Source: Hyaloraphidium curvatum SAG 235-1 (Eukaryota; Fungi; Monoblepharomycota). Taken from it: a stretch of DNA of 64,000 bases. The first letter of the stretch is position 1, and every line of letters begins with the position of its first letter. A model generated the notes under the pieces. The model saw nothing but the letters and a program-made list of their open reading frames with translations, ran no database searches and had not been told where the DNA came from. Below are positions 1 to 64,000 of this stretch, in pieces. The stretch covers positions 434,001 to 498,000 of the forward strand of contig JAIVFI010000022.1 in assembly GCA_025558095.1 (NCBI GenBank). The letters are read 5' to 3'. The position numbers and the translations under genes were made by a program.

Positions 1-2396
1 AGAACCGAGCTGTACGTGAAACTGCCTTTTGCCGCACCGCGACGCTGACGTAGCAGGCGCCAGGTGGTGCAACAGCAGCTGAACAATGTGCTTGAAGGCC
101 TCGTCGTAAGCCCGGAGCTCATAAGGTGCCTGCCTGCGTCGTGGTTTCGTGCATACTTAGAAGTTGACGCCGTACCACGCATCGGCAGGAGAATCGCGGA
201 CGGCGAGGTTGGGGAAGTCTACGTGCAGGCCGTGGCCGAGCTGGACAAGAAGATCGCGTACGTCAAGTCGCAGCAGGGGAAGCCTTTGAGGGCCTTTAGG
301 GACGTTGGCCCGGAACTGGAGCGTTTAAGATTGAAAGCGAGTGGTCTGGACTCTGCGCTTGACTGGAGCTGGAAAGTCTGACGAAATGTACAGGCAGCGG
401 ACAAGATACGGACCTTCTTTGCCGAGCGTATGAAGGCGCTGCGGAGCCACAATGCCAACCTGTCAATAGTCCAGCAGAGCTCGTTGCTCAAGTTCAAAGA
501 GCTGTTCTGGTTCCTCGTCGACCGGCACCAGGATGCGGCGTCAGATTTGCGGCAAAGCTACATGAACACGGTTGAGGCATATTACTATTCGCACTTCGAG
601 AAGTACATAAAGACGCTCGCAAAGCTACAGGTAGAGCCGCATCGTCGGAGCCCCCGCCACGTACCCTGACCCTCGTTCGCAGATCCCCCCGGGCAAATCT
701 GAGTTTCTGGGTCAGGATGAGGCGAAGAAGGGTGCGTTCTCATGCCCTTCGGCGAACGATTGATTCTTATGGCGATGGCGCCACAGGCCTGTTTGCCGCC
801 TCGAAGCCAGCTGTCCGCGACCGAGGGAACGTCTACTCTCTGGGAGACCGCATACAGGTCCTTTCCAACCCGGACCCCGGAATCATTGTCACGCACGTTG
901 CAGAGGCGAGCAACCAGGTTGGGCGCCTGCAAGTTCCTGTCGCGACCCTTGCTGATCCAGCGCAGCACTTTCCGTACGAGGTCATCTTCAAGAGCTTCAA
1001 TCGGTTGCTCCTTGACAATGCTGCATCCGAGTACGTGTTCATATCGGAGTTCTTCCAGTCTCCACGCCTCCGGCATTCTTTGTCCAAATCTGCCAATGGA
1101 GCCATCCTCGCTGCCGTGACGTTCGTCAGCGTGTTTGGCTCCACGTTGGAGCTCCTGCTGGTGAGCAAGGTCGCCGTCAGATGGACTGCCATTCGCTGAC
1201 CAATCTCCACAACCACCCAGGCGTCCATCAAGAGCTTTGTGGAGGCTACAACAGATGCGATCGCGGTTCTGCTCGCCATACGAATGAACCAACAGCATCA
1301 GTTCATAATGCAGCGCCGCCAGGTTCCTTGTTTGGAGAGCTACTTCAACGCGATCAACATGCTTCTTTGGCCGCGTTTCCAGATGATCATGGACATGCAC
1401 GTGGAAAGCGTTCGCCGGAGTGGCACGGCGCACTTGGTGGGAAACAACAAGGAAGTTCATCCGCACTACGTGAGTGCAAATGCGCTCTGCCTTGGCGCGG
1501 CTGACAGGCGGGGGCCAAAGATTACAAGGCGGTATGCCGAGTTTGCCTCGTCAATCCTCTCGCTGAATCAGGGCTACGAAGATCCTCTCGTTCTGGCTAG
1601 GTTGTGGCTTTTTGGCATCGCGTCCTACTCGAGAGTAACATTTGTCTCGTAGTCTTGCGCGCTTGCGCGGTGAAGTGGATGCACTCCTGTTAAAGATGTC
1701 AGGCGAGATCGCGGACAAGAAAAGCCGTCTCATTTTCATGATCAACAACTACGATTTGGTTCTGCTCATCTTGAATGTAAGTTCCGGACGTCTTCGCCGA
1801 CGCAGTAACCACAAGACCGGTTCAGGAACATTCCGAATCGGCGTTCGACGGCGAAAAGTCGACCTTTCAGGACGCATTGGGGAGCAAGACAGCCGAATAC
1901 GTCGAGGAAGAGCTACGTCCGCACTTTTCTTCCCTCATCGCCTTTGTCACCAAGTTTGAGAGCGTTCTGACCTCGCCCGATACGGCGAAGGAGGAAGAAC
2001 TGGCCCGTAGCAACGCCAGTGAGTGCTTCCTCCTCATTCCGCCCAGGGCGTCCCCTTGACTTCGGAGCCCCAGGATCGCTTGAGGAAATTGCCGCAGCCT
2101 TCAACCGCACGTGGAAGAACGTTCTGGCCGGCGTCAACACCACCGTCATCCACGCCTTCCCAAACTTCCAGAACGGGTCCCGCGTGCTGCAATCAATCTT
2201 CACCCGACTCGTGGTCTACTATCAAAACTTTCTCGATCTCTGGCAGCGCCGGTTTGGTTCCCAGAAACCCTCCGTCGCTCCCGTCAACCTGCAAACTGTC
2301 CTTTTGGAACTCAAGGTAGCTGCCAGCGAAGAACCTCCGGTGATCCCGTCTAATCCCGCGTTGCAACCCTACAAGCGATACCGCTCCGTCTTTTGA
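1..2396 (+). CDS. VPS52: GARP complex subunit Vps52/Sac2 (5'-partial, multi-exon)
   Basis: Exons joined across short GT-AG introns give HFPYEVIFKSFNRLLLDNAASEY, DAIAVLLAIR...INMLLWPRFQMIMDMHVES, HPHY/ITRRYAEF and FMINNYDLVL, all typical of Vps52. Stop TGA at 2394-2396. Confidence 0.9.
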
Positions 2397-2429
2397 TACC
2401 ATGTAGAGTCCCTGCCGCCTCCGAATGAA

Positions 2430-2992
2430 TTACTTCTTCCCGACCTTTTCCAGCACCGCCTCGTAATCCAGCTCGTCCAAATCCGTCGCCTGGATTTCCG
2501 CGGAGACGCCCTCGAACCGTTTCCGCAGCTCCGACTTGCTTCCGGCGTACACCATCTTCTGCTTCACCTTCGCAGTGTCGGGGACCCTGCCAGGAGGCCG
2601 GGGTCAGACCGGAGGGTCGGGGAAGCGCAAGGACCTCACCAAGAGATAAAGAGGATCTTGTTCCTCTCACCGTCGCCGGTCGACGACGAAAAGAAAAAGT
2701 CGTACACGGCGTACAAGCAATCGTCCTTGGGGAGCGACGCGACGAAGGCCTTGTACTCGGCCTCCGCGCCGCTCTTGTCGGCATTGGCCGGGGCGGTCTT
2801 CTCCACCACGATTTGCTTAAGGTCGTCGCTGAGCTTGAAGACGAGGTACTGGTACTTCTTTCCCAGCTTAAGGGCGTTGTAGGCCTCGAGGCACTGGTCG
2901 TCGACGCTGATGCCCGTGGTCTGCGGGTCCCAGTCAGCATGGCACAGGACGCGCAGGCGTCTTCCGCCGCGATTTGATGCGCCGCATACCAT
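2430..2992 (-). CDS. COF1: Cofilin/ADF
   Basis: First exon is the ATG alone (intron 2921-2989). Then TTGISVDDQC...KLGKKYQYLVFKL...LPKDDCLYAVYDF...RNKILFISW/VPDTAKVKQKMVYAGSK...EIQATD. Stop TAA at 2430-2432. Confidence 0.93.
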
Positions 2993-3115
2993 GGTAGCGG
3001 GTTCGGAGCGGGACTAGGCGATTTGCTGACTCCGACGAGCACGAGCGGACCCCTGTGCGCGCGAGCATGCAAGCCAAGGGGTTTCGCACCCAAACTTATC
3101 TGGGCAGTCAAGGAG

Positions 3116-4807
<1,692 letters not shown>

Positions 4808-4864
4808 TGTTGTTGCGATGTCTTGTTCATGAGATGTATCACAATCAAGGAATGAAAAAGATTA

Positions 4865-7646
4865 CTACATCTTTATGTTTTTCCGGGCCGTCGCCGTGCC
4901 GATCGTGCAAGAGTTTACCTGGCCTCTGTGTCAGCATTGCAAGCTGGCATAGGGCAAGCATACTCACCTTGGTCGCGAATCGCAGTGAATTCAACGTTTC
5001 GCTGAAGTGGACAGGGAGGGGGCTGACATTGACGAACATCAACGTCTTGGAATTGCCACCTTTCAGGGTGGGAATCAGTCGACAATCGCGAAGATGCAGA
5101 GACATCCACGCACCCAAGGAGTTTTGTAGCAAATAGGTGAGCTTCGAGTTCCGGTACGGTATGTGTTGCTCCTTGTTGGCAAGGGCAGCAATAACGTCCC
5201 CCAAGCAGCTCAGGCTCTTGTTGATCGCCTGGGTCTCCTTGAGGCGGTCTCCAGTGGCCCCGGATTGGGCCAGCCGCTCCGATCCCGCGAGGTCGATGAG
5301 GTTCAAAATGCCCTCGGAGCTCTCGGTCGTGATGGAGTTGGTGCCGTTCAAGCGCAGCGTGAAGACGCTGGGAGAGGCTGAGTCACAGGGCAGAAGCCGA
5401 AAGGACCGAACTTGCCTGTGACTCCGCGACGATCGTTCGTTCAGGTTGGTCGATCCGGTGGCCCTCGTTTGGCTTGCTCGCTTCAACAGGTTGGTGACCT
5501 CGTTCTGCGAGGAAACCGGGACCACGCAAATGTCCGAGACGCGGGTCTTGTTGGTCTTGGGATCGTGCCTGATCTCGTATTTGTGGTCCCCGCTCTCCTT
5601 GCCCAGCAAGTCCCGGATGTTCTCGTTGTAGATCTCGAGGTACTGCGCTTCCATCGTGTAGCTCCACCCCTTCTCTTCCAAGCCCTTCGCGGTGTCAAAG
5701 ATCTGGCGCACTGCGCGCGGAATCATTCCCATCAGCTCCGCACTGTCAATGTTGTCTGCTGGACCCTCCATGCTGCCAAGCAATCCTTAGCTTGGTAGCA
5801 AGATGTTGTGCGGACGAAGGGACGTACGTGAAGGTTTTCCCGCTACCGGTTTGTCCGTAGGCAAAGATGCAGACGTTGTACCCGTCCAAAGCAGATTGCA
5901 CAAGCTGGGAGATGTCTTCAAACACTTCAGCCTGCTTTGACGCTGGTTGGTAGACCTGCAATGGGGTTCGAGTTGAGTCCCGCGGCGCGGGCGTAGGAAT
6001 CCGAGTACCTTGTCGTACTGGAAAGGATATGCCTTGGTGACGGACTTCATCCCATCCGCGGAATCCTACAGGAGAATGAGCACAACTCTCCTTTCGCGCA
6101 GGCCGCTTTCGAGCACGCACCGCGGATTGGACGAGCTCGATCTCTTGGTCACCTTCCGGATACCGGATTTGTGCCGATACCGGCCCATCGTTCTCGGCCG
6201 ATTCTGTAGCTGCAAGGAAATCAGGCAAGAAGCAAACAAGGCAGCATGTTCGGGCCTACGGAGAATCGGCCGGACACGGCAGAACACGCGAATGTTCCCC
6301 TTCAACTCCTGCAAAAGAACCTGTTAGATTCGTGCGCGCCAAAGACCAGGAGGCATGGACGAACCAAGATGGTGTTGTGCAGCTTCCGCCGCATGGTCTC
6401 CGCTTCCCGCAGCTTCTGCTCGGCGTCCCGCACTCTGCTCTCCGCGGTTGCGAGCCCACTCTGCAGCTGCGCGATGCTTTGGTCCCGCTCTTGGAGCGTC
6501 TCTTGCAGGTTCTGATTGCGAAGACACGTCAGTGCCATGTCCGTCCCGGAAGCAAGAAACCCACCTCTAATCGGGCTTTCTGCGAGCGGCACTCCGATTC
6601 CAAAGACAGCCCATGCGCTTTCTCCGTCGACAGCGCGGCCTTGGGTAGCCGTCAGAACCAAGCTCAAGACGAGCGACTGCACTGGCTCACTTTGAGCTTC
6701 GCCGTTTCTTGGAGGTAACCTTCCACCTCCGCCTCCAGCTTGTAGTTCTCTCCCTTCAGCCGTTTGATCTCCTCCATCCTCCCTTCGATCTCCGCGGCAT
6801 GCGAAGCCTTCAGGCTCTTGGTCTCCTCGTCATGTGTCCGACCCAGCACCTGGCAGGCACCAGACGGGACATCTCAGGTCCGGGTCCGCCGATTCGATGC
6901 CGGCATCCCGACCTGGAGCTTTTCCCTGAGCTCGTTCAGCTCTTGCATGACAACCGAGTTCTCCCGCTCCTTCGTCTCCACCTTCTCCTGCAGACTTGCC
7001 CGGAACGCGACGAGCTCTCGTACTGGGCATCCGGGGATTCGGCATCAGGACCTCGTCCAGAGGCAGACCGCGGGCCACCGCACTTGTCCGCTGGCTATCC
7101 TCCAGTTGCGACTGGTTGGAGCCCATCTGCTGCTCCATGAGCTTCGTCTTTTCCATGAAGAAGCGCGTGAGCTGCTCCGTGTCCTCCAGCCGGCCCTGGG
7201 ACGCCCGCATGAGAGATGGCTGCGGCGCGCGGCGGGCGGCCCACCTTTGTGTCCCATGCTGCCCTCTTCTTCAACTTCGGCGTAATCAGCTTGTGCTCCC
7301 CGGGAGCAGCGGCAGCCGGTGCCGGCTCGGGCTCGGGCGGGGGTGCGGGATCGGAGCGGGGGACGGTCGTGCGGGGCGCCGGAGCCGGCTTCCTGAGGCC
7401 CACGGACGACGCGAACGCCTTCTGCGGCGGCGCCTGCTTGGCGGGTGCCTTCTTCGGCGGGGGCGCCGCGACGTTCGCGGCGTCGAGGCGCTGCCGCGTG
7501 TTGCGCGCCGGCGGCGGTGAGTCGCGCAGCCGCTTGGCGGGCGGCGCCGCGCCACGCACGTTCTCGTTCGCCGCCGCCTTGGGCGCGGGCGACGCGTGCG
7601 CCGTCGGCTGCGGGAGCCGCGACGGCTGCCGGAGGCCGCCCTGCAT
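4865..7646 (-). CDS. KAR3: Kinesin-14 (Kar3/KIFC1-like; C-terminal motor, coiled-coil stalk, basic Pro-rich tail)
   Basis: [23 protein letters not shown] neck, [18 protein letters not shown]-loop, [35 protein letters not shown] and ETLNSLRFA. Start ATG at 7646 is inferred. Confidence 0.9.
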
Positions 7647-7830
7647 TCCAGGCGCGTTGCGAATTCGCAGAATCAAGAGTAGAGGTCACAATCAAACACG
7701 CGACTTGACTTGGACTGATCAAACCGGGATCCGATGCGCTAGACGTCGCTAGACAACCACCATTGAGCGACCGATACCCCCTTTGGAGCGCCGCCGCCGC
7801 CCCTCCGCGCCCGCGGCCGGCACGCCCGCC

Positions 7831-9492
7831 ATGCCGGCGGCCCGCCGCGCCAGCTTCGCCCGGCTGGCGGCCGCGCTGCCCAAGGACGACATCGGTGCGC
7901 CGCCCGCCGCCCCGCCCGGCCGCGCTGACACCCCGCAGACCGCATCGATGAGGCGCGGAAGGCGTTCGCCCTGGTGGGTGCGCCGCGAATGCCGTGCGGG
8001 CAAGCCGCCAACCCCCCGGCAGGAACGGAGCCGCGTGCGCCTCTTCTCCCACCCCCTCGTCGTGGCAAAGTACTTTTCGTACTACATCGCCTCGCACTTC
8101 CAGTTCCTTGCCCGCTTCATGCGCGGCAACCTCGGATCGCTGGCGCTGGTGGCGTTTTCGGGCTACGCCGGCTACGTCTCGTACCACGCCGAGGGCCCGC
8201 ACCAGAAGGTGTGCCCCGCCCAGCCATCGTCGCCGCTGCGGGCCGCGCCTGACGCGAAGCGCCCGCCCCGCAGGCTGTGCAGCGCCTGGAGTCGCTGATC
8301 TTGTGGTACGGGTGGTGGACGCTGCTGGGGGTCATGTCCTCGATCGGGCTCGGGACCGGGCTGCACACCTTCGTGCTCTTCCTCGGACCGCACCTGGCGC
8401 AGGTGACGACGGTGGCGTACGACTGTGGGCATTTGAATTTCGCCATGCGGGGCCCCGAAAGGTGGGCTGGGCGCCAACCAGGTGCCTCAACCGGATCGGC
8501 AACCCGCTCCTCCTGCCGCACAGCTTCGAATGCCGACCGCACCCCGAGGCATCCCTGACCATTTGGCGAATCGCGCAAAAGGTTAAGTGGGAGGCCTTCT
8601 TCTGGGGATTTGGAACTGCGCTGGGCGAGCTGCCGCCATACTTTGTGGCCCGGGCAGGTGGGTCTCGCCAGGCGAGTTGGCCCGGTTCGCGGCTGACGAG
8701 CGTTCTGGTCGTGCCGGCATGGATGTTTCCTGGAACTAGCTGCTATCGCTGGGAAGGAGGACGACGAGGACGGGCCCGAGGACGCGTTTGCCGAGATTGA
8801 GGATCTGGAGCGGAGGCCGGTCAAGGAGCTGGGGCTCTACGACCGGGCCAAGCTGGTCATCATGAAGCTGCTCAAGGGTTACGGCTTTGTTGGCATCCTG
8901 ATCTGCGCATCTGTGGGCTCTTTGGCGGGGTTCGCGCTGGGTCTGGGGCTCACGGCTGCTTTCCCTGCACCAGATACCAAACCCCCTCTTCGACCTCGCC
9001 GGCATCTTGTGCGGGCAGTTCCTCATACCCTTCTATACCTTTTTCGGCGCCACTGTGATTGGCAAGGCGATCATCAAGACGTCCCTCCAGTCGCTATTTA
9101 TCATCGCGCTCTTCTCCAAGGGCACGACGGACTTTGTGCTCGCCTTCCTGCACGAGCACGCGCCGAGCCTCCACTCCTTTGCCGAGCGGCTTTTCCACGA
9201 GCAGTCGCAGAAGTTCCGGCACCTCAACGCCCCGGACGTGGACGTGGGTGGCTTTCCGGCGGGCTTTCGCCCCCGCCTGACCCTCGCTCGGCGACAGGAT
9301 CCCGCGCACATCGTCAGCGTCATTTGGCGCGTCGTGGTTACGTGCATGCTGGGCTACTTCCTCGTGTCGATCGTCGAGTCGCTGGCGATAGCCGAGATGC
9401 GGTCGGAGCACCGCACGAAAGTGAGGGAGCTGTCGGACGAGCTCCTCGATAGACGGGCGGCGGCGGCGAAGAAGGCGATAGACGACTCATAG
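7831..9492 (+). CDS. VMP1: Vacuole membrane protein 1 (VMP1/TMEM49; DedA-family scramblase)
   Basis: [49 protein letters not shown] and [44 protein letters not shown]. Start is approximate. Confidence 0.9.
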
Positions 9493-9814
9493 ACCGTCAA
9501 CGTGGCTCGTGCCGGGGCCATCGGTCCTTCCGCGTGCCTCGGGGGCATCTCGGATCCGCAATACGCGGGGCAGAGGATACCGCTCAATCCTCCCCGCACC
9601 TTGGCGGAGCCTGGTCCTGCCCGCCGACTCCTGTCGATCCCTAGGTGGCCCCGAGACATAGGAACGCGTGTTCCACACGGTTCTGTACAGTGATTCACCG
9701 GCCCTGTGCACCCCTCCCAGAGTTCCCCTCCCGCACGGGGGCGCCGCACGCGCGCCGCAGTCCAATGACGACAGATGGTATCTCGCACCGTGTTCGAGCC
9801 GCGGCGACGCCGCA

Positions 9815-10249
9815 TCATTGCTTGTCCTCCTCCGCCGCGACGTCCGCGTGCCGCTGGCCGGCCTTCTCGGCGATGGCGGCGGCCTCCGGCGTCAGCGACT
9901 CGCGGTTGGGGCTGCGCGCCGGGATCGTGTGCGGGATGCGCTCGGGCGACGGGTGCTGCGAGCCGACGTCCTTGTCTGACGTCTTGCCGGCCTTGGACAG
10001 CGCGTAGTCGCCCGAGTCGAAGTACTTGCGGTCGCTCTAAAATGGCGTCACCGGCCGTCCCTCGCCGTGCGGAATCCGCATCGCACCTTCAGGTGGCGGT
10101 TGACGAGGTCCTTGCGCGCCGGCGGCAGCCGGCCGTAGCGCTCGAAGAATGCGCGGTCCTCGGGCGACAGCGCCTGCGCGGGTCAGCGGCGCCGGAAGGC
10201 CGCGCGGCGCACCCACCGCCACGTCGACGGGCGGCTTTGCCGCGGACAT
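9815..10249 (-). CDS. Endosulfine/ARPP-19/Igo1 family PP2A inhibitor
   Basis: Three exons join to MSAAKPPVDVA-ALSPEDRAFFERYGRLP...HLK-SDRKYFDSGDYALSKAG...HPSPERIPH. FDSGDY is the Greatwall/Rim15 phosphosite motif. The ORF track does not show this gene as a unit. Confidence 0.9.
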
Positions 10250-10373
10250 TGCGACGCGTCGCTCTGCGGCACGGTCACGGGGGGAGGGGACGAGGTGGTC
10301 GTGCACCGCCCGGTCCGCTCACTACTCCCTTCGCACGGCACTTCTCACCGATCACAACACTCGCCGATTGACA

Positions 10374-10907
10374 ATGGGAACGCGTGTCACCGGCGCTGCC
10401 CACCCGGCAACGGCTCTCGCCGCCGTGACCGCCGTCGGCGGCGTGGTCGGCTACGTCAGAGGAAAGAGCGTCCCATCGCTGGCCGCCGGCCTCACGTTCG
10501 GGGCGCTGTACGGAATCAGCGCACGGCTCATCAACGAAAACGCGGATTACGGCATGGAGCTCGCTGCGGCCACGTCTGGCGTGCTGGCCGGTGCCAGTGG
10601 GTTCCTGCCGGCGGCGTCTTCGCGCTCTTCTCACGCGTCTTCGCGCTCTTCTCACCCGTCTTGCCTTCGTCATCATCTCTTTCCTGCGCGGTCCCGACAC
10701 CACGATGTCTCCGGCTCATTTCTATCGCTCTATTTTCTTCTTGCTCTTGCGTTCCCGCGGCGCATCGATTCTTGTTCAATCTCCCGATCTCTCGGCGCAG
10801 TGCTCCCCCGCGGCATCAAGACGAAGAAGCCCGTACCGCTGGCCCTCGGTGTCGCTGGGCTGATCGGACTCGTCTACTACGGCAACAAAGTTTATCAGCA
10901 GATGTGA
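10374..10907 (+). CDS. TMEM14-family small membrane protein
   Basis: GGVVGYVRGKSVPSLAAGLTFG signature. Removing intron 10597-10800 gives ...GAMLPRGIKTKKPVP...GLVYYGNK. Confidence 0.85.
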   Translation: MGTRVTGAAHPATALAAVTAVGGVVGYVRGKSVPSLAAGLTFGALYGISARLINENADYGMELAAATSGVLAGASGFLPAASSRSSHASSRSSHPSCLRHHLFPARSRHHDVSGSFLSLYFLLALAFPRRIDSCSISRSLGAVLPRGIKTKKPVPLALGVAGLIGLVYYGNKVYQQM

Positions 10908-10944
10908 CGAGTTGATTTGGGGATCTGTACAGCCGCAAGAAACC

Positions 10945-13767
10945 TCAGTCGCTCCCGCTCCCGCTCGCGCTGCCCGACTTCCCGTCGTCCGAGTCGGACG
11001 ACGACGACGAATCGTCCTTGATGAACTCCGCGGAAAGGTTGCTGTCCTTGCCCTTGGCTGGTGCCGACTTGCTCGACGAAGCCTTGGGCTTGGAAGCTCC
11101 CTTGGAGGACTTCTTGGGCGCCTCGCTTTCGGAGCCCGAAGACGGAGGGACGTAACTCTTCATCTCCTCCTTGTACCGCTCCTTGTCCTTGGCGGCCATC
11201 TCCTCGTATTTCTGCCCCGATCGGCGCCTCAGCACGCGTCGACAGCAGCGGGCGATCGCAACAAGCCCACCTTCTTGTCCTCGGCGGAAATCTCCTTCCA
11301 CATCTCGCCGAGCTTCTTGCCGACCTCGTTGAAGGCGATCCCGGGGTTCTCGTCCTTGACCTGCTGCCGCTTGTCGTTCGAGAACATGAGGAACGCCGTC
11401 ATCGGCTTCTTGGGCGCCTTGGGGTCCTTCTTCTTCTTCTTCCGCTTGCCGCCCTCCTTGTCCGCGGCTTTCTTTGCCGGTTTCTCCTTTGCCGGCTTCT
11501 TCTCCTTGGCGGGCTTCTTTTCCTTCTTTTTCTCCTTCCGCGGGGCCTCCTCCTCGCTCCCCGATCCTGATCCCGAACTGTCGCTGTCCGAATCGGAATC
11601 CGAGTCGCTGCCGCTGCTGCCGCTTCCCGACTGAGAGGCCCATCAGCATGAAACACCGCCGTGGCGCGGAGACAACCCACGCCGCTGCTGCTGTCGTCGC
11701 CGCTCTCGGATCCGGACCCGGCCTTGGCCTTCTTGGCCTCCGGGTCGAAATCCTCGTCCTCTGCATACGCCGGGGACAACGTCAGACGGCGCCGAATGGC
11801 CGACTTGCGCGGCCTCCCACCTTCCGAGTCCTCGTCGTCGCCCATGTCCATGTTCTGCACCACCGTCCGCTTACGCTTCCTCGACCCGCCCTCCTCGTCG
11901 CTCCCCCCGCTCGCTTCCTCGTCGTCCTCGTCCTGGAACAGGACCCTCGTCTCCTCCGTCATCTCGGAGCGCACCTTGATCCCGTGCTTCTTGGCAAAGT
12001 CCTCGAGCGCGGGGTAGTCGTCCCGGCTGACGTTGCCGAACGTGACGTCCGGCCCGCCGCGCTGCGAGACGATGATCTCGAAGGTGCGCAGCGCCGCAGT
12101 GCCAGTGCCGGACGCGACGCGCTTGAAGGTGAGGGAGGAGATGTCGCGGAAGGGGAGGGCCATGGGCTGCTTGAAGAGCGAGAGGAAGCACTTGCCCGCC
12201 GGGCCCAGGGGGTAGATGTAGGCCTCGTTGGCCTTGTAGGTGCACTTGATGCCGGGCTTGCGGCGGCCGCCCGTGGAGACGAACGAGGACACGTCGGCGG
12301 GGTACTTTGGCCAGAGGAGCTCGGCCGTCTCCTTGTCGGTGATGACCTTCTGGTTCGTGACGACGGAAAAGACGTGCGAGATGACCTTGAAGATCTCGGC
12401 GTCGTAGTGCTGCTTGGACGGGTCGGGGAGGTCCGTCATGAGCCGCTTGAACTGCTCCTGGTGCTCCCTGGAAGGCAGCGTCCGATCAGCAGGCACAAGA
12501 CGTGAATTGCACCGCTGCAAACATACTCGTCGATCGCGTCCATGTTGGGGGCGTGTCCCTCGACCTCGTCGGCCCCGTTGAACTGGAACACGAGGTAGGG
12601 GTACCGGGTCTGGCCCTGCCGGATCGGCGGCTCCAGGTTGAGCACGAAAAAGTACTGCTGCTGCTCCTCGGGCTTGGGCAGCAGGAAGAGCCGCCGCACG
12701 GCCGAGTAGTTAATGCGGTAGTCCTGCGTCCGCCCGCGCAGCCGGAAGAAGGAGGAGTAAAAGGCCACCTCGAAGCGACCACTGGCAACAGCAAAAATGT
12801 CAGCAAAGCGAAACGGGAGTAGCAAACAAGCGACCCACCGAGGGGTGAGGCACAGCAGCTCCTCGAAGGTCATGATGGGCTCGCCCGTGAGCGCCGAGAT
12901 GTCCGCCTTGTCCTTGATGGTCTCGGCAAACATGTGGGCCGCCGAGACGGCCTGTCCGTCGTCGTCCAGAAAGACCTGCTCCTCCTCGTCGGCCTCCTCC
13001 GACTCGTCGTCGCCCTCCTTCCTGGGTTTCTTCTCGCCGTCCTCGGTCGCGGGCCCCACGAACTCGCCGTCGCGCTTTTTGGCGTTCCCAGGCACGTAGA
13101 AGCGGATCTCCATGAGCTCGTCCTCCCGCGACGGCTTGGCTGCGCCGTCCTGCGGGTGCGAGAACTCGAGCGAGACCTCGTTCTTGCCCGCCACCGACGC
13201 GTTCTGGACCTGGCCGAGGGGCACCTCGAAGGCCGGCTTGTTGCCGACGATGAAGTGCAGGTTGGAGCCCTGGAACTCGTACTGGCCCCAGTTCCAGCCC
13301 TTGATGGAGAATTCCTTTGTCTCCATCTGGAGCTTGTAGAACTGGCGCACGGTCGCCGAGAGCTCGTCGAAGGACTGGCGGGGTCGGCCGGCGCGGGCGA
13401 GATCCGGAACGGCGGCACCACGGGCATGTTGGATCTGAATTTAGAAGCGAGCCGGGAGCGCCTGCGGGCGGAGAACCCACGTCCTTTGGCAGGGCCTCAA
13501 AATCCATGATGTCGCCCTTTGCGTTGGCGATGCGCACGGTGGGGCCCCGCACGCCCTTGAACCACGCGACCTTCTTGACCTCCGCGGCGGGCACCGTCAG
13601 GGCCGCGTTGGTGTCGCGGTTCTTGAAGCCGATGCCCTGGGTGGGGGTGAGCGGGGCGCGGGGAGCGGTGCCGGGCGGCCCACCTGGTCGATCATGCGCA
13701 GCTTGCCGACGCCCGCCTGCGGGAACTTGCCCGACAGTACGACACCGTCGTAATCGATGCCGGGCAT
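10945..13767 (-). CDS. POB3: FACT complex subunit Pob3/SSRP1 with C-terminal HMG box
   Basis: KEFSIKGWNWG, KPAFEVPL, KNEVSLEF, ELMEIRFYVP, LCLTPR/GRFE and PPIRQGQTRYPYLVFQF, then an acidic linker and KDPKAPKKPMTAFLMFSNDKRQQVK...EVGKKLGEMWKE (HMG box). Confidence 0.93.
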
Positions 13768-13869
13768 GATTCGTGCGCCGTCGGGGGAAACGAGGAAGGG
13801 GTATAGTGGTTGGGACGGCGAGCCCACGAAGGGAACGCGCGAAAGAGCGACCCCCTGACGGTTCACGCG

Positions 13870-15996
13870 ATGCGGCGGGCCGCGCTGTGTGCCGCTCCGT
13901 GGCGGTTCTCGCCCTCCGCATCGTTTCGACCGCATGCGCTGGGGCCCTTGGGCCCGCGATGGCCGGCGGTGTGCCCAACCGCGTGCCGGCTGCCTCCCAC
14001 CCCGGGGACGAGAACAGCCGCCTCGGCCACAGATCAGAAGGCAAAGACGCCGAAATCCGGTGCCACAAAGGGCCCTGCATCGGGCCCCGCCGGCTTGGCC
14101 GACCTCTTGCCCGCCAGCGGCGCCAAGAAGGGATCGGCGATCTCGATCGTGACGGAGATGCTCAAGTTCGTGTGGCCAAAGGCGGAGTGGGGCACGCGCG
14201 GCCGCGTCATGTTTGCCATGGGCCTGCTGGTCACGGGAAAGGTGCTGAACGTGACGGTGCCGTGGTTCTTCAAGCAGACCGTCGACATCCTCGGGGCGGC
14301 CCCCGTCGAGGGCAGCTACGCCCTGACCGGCGCCGGCGCCATGCTGCTAGGTTACGGCGCCGCCCGCCTCGGCTCGAACCTCGCGCAGGAGCTGCGCAAC
14401 GCGACCTTTGCCTCGGTCAGCCAGCGCGCCGTGCGTCGGGCCGCCCGCGGCGTATTCGACCACCTGCTGCACCTGGACCTGCGCTTCCACCTCTCGCGCC
14501 AGACCGGCGCGCTGACGCGGGCCATCGACCGCGGCACCAAGGCCATCAACCAGCTCCTGACCATGCTGGTCTTCAACGTCGTGCCCACCGTGCTCGAGAT
14601 CGGCCTCGTGTGCGGCGTCCTGTCCTACAATTACGGGGTTCAGTACGCCGTGGCCACCGTCGCCACCCTGGGCGCCTACACGGCCTGGACCTTCAGCACC
14701 ACGGCGTGGCGGGTCAAGATCCGTCGCAGGATGAACGCCGCGGACAACGAGGGCGCCAACCGCGCCACGGACTCGCTAATCAACTTCGAGGCGGTCAAGT
14801 ACTTTGGCAACGAGAAGTTTGAGGCGCGCCAGTACGACGAGTCGCTGGAAAAGTACGAGCAGGCCGCGCTCAAGACGGCCTACTCGCTCGCGTTGTTGAA
14901 CGCGGGCCAGAACGCCATCTTCAGCGTCGCCCTGACGGGGATGATGTATATGGCGGCCGGCGACGTGGCCTCGGGCCTGCTCACGGTCGGCGACCTGGTC
15001 ATGATCAACGGCCTCGTGTTCCAGCTCTCGATGCCGCTCAACTTCCTCGGCACCGTGTACCGCGAGACGGCGCAGGCGCTGACGGACATGGAGACCATGT
15101 TTGCCCTGCGAGGGGTGGACAGCAAGACGACCGACGCCCCCGGCACCCGGCCCCTGGTGCTTTCGTCGGCGCCCGCGATCCGCTTTGACAACGTCGTGTT
15201 CGGCTACCGCGACGACCGCCCGCCCGTGCTCAACGGCCTGACCCTCGAGATCCCCGCCGGCGCGCGCGCGGCCATCGTCGGCCCCAGTGGTTGCGGCAAG
15301 TCGACCGTGCTCAAGCTCCTCTTCCGCTTCTTCGAGCCCCGCAGCGGCTCCGTCATGATCGCCGGCGAGGACGTGCGCAACTTCGACCTGCGCTCGCTGC
15401 GGGACAGCATCGGCGTGGTCCCGCAGGACACGCCGCTCTTCAACCGCACGATCCTGTACAACATCCGGTACGGCCGCACCGACGCTTCGGACGAGGAGGT
15501 CTACGACGCCGCGCGGCGCGCGCGCATCCACGAAACCATCCTCGAGCGGTTCCCCGACGGGTACGCGAGCCAGGTCGGCGAGCGCGGGCTGATGATCTCG
15601 GGGGGCGAGAAGCAGCGCGTGGCGCTGGCCCGCGCGCTGCTCAAGGACCCGCCGATCATGCTCTTCGACGAGGCCACGTCGAGCCTGGACTCGGCGACCG
15701 AGGGCGAGATCATGGACAACATCCGCGCGGTGCTGGCGTCGCCCGTAAAACGGCCCGGCGGGCCCGCAGGCGCGGAGAGGGGCGGGCGGACGGCGGTGTT
15801 TGTCGCGCACAGGCTGAGCACCGTGGCCGACTGCGACGTCATCTTTGTGCTGCAGGCCGGGCGGCTGGTGGAGCAGGGGTCGCACGAGGAGCTGGTGCGC
15901 AGGCCCGAAGGGCTGTACGCGTCCATGTGGCGGGCGCAGCTGCAGGACACGGACACGGAACCCGCCGGCGCGGCGGCGGAGGAGTCGATGAAATAA
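13870..15996 (+). CDS. ATM1: Mitochondrial ABC half-transporter Atm1/ABCB7 (single exon)
   Basis: Arg/Ala-rich presequence, KVLNVTVPWFFK, LDLRFHLSRQTGALTRAIDRGTK and DSLINFEAVKYF. Walker A GPSGCGKS, signature ISGGEKQR, Walker B FDEATS, and AHRLST are all present. Confidence 0.95.
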   Translation: MRRAALCAAPWRFSPSASFRPHALGPLGPRWPAVCPTACRLPPTPGTRTAASATDQKAKTPKSGATKGPASGPAGLADLLPASGAKKGSAISIVTEMLKFVWPKAEWGTRGRVMFAMGLLVTGKVLNVTVPWFFKQTVDILGAAPVEGSYALTGAGAMLLGYGAARLGSNLAQELRNATFASVSQRAVRRAARGVFDHLLHLDLRFHLSRQTGALTRAIDRGTKAINQLLTMLVFNVVPTVLEIGLVCGVLSYNYGVQYAVATVATLGAYTAWTFSTTAWRVKIRRRMNAADNEGANRATDSLINFEAVKYFGNEKFEARQYDESLEKYEQAALKTAYSLALLNAGQNAIFSVALTGMMYMAAGDVASGLLTVGDLVMINGLVFQLSMPLNFLGTVYRETAQALTDMETMFALRGVDSKTTDAPGTRPLVLSSAPAIRFDNVVFGYRDDRPPVLNGLTLEIPAGARAAIVGPSGCGKSTVLKLLFRFFEPRSGSVMIAGEDVRNFDLRSLRDSIGVVPQDTPLFNRTILYNIRYGRTDASDEEVYDAARRARIHETILERFPDGYASQVGERGLMISGGEKQRVALARALLKDPPIMLFDEATSSLDSATEGEIMDNIRAVLASPVKRPGGPAGAERGGRTAVFVAHRLSTVADCDVIFVLQAGRLVEQGSHEELVRRPEGLYASMWRAQLQDTDTEPAGAAAEESMK

Positions 15997-16131
15997 GTGT
16001 ATCACACGGCAACGCCGGCCGCACCGCGTACATGGATGCGCCGCCCAGAGCCCAAACGCGACATGCCCAGCAAACCCTCTATCCCGCCCCCCCGTCCCCG
16101 TGCTCCCTGCGACGCGCCGGACGCAATCCAA

Positions 16132-17110
16132 TCACAAGATGGAGCACTTGGAGCTCTTCTTCTTGGGCGGCCGGACGGTGAGCGCCGCCCGGGTCGCGTT
16201 CTCGAAAACCTCCCGCACACCCTCGCCGGTCTTGGCCGAGCACTCGAGGTAGGTGTAGGCGCCGATTTTTTGCGCGACGGCACGGCCCTGAATCGCGGAG
16301 CCCGTGGTCAGTATAGCTCGAAGCTCGCAGGAATAGTGAAGACGGAAAGGGGATCCCGCACTGCTGGAAAGCCCCCTCGAAGCGAAAAGAAAACCCGCTT
16401 CGGAGCCCTCGGCGCCAACGCAAGATGTGCCGCATTCACCACGGCATACGGCCTCGGCGGCGAGCCAAATTCCGCGGCCAAATGAATTTTCGGCGGGAAG
16501 GAAACCGCCGTCCAGCCTCCGGCAGTCCGAAGCCCCGCGGAAGGATACCCCAGATGAAACGCCCCGCGAAATACCCACCTCCTCGTACGGCACCGGCTTC
16601 TGGTGCGTCTTTGCAAGCTCCTGCACCACCCTCGGGTCGCTCCGCAGGTCCCTCTTGAGGCCGACGAGGATGATGGGCAGGCCCGCGCAGAAGTGGAGCA
16701 CCTCCGAGATCCACTTTTCCTGCACGTTGTCGAGCGAGTCGGGCGAGTCGACGGCGTAGCAGATGAGGATCACGTGCGAGTCGGGGTAGGAGAGGGGGCG
16801 GAGCCGGTCGTAGTCTTCCTGGCCTGGGGACGGGGGCGGGTCGGCACGGGAAGCATTCCGGGCTCCGGGGCAACCCACCAGCGGTATCCCACAGGGCAAG
16901 CTCGACGTGCTTGCCGTCGACGTCGACATCGGCGACGTAGTTCTCGAACACGGTGGGCACGTAGACCTTCTGGGGGTGAGCTGCGAGCGGACAGGAGACG
17001 GTCCCACGCACCTCGGGGAACTTTCCTTGCGAGAAGCGGATCAGCAGGCACGTCTTGCCGCACGCGCCGTCGCCGACGATGACGAGCTTGCGGCGAATGG
17101 GCGCGGCCAT
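16132..17110 (-). CDS. RHO1: Rho1 small GTPase
   Basis: [45 protein letters not shown] and ECSAK, ending in a polybasic stretch and CAAX box (CSIL). Three introns. Confidence 0.95.
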
Positions 17111-17615
17111 GTTGGCTGCTGAGGGCGCGGTGAGCTGTTTGCCCTCTAAAATCACCGGCGGGGCGGCAGCGCGGTGCGACGGGGGCGGCGCGTGCAATGC
17201 CGCGGCGGCGGAGGAGGCCTGCTGTCGCGGGTGCGGGCAGCCAGCCGGCGGTGCCGCGGGTCTGTTGTCGTCCGCGCCGCCCGCCGCCCGCCCGCGTGCA
17301 GCGCGCCGCCGCCGCCGAAGGACTGCGTACCTTTAGCGCGGCGCTAATCGGATCCGACTGCTCGCTCGCGAGGCGCCGGAGACAAGACCGGAGCCACGGG
17401 ATGTGCTTGGTGGGACAAGCAGGCAACGCACGCGGCACCGCACCCTGCGATCGGCCCTTCACATGGCAATCTCGGTGCCACTGCATTCACAGCATCGCCG
17501 CGCTCGATCCGGGGAGATTTCAACAGAAATACCACTTCTACTCTACTTTACGGCCGGCGCCTCTCGCTCTCTCTAGATCTGCAGGTATCGGCGCCCCCAA
17601 CCCCACCCCAAAACC

Positions 17616-18887
17616 TCACAGGCGCGAGTACCCGTAGTCCCCTTTGAGGTCCCTCCACAGCGTCGGCGACGGAAACACAACCCGCGAGGGCGGCAGCGGC
17701 GGCGCGTTGCCGAGGTGGTTCGACACGCGGCGCTCCGTCACGCGGAAGATGCGGTCGCGCGGGTCCGGGGGAGGGAGCAGGATCGCCTGCATCTCGGGGG
17801 AGAGAGTCTGCGGCTGCACGTCGGGGACAGGCTGGTTAAGGAAGGGGATGGGCGGGGGGCGGGGTCGCGCGGCCGCGGCGGCGCGTCCGAAGGTCGGCAG
17901 GGCGGGCAGCGGTTGCATGCGGAGGGGGGCGGGGGCGGGCACGGATTCGGCATCCAGTGCACCGCTAGCAGGGAAAGCAGGGCCGGAAAGCGGATTCCGT
18001 CCCTCTTCGGCGGCCTGCAACGTCCGATCGGGTGCCGGGACGGCCGAGAAAGCCGATTGCACGGCTTGCGGCAATCCAGGTGCAAACAACGGCCCCTGTA
18101 CCATGCGCGGGCCGTCTCTCCACATCATGGGCCGGTCGATCGGGGCCTGGTATAGCGGAGGCGGCGGGACCGGGCGATCCGGCGCCGTCCACGGCATCCC
18201 CTGGCCCGCCGCCTGCTGGGTTTCGCCGATCCGTTCAGCCTCGCGGGTCTCCGCCTGCCGATCATCCTGCTGCCTCGGATCGGAGGCCGCCACCAGCGAG
18301 CCCCGCCGCACGGGCGACAGGGGCGGCGACCAGTCGTCCGCATCGCCGTTGGTCGGCGCGGGGACGTCCTGGTCGGCCCACTGCAGGCGGTAGTACAGCT
18401 TCGACAGCTCGCGGTCGCCTCTGGCCGCGGGATGGTCGGAAGCCGCGGTGCCGGAGGCCGCCGCCGACGCTTCCGCCGCGGAGCCGGCGGCCGACGGATC
18501 CTGCCCGCCGTCCGCGGGCTCCGCGGCCGTTTCCGCGGCCTCTGCGGGTTCAGAGTGCTCATTTTGGTCGTCCGATGCGGCGCGGATCGCCTCCCCCGCG
18601 GTGTCGGGCGAGCCTCCGTCTTTGGCCTCGGCCGTCTCCCCCGCCGATTCGGGATCGCCGCCGGCGACCTCAAATGCGTCCTGCACCGCTCGGCTCAGCC
18701 GACCCGCCTTTGCCAATCGCAGCGCTGCGCGTACCTCCGGATTCGAGCGCCCTTCGTGGCCGCGGCGTTTAGCCGCCGGCTCGCCGATCCCGGCAATGTC
18801 GACGCCCGAGTCGCGGCGGTCCCGCGCCGCGGCGTCGTCCGCGACCGCCGCCACCCGGCTGCTCGCGGCCTGCGCCGTCGCGAGCAT
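17616..18887 (-). CDS. Hypothetical Ala/Pro-rich, largely disordered protein
   Basis: Long ORF filling an otherwise gene-free 1.4 kb, with short ordered-looking islands (LSKLYYRLQWADQD; FRVTERRVSNHLG). Ends in SRL. Start is uncertain. Confidence 0.5.
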   Translation of the reverse strand: MLATAQAASSRVAAVADDAAARDRRDSGVDIAGIGEPAAKRRGHEGRSNPEVRAALRLAKAGRLSRAVQDAFEVAGGDPESAGETAEAKDGGSPDTAGEAIRAASDDQNEHSEPAEAAETAAEPADGGQDPSAAGSAAEASAAASGTAASDHPAARGDRELSKLYYRLQWADQDVPAPTNGDADDWSPPLSPVRRGSLVAASDPRQQDDRQAETREAERIGETQQAAGQGMPWTAPDRPVPPPPLYQAPIDRPMMWRDGPRMVQGPLFAPGLPQAVQSAFSAVPAPDRTLQAAEEGRNPLSGPAFPASGALDAESVPAPAPLRMQPLPALPTFGRAAAAARPRPPPIPFLNQPVPDVQPQTLSPEMQAILLPPPDPRDRIFRVTERRVSNHLGNAPPLPPSRVVFPSPTLWRDLKGDYGYSRL

Positions 18888-19130
18888 TGCCCCGCGCGGC
18901 GCACCGATCTCTGTCGCGCGGTGGTTCGCGCCGCAGAAAACCGCGGGATCGGCGCGCAACACCCGCACGCAGCCCGCCAGCCAGATCAACCAAGCAAACA
19001 CCACTCGCGTGGCAAACACGAGCGGGCGCCGCACGGGGTTTTCCACGGAGCCGACCTTGCTGCCAGAGGCGCATCACTAGCTTGGACCCAACGGAGGCGC
19101 CTCCCCGAATCCCGCTGGGCTCGTTCCCCA

Positions 19131-19415
19131 ATGCCGAAGCACAAACTCGTTCAGGTCCCCAGCGGCGAGGACGACCCGCGGCAGTTCCCCACCCTGCGCA
19201 ACTTCTGCGCGGCATTCCACGCCGCTTCCCACGCGTGCATCGAGCGGACCTACGCCGGCCTCGACAAGGCCGCCTGCGACCCGTTCTACGACGCGTTCAA
19301 GGAGTGCAAGAAGCGCTACAACGCGATCAGGATGCGGTACGAGCAGGAGCTGGTGAAGCTGGAGGACGTGCCGAGGAAGGACTCGGAGCAGCCGCCGTCC
19401 CTGGAAAACTTGTGA
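19131..19415 (+). CDS. Twin CX9C mitochondrial intermembrane-space protein (Cox23/CHCHD7-like)
   Basis: C-AAFHAASHA-C...C-DPFYDAFKE-CKK forms two CX9C motifs in a 94-aa protein. Confidence 0.75.
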   Translation: MPKHKLVQVPSGEDDPRQFPTLRNFCAAFHAASHACIERTYAGLDKAACDPFYDAFKECKKRYNAIRMRYEQELVKLEDVPRKDSEQPPSLENL

Positions 19416-19586
19416 GGTGGTGGGACCTCGGTCGGCACGGATTGCGGATCGGACCCGTGGCTCGGTACACGGAAGGACATTGCTTGATACTAGGACGTGG
19501 ATTTATGACCTTGCGGCGAGGCGATGGAAGCGACGGCAGTGGAATGGATGGCAAGGCGCCGGATGGCATCACATTCCCGCTTCGGC

Positions 19587-20575
19587 TCAATCCCACACGT
19601 CCCCGAAATCGTCCGCCGGCGGCTTCGGCTTCCTCTGCACCGCGGCTCCAGGCGGCGGCACGTACCGCATCCCGATCCCCGCCGCCCGCTGCTCCGCCTT
19701 GTGCTGTTTCAGCCGCGCATCCTGCTCCTCCGCCAGGGCAGCCTTGGCCGCCTTGAGCTTCTCCGCTTTTGCGCGGTTCTTGCGCTGCGTTTTCGTGAGC
19801 TCCTCCGTCGGCTGGCCGGGGACGGATTGGGGAGGCGGAGGGGCCGGCTTGCTCGCCGCGGGCTTGGGCGCCGGTGCGCCTGGCGGATGGGGTTCGTCAG
19901 CCGACGCACGGTCGCAATCCGACGCCGCAGCCAACCTTTGCCCTTGACGGTCGTCCATCCGTCCGCCTCAGGCAACCGCGGCTTCTCCTCCGCCTTCGGC
20001 TCCACAATCCGCATCACCCTGTGCTCCACAAACTCCTCCGCCTCGTCCGTTTCCAGCCACTTTGCCCCGGCATCCGGCGCGGGTTCCACCAGCACCGTCC
20101 GCCGCGCCTCGGCCGGGGGCTTGGCGTCCCCGGACGCGATCGACGCGTAGCTCGCCGCCGGCGGCGCCTCCGCGTCCCCGGGCGCCTTCTTGCCCTTCTT
20201 GGCCTTTTTCCCGGCCGGCGGCGGTTCGGGCGCACGGGAGGGCTCGGGATCGGGCGGGGCCGCGCGCGCGGGAGGCGCGGCGCTTTGTCCGGCGGGCTGC
20301 GGGGCGGGTGCGGCCCGGGGCGCGTCGGCCGCGGGTTTCGCGCCCGTTGCGGCGTGCGCATCGTCCAGACGCGCGGGAGGCGCCACGCGCTGCGCATCGC
20401 CCTCGTTCTCCGCGGCTTTGCCCTTCTTCTTCTTGGCCTTCTTGGCCGCGGGCTCGTCGAAGGCGCCGGGGAGCGCGTCGTGGCCCGCCCGTGGCGGCGA
20501 CTTCGTGGCCAACAGATAGACGATGAAGGGCAGTGCGCCTAGGAGCACGAATCCGGCGGCTTCCGTGATATGCAT
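19587..20575 (-). CDS. Hypothetical single-pass membrane protein with Lys/Pro-rich tail and C-terminal coiled coil
   Basis: N-terminal TM (GFVLLGALPFIVYLL), DGWTTVKGK, then one intron near 19880-19935 joining to ELTKTQRKNRAKAEKLK. An alternative start lies at 20617. Confidence 0.65.
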
Positions 20576-20740
20576 CGTTGCGAACTCGGGAGAGCTAATA
20601 GCGAACTCCCTTGGCATGGCTGTGAAAGCGCGCGGGCACGAGGAGGCGAGGAGCGTTTCTCTTGTCAACCTTCGACCCCCGGAAGACCTGCTTTCTGGCC
20701 TCGTGAAGCTCGAAGGAAGACCGCTCGAGCCGTTTTCGCG

Positions 20741-23700
20741 ATGGACTACACCTATCGGCCGAAGAAGCCGGCCAACGGGCTCCCCAAATCGCCCCTCTCG
20801 AATGGCTCCTCGAAACCCGCCGGCGAGCCCGCAAAGGCGGCCCCGAAACCCCCCTCCTCGACCGATACCCTGAACCAGAAGCTCTCGGGCATGACGCTCA
20901 CCGTCACCCCCGATCCCGCGGAATGGGACGGCGACGTCCGCGGCGCCCTCGCTTCGGGCGTGCTGGGCGGGATCCAGGCCGTGCTGCGGGACAAAAAGGC
21001 GGCTGCTGCCGCCAAGGAATCGGCGCTGAGCTCGCTGATTTCCATGATGCCCGGCGGCAAATCCGATTCCAAGGCCCTCCTGCCCTTCCTCCTCCCCCTG
21101 CTCCCGACGCTCCTGGACCTGTACGCCGAAAAGGCAAAGTCGACAGTGGAGCTGGCCAATAGGGCCACCAACGCTTTGCTTAAGCTGCCGAGCGCCTGGG
21201 CCTACTTCCCTGCCGTCTTTCCCGTGCTCTTGGATGTGGCAAAGAGCTCGGGGCCGAAGAAGGAGAGCCGGGTGGCCGCCCTGAAGCACCTGGGGGCGCT
21301 GGTCAAGCGGGGCGCCGGCAGACAGGTCGCGGAGCACCTGCCCGAGATCATCGAGGGGATCGAGCAGTGCCTGCACGACATTTCGGACGACGTCAGCAAG
21401 AACGCCATCAAGGTGCGTTGATCCGTGGAGGTTCCTTGGCCGGCCGCCAATCTGATCACATCCCACACTCAACAGGCGCTCACCGAGCTCTGTGCCGTCA
21501 TCACCAACGCCGATATTGTCCAGCACACCGAAATCCTCGTCTCCTGCATGGCTCGCCCAAACGAGGTCACCTCCTGCATCGACAAGATCGCGCGCACGAC
21601 GTTTGTCGCCACCGTCGACGGCCCCAGTCTTGCTGTGATGGTTCCCCTGCTCCTTCGCGCGCTCCAGGAGCGGTCGGCCGCGGTGATGAGGCAGACCGCC
21701 ATCATCATCGAGAACCTCTCCAAGCTGGTTGTGGACCCCGCCGAGGGCCGCAAGTTCCTCCCTCTCCTCCTGCCCGGCGTGGAAAAGATGGCCGAGACGG
21801 CGGCTTTCCCCGAGATCCGCACCCTCGCGCTCGGGGCCAAGAACTCGATAAAGAACGTCCTGGAGAAGGGCGCCGCGCCCGGGGCCGTGGTTGACTCGCG
21901 CATTTCCAACCTCGTGTTTCCGTTTGCGAAGCTGGACCTCGTGGCGAAGAAAGTCGCCTCGGTCGTCGAGGACCGCCTCATTTCGGCTGCCAAGTCGTCC
22001 TCGGAAGAGGGCGAGGGACCCGGGGAGAACGGCCTCAACGGCGTGGCCAACGGCAACGGACATGCGCACGGCCTGGGCGCGGACCTCCGTCAGAGCATTG
22101 ACTCGGTGGTGGCGCCCTCGCTGCTGGAGCTCATCAACTTCCAGGAGTACGACCAGGCGGAATGGAACGCCTCCATCATCCCCTACCTCAAGCCCCTGCT
22201 CCCCGTCGCCGAATCCGCCGCCGCCGTCGCCGAGTCGATCGCGGACGACATCTACAACCACTACGACCTCGAGTACCAGAAGGTTGCCGGGCCGCGCGCC
22301 GTCTCCCCCGTGGACCCCAACGAGGTGCCGCTCTGTGACATCACCTTCTCCCTCGCCTACGGTACCAAGCTCCTCCTCCACAACGCGCACATGCGGCTCG
22401 TCCGCGGGCGGCGCTACGGCCTCATCGGCCGCAACGGCGCCGGCAAGAGTACGCTGATGCGGTCCATCGCGGACGGCAAGGTGGAGAACTTCCCGGGCAA
22501 GGAGGAAGGGGTGCGGAGCATCTTTGTCGAGCACACGATCCAGGGCGAGGACAGCGAGCGGAATATCGTCGATTTCGTCATGGCATCCTTCAAGGAGGAC
22601 GATGCGCCGCCGGGCAAGCCGGATGCATTTTCGCGGGAGAACGTGGAGCGGTCGCTGCGGTCCGTCAGCTTCGACGACATGTTTCTGGGGATGCACGTCG
22701 GGGCGCTCAGCGGCGGTTGGAAAATGAAGCTGGCCCTGGCGCGCGCCGTGCTCTCCGAGGCCGATCTTTGGCTCCTCGACGAACCCACGAACCACCTTGG
22801 TAGGTTTTCATGCTGTGCGATCGTAGGCAGGGATTGCGGCTAACAATCGGACCGTTTTTCAGACCAAGCGACTGTCAAGTGGCTCATGAACTACCTCCTT
22901 GCGCTCAAGGACGTTACCATCCTCACCGTCTCGCACGACACCAACTTCCTCGACACCGTCCTCACCGACGTCCTCCACTACGAAAAGAACAAGAAGCTCA
23001 AGCACTACCGCGGCAACCTCGAGGACTTTGTCCGCCAGCGCCCCGAGGCCAAGACCTACTACACCCTTTCCGCCTCGGAGCTCAAGCTCGCCTTTCCCCG
23101 CGCCGGCATCCTCACCGGCATCCGCTCCCAGACCAAGGCCATCCTCTCCATGAACGACGTGACGTACACATACCCCGGCCGCGACACGCCCTCGCTGCAG
23201 AACGTCTCGTGCAAGATCTCGCTGTCGTCCAAGGTCGCCGTGCTGGGTCCCAACGGCGCCGGCAAGAGCACGCTGATCAAGGTGCTCACGGGCGAGGTGG
23301 TGCCGCAGCAGGGGAGCGTGAGCAAGCACCCCAACCTGCGCGTGGGCTACATTGCCCAACACGCGTTCCACCACCTGGATCACCACCTGGAGCTGAGTGG
23401 GTTGTGGAAACGAACGTGCGCTTGGCAGTGCTGACCTTGTTGTTTTGGCAGCGCCAAACAAGTACGTCCAGTGGCGGTACGCGACGGGCGAGGACCGCGA
23501 GGTCACCGAGAAGGAATCCCGCAAGATGTCCGAGGCGGAGCGCGAGCAGATGGAGGTCAAGATCGAGGTCCGCCCCGGCGAGTTCCGGCGGATCGAGTGC
23601 CTCGTCGGGCGGCAGAAGCTCGCCAAGTCGTACCAGTACGAGATCAAGTGGCGCGGCATGGAGCACCGCGACAACACCTGGGTCCCGCGGGAGCGGCTGG

Positions 23701-24446
23701 TGGACCGCGGCTTCGGCAAGCTCGTGCAGGCATTCGACGACCGCGAGGCCTCGCGCGAGGGGCTCGTTACCCGGGAGCTGAACCCGACGCTGATCAGGAA
23801 GCATTTCGAGGACATGGGGCTCGAGGGCGACATCGCCGACCACACACGGATCGGCATGTTGTCGGGTGGGCAGAAGGTCAAGGTCGTGCTGGCCGGTGCG
23901 CTGTGGAACCAGCCGCACGTGCTGGTGCTGGACGAGCCGACCAACTTCTTGGATCGGGAGACGCTGGGTGCGCTGGCCACGGCGATCCGGGACTGGAACG
24001 GTGCGTGGTGGTTGGGCCTGCCTGTCCGACTGTTTGCTGACTTTACTTGTGCAATCACAGGCGCCGTGCTCATGATTTCGCACGCGGCCGAGTTTGTTTC
24101 GGCCCTTGCGACCGAGACCTGGCACGTCGAGGGCGGACGGCTCACGCAGACGGGCCGGCAGTCTGTCCGGGACGATTTGTTCGAGGACGCGGCGTCATCG
24201 GGTACCGGAGGCGGGCGCGACTCGGATGCCGGCAGCTCCGTCGCCGGCGACAACAGCAGCCATTCGGTGGTCGACGCCAACCTCGAGGAGAAGGTCGAGC
24301 GGCTCAAGGCCAAGCGCAAGAAGCTGACCAACAAGCAGCTCAAGGAGCGCGCCACGCGGCGGCGGCTGCGGCATCTGGAGTGGCTGGCCAGCGGCAAGGG
24401 GCTCGAGGATAAGCCCGTGGACACGGATTCCGAGTCGGAGAAGTGA
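20741..24446 (+). CDS. NEW1: eEF3-family ribosome-associated ABC ATPase, New1/Elf1 type
   Basis: HEAT-like N-terminus (TTFVATVDGPSLAVMVPLL.RAL) and two ABC domains (GRNGAGKST/LSGGWKMKL; GPNGAGKST/LSGGQKVKV) with a chromodomain insert (RQKL.KSYQYEIKW...FDDREASREGL). The tail RRRLRHLEWL...KPVDTD is New1-like. Confidence 0.88.
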
Positions 24447-24718
24447 TCGGAGTCGCGGAACGGATGTCGGACATGCTATTGCATCGAGTTGAGCGCATCA
24501 CGTAGACGTAGATTAGAGCAGGCCTAGAGGATGAGCTGTAGACATGCAACACCGATGGATCTGACTGCGCGAGCGGGCTGTCCGGGGTCGGAGTTAGCCG
24601 GTGGCGGCGGCCGATTGATGGGGGGAGGTTGTGGTTCTACCGGCAAGTCCAAACAGAGCTCTTCAAAGACCCGGCACCAAACAGTCCGGCCGATGCCCTG
24701 CGGCCCTTTCCCGGCCGC

Positions 24719-27700
24719 ATGAGCACGCCGCAGCCCAGCGCAGAACAGCCGCCCGCGGCGCCGCCGGCCGCCGCTTCAGCCGACGCGCCGCTGTTTGTGT
24801 CGCCGGCCGCCGGGCCCGCCGCGCCCGCCTCGCCGCGCGCGGGCGCGAAGCACCGCCTGCCGCCGCAGCCGTCGCCGCAGAAGCTCGGCCGCCGCGGAGG
24901 CGTCGCCAAGCGCAACAAGCGCGGCCACGCGGACGCGCCGCCGATCGACGTCGCCGCCGGCCCGAGCGGGGACGGACAACCGGACGCACAAAACAACTCG
25001 GCCGCCTCGCCGTGCTCGCCGCCGCTGCCGATCACGCCGCTCGGCGCGCTCGACATCGCGGACATGCTGCCCGCAACCGCCACGCTGGTGTTCCCGGCCC
25101 CCGCGGACCTGCCGCCCGCCGCCCTCCCAGCTCGCTCGGCCTCGCTTGCCGCCGCACCGCAAAATTCAGCAAACGCCGGCATCGGCTTCCAGCAGGCTTT
25201 GGACGAAGACCTGGTGACCGGGCCCCAGAATTCGCTGGCCCAGGCGCCGTCCCTGCCCAGTTCGCCCTCGCGCAAGGCTTCGGCGGCGTCGCTGCTCTCG
25301 CGCTCGGCCTCGGCGTCCCCGAAGAGGTCGCTGCCCGTCTCGGCCGCACAGTCGCCAAGCAATTCGCGCCCAGGAACGCCGACAAACAACGGAAACTCCG
25401 GCAGCGGCTTTTTCCAATCCCTCCTCGACGCTGCCTCGCGCATGGTCGGCGCCAAGCCTGCCCAAGCCGACCGCCGCGACTTGCCTCCACTGCCATCTGC
25501 TTTCCACGAGGACTTGGTCCCAGCCCAGGCGCCGCCGCAGGTCCCTCCGACCAAGCTCATCATCTCGTCCGGCAAGAACTCGGTCGCCCCGCTGGCAACC
25601 CCCACGAGCCCCAAGAAGCTGGAGCTCGTCATGCCGGTTCCCGCCCCTGCACTGCCGCCGCAGCTCACCATCGTCTCGGACGCCGTCCTTGACGGCGGCG
25701 CGCACATGGACACGGCCGTCGATGCTCATGCCATCCTCCCCACCGGCGACAGCCATCCGATGACCCACTCCCCGACCTCCGAGGCGTTTTCGCCCGGTGA
25801 CGACGACAAACTGTCCCCCGCTCGTGCGTCGGAACGCCAGCGCCGTCGCCGCCGCACGCCTGGGCCCCGCACGCCGATCAGCCCTCCACCGCCCGACACG
25901 GAGCTGGACACTCCCACCCGGGTGCGCACTTCGATGGAAGAGCTCGAGTCCAAGCTCGACGGCGAGGCCGAGGGCGTGCAGGAGCCTGGCGTGGAGGTCG
26001 CCGTCAGCCCGCAGGACGGCGTCGTGCTCCGCTGGCAGTCTGGCGACGACCTCTTCCTCCTTTCTAGCGAAGAGCAGGACGAATCGGCCCTCCCTCCGCT
26101 CCCCTCCCCCCTCCCTCCCCTCACCACCCCGATCGTCTGGACCGTTCGGCAGCAGCAGGGCTACCGCAAGCCCCCCGGCCACCCGCTCAACGTGCCCACG
26201 GTGGCGCGCCAGCCCCTGCACCAGAAGTGCGAGGACGTGCATCACCCCCCGCTGCCGTACGAGGCCACGCATTCCGACGCCGCGACGGGCGTGCACCCGA
26301 TCAACCACAACGCGTACCACCTCTTCGTGCTCGCCGACGGACACGGCGGGCACGGTGCGGCCGAGTGGTTCGTCCCGCGCATCCGCGACCGGGTCGAGGA
26401 GCTGTTGCGGCGGGAAGACTGGGAGTTTTCGGTCGAGGGACACCGGTGCAAGTTCGGAGAGGCCATCACGGCCATCTTTGCCGAGCTCGACAGGGAGTAC
26501 TGCGACATCAAGGTACCTGGCCGGCGATGCGAGCCCATTGAGGGCCAAGCTGATACGTTTTCCTGCAGATTGCAGAGTTTGAGGCCTGGAAGCGGGACTG
26601 TTCGGGGCTGATGAGCACCGTCGGCATCGGATCGGGAACGCTGAGCGCGACGGACCTGGCAAAGAGGCCCGCGGTGGGTGAAATTGCTTGCTGCGGTCTT
26701 CGCAATCAGCTGATATGCAATGTGAAGGACGATGGATGCACGCTCGTGGTCAACCTCATCTACCGCTTCCACCTGCTCAACTGCAACGTCGGCGACTCGC
26801 GCACCGTGCTCGCCCGCAGATGGGTGCCGCCTATCCAGGAACTGCACGAGCAGGGCAGCCAAGACTCGCTCGGATCCGCCTCCGAGTCGGAGGACGAGGC
26901 AATCGATGAGGTTGCCGGCGATGCAGCTCCCTCGGATCCGATCGCCCCTCCGGTGCGCACGGCGTCGCAGGTTCCGCAAGCAGCACGCACGTCCGGCTTC
27001 AACTGGACCATACACTTTGCGTCCAAGGACCACTCGCCCGACCACCCGCACCGCGCCCACCACATCCACCGCGCCGGCGGGCTATTCATCAACGACGACG
27101 GCACGAGGCGCGCCGTGCGCATCCAGCCCCCTCACGAGCGCGGCGACATGATCTACACTGAGCTCACCGGTTCGCGCATCTACCGCCCGCCCAACGACGC
27201 CGTCAAGGCCCTCGGCATCTCGCACCTCAAGACGCTCAACCTGGCCGGGACCATGGGCGACCTGCTCTTCAAAATCACCCCCGCCGTGATCTCGAGCAGG
27301 CCCGACATCACCTTCGTCCGCATCCGAGACGCGCTCGAGGAGGGCAAGCCCGAGAACGGCGGCTGGGAGCACCTGATCGTCTACACCACGGACGGCGTGT
27401 GGGACCACCTGCGCCAGCAGAACGGCCCTTCGCTGCAGAACAAGGCCGTCATCGGGTTCATCTCGGGATGGGTCGACAGGATCCTGGCGTACGGACCCGG
27501 CGTCGTGGGTGCCGGGGAGCGAGGGGGCCCCATGCGGTGCACGCGCGGCGATCGTTCGGCCTCGGCAGATGCTCCGCCCGAGGAGCTCGGCCGCGCGATG
27601 GGTCTGGTCGCCGGCATGATGTGCGAGCGCGAGGCCGAATACGAGCCAGCCATGACGGACTGCGACGGCAACTTCCAGAACACCCCCGGGAGCATGGGGC

Positions 27701-27879
27701 CCCACGGCCGCAACCCTGGGCTGTACTACCCGTTCGTGGGGAGGTTCGACGACATCACTGTCGGCATGTGCTACGTGCCCGTTGGCGGGATGACGGCGGC
27801 GAGCCAGGGCGGCAGCTGGCGCGGCAAGGAGGAGAAGGTCCGCAACATGGCGTCGCAGATGGACATGAGGATCGATTGA
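24719..27879 (+). CDS. PP2C/PPM-type protein phosphatase with long disordered N-terminus
   Basis: PPM motifs in order: CED, LADGHGG, DDGCT, CNVGDSR, KDHSP, LNLAGTMGD, SSRPDI, TTDGVWD, DDITV. One intron near 26513-26569. Confidence 0.85.
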
Positions 27880-28239
27880 TGGGGAGGATGGATGCGGTTG
27901 GAGGTTGGGGAGGGTGGAGGACGTTGCCTGGAGGCGGCGAGGGGATGGATAGACGGGCTCGGGCACGAAAAAGCTAGATCTCACTTTCGTCTGTAAATGA
28001 CTTCCTCTATCTTTGTTTATCTTACGGCGATACCCAATCAGATGAAAAGCAGTTCGATCGTTCGGCGAACAAGCGGGGCAGCCGCCGAGGAAAGGTGAGG
28101 TCGATCGACGAGCATCAAAACTTGGTAAGAGAGGCGGCAAAACTGCTGTGATCAGTTCCAGGCCCTTGCTCGTTGCAGCTTGCAAATGTCCATTGAATCC
28201 GGATGGATCTATTGTTGCCATGAAGGACGTTATAGACAT

Positions 28240-28284
28240 GGATATGACGTCGTGTTCAGGTGGCGAGGATATGACGTCGTGTTC
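28240..28284. repeat. 18-bp direct repeat GGATATGACGTCGTGTTC x2 (27-bp period)
   Basis: Exact copies at 28240-28257 and 28267-28284, upstream of the 7-TM gene. Each contains a CRE-like TGACGTC. Confidence 0.8.
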
Positions 28285-28465
28285 CAGAGAATCAGAGTCT
28301 AGAAACCGGAACTACAAAGATACAAAACCCCCTACCCTCCCATAACTGGGTTCAGGTGGCGTCTCCCAGGGATTTCTGCCTCCCTCATTGTCACAACATC
28401 GAAGCGGATAGTGCCCGCATTTCTCAACAGCGAACGGGCGTGCACGATCCCTGGGACACATTGAG

Positions 28466-29977
28466 ATGGAGTCGGCGGGCGAGGGCGCTCCGGAGCCTGC
28501 CCCGGCGAACTTCAGTGCGCGCGAGTGGGCTGCCCTCTTTCCGGCCGGTACGCCGATAACAAAAAAGGAGCTACTAGCCGCTCTGCCGGTGTGGGTGCGA
28601 GTCGGGACGCTCCTCGAGCTCGTGCCCGACCAGCCGGGGTACGTCGCGGCGACCCATCTTGGACACTCGGTTCTTTACGGATTGGCGTTGCTGGTCGGCA
28701 TCTGGGTCGTCGCCGCCCCTTCTGGCCGTTACGCCAGCTCGCAGCTTGCTGTGACGACCATGTTTGTGACTAGCGCAGTCTTGTTCGAGCTGGCACGGGG
28801 CGTCCTTGGCTTCTATGCCCAGTCGTTCAAAAGGCAAACAGACTTCTCCACAAAGTCCTCGGCTGGCGTGGCGCGTTGGACAGAGCTCGCTTATAAAGGC
28901 AAGGCCGAGGACGGATGCCCCGCGTCGCCGCTCTTGCGGCACGTCGAAGGCGACAGCCTGTGCCCGTGCCCCTCTGCAACGTGCGCCGGCGGCCTGGCGG
29001 GCGGCAGCGGCGGGACTCGGTTGCTATTGCTGCTTGCCGGCCCACCCCTGTGGCAACTTTTCGTCTACGACATTCTCGTACCGTGGTTTCTTTTGTTTCG
29101 GGAGCTACACGTGGTCGCAGCGTTGGCTTGCCACCATCTTTTCGCTTCAGATTCTATTCGGCCTGCTCAGCAATTACGTTGGAGCTTGGAAGTGCTTTGA
29201 CGGAGGGGTGGGCCAGATATTCTTGCGACCGTACGTTCGGCGCCTGCGGCGGCGCGCTATTAAAGACGCTCTCGACGGGATGCTGGATCGGCATTCGCGC
29301 GCACTGGAAGAGGAACGCGCGGGCAAGTCAAGATCGCCGGGGGACTTCGCGGTCGCCGAAGCCTACGAGGTCCTTCAGTCGCACCTTTCTCCGCTATGGG
29401 AAGCATCGGCAAACAGTCGCGACTTCACCTCATTCATCTTCTTTCACACATTTTTGGGCGTGGTCTTCGGGCTACTGTACCTCGTAGGTTCTTCGGGCTA
29501 CTGTACCTCGTAGGTTCCTTGTTGGGTCTAGAGGCGGCGCAACGCTGAACATGACATTGGTTTCGTCCCCAACAGGCGACCGGTCGGTGCATCCCGGGCG
29601 CTGTACTCGGCCCATTCTTGTTTCATGTGGCCACCTTCATATTTGCCGTGGGCTCAGCCTCCAGTGCCAACGCCTCGGTCAGTGACGCCCGCCACCTCTA
29701 CCTCGCCGCACAGTATCGCCTGCGGACCCTCCTGGCGCGCCACGGTCCCTTCCCTTCCGCCGCCGCGGACTCGCTCCGCGCGCACGACGCCTTGGTCGGG
29801 GCCTGCATCGCGCAGGCGGATGCCTCGGGGATGAAGCTGTTTGGCGTAACGGTCGGACCGTCGGCCGTGCGCGTAACCGTCGTCACACTCTTCACCATTC
29901 TGTTGGGCCTTTGGAACATCATTAGGGGACTGGGCGGCTTCCTGACGATCGAAACCATGTGCCCTTCTGTCGGGTGA
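28466..29977 (+). CDS. Seven-TM membrane protein (possible 7TM ion channel/gustatory-receptor-like); apparent 1-nt frameshift near 29091-29100, possibly a pseudogene
   Basis: About seven hydrophobic segments spread over ORFs 28466-29200, 28806-29513 and 29618-29977. Intron 29484-29575 restores the frame between the last two. C-terminus is GMKLFGVTVG...VVTLFTILLGLW. Confidence 0.6.
29464..29515 (+). repeat. 26-bp perfect tandem duplication spanning a splice donor
   Basis: TCTTCGGGCTACTGTACCTCGTAGGT x2. Confidence 0.9.
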
Positions 29978-30020
29978 CCTGTTTGCACTCGTCGCAATGC
30001 GTCACCAATACATTGCTCCC

Positions 30021-30947
30021 TTATTTCGACAAGCGCCTAGGCAGCCCCGGCACCGCACCGTCCGGCACATCATCCAGCTCGCCCGACACATCCTTCCCGG
30101 CCTGCCTCAGCGCCAACAGCCTCGCCAGTTCAGCCCTGCTGGCAATGTCGCTCCGCCTGATCATTTCGGGCACCTTTGTCTCGCCGCAATGGACGGCGAG
30201 GTCGACGCACTCGTCCAGGTCCATACCGTGTCCCACGGACACAAAGACCGGTGTTCGTGATGTTGATGACACCAAAACGGCGGCACCATAGACGAAGCTC
30301 CCGCTATCTGCGCCCGGCGGTTCGCTCGGAACTGTCGGAGGCCGTCCTCTGAGCAGCACCCTGTCTCCTTTGGTCTTCAGCCTCTCCCTAACCGCATTAC
30401 CCTTGACGTGTTCCATCGTGAGCTCCTCTCCCGCCTCCGGGATGCAGAACAGGTTCTTTGCCACGCCGACCGAGCGCACGCCCGCGGCCACGCCGACGTG
30501 GCATGCCGAACCGAACCCGCGGGGGTGCAGCGCGCCGTTGCCGTCCACCGCGAACGCAGTGGCAGCAAACGTTTCCGGCTGGCGCGAGCGGTATCGGTCC
30601 AGTAGGAAAAGGTACAGGGGGAGCTCCCGGAACGCGAGGAAGCCGGCGGCATACGGTACCCTGAGCTCTGAACGCGCCAGGTCCTGGTAAAACTGCGCAG
30701 GAGGCGAGACGGAAAGGTCCAGCACCGTAAGGCAGGCAACGCAGAGAGTGCTGTGCCCATCTGCATGTCCGGTTGGCGCGTCCTCCGTGGGCAGATCCGT
30801 GACGTCGTCCGCGAAGTCGAAGGTGATGTCCAGCCCGCCCACGAAGCGAATCGGCTGCCACGAATCCGGAGGCACGAAGCTCCGCTGCAGACGGAGGAGA
30901 CGGAGCTGTTCGGCTTCCCACAGCGCGAGCAGCTCGGCAGGCGGCAT
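30021..30947 (-). CDS. ENDOV: Endonuclease V (inosine-specific nuclease), single exon
   Basis: VGGLDITF, PYAAGFLAFRE, VDGNGALHPRGFG.ACHVGV, VGVAK, PVFVSVGH and KVPE.IR.SD. Confidence 0.92.
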   Translation of the reverse strand: MPPAELLALWEAEQLRLLRLQRSFVPPDSWQPIRFVGGLDITFDFADDVTDLPTEDAPTGHADGHSTLCVACLTVLDLSVSPPAQFYQDLARSELRVPYAAGFLAFRELPLYLFLLDRYRSRQPETFAATAFAVDGNGALHPRGFGSACHVGVAAGVRSVGVAKNLFCIPEAGEELTMEHVKGNAVRERLKTKGDRVLLRGRPPTVPSEPPGADSGSFVYGAAVLVSSTSRTPVFVSVGHGMDLDECVDLAVHCGETKVPEMIRRSDIASRAELARLLALRQAGKDVSGELDDVPDGAVPGLPRRLSK

Positions 30948-31162
30948 CCGAGGCACGGCCGCGAGCACCCAAGGGGCCAAATGCGCTGATTGGATCGGAG
31001 CGACCCGGAGAAGACGATTTACTGAGGTCCCAGCTCAGGATCCGCTGTGCCACTCCGTGTTTGTCCGATCGCGTTCCTCGCCTCGATCCGCGCGCGGACA
31101 GTCCCAGAGCACTGCTACCAAGTCTCGGCCCTCGCGGCCGCGGCAGGATCTGGACCCCAGCG

Positions 31163-31922
31163 ATGTCCTCTTCGGCACCTTCGGGCGACCGGGACCCCGC
31201 GCGGCTCAAGGACTGGGACGCGCGGTGGCGCGACGGCCGCATCGGCTTCCACAAGTCGGACGTGAACAACAACCTCGTCCGCTGGATCGGCGAACTGCGG
31301 GCCCCCGGGAACGCGAAACCGAGGGTGTTCGTCCCGCTGTGCGGCAAGTCGCTGGATCTGCCGTACCTTGCGCGGGAGGGATTCGACGTGACGGGCCTGG
31401 AATGGAGCCGGAAGGCGTGCCTCGACTTTTTCGCGGAGCAGGGCATCGCGTTTGCCTCTTCGCCCGTGGCTTCGCGGACCGTGCCGACGCCCGAGTACAA
31501 GCCGGAGCTGTATGCGGCGAAGGACTTGCCCCTCCGGATCATCCAGGACGATCTCTTCGCTGCCGAGCTCCCCCCTTCCGACTGCATCTACGACAGGGCC
31601 AGCATGATCGCGGTGCTTCCATCCCTCCGCGAAAAGTACGCCGACACCATTCTCTCGTGCCTCGAGCCGGGCGGGAGGATATTGGCTGTCACGCTAGAGC
31701 GCCCGGTGCCGCCGGACGTCGGACCGCCGTACGTTGCTCTGGGCGGTCGCGTGGAGCGGCGTGCTGACGGCCCTTTTCAGGTTCACGCTGCTGGAGGAGG
31801 ACTTCCGGCGGATATACGAAGCGCGAGGGTGCGAGGTGAAGCGTCTGGCCGTGAACGAAGTGGAGAGCGGGACTACGGGCCCGGGGACGAGGGAGCGCGT
31901 GTTCCTGGTGGTCAAGCCGTAA
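31163..31922 (+). CDS. TPMT: Thiopurine S-methyltransferase family
   Basis: W...W...RIGFH, RVFVPLCGKSLD, QDDLF and DCIYDRASMIA. One intron near 31729-31780 gives GPP/F. Confidence 0.85.
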
Positions 31923-32007
31923 CGCTTGCGGTTGCGGGTATCTTGAAAATTAGAATAGAGGTACATAGTTGACAGAGTGCCAGTTTTCGGCGTCCACATG
32001 CAGCAGA

Positions 32008-33105
32008 TCATTCACTCGGCCCCTTCCAAGCGGGCTTCTCCAGCATCTTGCTCACCGCCTTCCGCATGCGAAGCAGCAAACGGTCTTTGATGCCCTCCGC
32101 ATTCGCCTCGTACATCCTGTCGGCATAATCGATCATCTTGCTGCCTGTCCTGAACTTGCGGGCGAACGCGGCGCCGCTGGCTTGCGCCTTGTCCACGAGA
32201 TTCTTCTTGTCCAGCCAGCGCGGGTGCGATTCGTTGAACACGGGGATGTAGAAGCGCAGGCTGTCGCCGGCCACGAATTTCGACAGCCGGCGGCCGGCCG
32301 CCGTCCAGCCCAAAAAATTCTGGAAAAGGGCCTCGTCCGGGACCTTGGTCGAAGCCAGCGTCACGAGCAGCCTTCGCATCTCGCCGCCACGCGCGACCGC
32401 TTCGCAAAACTCCCGCGATAGGATCACCCAGGCCGGCCCGACCTCGTACGGGTACGGCGGCGGGATGGTGTTCCAGTGTTTCGAGTAGAAGATGAGGCCA
32501 TTGTCCGAACCGGCGAGGCCCGAGTCGAATCCGGGCGTTTTCCAATGATGGGAGTTGTTGGAATTCGGCCAGACCTCCACGAAGCTCACGGCGATCGGCC
32601 GGCCCTCGTCGTCGAGGGACGCCGCGTCCAGCGCGTCGCCCAAAGCCTCCTGCGAGACGAGGGGGTAGTCCGAGCCGCTGAGGTTGATGAAATGCGTCCA
32701 AGTGGGCGACCTGTCCAGCAGCAGCTCGATTGCCTCAATGGTGTTGAGGACGATCGTGATTCCCATGTAGGAGATGGCCGTGGGCGGCATGAGCACCACG
32801 TTGTCCGCGTAGGGCGGGCCCGAAACCAGTTCCCGAACGGCGTCGACCCCGGGTGCCCTCGCGGCCTTGGCGTCGACGTGGACGGCGTATGAGCCGTCCG
32901 GCCGGTGAATCGCGCGCAGCAGCCGCGGCACGTTGGCTGCCGTCTCTTCAGACGCCTGGATCAGGTACGCGAACGGTCCCGCCCGCGTGACCGGCCCCGT
33001 CCGCCCGCGCGGGCGCTTGCGAAGCGGGTCTCGCGTCAACAGCAATCCCAGGGCGGCGCACGCGACAAGCGCCCAGGTCAGCACCCGCCGCCGTCGCCAC
33101 ATCAT
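32008..33105 (-). CDS. GT14 (core-2/I-branching, xylosyltransferase-like) type II membrane glycosyltransferase, single exon
   Basis: Signal anchor, then FAYLI, RLLRAIH.P...YAVHVDAK, WTHFINLSGSDYPL, G.AWVILSREF, PDEALFQ and FARKF. Confidence 0.85.
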   Translation of the reverse strand: MMWRRRRVLTWALVACAALGLLLTRDPLRKRPRGRTGPVTRAGPFAYLIQASEETAANVPRLLRAIHRPDGSYAVHVDAKAARAPGVDAVRELVSGPPYADNVVLMPPTAISYMGITIVLNTIEAIELLLDRSPTWTHFINLSGSDYPLVSQEALGDALDAASLDDEGRPIAVSFVEVWPNSNNSHHWKTPGFDSGLAGSDNGLIFYSKHWNTIPPPYPYEVGPAWVILSREFCEAVARGGEMRRLLVTLASTKVPDEALFQNFLGWTAAGRRLSKFVAGDSLRFYIPVFNESHPRWLDKKNLVDKAQASGAAFARKFRTGSKMIDYADRMYEANAEGIKDRLLLRMRKAVSKMLEKPAWKGPSE

Positions 33106-33284
33106 CGTGCGGCAGTTTGCACGGTGGCGGCGGCGGTGGGGCGGCCGTTTCGGTCACAACGAGTAGAGGTTGCAATCAGGGACGATGACCCTCGGACGCT
33201 CCACGAGGAACCCCGCCCGCCCAATCAATACGATTGCGAAAGAGGCAGGTCTATTCCAACAACGATGCTTCGAGCAAAGTCCAA

Positions 33285-34525
33285 CTACTGCCGAAGGTCG
33301 CGGGTGCCCACTTTCGTATCGTTCCCCCGTCTGGGCAAAGTCTGGTTGCCATCCTTTCTCAACTTGTCCTTCCGTGCCTGCTCGTACGGATCGCGGAACG
33401 TTCCGATGATCTTGTCCCAGAAGCCAAACATGATGCCTGGAACATGAGGCAGGGGTGGAAGGAGACGCCGAAGGTGAGCGGCCTGCGCTCCCGACGTGCC
33501 CATGCCGCTTGCAATCCTTACCGTAGTTGTGATTCGGGAAGCGATGGTGCATGGTGTGGGTGATGCCGTCCTGTGGCGAGGATGCCGATGAGAACGTGCA
33601 CGGGCGCGACCCAGTACTCGACACGGGGGACCCCGAACTCGACCCACATTGAAGAAGGCGTTCAGGTACGGCAGTTCGACCTCGCAGTGCGCCACATAGA
33701 CATGCACCATCAGCACGTTCATGACTGCGCAGAAATTGAGGTACCCGAGCTGGATGTACTGGCTGTAGACGGTGATGAAGGCTCTGCACACTAGGAGGTC
33801 AATCCCGGCCGTTTCCGAACTCCGAAGCAAGGAATCGGCACGCACATGTAGAAAATGATCTCGAACGGCTCCGCGTGCAGCCCGAAGAGGGGGTGGTCCA
33901 GGTAGCTCTTTATCTGGTGATGGGTCGCGTGGATCCACTGCCACCGCTTGGGCACCTTGTGGAAGGCCCAGTGGATCCCGGTGTTCCAAGCGTCCATCAC
34001 GATGAGGAAGTGCAGCACCTTGCGCACGGGGTCGGGGAATCAGGCTTCGGGTCCGGGCGCGGCGCCAACGTGGCCCGCACCTTCACCACGCTGAACTCCC
34101 GCACCAGCTCGGCCACCGTCACCCCGTCCGGGTACGCGTAGTAGCCGTAGATGCCTCCCGCCAGGGTCCCCATGGTCGTGGTGGACACGACGTACAAATC
34201 GCCGAGCCAGTCCTTCAGGTCGTGCGCGGTCAACGCCAGGTTTAGGCGGCCGCGCCGGAGCTCCCCCACCTTCGTGTACTGCACGGAGTTGGCAAACAGG
34301 GACCTGTTCCGCACGTCGCCGGAGCGCCCGCGCTGCCACTGCTGGAGCAAGATGACCAAGTACCTGGGCGGCGGCGGCCCGTTAGGCTTCTGGAGCGGCG
34401 GCGGCGGCTGCGAGACGCCCGCACCCCAGGCTGAAGAAGATGTTGAAGAACGTCAGGCCCGTCGCCAGGCCCATCGCGAGGGAGGAGAAGCGGACCGAGG
34501 CCCAATCGGGTTCGGGCCCGTTCAT
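33285..34525 (-). CDS. Fatty acid hydroxylase/sterol desaturase family membrane di-iron enzyme
   Basis: His boxes HWAFH, HATHH and HTMHH plus NYG...FWDKIIGT, across several introns. Confidence 0.85.
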
Positions 34526-34995
34526 GACGAGCGCCCCCGTGGCCGCGCTCCATGCCCGGGAGAGCGGACCGTCCATGGTCGCGGTGTCTGCGGAAGGCGG
34601 CAGGGCACGGAGAAGCGCGGCCGGGCGTGCTCTGTTTAGGCTCCAACGAGCGTGCGGGAGAATTTACTGTGCTGGCGCAGCAAGGGAGGGTCCTTCAACA
34701 GGAGATCGGGGAAGGCAAATCAGCCGTCCCTCCGGCGCCGTTGCATCGGTAGGAATAAGCAGGAGCATCAGCAGGCTGCAATCGGCGGGCGAAGCTCCGA
34801 TGAACCCGATTGGCCCAACGGCTTTGACCTTGGGAGGGTCCAATGGGCCTCGACCTCCAGCCCACGCCCGCCGTCATCGTCTGCCGCCATCCTAGCTGTG
34901 CACAACAGCGGTGCACGGAACGAGGATCGGCATCCAAATCGACGTAAAGCTTTGCAATTCCATTGATTCGGGCCGCCCCCGGGCGATACGCAGCC

Positions 34996-36466
34996 TCAAG
35001 GCGCCTTCCCGGGCTCCCCCGCCTTGCCCTCCCGAGGCTTCTCCCCCCCGCCCGCCGGCGGCCCGACGGCCGCCCCCACCCCGTCCTCCCTCCTGCACGA
35101 GCAGCACTCCTCCTCGTTCGGATCCGGCTCCAGCACCACCCCGTCCTCCCGCGCCTCCTCCCTCGGCCCGAGGACCTTGATCCTGCACCCGGCCTCGAAG
35201 AAGACGGCGGGGTTGCGCTGCGCCCAGTCCAGGTTGGGCACCCCGCCTTCCGTTCCCACGGCGCCGATTTCAGAGGCGGGCATGCCGGCGCGCCATCCCG
35301 AGCGCGGTTCCGAGGCGAACACCGAGTCCTCGGGGTTGCCGGCGTGCGAGGCGAGGACCTCACCCCTGGCGGCGAGGAACTTGGCCGCGAGCCGCGGGAA
35401 GCGCGAGGTGGCGACGGTGTGGAGGTTGCAGAAGCTGCGCTGGGGTGGGTAGGTGCCGTCCCCGCGGGGGGGAAGGGGGACGGTGGAGGGGAGGTGGTAG
35501 GCGATGTGGTCGAGGAGCAGGAGGGCCTCTTCCTGGCAACGGGGAATCACGTGAGTGGTCAGAGGGCAACGGGACGTGGAAGCGACCCACGTTGGGCATC
35601 CAACGCGGGTACACGCGCAGGTTCCGCCCCTCGAACCGGCCAGACCACGAGCGCGGGTCGTACGCGCCGTGCAGGGTCACGCCGACGCGGCCGCGGCGCC
35701 CCTTTTCCGCCCGTACCCGGACGATCTCGGCGATGAGGTGCGCGTAGAAGACGGCAAAGTCGCGCGAGCGCTGCGGCGAGTCGAGGAAGAGGTAGTCCGG
35801 CACCGACTTGTTTGCGGCCAGCACGCCCGCGTACGAAGAAAAGGCCGACCCCTCGTGCAGGTGCCACGCCGCCTCTGGCCCGCGCAGCTCGGCGGGCACG
35901 GCCGACAGCGACGCGTTGTGCGCGTCGAACGAGTGCAGCGCGGCGCCGTTGCCGTTTGCGCGCAGCGCGTGCAGGATCCACACGGCCGAGTAGCCGAGGC
36001 CGGGGGCGATCTGCCAGACCACCTTGGGCTTCATGGTCCGCAGCCGCAGGTACGTGAGCTCGAGCTCGACGTCCTGCAGCGGGCAGCGGCCGGCGCCCAG
36101 CGAGCAGAAGAGCCGCGCCTGCCGCCGCACGTAGCGCAGCTCCTCTGCGTGCTGCGCGTACAGCCCGGCGTACAAATCCACGGCGACGTCCATGAAGGGG
36201 CCGTTGACGCCGCCGCCCGCGCGGGTGCCCGGCACGCCCTCGCGCCGCCACGCCGCCCGCTCGTCGGCCTCATACGGCGGCCTGCTGCCGTCCCGCGGCA
36301 CCGCCTCGTCCAGCAGATCGATGCCGGGCGTCGCCTCGCGCGTCGGTGTCCACGGCGCGGCGGCCAGCGGCGTCCACGGCGGGCCCCACGCGGCAAGCAG
36401 GAGGTTGGCCGCCACCGACGCCAGCAGCAGCCGCCGCAGCACCGCCGGCGACGACAGCAGCGACAT
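34996..36466 (-). CDS. Signal-anchored class I SAM-dependent methyltransferase-like protein (Methyltransf_24-like)
   Basis: N-terminal hydrophobic anchor, E.ELTYLRLR..KP.VVWQIAPGLGYSA.WIL.AL..NG...LHSFD and DYLFLDS. One intron near 35535-35590. Confidence 0.65.
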
Positions 36467-37610
36467 TGTCGCGGGCTGATCGCCGGCGGCCCCAATAAGA
36501 GGGGCACACTAGAGAGGAGGGAGGCGAGGGAAGTGGGCGCGGCTTCTTTCTGGCACTGGAGCCGCGAACGCCGCGGGCCTGGCGTCCCCGCTGCCCGAAA
36601 TCTCTCGTCGATAGTCGGGGTGATCGAAACCATGACGATCAGGAAGGAGGCATCGATGGAGCTGGGATGACTGCGATCGCCCCGTGAAGTGAAGGCGCGG
36701 TTCCTCGTTTTCGCCGCGCCGCGTGCCTTGAGCAGTCACCTCCTCCACCGCGCGAGCGTTTCAGCCGCCCCGGCGTCGGTCTTGAGCCTCCTTTCACGGC
36801 AGTTCGCACAGCTGAGATTGCCGGTCCGTGCACGATCGAGCGTCGCGGTGAGTCTCGGCTCGCCCGCACGTCACCGACGCCGCCCCGCGTCCCTCCCCGC
36901 GCGCCTCCCTCCCGTGCCTTGCGTCCTCCCGAGTCCGTCCCGCGAAGCTTGTCTACCGCTGCGCTCAGCGTGCGCCCGCGCACGACCCCGCCAGCACCGC
37001 TCCGCTACGGCGAAAGGGATGCGGGTATCCTACAATGGCTCCGGGACTGGAATGGAGCTTTCACGGTCCTTTGGGCGAGGCAGCGGGTTGTCAACGGACC
37101 TTGCATCGCCTTCAGACTCCGACCAGCCGTCTCGGACTCCCCATCAGCTCCTCGCGCCGCGTCAACGCATCCGGGCTGCGTCGTTCGCACGGCCGACCCA
37201 ACATACAGCAGGACCGTTGGCCTTCGACCCTTGGATTGACCGATCTCTCTTCCGTCCTTTCTCCAACGGCGATCGACATCGGATCGGTGTCGGTGGCAAC
37301 GCCCAACAGTCGGCCGAAGATGGCCGGTCGTGGACAACGGCGCCCGTGCGCACGGCAGCGCGGCCATGCCTGCGAAGGCCAATCCGCCCTTCATCCAACG
37401 TTCTTCTGCATCAGTGCATCTGGAGGCACGACTTTGCGCTGAAAGGGACCTTTGGGGAGCTGCGCCTGTGCGGCAGCGGGCCGCTCCGCACTTCCGCAAG
37501 TGGTCCCTTGTTGCGGTCCCTTCGTCGGCCGGTCCCTATACGTCCTCACGAACCCCAGGTCCCTCATTCGCCCCACTCGACTCCGCACCTGCGCCGCCCT
37601 CGCCTCCGCC

Positions 37611-38989
37611 ATGAAGGCCGCCCTGCTCGCGCTCGCCGCCCTCGCCCTCGCGGCCCCCGCGCACTCGGCGCCCGCCGCCGGCCGCGGTCCGCCGCTCTTC
37701 GCGCCGTCCGGCGGCCCGCCCGCCGGCTCGGGCACGGTGCACCCGTTCGCCGCCCGCGGCCGCTACGTCGTGCTCGCACCTGGCCTGCTCGACAACGCCC
37801 CCGAGCGCGTGCGGCTCAACCTCTTCGACGACGTCGACCTCGAGGCCGTAAAGGACTACGCCAAGGACCCCGAGGACGACGACGACGTCGCCGCCCTGTT
37901 CGGCCGCGTGGACGGGGAGGTCCTCTCGAGCGTCGTGCTGACGACCAGGACGGGCAACGCCGCCGGCACCGTGCGTACGCACGACAAGGTGTATGAGATC
38001 GAGCCTGTGCACGGCGCCGTGCACGTGGTCTGGGAGATCGACCCCGCCAAGTTCCCCGCCGAGGGCCAGCCCCGGCTGTCGCCGTTCCAGCGGCCGCAGG
38101 GCCCGCCCAGCACCCCGCCCGGGCACATGGCCAAGCGCCAGAGCCCCGTGATCGACGTGATGGTGGTCTACACCCCGCAGGCCCGCATCGATGCCGGCGG
38201 TCTCGCGGCCATCCAGGCGGCCATCAGCCTGGCCGTCACCGAATCCAACGACGCCTACGCCTCCTCGGGCGTCGCGCAGCGTCTCCGCCTCGTCTACACC
38301 ATGGAGGCGGCCAACTACGTCTCTGGCGGCTCGGACGCCGACCTGCGCCGCGTGACGGACCCCTCTGACGGCTTCCTCGACGACGTGCCGCTTCTCCGCA
38401 ACGCATACGGCGCCGACGTCGTGAGCTTCTGGAACACGGACTCGGCCATGTGCGGCCTCGGATGGCTCAACACCGACCTGGCCATCTCATCGGCCTACGG
38501 CTACTCGGTCGTCTCCCGGACGTGCGCCACGGGCTACTTTTCCTTCTCCCACGAGGTGCGTCGACTAGCGTGAATCCATGCAGCTTCCCACGGTAAAGCT
38601 GACCATCCACCCCACGGCTGCAGATCGGCCACAACCAGGGCCTTTCGCACGACCGCGCCAACTCGGTCGGCGCCACCCCCGTCGCCCCCTACGCCTACGG
38701 GTACCAGGAGCCCTCTGGCCTCTTCCGCACGGTGATGGCCTACATGTGCCCCTCGGGCGCCTGCCCGCGCATCAAGATGTTCTCCAACCCCCTGGCTAGC
38801 TACAACGGGGCACCCGCCGGGGTCCCGTCGACGCTGTCGACGGCGGCGGACAATGCGCAGGCGATGAACCAGGGGGCGGCAATGGTGGCGGGGTGGCGGC
38901 AGGCCGTGGTGACGCAGGCGCGGACGACGACGCGCAAGCCGGTGGCGACGACCAAGGCCAAGGCCGCGGCGACGACCAGGAGGAAGTAA
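37611..38989 (+). CDS. Secreted metzincin metallopeptidase (reprolysin-like/peptidyl-Asp type)
   Basis: Signal peptide, prodomain ending in KR, IDVMVVYT, ADVV and CGLGW. The motif SHE|IGHNQGLSH (HExxHxxGxxH) is split by intron 38556-38623. Met-turn is RTVMAY. Confidence 0.85.
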
Positions 38990-39069
38990 CATGGGTGCCA
39001 AAGAATCATTAGACCAAGATTGTGGATGCCATGAACCAGCGCCCCGTCCGAACCCGCCGCCTCCCGCCC

Positions 39070-39989
39070 TCAGAGCGACTCGTCCGCGAACGTCCGCTGC
39101 TTGGGCCTCCATTTCCGCGGCAGCAGGTCCCCCCACGTCTCCAGATCCTCCGTCAGCTCGTACGTCCCGTCGTCGCGCCTCGCCAGCACCACGGGCCCGC
39201 AGTGCGGCACGTTGGCCAGGTGCTCGAACTCCTCGAAGCGCATGTGGAAAAAGCGCATGAGGAAGATGCGGAGCATGAGCCCGTGGGTGACGATCACGGC
39301 CACGTCGGGGCGCACGTTGGGCCGTTCGAAGGCGCGGAACATGGTTTCGAAGAATGAAGAGATGCGATCATAGCAGTCTGCGCCGCTTTCGCCGCCGGGC
39401 ACCCTGCGAACGACGTCTGTCAGCATTTAACACCGCAGAGGACCCCAGCCCAGAATTCACCGGTAGAAGAAGTGTCCGAACGCGGCGCGTTCTTCCTGGA
39501 ACGAGGCACGGCGGGTCAGCACGGGATCCCAGGCGGTCGAGGACGCCCCTGATCCACCTTGATCCCGCGGATTTGTTTTGCGTCCTGCAGGTTTCCCCAG
39601 TCCATCTCCCGCAACCTCGGCTCCTCGAACCTGAGCACCTTGTGGTGCCCTCCCTCCCCAAGCGCCTCGAGCACCGCGTCGGCCGTCTGCCTCGTCCTCT
39701 CGTACGGCGAGCACCACAAACAAATCCGCTCCCCGGGCCGCACCCTCGCGCCGACCTCCTCGCCCGCAGCACGCGCCTGGGCGCGGCCGGCGGCCGTCAG
39801 CGGCATCCTGTAGTCCGGAACCTTCTCCATGGCTTCGGGGCTGATATTTCCCTCGCTTTCGCCGTGCCGGAGCAGGATTATTTCCCTCGGGCGGTGGGCA
39901 CGGAGCGTTGCGGAGGACATGACGCGGGATGCGGAGGCGGGAGGGCGCAGGACGCGGGAGAGTTGGGGGACGCCGGGCCTGGGGGGCAT
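39070..39989 (-). CDS. Histidine phosphatase superfamily (Det1-like)
   Basis: IILLRHGESEGN, SPYERTRQT, EEPRLREMDWGN, GHFFYR/.PGGESGADCYDR and VTHGL. An alternative start lies at 39920. Confidence 0.85.
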
Positions 39990-40263
39990 TGACTTCTCGT
40001 GGGTGCGGCGTGGGTGCGGCTGCGTCTGCCCTTCAACTCCTCCCAGGCAGCTGAACCGTCTCTTTCATGCGATCCGTTTCGGTAATGACGATAAAGCAGT
40101 ACATTGAACTAGAAGACCACGATTGTACGTATGCGATGGTGGATCAGCAATAGTTGAGGGTGACAGTTCCCAAACACTAGAGACGACAGACAGGAGTCGT
40201 GAAAGAGCTGGAGGATGAGCGAGGGTGTTGATGGATAGCGAGTGGCGTGCACTACGCGTGCAA

Positions 40264-41289
40264 TCAGTGGGCCAGGAGCTTGCCTGAGGGCGGGGCGAGT
40301 CGCTGTCAGAGCACGTCGGACAAGCGGATGCCAACCAAAGCCCACCGCCGTACGACCAGAACCCGGCCAGACGCTGGATGATGACGGCGTTCTCGGGTTC
40401 GATGACGGTCGACACCCGGATAGGCGGCGAGTAGACGTGAAGGGTGACACAGTCCTGCTCCGCGGGCACCGGTCAGCAACAACAAGCAGGGACAGCAGTG
40501 GGCGACGCACTCCCGCGTCCGCGCTCATGGCGTGCAGCCCCAAGGAGTCGTCGATGTAAGCCGTGTCGCCCGCCCGCAGGTCGGCCCGGCCAATCTCGAC
40601 AATGTCCTCGGACGCGCAGTCGACCACCTTGAGGTTCGCCGGGTCGTTGTTCTCGAGCTCCGACCGGTCCAAGAAGTTGCGGTACAGCGTCTCCGTGAGC
40701 GGGCCCTCGAAGCACGCCACGAAGCACCGGCCGCCGGCGTGGTTGTGGATCCGGGACTTCTGGCGGTCCTTCCAGCAGCTTCGCGGGCCGCGTCAGCGCG
40801 ACCGCCAGGCAAGAAGCAGCACACGGCGGGCAACCAACATGACGATCATCTCAAAGTCCTCGGTGGCGCCGACGAGGTTCCGCGTGTAGTGCTCTTCGCA
40901 CCAGTGCCGGTAGAGCTCGTAGTCGGCCGGCTTTATCGACCCCGCGGCGCGGGCCAGGGCCGCGGTGATCAGCGCCTTCTGCTGGTCGCGGGGCGCCTCG
41001 CGGAAAATGGAGTCGAGCTCGCGGTACAGCGCCGAGAGCACCGCAGGTGGCTTCTGGATGCTGTTTGGCGCGCGCGCCGGGGTCAGCTTGAAAGTCGGGT
41101 GCAGGCATAGGGCCCGGCAAGGCTGCCTGCCGACCTGAACTCCTCGCCGTTGACGACGCACGGCTGGCAGCTTGCCAGCTGGTCGACGATAGCCGGCGAC
41201 CCTTGGTATCTGAAACTCTTCTGCGCGCGGAGCGGCGGCAGCGCGGGGCTGGCCGGCAGCGGCGCGTTGGCTTCGTCGAGGAGCGACAT
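40264..41289 (-). CDS. CDO1: Cysteine dioxygenase type I
   Basis: YTRNLV, CW...SRIHNH.GG.C (Fe-binding His pair plus cross-link Cys), YIDDSLGLH and TLHVYSPP. Four introns. Confidence 0.85.
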
Positions 41290-41611
41290 GGCGGCGGCGG
41301 GGCGGATCCGTGTGGGGCCGGCCGGCAGAGATTCGTGGTGCACAGGCCACGGGACCCAGCGCCGCAGCAAACAGTCCGCCCGATCACTTCCGCACGGCGG
41401 CCTTCGATCAGGCGGCAACACGGCCCCGCCAAACTCCGCGTCTCCCACTCGTTTTACGCCAATCGCTTTCCTCTGAAGGCAATCTCGGTCGACGTGCGGA
41501 CACCCAGCCACCTGCGCAGCTTAGGAGGCGGTTTTTCCTTCGAACGCCGATTTCAACGGCCCGTGTCTGCGGAGCCGACGACTCCCGACTCGGTGGCAAA
41601 GCTCGGCAGAC

Positions 41612-44020
41612 ATGGCGGACCCGGCGACGCGCCCGAGCATCGCTGAGATTGAGCGCGCGCTTATGCTCGACGTGCCTCCTACCGCACCATTCGCGCTCGA
41701 GGACAGGGAGGTCCCGACCTGGGACGGCAAGAAGACGACTGTCAAGGCCTTCAGGCAATACAACAAGACCTGGCGCGACGCCTACATCAAGCTCGTCGCC
41801 ACCTTCGGCAAGAGCCATGACCGGGACGCCTTTGTGTCGGTGTCCAGCGAGCGTCTCGCCACCCTTTCCGACCTCTGATCCTTTCCGTCTCCTTCTTCCG
41901 TTCCACACCTTCCGACCTCTTCGTGCCTGCCCTTGTGTGATGAAGCTACTCGGATATGGAGCAGAAGCAAGAGGAACGCCTCACCTGGCCGCAGTTCTTT
42001 GGCTGGGTCGGCGCCGTGAGCCGCGCCCTTGTCGAGAAGTACAACGTCAAGGTCGGGGACAAGATCGGTGTCGCCAGCCGCAACTGCACGGAGTGGTTCA
42101 TGGTGTGGTGGGCGTGCCATGTCGTCGGAGGTCGGTTGCCCCTTTTTCAGCCCGTCCCAATCCTACAATCCCGCTGATCCCGCCCCCAGCCTGCTGCGTG
42201 CAGCTCAACGCCTTCCTCAACGGGCCTGAACTCGAGTGGTGCACCCGCTTCACCGAGTGCCGGATCGTCTTTGCCGACGACGACCGCCTCGAGGCGCTCA
42301 GGCCCTACGATGCCGCGCTCAGGGCCGAGGGCGTCCAGCACCTCATCCTGTACCGCCGCGACCCCAGGCGGGCCATTACCGAGAAGAACCCCGAGGGCTA
42401 CGGGCACTGGAAGGGCGTGGACCTTTGGCAGGACTTCCTCAAGGGTCAGGACGTGACGGACCCGACGATCCCGGACAGCACCGTGACGGAGAACGACCTG
42501 GCGCTGTTCCTCTTCAGTTCCGGGACTACGGGCCGCCCGAAGGCCATCCCCAGCACCCACTTCAACGTCGGTCACGCCTCCTTGCCGTCTGCGAATCCCA
42601 TGCTGACGATTTCTTCCAGTGGGGTCAGCAGATGGCCCTTTTCGACGTCCTCGGCGCCCGGAGCGCCCTCCGCAACGGCCTCCCGCTGCCGCCCAACTAC
42701 CCGAACCACGACAAGTTCCTGGCCCCGCCGGTCGTCGTTCTCCAGGCCACCCCGCTGTTCCACCTGGGCGGGATCGGCGCCTGTCTCGGGGCGATCATGA
42801 ACGGCGGCAAAGTCGGTGGGTGGTCCGGCGCCCAACCCCGCCGGTATGGTTGCTGACCGGCTTCACTTCCAGTCATGATGTACCGCTGGAACCCCGCCGA
42901 GGCGCTCTACCTGATCGAGAAGGAACGGTGCACAAACACTCTTTTAATCCCCACGATGGCGCAGCAGGCGCTCATTCACCCGGACCGCAAGAAGCGCGAC
43001 CTCTCGTCGCTCGTCGGCATCGCCATGGTATGTTCTACCGCCGCGTCGATATGTCCTCCAACGTTCCCCTAACGCCCGCCCCTCCACAAGGGCGGCATGG
43101 TCGTGAACCCCGATCTCGTCTCCAAGACGCGCGAGGACCTCGCCCCCAACTCGCTCGCGGCCAACTCGTACGGCGCCTCCGAGTGCCTGGGCATCACTTC
43201 CAACGGCCCGCCGGACTTCCAGGAGCGGCCCGACAGCGTCGGGCCTCCGTTTCTGCCGGTGCAGATCAGAATCTGGGATTCCGAGACTGGCGAGGACATC
43301 ACGGACCTGCATGGCCAAAGGACCGGTGATATCATGGTCCGGGGCCCGCAAGTTGCGGCGGGATACTGGAAGAATCCCGAGGCTAACCAGAAGACCTGGA
43401 TAAATGGGTGAGCTAGACGTGCAATTGGCGTCAAAGGAGGTCCGAACTAAGCCTGGGACCGCTGGTCAGGTGGTACAACACGGGGGACGTCGGCTACATC
43501 ACCAAAGATGGTTTCCTGTATCTTTCCGATCGCAGCAAGGATATGGTACGTCGAGTCACAGCCCGAGAGGCTAGAAACGGAACTGATGCCACCTTTGTCC
43601 ACCTTTGCAGGTCATTCGAGGCGGGGAGAAGTACGTGCTGCAAAGCTGCAGCCACTTACCCGAGCTGACGTTCTTCTTTTCAGCATCGCCCCGGCGGCCG
43701 TTGAGAGCGCCATCAATTCCCATCCTGCTGTGATGCAGTGCGCCGTGTTCGGGGTCCCTGACACGGTCTTCGGCGAAGAGCTAGCTGCCATCGTGACGAT
43801 CAAGCCCGAGTTTTCGGCCAAGGACGTCACTCCTCAGGCGATCCGCGCCCACCTGAGGCCCTTGCTTGCGCGCTTCCAGATCCCGGCCATGATCGAGATC
43901 ACCACGACGCCGTTGCCGGTCGGCACGACTTTCAAGACGGCGAAGCGGCAGCTTAGGGACGAGTTCATTGCGAGGCTCAAGGCGGCCGGCGACCAGGATG
44001 TGATCCGCGCGAAGCTCTAG
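41612..44020 (+). CDS. Class I adenylate-forming enzyme (acyl-CoA synthetase) with PTS1 (-AKL)
   Basis: FSSGTTGRPK, PLFH, SYGASE, GDIMVRGP.V..GYW, W.NTGDVG, DRSKDM/IRGGE and PD..FGE. Ends RAKL*. Confidence 0.88.
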
Positions 44021-44063
44021 GGACGAAGCTCTGCAGGCTGTAGACGATCAGAGAGACATTGTT

Positions 44064-45015
44064 CTATTGCTTCGCAAGGATGTGGTCCGCAAACTGCCCC
44101 ACGATCGCGTTGAACTCCGCCGGTGTCTCCAACTGGGGACAGTGGCCCGCGCTGGCGATGGTCTTGAGTTCCTTGCCAAACAGCGTCGGAAACTCCGTCG
44201 AGGCGATGAGGGCCTTTATGAACTCGCCGGAAACCACGACATCCCTGTCTCCGTGGAGGAGGAGAACGGGCTTGTCCGTGGTCTTCATGATGTCGATCTC
44301 CGAAACTTTCGAAGCTCCGAAAGAGGCGGAAAAGACTCGCGAAAAGTCGGGGTCACGCCTCAGGCAATCATCGAACATAAACTGTCGGCGAAGGAGGATC
44401 AGAACGTGAATGGGGGTGCTCATCCTGGACACGTACCTGATGACCTTCAAAGCCTGGTGCCAGTTGCCCCTCTACCCGCAGTTTGGCATCCTCCATAGTG
44501 TACTTTTCCGGCTTGAACAGCACGGTCATCGACTCGTGCGGGTGGAAGCGGCCAGTGAAATCCAGGGGGTTGCCAAACGGGGGCGAGCCGTGGGCTCCAA
44601 ACCCTCCCAGCTTCGGCAAGAGCGGGATGCAGCGGAGGGCAAGGTGGCCACCGAGAGACCAGCCTATCATAATCGACCGTCCGTCGTGCAAACCGGCGGC
44701 CTCGACAGTTGCCGCCAGGAACGCCGGCCACTTGTCGATCGCGTACACCTCTTCAGAAAGATCTCCCGCATCCGCCGAATCCCCGTGCCCGGGGAGGTCG
44801 ATCGCCACCACGTTGTAGCGGGCGTTGAGCCCTTGGTCAGTAAACTGCGCATCGTAGGTCTTGGAGCTCATCGAGTTGCCGTGAACGAATATCAACGTCG
44901 GCTTCGCGGCATCGTTCGTAAGAGCAGAGTGGACTGCGATGTCCAGCGTCTTGCCCGTCGAGCCGACCGGGACGGGCACGACCTTGGTCGTCACGTGTTT
45001 CCGGAAGTCCGCCAT
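44064..45015 (-). CDS. Alpha/beta hydrolase
   Basis: IFVHGNSMSS, AIDLPGHGDS, nucleophile elbow GWSLGG, LHGDRD and AGHCPQLE.P. One intron near 44384-44437. Confidence 0.85.
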
Positions 45016-45198
45016 GTCGTAGCAGCGTTCCCGAAACGTCTCGCAACTGTGTCTGCCACCCCGAAGCACGCCCAATGCAAGATAGCAAGGGGAGCGGCGC
45101 GGCGTGCTGCGCGGCACGTGTGATCGACGACGCGATCGCTCGAGAGCTCATTCGGCCTGTTTCGCTGTTCGGGAGGCCAGACAGAACTCTACTCCGCA

Positions 45199-45745
45199 AT
45201 GGACCATTCGCATCATGCACACCATGCTGGACACGGGGACCCCGCGGGGGCGTCTCCGCCGGGCGGCCACGGGGGCCACGCCATGGCGATGGCGTTCAAG
45301 TTCTCGTACGAAGAAACCATCCTTTTCGGCTTCTGGAAGACCTCGACGCCGCTGTCGTTCCTTCTTTCTTGTGGAATCGTGTTTCTGCTCGGCGTCTTTT
45401 GGGAGTACCTGGGGGAGACGCGTCGGCAGCTAGACCGCGACCTGTCGCGTTCCGCCAAGGGCGCTAAGGAGCCTCGGAGCGGCACGATCGTTTTGCAGGA
45501 CGACCAGCAGTGGAAACGAAGTATTCTGTATGCCGCTTCCATGCTCGTTTCCTATCTCCTGAGTAGGTGCTTGGATCCGGCGAGGAGAACTACACTGACG
45601 AGGCCCAACAACAGTGCTCATAGCGATGACCTACAACGTGCTCCTTTTCGCCGCCGTAATTGGAGGCGTCGGCGTCGGCCACTTTCTCTACGCGCGCAGG
45701 CTGTCTCCGAGCGACGAATCGGAAGCGGATGGGGGCTGCCATTGA
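45199..45745 (+). CDS. Ctr-family copper transporter
   Basis: His/Met-rich N-terminus and ILFGFW. Splicing gives YLLMLIAMTYN (MxxxM), followed by GxxxG in TM3 and a C-terminal CH. Confidence 0.9.
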
Positions 45746-45801
45746 GTCGTGGCGACACGGTTCTACTGTGCGTTACGGGGTATACGGAGCCCACTCTTGG
45801 A

Positions 45802-48606
<2,805 letters not shown>

Positions 48607-48903
48607 TGCGGCGGCCGGCTCCGGGCGCCGTCACCGCACGGACACTGCCTCCGAGGTTTGAGGGACTCTGCCCGCCGCCGGCGTTGCGTGCCGGCGCGGG
48701 GTGGCCGATGCGAGCGGCCCCGGTCGCCTCCCCCGCAGCAAGCCGCAGAGTTCGGCAATGCGCCGCGGGCCTCCGCTTCGGCTTGCAGCCGGCGATGCGG
48801 CGTGGAGTGCGGGCTGGATTCGGCGATCGGAGAGGGTCGCCAGCGCAACCAAACAAGCGGCGGACGACGAACCCCCGCGCCGCGCGCACCGATTCGGGCC
48901 GCG

Positions 48904-50604
48904 ATGGCCGCCGCGGACGATCTCGCGATAGTGTTCCTCCAACATGGAATGGACGGCTCGAGCTTCGACTTTGAGCACTTTGCCCTGACGCTGGAGCGGC
49001 AGTTCCGGCTCGTCGCGGGGCCCGGCCGCCGCATCCTCGTCTGGAACTCCAACGCGAACAAAGGCCGGACGCCCGACGGCGTCGCCGAGATGGCCAATCG
49101 GTCCGCCGCCGAGTTTGCCGACCTCTGGCGGCGCGACCTGGGCCCGGAAGGCGCCAGGCCGAAGCGCGTGTTCCTGGGGCTCGTCGGGCACAGCATTGGC
49201 GGCCTCATCTGCCGCTACCTCGCCCGGATCCTGCTTTTGGAAGGCGAGGGCGGCGCTCCGTCGCTTCTGGACGGCCTGACCGGCGGTTGGACGGCCAAGC
49301 CCGACGTCGTCCCGCTGTCCTTCATGACCGTCGCGTCGCCCCACCTCGGCGTCCGGAGACCGACCACGGTGCCTTCCGAAAACGCCTCGACGGCGCCGGC
49401 GTCCCTGTACTCCCGCATCCTCGGTACCGCGGCCAAGCAGGTCGCGCAGCTCAAGATGGGGCTTTCGGGCAAGGAGCTCCTCGTCTCGGACGACCGCGAG
49501 AACCCGATGGTGCTCCGCCTCTGCCGCCCGCCCTTCTCGGACGCCCTGCGCAGGTTCAGGAACAGGACCGTCGCCGGGTCCACCGTCAACGACGTGGTGC
49601 CGTACTGCTCGGCCCTGATCCGTTCCCGGAACCCATTCGTCAAGGAGAGCGAGTTCCGGATACGGTTCGAGCAGCAGGGCCTCGAGGTGAACGAGTGGAG
49701 CGGGTTCGATCCGCGCACCGCGGAGCTGTACGCGGACCACATGCGCCGGGTCCTCGCGTGCGGGGACCCCGCGAGGGCCAGGGAGATGGAGGACGGGATG
49801 CCAAAGGGCGACATCCACAGGAACGCGCAGCACGTGTTCGAGCTTCCGCCAATTTGCTTGGATCCGGTCGGGACGAAGCATTACCTTTCCGAGCCCTTTC
49901 CGATGCCGATCGTCAAGCGGCACGGCCACACAGTCTCCCAGGGGGCGGCCGTGGCCTCGGTGAAGGCGGCCGAGGGATCTCCGGCGCACAAGCGGAGCAT
50001 TTCGGCCGCAACGATCGGCTCATTCGTTCGGTCGTTCGCGCTGGGCAGTTCCCCCCTCACGGGAGATCGGACGTCGGATGCGGCGTCGATAGCAGCCTCG
50101 GAATCCGCCACTTTGGTCGCTTCGGAAACGACGTCGGGAAGCACGGGGCTGCTCGAACCCGCCGGAACCGGGCCCGCCCGGCCCGTGAGCGCGCCTCCCA
50201 GCACGAAATCCGACGCCACCGTCGAGGCCGCGGACTCGCTCGTCGGGCGGCAAACAACGACCGACTCGCCGCCTTCCGTCGAGTTCCCCCCGCAGCTCAT
50301 GATCGAAGCCCAGGCCTGCTTCGCGGGCGTCGCGCCCGGGACCGACGCGGACGCGGTCGCGGCGGCAGCGGACGACAGCGGGACGTTCCGCCGCGTCTCC
50401 CTGACAATCTGCATGAAGACGCATCCGGCGCTCTTCTTCATGCAGACCCATCCGATGCTCATCGGCAAGACCGTCGCCGGCGTCGCCAGGGACGTCGTGG
50501 AGGTCGGGTGGAGGAGCAGCGAGCTGCTCGCGAGGATCATTTGCGTGGACTACCTCGTGGCGGTCGGAGCAGCGCGGGCGGCGGAGGAGGATCCATCGGA
50601 CTGA
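48904..50604 (+). CDS. DUF676 putative lipase/serine esterase, single exon
   Basis: VFLQHGMDG, GHSIGGL..RY, FMTVASPHLG and DVVPY.S. Confidence 0.8.
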   Translation: MAAADDLAIVFLQHGMDGSSFDFEHFALTLERQFRLVAGPGRRILVWNSNANKGRTPDGVAEMANRSAAEFADLWRRDLGPEGARPKRVFLGLVGHSIGGLICRYLARILLLEGEGGAPSLLDGLTGGWTAKPDVVPLSFMTVASPHLGVRRPTTVPSENASTAPASLYSRILGTAAKQVAQLKMGLSGKELLVSDDRENPMVLRLCRPPFSDALRRFRNRTVAGSTVNDVVPYCSALIRSRNPFVKESEFRIRFEQQGLEVNEWSGFDPRTAELYADHMRRVLACGDPARAREMEDGMPKGDIHRNAQHVFELPPICLDPVGTKHYLSEPFPMPIVKRHGHTVSQGAAVASVKAAEGSPAHKRSISAATIGSFVRSFALGSSPLTGDRTSDAASIAASESATLVASETTSGSTGLLEPAGTGPARPVSAPPSTKSDATVEAADSLVGRQTTTDSPPSVEFPPQLMIEAQACFAGVAPGTDADAVAAAADDSGTFRRVSLTICMKTHPALFFMQTHPMLIGKTVAGVARDVVEVGWRSSELLARIICVDYLVAVGAARAAEEDPSD

Positions 50605-50651
50605 CGTTCACGGCACAAGTAGATGCATTCAGGCTCTGCGCCGCCGCTCCG

Positions 50652-51344
50652 TCACGATTCGAAACGCCGGAGATTGCACCGCAGCTTCAAAGTGGCAACC
50701 TCCTCGCCCGCTCCGCTCTTGTCCGCGAGCCGCGCGGCCACCGAAACCCATCCCTCGGCGTCGACCGCCTTCATGACGTCGGCGTGGTCCACAACCGCCT
50801 CGACGCCGATGTTCCCGCGCGCCTTCTTGTGGTAGTCGATCGTCCCCGAGACGGGGAGCACGCCGATCCTCCCGGCTCCCGCGGTCCGCGTGAGGTGCTG
50901 TCCCGCCAGCGTGGCGGCCATCGCAGCCGCCAGTTCCCCGGCGGTAAAGAGGGCGCCGGCGTGCACGGAACCGAGGTGGTTCCTGTTGCGGCGGATGTCG
51001 GGCAGGACGAGGGAAACGCGGGTCTCGGCGTCCGTGGAGGTGACCGCGCGGAAGCGCGGCTTGACGACGAACGAAAAGGGCACGACGAACGAACACTGGC
51101 GGGAGATTCGAGACCGGTGGGCGACGCAGGAGCAGCGATTACCCACGATGAAGCCAAAGAGCCAGGGGCCCAGCCAGGATCCGACGAGCGGCATCGACAC
51201 GAGGGAGGTCCAGATTCGCGCGGCGGTCAGGCTCTCCCACCAGGCGGGAGCGCGGCGGGCGACCGCCTTGGAGGAAGAGCCGGAAGGGACGACGTCCATT
51301 GAAGATGAGGAAGCTGCTGCTGGTTCAACCGGCGAAGATTCCAT
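50652..51344 (-). CDS. Hotdog-fold thioesterase (PaaI/DUF4442-like)
   Basis: RNRNHLGSVHAGALFTAGE and IDYHKKARG. Start is uncertain. Confidence 0.75.
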   Translation of the reverse strand: MESSPVEPAAASSSSMDVVPSGSSSKAVARRAPAWWESLTAARIWTSLVSMPLVGSWLGPWLFGFIVGNRCSCVAHRSRISRQCSFVVPFSFVVKPRFRAVTSTDAETRVSLVLPDIRRNRNHLGSVHAGALFTAGELAAAMAATLAGQHLTRTAGAGRIGVLPVSGTIDYHKKARGNIGVEAVVDHADVMKAVDAEGWVSVAARLADKSGAGEEVATLKLRCNLRRFES

Positions 51345-51477
51345 CTCCTTCACGTGCTTTGGCAGAAGGCCTCGATCAATAACTGCATGGAGCGCGCGGT
51401 CGCCGATCAGTCTCTCTCGCTTCCGAGGTCGAGAATCGCCGCTTCGCTGCCAGTTCCGCGGAATCAGAGCCTCAATT

Positions 51478-52523
51478 ATGGCACTCCAGCTCAAAAGTCA
51501 GCGTCTCGCGCGACAGTGCCCTGGTAGCGGCTCCTGACCCGTTCCTCGCCGCGTGTCTCCCACCAACCCAGGCACGCCGATCCTCGACGGTCTCGCGTTC
51601 GGCGAAGGCCCGCGGTGGCGCAACGGGTCGCTCTACTTCTCGGATATCCACGCCCACCGCGTGGTCCGCTACGATCCGGGCACCAAGAAGCTGGAGACCC
51701 TGCTCGAGATGCCCGGGCAGCCTCCGAGCCAGCCTTCCGGCCTCGGCTGGCTTCCGGACGGCAGCATGTTGATCGTGAGCACGCGCGACAAGCGCATCCT
51801 GAAACTGGACACGAACGGGAAGCTGTCGGTGCACGCCGACCTCGCGAGCATGACGGAGACCGCGATCAACGACATGGTCGTCTCGGAGTCGGGCCACGCG
51901 TACGTCGGCTCCATGGGCATGGACCTCGATTCGACGGCGAAGGCGAAGGGCTGGAAGTGGATCTACGAGCACGCCGGAGACCCGGAGAACTGCGGCACGA
52001 TCTTCCACGTCGACCCTTCGGGAAGGGCGGAAGTGGGCATGGAAGGGCTCATGTTCCCCAACGGGCCCGTCATCCTGCCCGGCGGCCGGCTGTATCTCGT
52101 CGGAGAGACGTTCGGGCACCGGATTTCCGCGTGCGACGTCGCACGGGACGGCAAGCTGTCGAACAGGAGGACCTGGGCGCCGGTCGCGGCCGACATCTTC
52201 CCGGACGGGGTCGCGTGGGATCCCAAGGCCAACGCTCTCTGGGTCGGCAACGGCGGCGGAAAGAACGTGCGTGCTTGCGATCGGCGGCCGGAACCGTGAA
52301 CTCATTGCGCTCGCCGCCGCAGATCACCCTCGTGGCCGAAGGCGGCGCCGTGCTCGCAACCGTCAGCACGACGTTGCTCGGCATCGCGTGCGCGCTGGAC
52401 CCCGTGAACAGGAACCTCTACATCTGCACGGCCCCCGACTCGAATGGCGAGAGGCGGAGGAAGGCGCGGGAGGCCAAGCTGGAAGTCGTGAACGTCGCGG
52501 CAGTTTCGGGCGGGAAGCTGTAG
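51478..52523 (+). CDS. SMP-30/gluconolactonase/LRE family protein, ends -GKL
   Basis: Splicing gives MALQLKSTPILDGLAFGEGPRW, followed by PSGLGWLPDG, INDMVV, FPNG and PDG. Two introns. Confidence 0.85.
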
Positions 52524-52647
52524 TCCATTTCTTGTCCCTCCTTTCTTTGGAATGAATGTTGCAGTTGTCCCTTCCTTCTTTTTCCTTCAGACAGCCGGTC
52601 GCTTTGCCACCCGCCACGACACGACAGCCGCCGGGGCAGCAAACACG

Positions 52648-53487
52648 ATGCCTCGCGCCCGCAACGGCGATGTCGAGCTCGAATACGAGGTCTTTGGCAC
52701 CTCTGGCGAGGTCGTCCTGCTCATCAACGGCCTCGGGGCCCAGCTGCTCCGCTGGCCGGCCGATTTCTGCCAGAAGCTTGTCTCCCGGGGTTACGTCGTC
52801 GTCCGGATGGACAATCGCGACGTCGGCCTCTCGTCGTGGCTGCCCGGCCGCAGCTACGTCCTGAGCGACATGGCGAGGGACTGCATCGCCGTCGTGGACG
52901 CCGTGGGCGCCGAGAAGTTTCACGCGGTCGGAGTGAGCATGGGAGCCATGATAGCGCAGCTGCTGGCCATCGAGCACCCGCACCGCGTGCTCTCGCTCGT
53001 CTCGATCATGTCGACGACCGGGGCGCCCGATGCGTTCCGCGCCACGCCCGAGGCGATGGCGGTGCTCGGCGCCGCGTTGCCCGACCCCAAGGCGGACTAC
53101 GCGGCCTTCCTGGAGCGCGCCATGGCCAACAACCGCGTGATCGAGAGCCCCGGATACCGCTGGACGGAGGAGGAGCTGCGGGAGAGGGCCGAGGCCGAGT
53201 ACAAGAGGGCGTACAACCCGCCGGGCGTCGCGAGGCAGCGCGCGGCCATCGCCGCCGACGGGGACCGCACGGAAAGGCTGGGCAAGGTGAAGCTGCCGAC
53301 CGTGGTTCTGCACGGCAAGGACGACCCGTTGGTCATGCCGATCGGGGGCGAGGCAACCGCCAAAGCGGTCCCGGGGGCGGAGCTGAGGCTGATTGACGGA
53401 ATGGGCCACAATCTGCCTCCGGGGCTGCACGACGTGTTTCTGGATGCCATTACGGCGGCAGCTGAGCGGGCTAGGACGAAACTGTAG
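52648..53487 (+). CDS. Alpha/beta hydrolase (bacterial-type esterase), single exon, ends -TKL
   Basis: LLINGLGAQL..WP, DNRDVGLS, GVSMGAMIAQ, LHGKDDPLV and IDGMGHNLP. Confidence 0.9.
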   Translation: MPRARNGDVELEYEVFGTSGEVVLLINGLGAQLLRWPADFCQKLVSRGYVVVRMDNRDVGLSSWLPGRSYVLSDMARDCIAVVDAVGAEKFHAVGVSMGAMIAQLLAIEHPHRVLSLVSIMSTTGAPDAFRATPEAMAVLGAALPDPKADYAAFLERAMANNRVIESPGYRWTEEELRERAEAEYKRAYNPPGVARQRAAIAADGDRTERLGKVKLPTVVLHGKDDPLVMPIGGEATAKAVPGAELRLIDGMGHNLPPGLHDVFLDAITAAAERARTKL

Positions 53488-53788
53488 TGTGAAGGTCGAT
53501 GTCGTCTATTGGGAAGCCAGACGGCCCTGCTCGCGAATTTTGGTCCGCAAGCACTTGAAATGGATGCCAGTATGTACGACATCGAGAGAAGCTCTATCTG
53601 TCAGGGGCAGTGCGCTCTTTCGGTGCCTCGGATCCGGTGCGGACCCTCGTCGGGGCTCGTGTCGGTCAAGTCCGCCACAGCGCGGCTTCCAAACAAGGGC
53701 GACCCAGCGCTTATCGAAGCCCGGGACAACCGCCAGCCCACTTCCCCCCTCCATCGCCCCTCTCTTTCCGCCTCCGGGCCCCGCCGCC

Positions 53789-54678
53789 ATGTTCGAGAAG
53801 CTCAAGCGGTCGCGGTCGCGGCACAACCACCAGAGCGAGGTCAACGGGCTCCGCAAGAAGCTCGCCGCCGCGCTCCCCTCGGCCGACCTCGAGGCCGACG
53901 TCGACATCACGTCCAACTCGGCGCTGCAGCATTTCGTGGACTCGCTGCCGGACAGGGCGGCGGTGGGCGCGCCCGCGGTCGTCTCCCTCCTCCCCGCTGA
54001 AGCCCCCCCGTCCCTGTCGGCCGTTTCCCGTGCAGGCCGAAAAGATCACCCCGCTGGTCAAGGAGATGCAGGCGCTCAACCTCGATCGGAAGAAGCTGTG
54101 CGCGAGGCTCATCGACGAGTTCCAGACCCGGGACCTGCCCAGCCAGAACTCGCGGAAGCACCTGGAGGCGTACCTCGCGCAAAGCGAGGCGGCGATGAAG
54201 GACGAGGAGGTGCGTGGGTGCTTTCAGTAGGGAGAAGGCCGCTGACGGTTTTCATTCGCCGCCCCCGGGTTATCTGTGGACCTGCGTCTTGCCGGACCGC
54301 TGGTCCTCGCCGTACGCCGCCCCCAAAACCTCTGTTTCGCCCTTCTCGCCGCTCCAGGAATACTTCGGGCAGGCCGGCTCGGGCGGCTTCGAGCAGATCA
54401 ACCTCCTCGAGCAGCGCATCGAGCTCGTCAAGGACATGATCGCCCTGCTCCCCGAGAACTACGAATTTCGCGGGACGAAATACGTCAAGGCCGCATCTTC
54501 CGCCGGCACCGCGAGCCCGACGTCTGCGGTGCCCACCCCGAGCTCCGCCCCGGCGCCGGCGCCGGTGCAGACCGCCCCCGTACCCCCGAGCCCCGTGTCG
54601 GCCGGCACGGGACCGGCGCTGGTTGCGGTCGCGTCGCCGATCGCGCCGTCGCCCATCGTCACCAGCTACGTGAACTAG
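53789..54678 (+). CDS. Hypothetical helical protein with Pro/Ala/Ser-rich tail
   Basis: Three high-GC3 exons join in frame through canonical GT-AG introns. No family recognised. Confidence 0.6.
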
Positions 54679-55232
54679 GCGGGACGGACGCTGCGGACGG
54701 CTCCCGGCGGGACCGTGGGCGGGCCGCGATCCACCTTAGGGGCCAGATTGGCTTTGTCTACGGGTTTCTATTGTTGGCTGTGTATCTGTGATGCAAAAAC
54801 AAGGCCTGATGCTGTTGCCACCGCCGTATTTGTCCTGCGCTTATCTCGGTTTGCCTCCTTTTGCTTCCCGATGCGCGTTCAGGGGTCTGCCGCTTGTTCG
54901 GGCCGAAATGGATACCTGTTGGCGGAAAGGACAGGACTGACGCATCGCCCGTGCATGCACATCCACGGGTTCGCGCGGAAAATGGACAGACCCTAGCAGC
55001 CGAAGCTTGCTGCGGTATGCGCAATGCCGCCGGCCGCAGGGTGTGCGGGGACCTATTGGCTGCGGCGCCACCCCGTTTGGTCCCGCGGGGATCCCCGTTG
55101 CGGCGAGCCAAGCCGCAGCGGCAAGTTCGCTGACCACCGAACCCCCGCATTTCGGATTCCGCGTGCGGGAGGCCGTTTGGGAGCGCCGTAGCGGCACAGA
55201 AACCCGGAGCCGCCGCGGAGACGGAACAGGCG

Positions 55233-57193
55233 ATGGCGCGCGCACTTCTGTTCGCCGCGCTGGCCGCGCTCGCACTCCCCGTTTCCGGCGCGCCACGGTT
55301 CGACACGCGGCCGCCCGGCGCTCTGAGTCCGAACAGCGCCGGCAGTGCGCCGCAGGGGCCCCCGGCGTACGGCTTCCGGCCGCCCAAGGGCGCCCGGCCG
55401 CGCGGCCCGCTGTACTCGGCCGGCATCAGGCCGACGCCGGTCGATCCGGGAAGCACCGCGCCACCCGATGCCGGCGGCGGGGTGACGCCGAATGCACCGA
55501 GGGCGATGCGGTCGGTGGCCTACTTTCCGAGCTGGAGCTACGGTGGGTGATCGGCACCTGCCTCGTCGCCGACCACGCCCCCTGACCCGTTTTGGATTCG
55601 CCCAATTTAGCCGACGTGCCGCTCGTTCCCGATGTGGCCGGCCGCCTGTGAGTTGCCTAGCCGCAGCAGAGGCCTCCTGTTTCATTTCCGGGGCTGACTT
55701 GCTCCGTCCATCGCGCCTGTCACGTGAACTCGGCCACCACTCCCTGCCTCCCACTCTGGCCTTCCCATCTGCCAGCACCCACGTCATCTACGCGTTCGCA
55801 ACCACGAGCTTCCACAACGGCCAGTGGTACCTCGATTTCATGAACCCCGACCCCGAGACGCGGATCTGCCCCGTCGGCGGCGGATGCAGCGACGACTTTT
55901 GCATCACCTTCCCCGAGAACCAGTCATGCGACGGCGGCGCGACCGTCGCCATCACCCGTTTCGCCGGTCACCGCAACATCAGCGGCTGCCCGACGGCGAA
56001 CACGTGCTGGAACAAGATGGTGCCCTCACGGAACCCGCAGTGCACCGTCTCGGTGCCGAACCGCATCTGCGGGCAGCTGGGGTACCTCCTCAAGCGGGCC
56101 CGGAGCGAGCCGCAGAACCAGGGGGTCAGGTTCATGCTGGGGATCGGCGGCGGGATGGACAGCAACTACTTTGGCCATGCGACCATGGTCAACATGATCC
56201 CGTCGTTCGTCAGCAACATCGTCAACACGGTGATCAACTATGGGTTCGACGGCGTCGACATCGATTGGTAGGTGCAGGCCGAGGGCGGCAGCGCACACGA
56301 GCCGCGGCTGACCGTGCGTGCAGGGAGTACCCCACTTTTGAGCGCGGAGGGCAGCCGACCCCGAACGCCCCGTCCCGCGGGGAGTTCAACCAGGGCATCG
56401 ACTGCCTCTACCAGCCCTGCCAGCTGGGGGCGCGGGTCAACGACGGGCGCAAGTACGTCGATCTGATGCGGAGGCTGCGCGCGGCGTTCAACAGGCGCGG
56501 GCGCAACCGGTACGGCGAGCCCTACCTCGTGAGCACGGCGATCCCGGCCGTGCCGTACTACGTGGACCGGTTCAATGTGTCGGCAATCTGCGCGGTCAGC
56601 GACTTTATCAACGTCATGAGCTGTGGGTGTCTCGTCTTCTGCAACAGCAGCTCGCCTTTGCTGACGCTAGGCTGCACCCAGACGACTACTACGGCCCCTG
56701 GTCCTCCACGGCGGGGCCCAATGCCCCCCTCTTCAACACGCGCGACGCCGCCCTCTCCGTCTACGGCAGCTTCGACATGCTCGCCAACCGCGGCTGCCCC
56801 CGCTCCAAGATGAACCTCGGCATCCCCTTCTACGGCTACCGCTACTACGGCGTCTCCCCCGGCCCCACCGGCTTCGGCCTGTACATGCCCTACACGCGCG
56901 TGGGGTGGGACACTTCGGTCCGCTACTCGGACGTGCGCAACGCGGTGGCCTCGGAGCCGGGCTGGCGCGTGTTCTACGACAACAGGACGGCGACGACGTC
57001 GCAGAGCGCCGTGGCCTACAACCGCGCGAGGAGGGAGATGATCGCGTTCGAGGATCCGCAGACGATCGCGTGGAAGAGGGCGTGGGCGGCGAGGACGGGG
57101 GTGGGGGGGCTGATGTACTGGAGCCTGGGGCTGGACGACGAGGCGGGGTCGCTGCTGAGGGCCGCAGTGCCGACGATCAGAAGGCGGCCGTGA
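55233..57193 (+). CDS. Secreted GH18 chitinase with Cys-rich insertion
   Basis: Signal peptide, AYFPSWS and THVIYAFA. Catalytic FDGVDIDW|EYP is intact after splicing. Also NVMS/YD, KMNLGIPFYG and GGLMYWSL. Confidence 0.9.
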
Positions 57194-57289
57194 AGAGCAG
57201 TGGTCAAGAGGAGGAAGGGAGGCGAAGGGAGGAAGCATCAAGATACCGGGGACCAATATCCTACGTCACCCTTTGTCATCTCTCTATCG

Positions 57290-57342
57290 TGGAACAGTGG
57301 AATGGTGGAACAATGGAATGATGGTACAATGGACTGGTGGAA
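57290..57342. repeat. Degenerate 16-bp tandem repeat (TGGAACAATGGAATGG-like, about 3.3 copies)
   Basis: TGGAACAGTGGAATGG / TGGAACAATGGAATGA / TGGTACAATGGACTGG / TGGAA. Confidence 0.7.
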
Positions 57343-57684
57343 GAGAGATACATGCATGAGCTAAAACGGCGGTGGCCCGTTGGGCGTGGTCGACTTCATC
57401 GCCCGCTGGTACGTCTCCATCCCGTCCATCTCCACGAGCCACCGTGTGGCAAGTCGCGGGCGGAAAACGGGCAGGGATCGCGGCGAAACCACCGCCGATT
57501 CTTCCGATGCCTGCGGTATGCGGGGAGTCTTGGTGGCGCTTACGGCGTCGAAAAGAGCTCCGATACGCGGTCAACTCAATGAATACATAGAAACTGGAAA
57601 CCTAAGCAAGGAAGTGCTACTAGACAACTTGCAGCAAACAACTATTTGAACGGCGACGACTTTGCTGGTGACCGCGCGGATGCA

Positions 57685-60600
57685 TCAATAGCCCAAGATG
57701 CTACGCCCTTGAGAGCACCAGTGACCCGGTGCTCCGTATCCCGTGATGCCCCAGAACTGGCGGTGTCGCTCGCCACACTATCCGAAAGGAGTTAGCACTT
57801 GCTCGGGCCTACTTTGCGACGCAACGCACCTCGAAGTAGGGAGATGTACCGTCCCCGGTGTTGGCAATCTGAGCGCAGCAGTCCGCGTTCCGCCAAATGC
57901 AGTCTAATTGCCGTGTATACTGTTCAGCGAGGCGAAGATCGGACGGCTGCCGTCAGCTTACCCATGCTGTTCCTCGACATGCACGCAATTTCCCCTGACG
58001 CCGTCTTCTTCACCGGAGTCATGTTCGGTCCGCCTGAGAAACAATCAGCGCACGACAATGCCTCATCGCGCGAGTATCTCACCAGCAGGATCGGCCATGC
58101 AGTACCACAAGCTTCCACCATAATCGGGGCCTCCTGAGAAACACGTACGTAAGAGGGGTCCTTTCTCGCGTACAGTTGACCGCGTACCCGTTGGTGCATT
58201 GCACGCGGAGCTTGCCGAAGAGCCGGGCGACGAGGGTGGGGGAGGCGGAGGCGGAGGTGGAGGCGACGGCGGTGCGGATCGGACCGCGAAAGGGTTGGCT
58301 TGGCAATCGTACGACAAGGTCCTGACACTGGCACCATCACCGGTAGCTCTTCCCAAGTTGTGGCGACCCAGGTCAACCTAGTGAGAGACACGGCTTCAGC
58401 TCAGATTCAGAGGAAGCACGTTGAACCTACTGCGCCCCAGAAGGCTCGAACCCAGCCGTCAATGCGCACTTCCCACGGGTCGTGTCCCTCGCGGAGCTCT
58501 CGACAGATACCGGATACATCCGCCGCTCCACGAGCTTCGTAGTAAGTTCTGAAGCGTGCCGACAGGTCTATACCCCCCTCGGCGGCGCCCCAGAGCACGG
58601 ATCCGGCGGCAGCAACACCGAAAACAATGGTGCCGGCAGGGCGAGCCGTGACATCGGCACCAGCGCGAGCTTGGTCAAAGCAAACGGTGTTTCGCGCGTC
58701 GAGCTCGGCTCTCCCGTCCATGTAGATGGTTACGGCTGGCAAGTGACCGTCAACAAGCCGCGAAGATCCGAATGCATCGCACTCACCAATGTCCGCAATG
58801 CGAAGAATAGGCACGTTCACTCCGAGTTGCGCGATTCTCCGATCTCCAGTGTCGCCGAGCTCAGAGTCGACGGTGGTGCAGTCGGTCGACAATCCCTGGT
58901 TGATGTACGTGTAATCTCCTAGAACAAGCAAGGCTTGGGCGCTGTAGTATCCATCCCACTGCAGGCAAGTTGAGCAGCAAATTCCTAAGGGACATTTTCC
59001 ACAAGCCTACAGTGGAGAAGCCCAAACGTCCTTCAAAGAATGTGCTGCTTCGTCCGAACGCTCTGCCCTGGATTTTGGCGCCTCCAAAGGCTGATGAAGT
59101 CGAGTAATTAGTTTGACAGGCGACATCCTGCTTAGATTTGCGTACCTTTAAATCTCATCGTGCCGCCCTGCTCGCCAGCGCCTCCAAAGAGAGCCGCGAC
59201 GGCTCGGACATTAACCTGGTCGTTGCCCAAGTTGTAGGGGTAGACGTACCAGAAATGCTGAGCGAAACTCGCGTCAGGATCAGAAACAGATAACCTGACA
59301 TGTCCTTACGGCCGGGTAGCGCTGAAGGTCGCTGTACCTGTCGCTCGTGCTCTGCATGTCATCGAGGAGAGGAACCGAGTCGCTCCACGCCCGCTTCAAC
59401 AAATGGTGGAAGCCGCGCTTTGCCAAGTACTCCATTGCTTGGGGCTCAGCGAGCGTGGCAAGCTCCATGTCGAGCGCGTCAGGTCCCTCGGCATGCGGCT
59501 CACTGAGGGATCTGTGCGCCGCATCAATCACAGCAGCCCGTATCGTCTCATCGTGCCGAGCTCTGGCCAGTAGAGATGCGAGTTCCGCTCGTACATCCGG
59601 GCGATGCGCGTGTCGACGGAGAGAGAAAACAGCCGCTTCGGCCACTTGGCTATCGGATGGTGAAGCGGGAGTTTGCAGGAACGTTTTGAGAGAGTTGACT
59701 GGACAGTTCTTGCCAGCATTGCCGGCCGAGAGGATGGCTGTCGCGCATGCCGATACTGAAGCAGCTTCCCGAGCGGTGCCGTTCGAGCAGGCCTTCGACA
59801 CGAGGCGTAGAAGGATGGAGGACGCCGTCTCTTGGTCCGCGTGCTCGAGTACTTTGCCTAAAGCGAGGGATGCACGGCTGGAGAGCGCTGGCTCGATGGA
59901 AGAGCTCAAGGAGAACAGCTTGTCAACGACGGCGGGGTGCGAAGATGTGGCATGGAACACGCTGCCGATTGCAGCTTCTCGAATCGCCAGCTTTTGCGAC
60001 CCAAGACCATCGACAATGACCTGAAATGCGGCTTCGGTGTCGGCTGCGGCCAAAGTCTCGTAGACGCGCCTCGCAAACTCTCTAGACCGAGGCCCGGCGC
60101 TTTCAACAGCGGCATTTGCCGCGAATCCGGCGGCAAAGGCGTCCGCATTCGTTCCCGAGGAGAGCTCCAAGGAAAGCGAACGAAACAACTGCGAGTCCGC
60201 GGGGTCTTCCTCGAGTCTCCGGAGAAGGCCATGAATAGCCGAACCGCGGCGAACGAGGCGGCTCCGAGCGGGCGCAGTCCGTTGCTCACCAGCACCGGCA
60301 GCGGGCTTCGCCGTGTGCTTCAGGCTCTCGGTCGAAACCTGTCCGTTCCCTGCACGGCTCGCGAGGGCTGTGGATGCTATGCGCGGAAGAGCCGAGGCCA
60401 GCGAGAGACGCGTGAACGCGACCATGGGCAAGCCTTGCAACTGAGTCGCATTTTCGGGCGCTCGTGGATACCCGATGACCATCTCGGAGACTTCTTGAAC
60501 CTCCATGACCGTGCCGTCCAGACGTATCCACGCAATCGAGGTTTCGTTGAACGTTGCCGACGAATTGCTTTCGAACAGCGCGGTGTCGTCGTAGAAGGCC

Positions 60601-61671
60601 TGCACCGCAATACCGGGAGCCTGCTCATTGGTGACGGCGATGTAGGTGGAGTTCCGTGCCCCGTTGGCACCGACCTCGGCTGCAAGACCTCAAGTAAGCC
60701 CAACAGACAAGGAGCCGAAAGCAAAAGAGCCCACTGATGACCGCAGAGGAGCTATGGAAGACAAGATTGACTTGGAACGACTGGAAAAGCTCGATAAGTG
60801 CGTGATTCGAAGCGACCGATACGATTCCCACCTCAGCGATGCCCTTCTTGATATTAGCAACCTGAGAATCCTCGCCAGGGTGGACCTGCACGCCGACCAC
60901 GGTGCCATTGTTGGCGCGCAGGAATCGAAAAGGCTTGGAAAAGTTCGCCGAGACTTGATCGGAATAGTCCGGAGCGTTGCCGCGCAACGCGTCCAGCAGG
61001 GCGGATCCTGTTTCTGCCAGCCAGCTGGATCGTGCGCCGGCCTCGGAGATTCGAACGTTGGAAACCTGCAAGCTGCTATCAGAGTCCGAGTGGAAGGAAC
61101 TGATCAATCGGCCACCGACCGCAAGATCAAACATGTGGGACCGATCTGTGCCGTTCTCGCCGGCCGAAACCTCTCCAAGACAAGTCAGATAGGCGTGGGC
61201 TATGATCGTAAAGCCGGCACAAGCTTTCGGCCCCTGCGTAGCGGCCAGTTTCCCGATGCCGAAGCAAGTTGTGTAGTTGAACCTGTAGAGCAGCGTGGTG
61301 TTCGTCTTCACCAATCGTCAAGTCAATGGTGGAACTCGCACTCTGAGAAGCCAACACACCTGACATCCGGGAACGATGTGGCCATAGAATGACTCAAGAC
61401 CGTCGGGGAGTTCCGGCTTGGCTCCTGCAGCCGCAGCGGCGCCTGCGCCCTCCGGAACGAGACGCAGAGCGTCCCATTCGGGCGATGAGATCCCAGTCGA
61501 GCGGGATTTGAGGAGCAGCGCGACTGTGATGGCGCTGAGGGTCGCCAAGAGCAGCGCAACGGCGCCGGCGATGAGCAAGAGGCGGCAGCGCCTGGCGCCC
61601 TTCGAAATCTTGACCGAGCCACCGTCGGCGATGAGATTGGCGTCGCCGCTTTTCTCCATGCCGTCGGCCAT
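57685..61671 (-). CDS. Membrane-anchored large lipid transfer protein-like (vitellogenin/MTP LPD-N domain) with poly-Pro linker and C-terminal Cys-rich domain
   Basis: N-terminal TM. Splicing gives SKPFRF...NGTV...EDSQVANIKKGIAE/SFQVNL...TEVGANGARNSTY. The helical region has LALG and ILSAGNAG. The last exons end ...GHWCSQGRSILGY* (TGA at 57685-57687). About 12 introns. Confidence 0.7.
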
Positions 61672-61935
61672 GGCAGAGCCGGCCTGAGTTGTTCGATGAA
61701 GCTGTGCACGTCGACTGTGATGAACGGGTTGAGATTCCAGGGTTCCCCCTCAGTTCGACACCAGCCACAAGCGGAGCGGAAATCCCGCATCGCAAAGCCA
61801 AATCTCAAGCGGACTGGCGGAGAAGGAATGGGGCGAGAGATCACGTCCAATAGATAATGGCGCTACAATATCGGCCTGCCGTGCCAGTAATCAGTTGAAC
61901 AATATCGTCTGAGGCTCACCGAGCATCTTCTTCAT

Positions 61936-63150
61936 TCATCCTTCGTTCCCGCTCCCAGACGACCTGCTGCCAGGGTCCGACGGCGGCCGCGACCTCTCCA
62001 GCCTGTTCTTAACGATGGCAGGAGGTTCGTCCTCGCCAAGCCGGAGCGAAAAGGCGTTCTGCTGCTTCTGGAGAAGCAGCTCCTGGCCAATCGCCATCAG
62101 AGTCTCTTGCATCGACTGGATCCGGATGGGTTTCGTCAGCGTCCCGCGCATGCCGCTGTCGATCGAGCGCGTCTGCGAGATCTGCAGCAAATGGACGCGC
62201 CAGACGACAAGTAGGAGACTCAGTGCCCAATCCGACCTCAGAGATGTCGGCAGTGACGGCGATGATTACGGGGTGAGGCCGTCAATGACGGGCATGTTGA
62301 CTGTGCGAATTTCGTAAGATGAAGGCCCAAAAAGCAACGGTGAGAGCAACCCACCATCCATCAAGATTAGCTCGAACGGCAGGCCCGCACGGATGGCCTC
62401 CTCCACTGTCCACCATCTCGATCGCCACTTTGCCGTCGTTCGCGCATTGGACGCCCTCGAAACCCATCTTCTCCAGGAACCGCGTCGCCAGAAGAAGGTT
62501 GACCGAGTTGTCGTACACCGCGGGGATCCGCATCGGCAGCCGCTTGCCCAGGGTGTGGTCGATTTCGCTCGCGGGGTCTTCTGTCTCCCTGCGGCGTTTG
62601 GGCGCGCCACCGGCCGCGCCGTCGGGAGCTGCCTCCGACGCGGATCCGTTCGGAAGTGGGGCCGAAGCAGGGGCCCCGGTGGCCACGGCGTTGGCGAGCT
62701 TGGCCGAATCCAGAGCCTGCACCACGACCTCGGCCATGGAGCTCGAGCGGTAGGGGATGTAGATGTGCGCGTCACGTTGTTGGGGTAGAACGTCCTGCCG
62801 GCGCGGTCGGGTTACTCCTCCAACACGGCCGAACGGAAGCCAACGAACCATTGGTCAAACACGCTCTCCCCGTGGTTGAAGAGCTTGTCGTCGATGCACC
62901 ACAGCCGCAGCTTGGTCGCCTCGCTCAAGTCGCTCGTGTAGTCCGTCGCCAGGAAGTGCTCCAGGTCGTTCTTCCGCCACAGTGCGACCGCTGCGGAGTT
63001 TCCTCAGAACATGGCATGATTATCCAGGTCGTAGATCCACACCGGCGAGGTGAAGTTGCCCAGGAGCGTCGCGTGCTCGGGCGTCCAGTGCGGCCTGGCC
63101 ATGAATGCCCGGAAAACCGGCCGCGGCACCCAAGCGAGGCCCGCAAGCAC
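61936..63150 (-). pseudogene. Degenerate C-terminal receiver (REC) domain of a hybrid histidine kinase
   Basis: LPMRIPAVYDNSVNLLLATRFLEKMG...NDGKVAIEM, then after a frameshift EEAIRAGLPFELILMD/VNMPVIDGL, then after another frameshift or deletion PVIIAVTAD/...SGMRGTLTKPI. An apparent stop lies upstream. The 5' limit is uncertain. Confidence 0.7.
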
Positions 63151-63803
63151 ACAAGAACATCAAATCACGGCGGAATCGGTCAGCCGCACCCGCGATGGCC
63201 TCCGTCGGGGCGGTGACCCACCAGTGGTCGAACACCCTCTCGTGCCGCCGGTGCGCCGCCGGCAAGATAGGCGCGCCGCCGCGCCACGGAGGCCGCGCCG
63301 TCCGCGGCATAGTGTCCCGCGCCTCCTTGGCCGGGCTCGAGAATGCGGTCATCTTCGCGTATGTACGGCAGTCCGATAGAGGCATCCCGGCCCGATTCGG
63401 CGTCCGCGGGCGCGGTCCGTCCGGCGGCGGTGTCCAATTGCCGGTTCAGGGCCGACCGAGAGTGGTCGCCGGCGCGGGGGCCGGAAGGAAAGGTGGAAGG
63501 CGTGTTGCTCTTCAGAGACGCGGGCATACGGCCGGGCTCGGACTCCAAACAGACGACGCGTCCGCCCGCCGACGCCCCACGTGTGCACAAGCCGTCAACC
63601 CTGTTGGCTCAACGCGTGAGACAAAAAAAATATTCATTGTTCTTTATCTGGTTTCCGAGCAAAGTGCCTACTAGGTTTCCGGTTCTCTGAATCAGTACTC
63701 GCGACCCAGACGATTTCAACCGACCGCAGCCTTCGGCGAGCCCATCCGGCCACTAAAGTATCCTCCCCATCGTAGCATTCGAATCCCACACTTCCCCGCA
63801 GAC

Positions 63804-64000
63804 CTAGGCGGAGAACACCGGGATGGTGCGCCTGACCTTGCCACCGGCCGCCATGGACTGCAGCCGCTTCGGGCCAGCGGGATCCATCTTTTTGAGGTCG
63901 ATCTCGAAAATGCCGTTGTCGGTGAAAGTGCGGAAGTGGTAGACGAGGTTCTTGGTGTCTGCCACGCAGGTCCAGAGGTTGTACTCGGCGCTCTCCGCCT
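63804..64000 (-). CDS. Choloylglycine hydrolase/penicillin V acylase (Ntn-hydrolase) family, 3' end only
   Basis: Not in the ORF track. My translation AEYNLWTCVADTKNLVYHFRTFTDNGIFEIDLKKMD...* fits the family C-terminal pattern Y.QWT...D..N..YYFRT...I..VDL. Confidence 0.7.
   Translation of the reverse strand, partial: AESAEYNLWTCVADTKNLVYHFRTFTDNGIFEIDLKKMDPAGPKRLQSMAAGGKVRRTIPVFSA

Follow-up and report, generated by a model that had tools for sequence, protein, structure and literature searches.

An expressed, membrane-anchored protein with the core fold of large lipid transfer proteins in the unicellular fungus Hyaloraphidium curvatum

The unicellular, early-diverging, chytrid-grade fungus Hyaloraphidium curvatum has a real and expressed large lipid transfer protein (LLTP), the membrane-anchored core of which has the beta-barrel and helical fold of vitellogenin, MTP, and apoB. 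The gene was found in a 64,000-nucleotide stretch of contig JAIVFI010000022.1 (here called the window), where a first-pass annotation made from the sequence had proposed such a protein.

Positions 61671–57685 of the minus strand form one gene with 14 exons and 13 GT–AG introns of 49–58 nt (Table 1), and the interval marked in the first-pass annotation (57685–61671) is exactly its coding sequence. In the final model the ATG is at 61671, the stop codon at 57687–57685, and the coding sequence of 3297 nt translates into 1098 amino acids plus stop. A spliced transcript contig of 3671 nt from a public run spans the gene with 0 mismatches and lacks all 13 introns: 11 of the 11 GT–AG introns of our hand model are spliced out, and two additional in-frame introns, 61119–61066 and 58786–58736, are revealed. 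The first-pass annotation had called for such an RNA-seq-based model and had considered that the beta, helical, and C-terminal parts might be separate genes. One mRNA joins all three parts, therefore separate genes are excluded and the gene is expressed as one unit. It is present as a single copy in the 31.9-Mb genome. The NCBI entry holds only a 725-aa "hypothetical protein" (KAI9016827.1), which is truncated compared to the 1098-aa model backed by RNA; residue numbers below refer to this 725-aa model where indicated. Contamination was rejected, as the locus lies on a 706-kb contig with NCBI's own gene model, the introns of 49–58 nt are of the host type, and the mRNA matches without mismatches.

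Table 1. Features of the Hyaloraphidium curvatum LLTP gene (window coordinates)
Feature	Position	Strand	Evidence
Whole CDS, 14 exons, 13 introns, 1098 aa + stop	57685..61671	-	Hand model corrected by spliced RNA contig
Exon 1 (104 aa): cytosolic N-tail, TM anchor, Ala/Gly/Pro-rich tether	61360..61671	-	RNA contig; NCBI 725-aa model residues 1-104
Type II signal-anchor/TM helix, residues 32-55	61507..61578	-	Hydropathy, flanking charge
Exon 2 (62 aa): first N-sheet strands, three conserved Cys, conserved NxT sequons	61120..61305	-	43-51% identity to three relatives; joint in RNA
Exon 3 (78 aa): N-sheet, terminal ...NIKKGIAE motif	60832..61065	-	RNA; Pfam profile positions 73-149
Exon 4 (46 nt): mini-exon SFQVNL...	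60735..60780	-	Both joints in RNA contig; same sequence in NCBI model
Exon 5 (1370 nt): remaining N-sheet and entire helical domain	59310..60679	-	RNA contig
LLTP N-sheet (beta-barrel), 725-aa model residues about 105-400, introns included	60260..61305	-	PF01347, Foldseek, VIA-align
LLTP alpha-helical subdomain, 725-aa model residues 400-716, LALG and AGNAG motifs	59310..60259	-	PF01347, AF2
Exon 6 (37 aa): Gly-rich C-terminal region begins	59146..59257	-	RNA; 42% identity to one relative
Exon 7 (26 aa)	59011..59090	-	RNA contig
Exon 8 (57 aa)	58787..58958	-	RNA; kept in all three relatives
Exon 9 (101 aa): closes exons 6-9 region	58431..58735	-	32-34% identity to three relatives
Exon 10 (63 aa): Pro-rich linker 58272-58225, first tail-module Cys 58203-58201	58188..58377	-	RNA; 24% Pro
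Exon 11: tail module part 1	58083..58133	-	RNA; module alignment
Exon 12: tail module part 2	57962..58033	-	RNA; module alignment
Exon 13: tail module part 3 (CIW...CC)	57830..57903	-	RNA; module alignment
Exon 14: tail module part 4 and stop codon	57685..57777	-	RNA; module alignment

The first-pass annotation had noted, from motifs and their order, a resemblance to the LPD-N domain and had suggested a comparison with the Pfam family Vitellogenin_N (PF01347). The 725-aa model scores 61.9 bits (E 6.1e-17) against this profile, the curated cut-off of which is 24 bits. Residues 100–400, the beta half, reach 30.8 bits by themselves (E 1.5e-7, profile positions 73–149) and residues 400–716, the helical half, 34.7 bits (E 1e-8, profile positions 362–551), so that both halves pass the cut-off separately and in the correct, collinear order. 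The Vitellogenin_N match is beyond chance. The motifs that had been quoted are all there: the beta-region peptide with SFQVNL runs across both splice joints, which are identical in the NCBI model, and SLALG and ILSAGNAG are encoded at 59735–59712. A search of 1.84 billion proteins returned only three relatives, all environmental and 28–32% identical, one of which scores 44.1 bits against PF01347. In the ESM Atlas feature search the nearest neighbours are the vitellogenin and MTP clusters (0.93), and the top three are all animal LLTPs. Sequence searches of PDB chains with the 725-aa model and with the family profile gave no LLTP and only weak matches to the HEAT region of eEF3.

A comparison of the predicted structure with lipovitellin and MTP, which had also been suggested, gave the same picture. 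With the full 725-aa model the first four Foldseek hits are all MTP or lipovitellin, with 650–700 aligned columns. Since VIA-align with the same model was dominated by generic alpha-solenoids, the beta half was folded and searched alone. In the Foldseek search of the PDB with this model, ranks 1–6 are exclusively LLTPs, among them lipovitellin (E 3.3e-6), apoB-100 (E 7.4e-4), and honeybee vitellogenin, at a probability of 1.00 versus about 0.1 for unrelated rows. The MTP large subunit (PDB 6i7s, 8eoj) is the best match for both models, with E 4.7e-8 for the full and 1.3e-8 for the beta-half model. In an exhaustive VIA-align search of 48,161 chains with the beta half, the first four ranks are taken by vitellogenin, apoB, lipovitellin, and MTP (Z 11.2, 8.7, 8.4, and 7.5; next 5.9), matched over their N-terminal residues from about 17–43 to about 262–309. 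In the N-sheet at the N-terminus of LLTPs, antiparallel strands form a sheet or barrel around a central helix (PMC12214520), and the beta-half model is predicted to have this arrangement, with strands round a long helix at model residues 134–151, at a low confidence (mean pLDDT 52.5).

A generic HEAT/ARM-repeat protein that matches Vitellogenin_N by chance, which the first-pass annotation had named as the refutation of its own proposal, has some support in the helical part. Over residues 400–713 AF2 predicts 17 helices with a pLDDT of about 90, and this subdomain alone retrieves importins as well as designed ARM/HEAT proteins, with Z values of about 15, its fold being indistinguishable from other solenoids; bacterial HEAT proteins likewise trigger PF01347. 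HEAT_2 (PF13646) reaches 26.5 bits (24.3–26.8 bits over the searches), slightly below its cut-off of 27.7 bits, and here an LLTP N-sheet precedes the repeats. The beta half, however, passes PF01347 without any helical repeat, and its top matches in both structure searches are LLTP N-sheets only. On these grounds we consider a generic HEAT protein to be highly improbable and reject it.

The Hyaloraphidium N-sheet differs from that of animal LLTPs in its cysteines. A disulfide in a loop of the N-sheet is conserved in lamprey, honeybee, and human LLTPs (C178–C222 in the bee protein; PMC12214520). This disulfide is impossible in the Hyaloraphidium protein because no cysteine is present between residues 148 and 556 of the 725-aa model; the conserved cysteines of the Hyaloraphidium family sit in exon 2 instead.

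Downstream of the helical part a Gly-rich region, a poly-Pro linker, and a Cys-rich tail had been described in the first-pass annotation, and all three are found. Exons 6–9 encode a region of ∼221 amino acids with 11–23% Gly, which is conserved across all three relatives and lies at the expected place of the LLTP C and A sheets. Searched exon by exon against Pfam, together with the equivalents of the relatives, it matched neither PF09172 nor PF19444 nor any other family, and an ESM Atlas feature search with the relatives' equivalent of exons 8–9 gave no match at low recognition. A complex prediction for the helical domain and the putative C-terminal beta region of one relative scored 0.02, with the fold of the partner uncertain, and points in neither direction. 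The linker is a Pro-rich stretch of 16 residues. The tail is one copy of a 92-residue module with eight cysteines, which occurs at at least 19 other loci of Hyaloraphidium curvatum; it aligns collinearly and with 52–63% identity to the module in proteins with signal peptides, which are carried by at least two other module proteins of this organism. The module has no Pfam family and no sequence match in the PDB. The tail defines an unnamed Cys-rich module which is widespread in the genome.

At the other end, the N-terminal type II transmembrane anchor of the first-pass annotation could be located. The best 19-aa Kyte–Doolittle window starts at residue 32 with a mean of 2.45, AF2 predicts a helix at residues 24–58, and equivalents with Kyte–Doolittle values of 2.6–2.9 are kept in all three relatives. 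Residues 1–31 contain six basic residues, five of them within the ten residues adjoining the hydrophobic stretch. About 50 low-complexity residues form a tether between the anchor and the LLTP core, and 11 NxS/T sequons are found downstream of the anchor, those of the NxT type in exon 2 being conserved in the relatives. Entry into the secretory pathway takes a variant form in which an uncleaved-type signal anchor replaces the signal peptide, the topology being deduced from sequence. Because of the basic residues before the anchor, the 11 sequons after it, and the presence of the tail module in secreted proteins, we place the LLTP part most likely on the exoplasmic side, that is in the secretory lumen or at the cell surface, where it would be held at the membrane.

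The known system closest to the Hyaloraphidium protein is MTP. MTP is the smallest LLTP, a soluble protein with a cleaved signal peptide that faces the secretory lumen as a heterodimer with PDI. Its beta-barrel, helical domain, and short beta region at the C-terminus correspond in order to the N-sheet, the helical domain, and the putative beta region of the Hyaloraphidium protein, and the chains of 6i7s comprise 862–863 residues compared to about 840 amino acids of the Hyaloraphidium core without anchor and tail. In contrast to MTP, the Hyaloraphidium protein has an anchor of the uncleaved type and ends in a Cys-rich tail, the match to PF19444 (MTP_lip_bd) is missing in the exon-by-exon search, the identity is 12–15%, and the N-sheet disulfide is absent. 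ApoB, with 4500 amino acids, is secreted and forms the scaffold of lipoprotein particles; the beta-alpha-1 region of apoB-100 (PDB 9bd1, 9bd8) corresponds in its N-terminal beta-barrel over 176 residues, whereas the Hyaloraphidium protein has no equivalent of the amphipathic beta and alpha regions. Within the vitellogenins and lipovitellins (PDB 9enr, 9ens, 1lsh) the N-sheet aligns over 177 residues with bee chain 19–309 and also with lamprey lipovitellin chain 17–270, and the Vitellogenin_N family is shared. However, vitellogenins are secreted proteins of 1300–1900 amino acids with large A and C sheets, a vWD domain, and a CTCK domain (PMC12214520), and these sheets and domains are undetectable in the Hyaloraphidium protein, as is a PF09172 match.

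By analogy to MTP, we suggest that the gene product is probably an anchored exoplasmic LLTP, a putative lipid binder or shuttle whose far end would be fixed by the tail. Lipids could be bound in a putative cavity between the helical domain and the putative beta region behind it and could be shuttled between the protein's own membrane and a second site. The Pro linker and the Cys module might attach the distal end to the wall or an extracellular partner. An LLTP fold may also serve another job, for example adhesion at the surface, pattern recognition, or organisation of the wall, with N-sheet and solenoid acting as a scaffold for binding instead of a lipid carrier. Roles in immunity, clotting, and glucan binding have been acquired repeatedly by animal LLTPs (PMC12214520; PMC1783640), neither Pfam nor the Atlas detected a similarity of the C-terminal region to the LLTP lipid-binding sheets, the tail module is common to many Hyaloraphidium proteins, at least two of them with signal peptides, and the missing disulfide fits as well. 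Nevertheless, the protein corresponds to MTP in the size of its core and the order of its domains. The stretch behind the helical domain has been retained in all relatives, which would be expected if both together made up one functional unit, and the ancestral function of LLTPs is considered to be lipid binding (PMC1783640). Thus, we hold such a different role to be rather unlikely and favour the anchored lipid binder.

Concerning the distribution of the family, LLTPs (MTP, apoB, vitellogenin, and apolipophorin) are described as animal proteins and their emergence is tied to multicellular lipid transport (PMC12214520). The first-pass annotation had likewise called the family known mainly from animals. 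This statement is to be narrowed, since bacterial HEAT_2 + Vitellogenin_N clusters of the ESM Atlas match the beta domain equally well. These prokaryotic and uncharacterised proteins (mostly Myxococcota, 536–654 aa) align in their predicted beta domain over about 187 residues with a TM of 0.46–0.47, a value that arthropod and chordate clusters reach as well, continue with helical repeats, and are shorter by about the anchor, the C-terminal region, and the tail. Two metagenome scans gave no relative, and in the literature on fungal, chytrid, or bacterial LLTPs nothing relevant was found.

A bacterial gene of beta-barrel and HEAT repeats could have been acquired by horizontal transfer and later have gained introns, anchor, and a eukaryotic tail, in which case it would not share its descent with the animal LLTPs. 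The GC3 of exon 5 (0.66), which is below the 0.78–0.92 of typical coding frames in the window, would agree with this. On the other hand, 13 spliceosomal introns interrupt the gene, distant relatives share the positions of two of these, and no bacterial protein has a sequence-level match to it at E 0.001 among the 1.84 billion representatives; scanning 185,579 bacterial and archaeal species genomes also gave no relative, and the top three Atlas neighbours are animal LLTPs. We consider a bacterial source unlikely; it concerns only the origin and would fit either function. Tentatively, and as a possible rather than a probable course of events, the LLTP lipid-binding unit may be older than animals and the family may have descended vertically from an opisthokont or older ancestor, in which an early membrane-tethered exoplasmic lipid shuttle would have served a unicellular organism, soluble MTP and the secreted animal lipoproteins being later derivatives.

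Compared to known LLTPs, the conserved type II anchor, the missing N-sheet disulfide, and the unnamed 8-Cys tail are new. In practical terms, the NCBI gene model is too short in view of the RNA evidence, and the tail presents an unnamed Cys-rich module. The finding raises the question which role an LLTP plays in an organism without lipoproteins, yolk, or circulation, whether membrane tethering is the ancestral or a derived state, and, given the bacterial look-alikes, from which source the LLTP family arose.

On the minus strand a series of open frames runs from 61671 down to 57685, and joining these frames at GT-AG boundaries removes 11 introns of 49–58 nt and leaves the reading frame open throughout; the first-pass annotation had noted that the ORF track shows only fragments at this place. 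X1, the sole public sequencing run with this stretch, yielded one contig of 3671 nt on the minus strand which extends from 57655 to past 61750 with 0 mismatches. All 11 hand-modelled introns are spliced out in this contig and two additional in-frame introns (61119–61066 and 58786–58736) are removed as well. The final gene model comprises 14 exons and a CDS of 3297 nt coding for 1098 aa. As a single spliced contig covers the gene, the beta, helical, and C-terminal parts are on one mRNA and do not belong to separate genes. Expression level and transcript ends are not readable from contigs.

Searched exhaustively with HMMER among 1.84 billion representative proteins, exon 5 matched four of them. 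The 100% match is the NCBI protein KAI9016827.1 (P0001, 725 aa), "hypothetical protein DFJ74DRAFT_247424" of Hyaloraphidium curvatum, a member of the Monoblepharomycota within the chytrid-grade fungi. This entry is unnamed and carries a precomputed PF01347 tag. It comprises exons 1–5, runs on into intron 5 and stops; thus the last 382 residues (exons 6–14) are missing from the deposited model. For the database searches the exons were taken singly, with exons 1–5 represented by P0001. The gene is present in one copy in the 31.9-Mb assembly. The block in which it lies (57200–62400) has a GC content of 0.56–0.63, below that of the flanks (0.64–0.75); the CDS has a GC of 0.61 and a GC3 of 0.67, the introns a GC of 0.52, and the GC3 of exon 5 is 0.66 versus 0.78–0.92 in the typical coding frames of the rest of the window. 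The downstream neighbor on the opposite strand (∼55800–57200, plus) is GH18 chitinase-like (MYWSLGLDD-type motif, ORF 56627–57193).

P0001 matches the Pfam family Vitellogenin_N (PF01347) with 61.9 bits (E 6.1e-17, cut-off 24). Both halves also pass when scored alone: the beta part (residues 100–400) with 30.8 bits (E 1.5e-7, profile positions 73–149) and the helical part (residues 400–716) with 34.7 bits (E 1e-8, profile positions 362–551). Separate scoring matters because the helical part by itself is ambiguous. The HEAT_2 (PF13646) score is slightly below its cut-off, PF01347 is also triggered by bacterial HEAT proteins, and in VIA-align residues 400–725 match importins and designed ARM proteins with Z ∼15.

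AlphaFold2 with a shallow family alignment predicted a confident 17-helix solenoid for P0001 (pLDDT ∼90) and a weak beta part. In a Foldseek search of 350,542 chains the top four matches of this model were MTP (6i7s, 8eoj) and lipovitellin (1lsh) over 650–700 columns. The beta part was folded separately from a cleaner alignment (A3; mean pLDDT 52.5). With this model the Foldseek ranks 1–6 are all large lipid transfer proteins (LLTPs) with probability 1.00, among them MTP (E 1.3e-8), lipovitellin (E 3.3e-6), the apoB-100 beta-barrel, and honeybee vitellogenin; below these, MHC chains have a probability of ∼0.1. VIA-align, which is independent of Foldseek, ranked 48,161 representatives with honeybee vitellogenin at the top (Z 11.2 over 177 residues, chain 19–309). 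ApoB-100 came second with Z 8.7, lipovitellin third with Z 8.4, and MTP fourth with Z 7.5, and the chain after these reached Z 5.9. All four alignments map to the N-sheet of the targets, and the feature neighbors in the ESM Atlas are vitellogenin and MTP clusters (0.93). A generic HEAT-repeat protein, to which the solenoid matches might point, does not account for a beta half that passes PF01347 alone and for LLTPs leading both structure searches. We consider it established, with high confidence, that the protein has an LLTP-type N-sheet and helical subdomain, in the order proposed by the first-pass annotation.

Known LLTPs are soluble proteins whose signal peptide is cleaved. In contrast, the H. 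curvatum protein has the proposed membrane anchor, a ∼24-residue hydrophobic helix (residues 32–55) with basic residues ahead. Three of three relatives have an equivalent anchor in the corresponding position, and a common GI(A/S)...W/F-D motif comes after it. A disulfide in the N-sheet loop is conserved across the lamprey, bee, and human proteins (PMC12214520) but is absent here, because there is no Cys at residues 148–556. Three Cys of exon 2 are kept throughout the four-member family, with one further Cys just ahead of them in exon 1. The Gly-rich region noted after the helical domain corresponds to exons 6–9 (∼221 residues, 11–23% Gly) and is conserved across all relatives. Searched one by one, as were the relatives' equivalents, these exons matched no Pfam family, PF09172 and PF19444 (MTP_lip_bd) included, and the ESM Atlas search gave no lead for this region. 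Position and size would be compatible with a small MTP-like C/A-sheet unit.

The poly-Pro linker and Cys-rich tail of the first-pass annotation are likewise present: a 16-residue Pro-rich linker precedes an 8-Cys module that starts late in exon 10 and continues through exons 11–14. Exon 13 and exon 14 each recur at no fewer than 19 other sites of the H. curvatum genome, and matches to the two often lie side by side. The paralogue modules (∼92 residues, 8 Cys) are mostly single-exon, often with a poly-Pro run ahead, and the small exons 11–14 are collinear with them at 52–63% identity. Signal peptides are present in at least two of the module-bearing proteins, and one paralogue combines the module with a hydrolase domain of the beta-lactamase family. 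The module belongs to no Pfam family, and no PDB chain is related to it in sequence. Through this tail the LLTP has gained an extracellular module which is expanded in this lineage.

Coordinates of the tail modules and of the shared introns
Feature	Sequence	Position	Strand
Tail 8-Cys module, this gene	window	58203–57688	minus
Module paralogue	L020	1438–1713	
Module paralogue	L024	2551–2820	
Module paralogue	L026	2408–2683	
Module paralogue	L027	2051–2323	
Module paralogue	L010	1276–1584	
Module paralogue	L009	1240–1575	
Shared intron	window	60831–60781	
Shared intron (intron 5)	window	59309–59258	
Shared intron	L002	2406–2490	
Shared intron	L003	3537–3585	

The three relatives (P0002, P0003, P0004; 28–32% identity) come from two Logan assemblies and one JGI/ENA metagenome, and no others were found in any collection searched. 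Their contigs (L001–L003) have a GC content of 52–55% versus 64.6% in the window and therefore stem from other organisms. They contain collinear counterparts of exons 1, 2, 3, 5, 6, 8, and 9 and end before the tail. An intron after ...GIAE and another after ...RYP(A/Q) are common to H. curvatum, L002, and L003 and are both missing in L001; the intron-sharing relatives are only ∼30% identical to the H. curvatum protein. On the metagenomic contig L003 the relative's gene has as neighbors a gene for a dual-specificity phosphatase (PF00782, E 3e-29) and one with ankyrin repeats (3–929 and 1362–2381).

Concerning the origin of the gene, the identity to solved animal LLTPs is 12–17%, which excludes a recent transfer from an animal to the fungus. 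The ESM Atlas shape search returned bacterial clusters, mostly Myxococcota, of 536–654 aa tagged HEAT_2 and Vitellogenin_N, for which we found no literature. Their predicted N-terminal beta domain superposes on the beta-domain model like that of arthropod and chordate vitellogenin clusters (TM 0.46–0.47 in both cases). Thus, going by predicted models, an LPD_N-like beta-plus-helical architecture seems to exist in bacteria, and it is conceivable that the fungal gene is of old bacterial origin. Against this, the gene has long resided in eukaryotes, as is seen from its thirteen introns, of which two occupy shared positions. That the family is mainly animal holds for the literature, which treats LLTPs as animal proteins tied to multicellularity (PMC12214520, PMC1783640), but less so in view of these bacterial clusters.

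Domain order, anchor, sequons, and modular tail are established by the analysis. We suggest that the LLTP part would face the lumen or the cell surface, tethered through a ∼50-residue flexible segment, and that it may bind lipid like MTP and shuttle it between its own membrane and another site, while the Pro linker and the Cys module would hold the distal end in place. We lean modestly towards such a lipid role. The chief competing reading keeps the fold but gives it a binding or recognition role, as animal LLTPs have acquired such roles several times (PMC12214520, PMC1783640). The LLTP family itself is already known, and KAI9016827.1 has been deposited with its PF01347 tag, unnamed and truncated; the literature searched yielded no report of a member from fungi or bacteria. 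What we class as new is an LLTP outside animals which is membrane-anchored, devoid of the conserved disulfide, and equipped with a new tail module.
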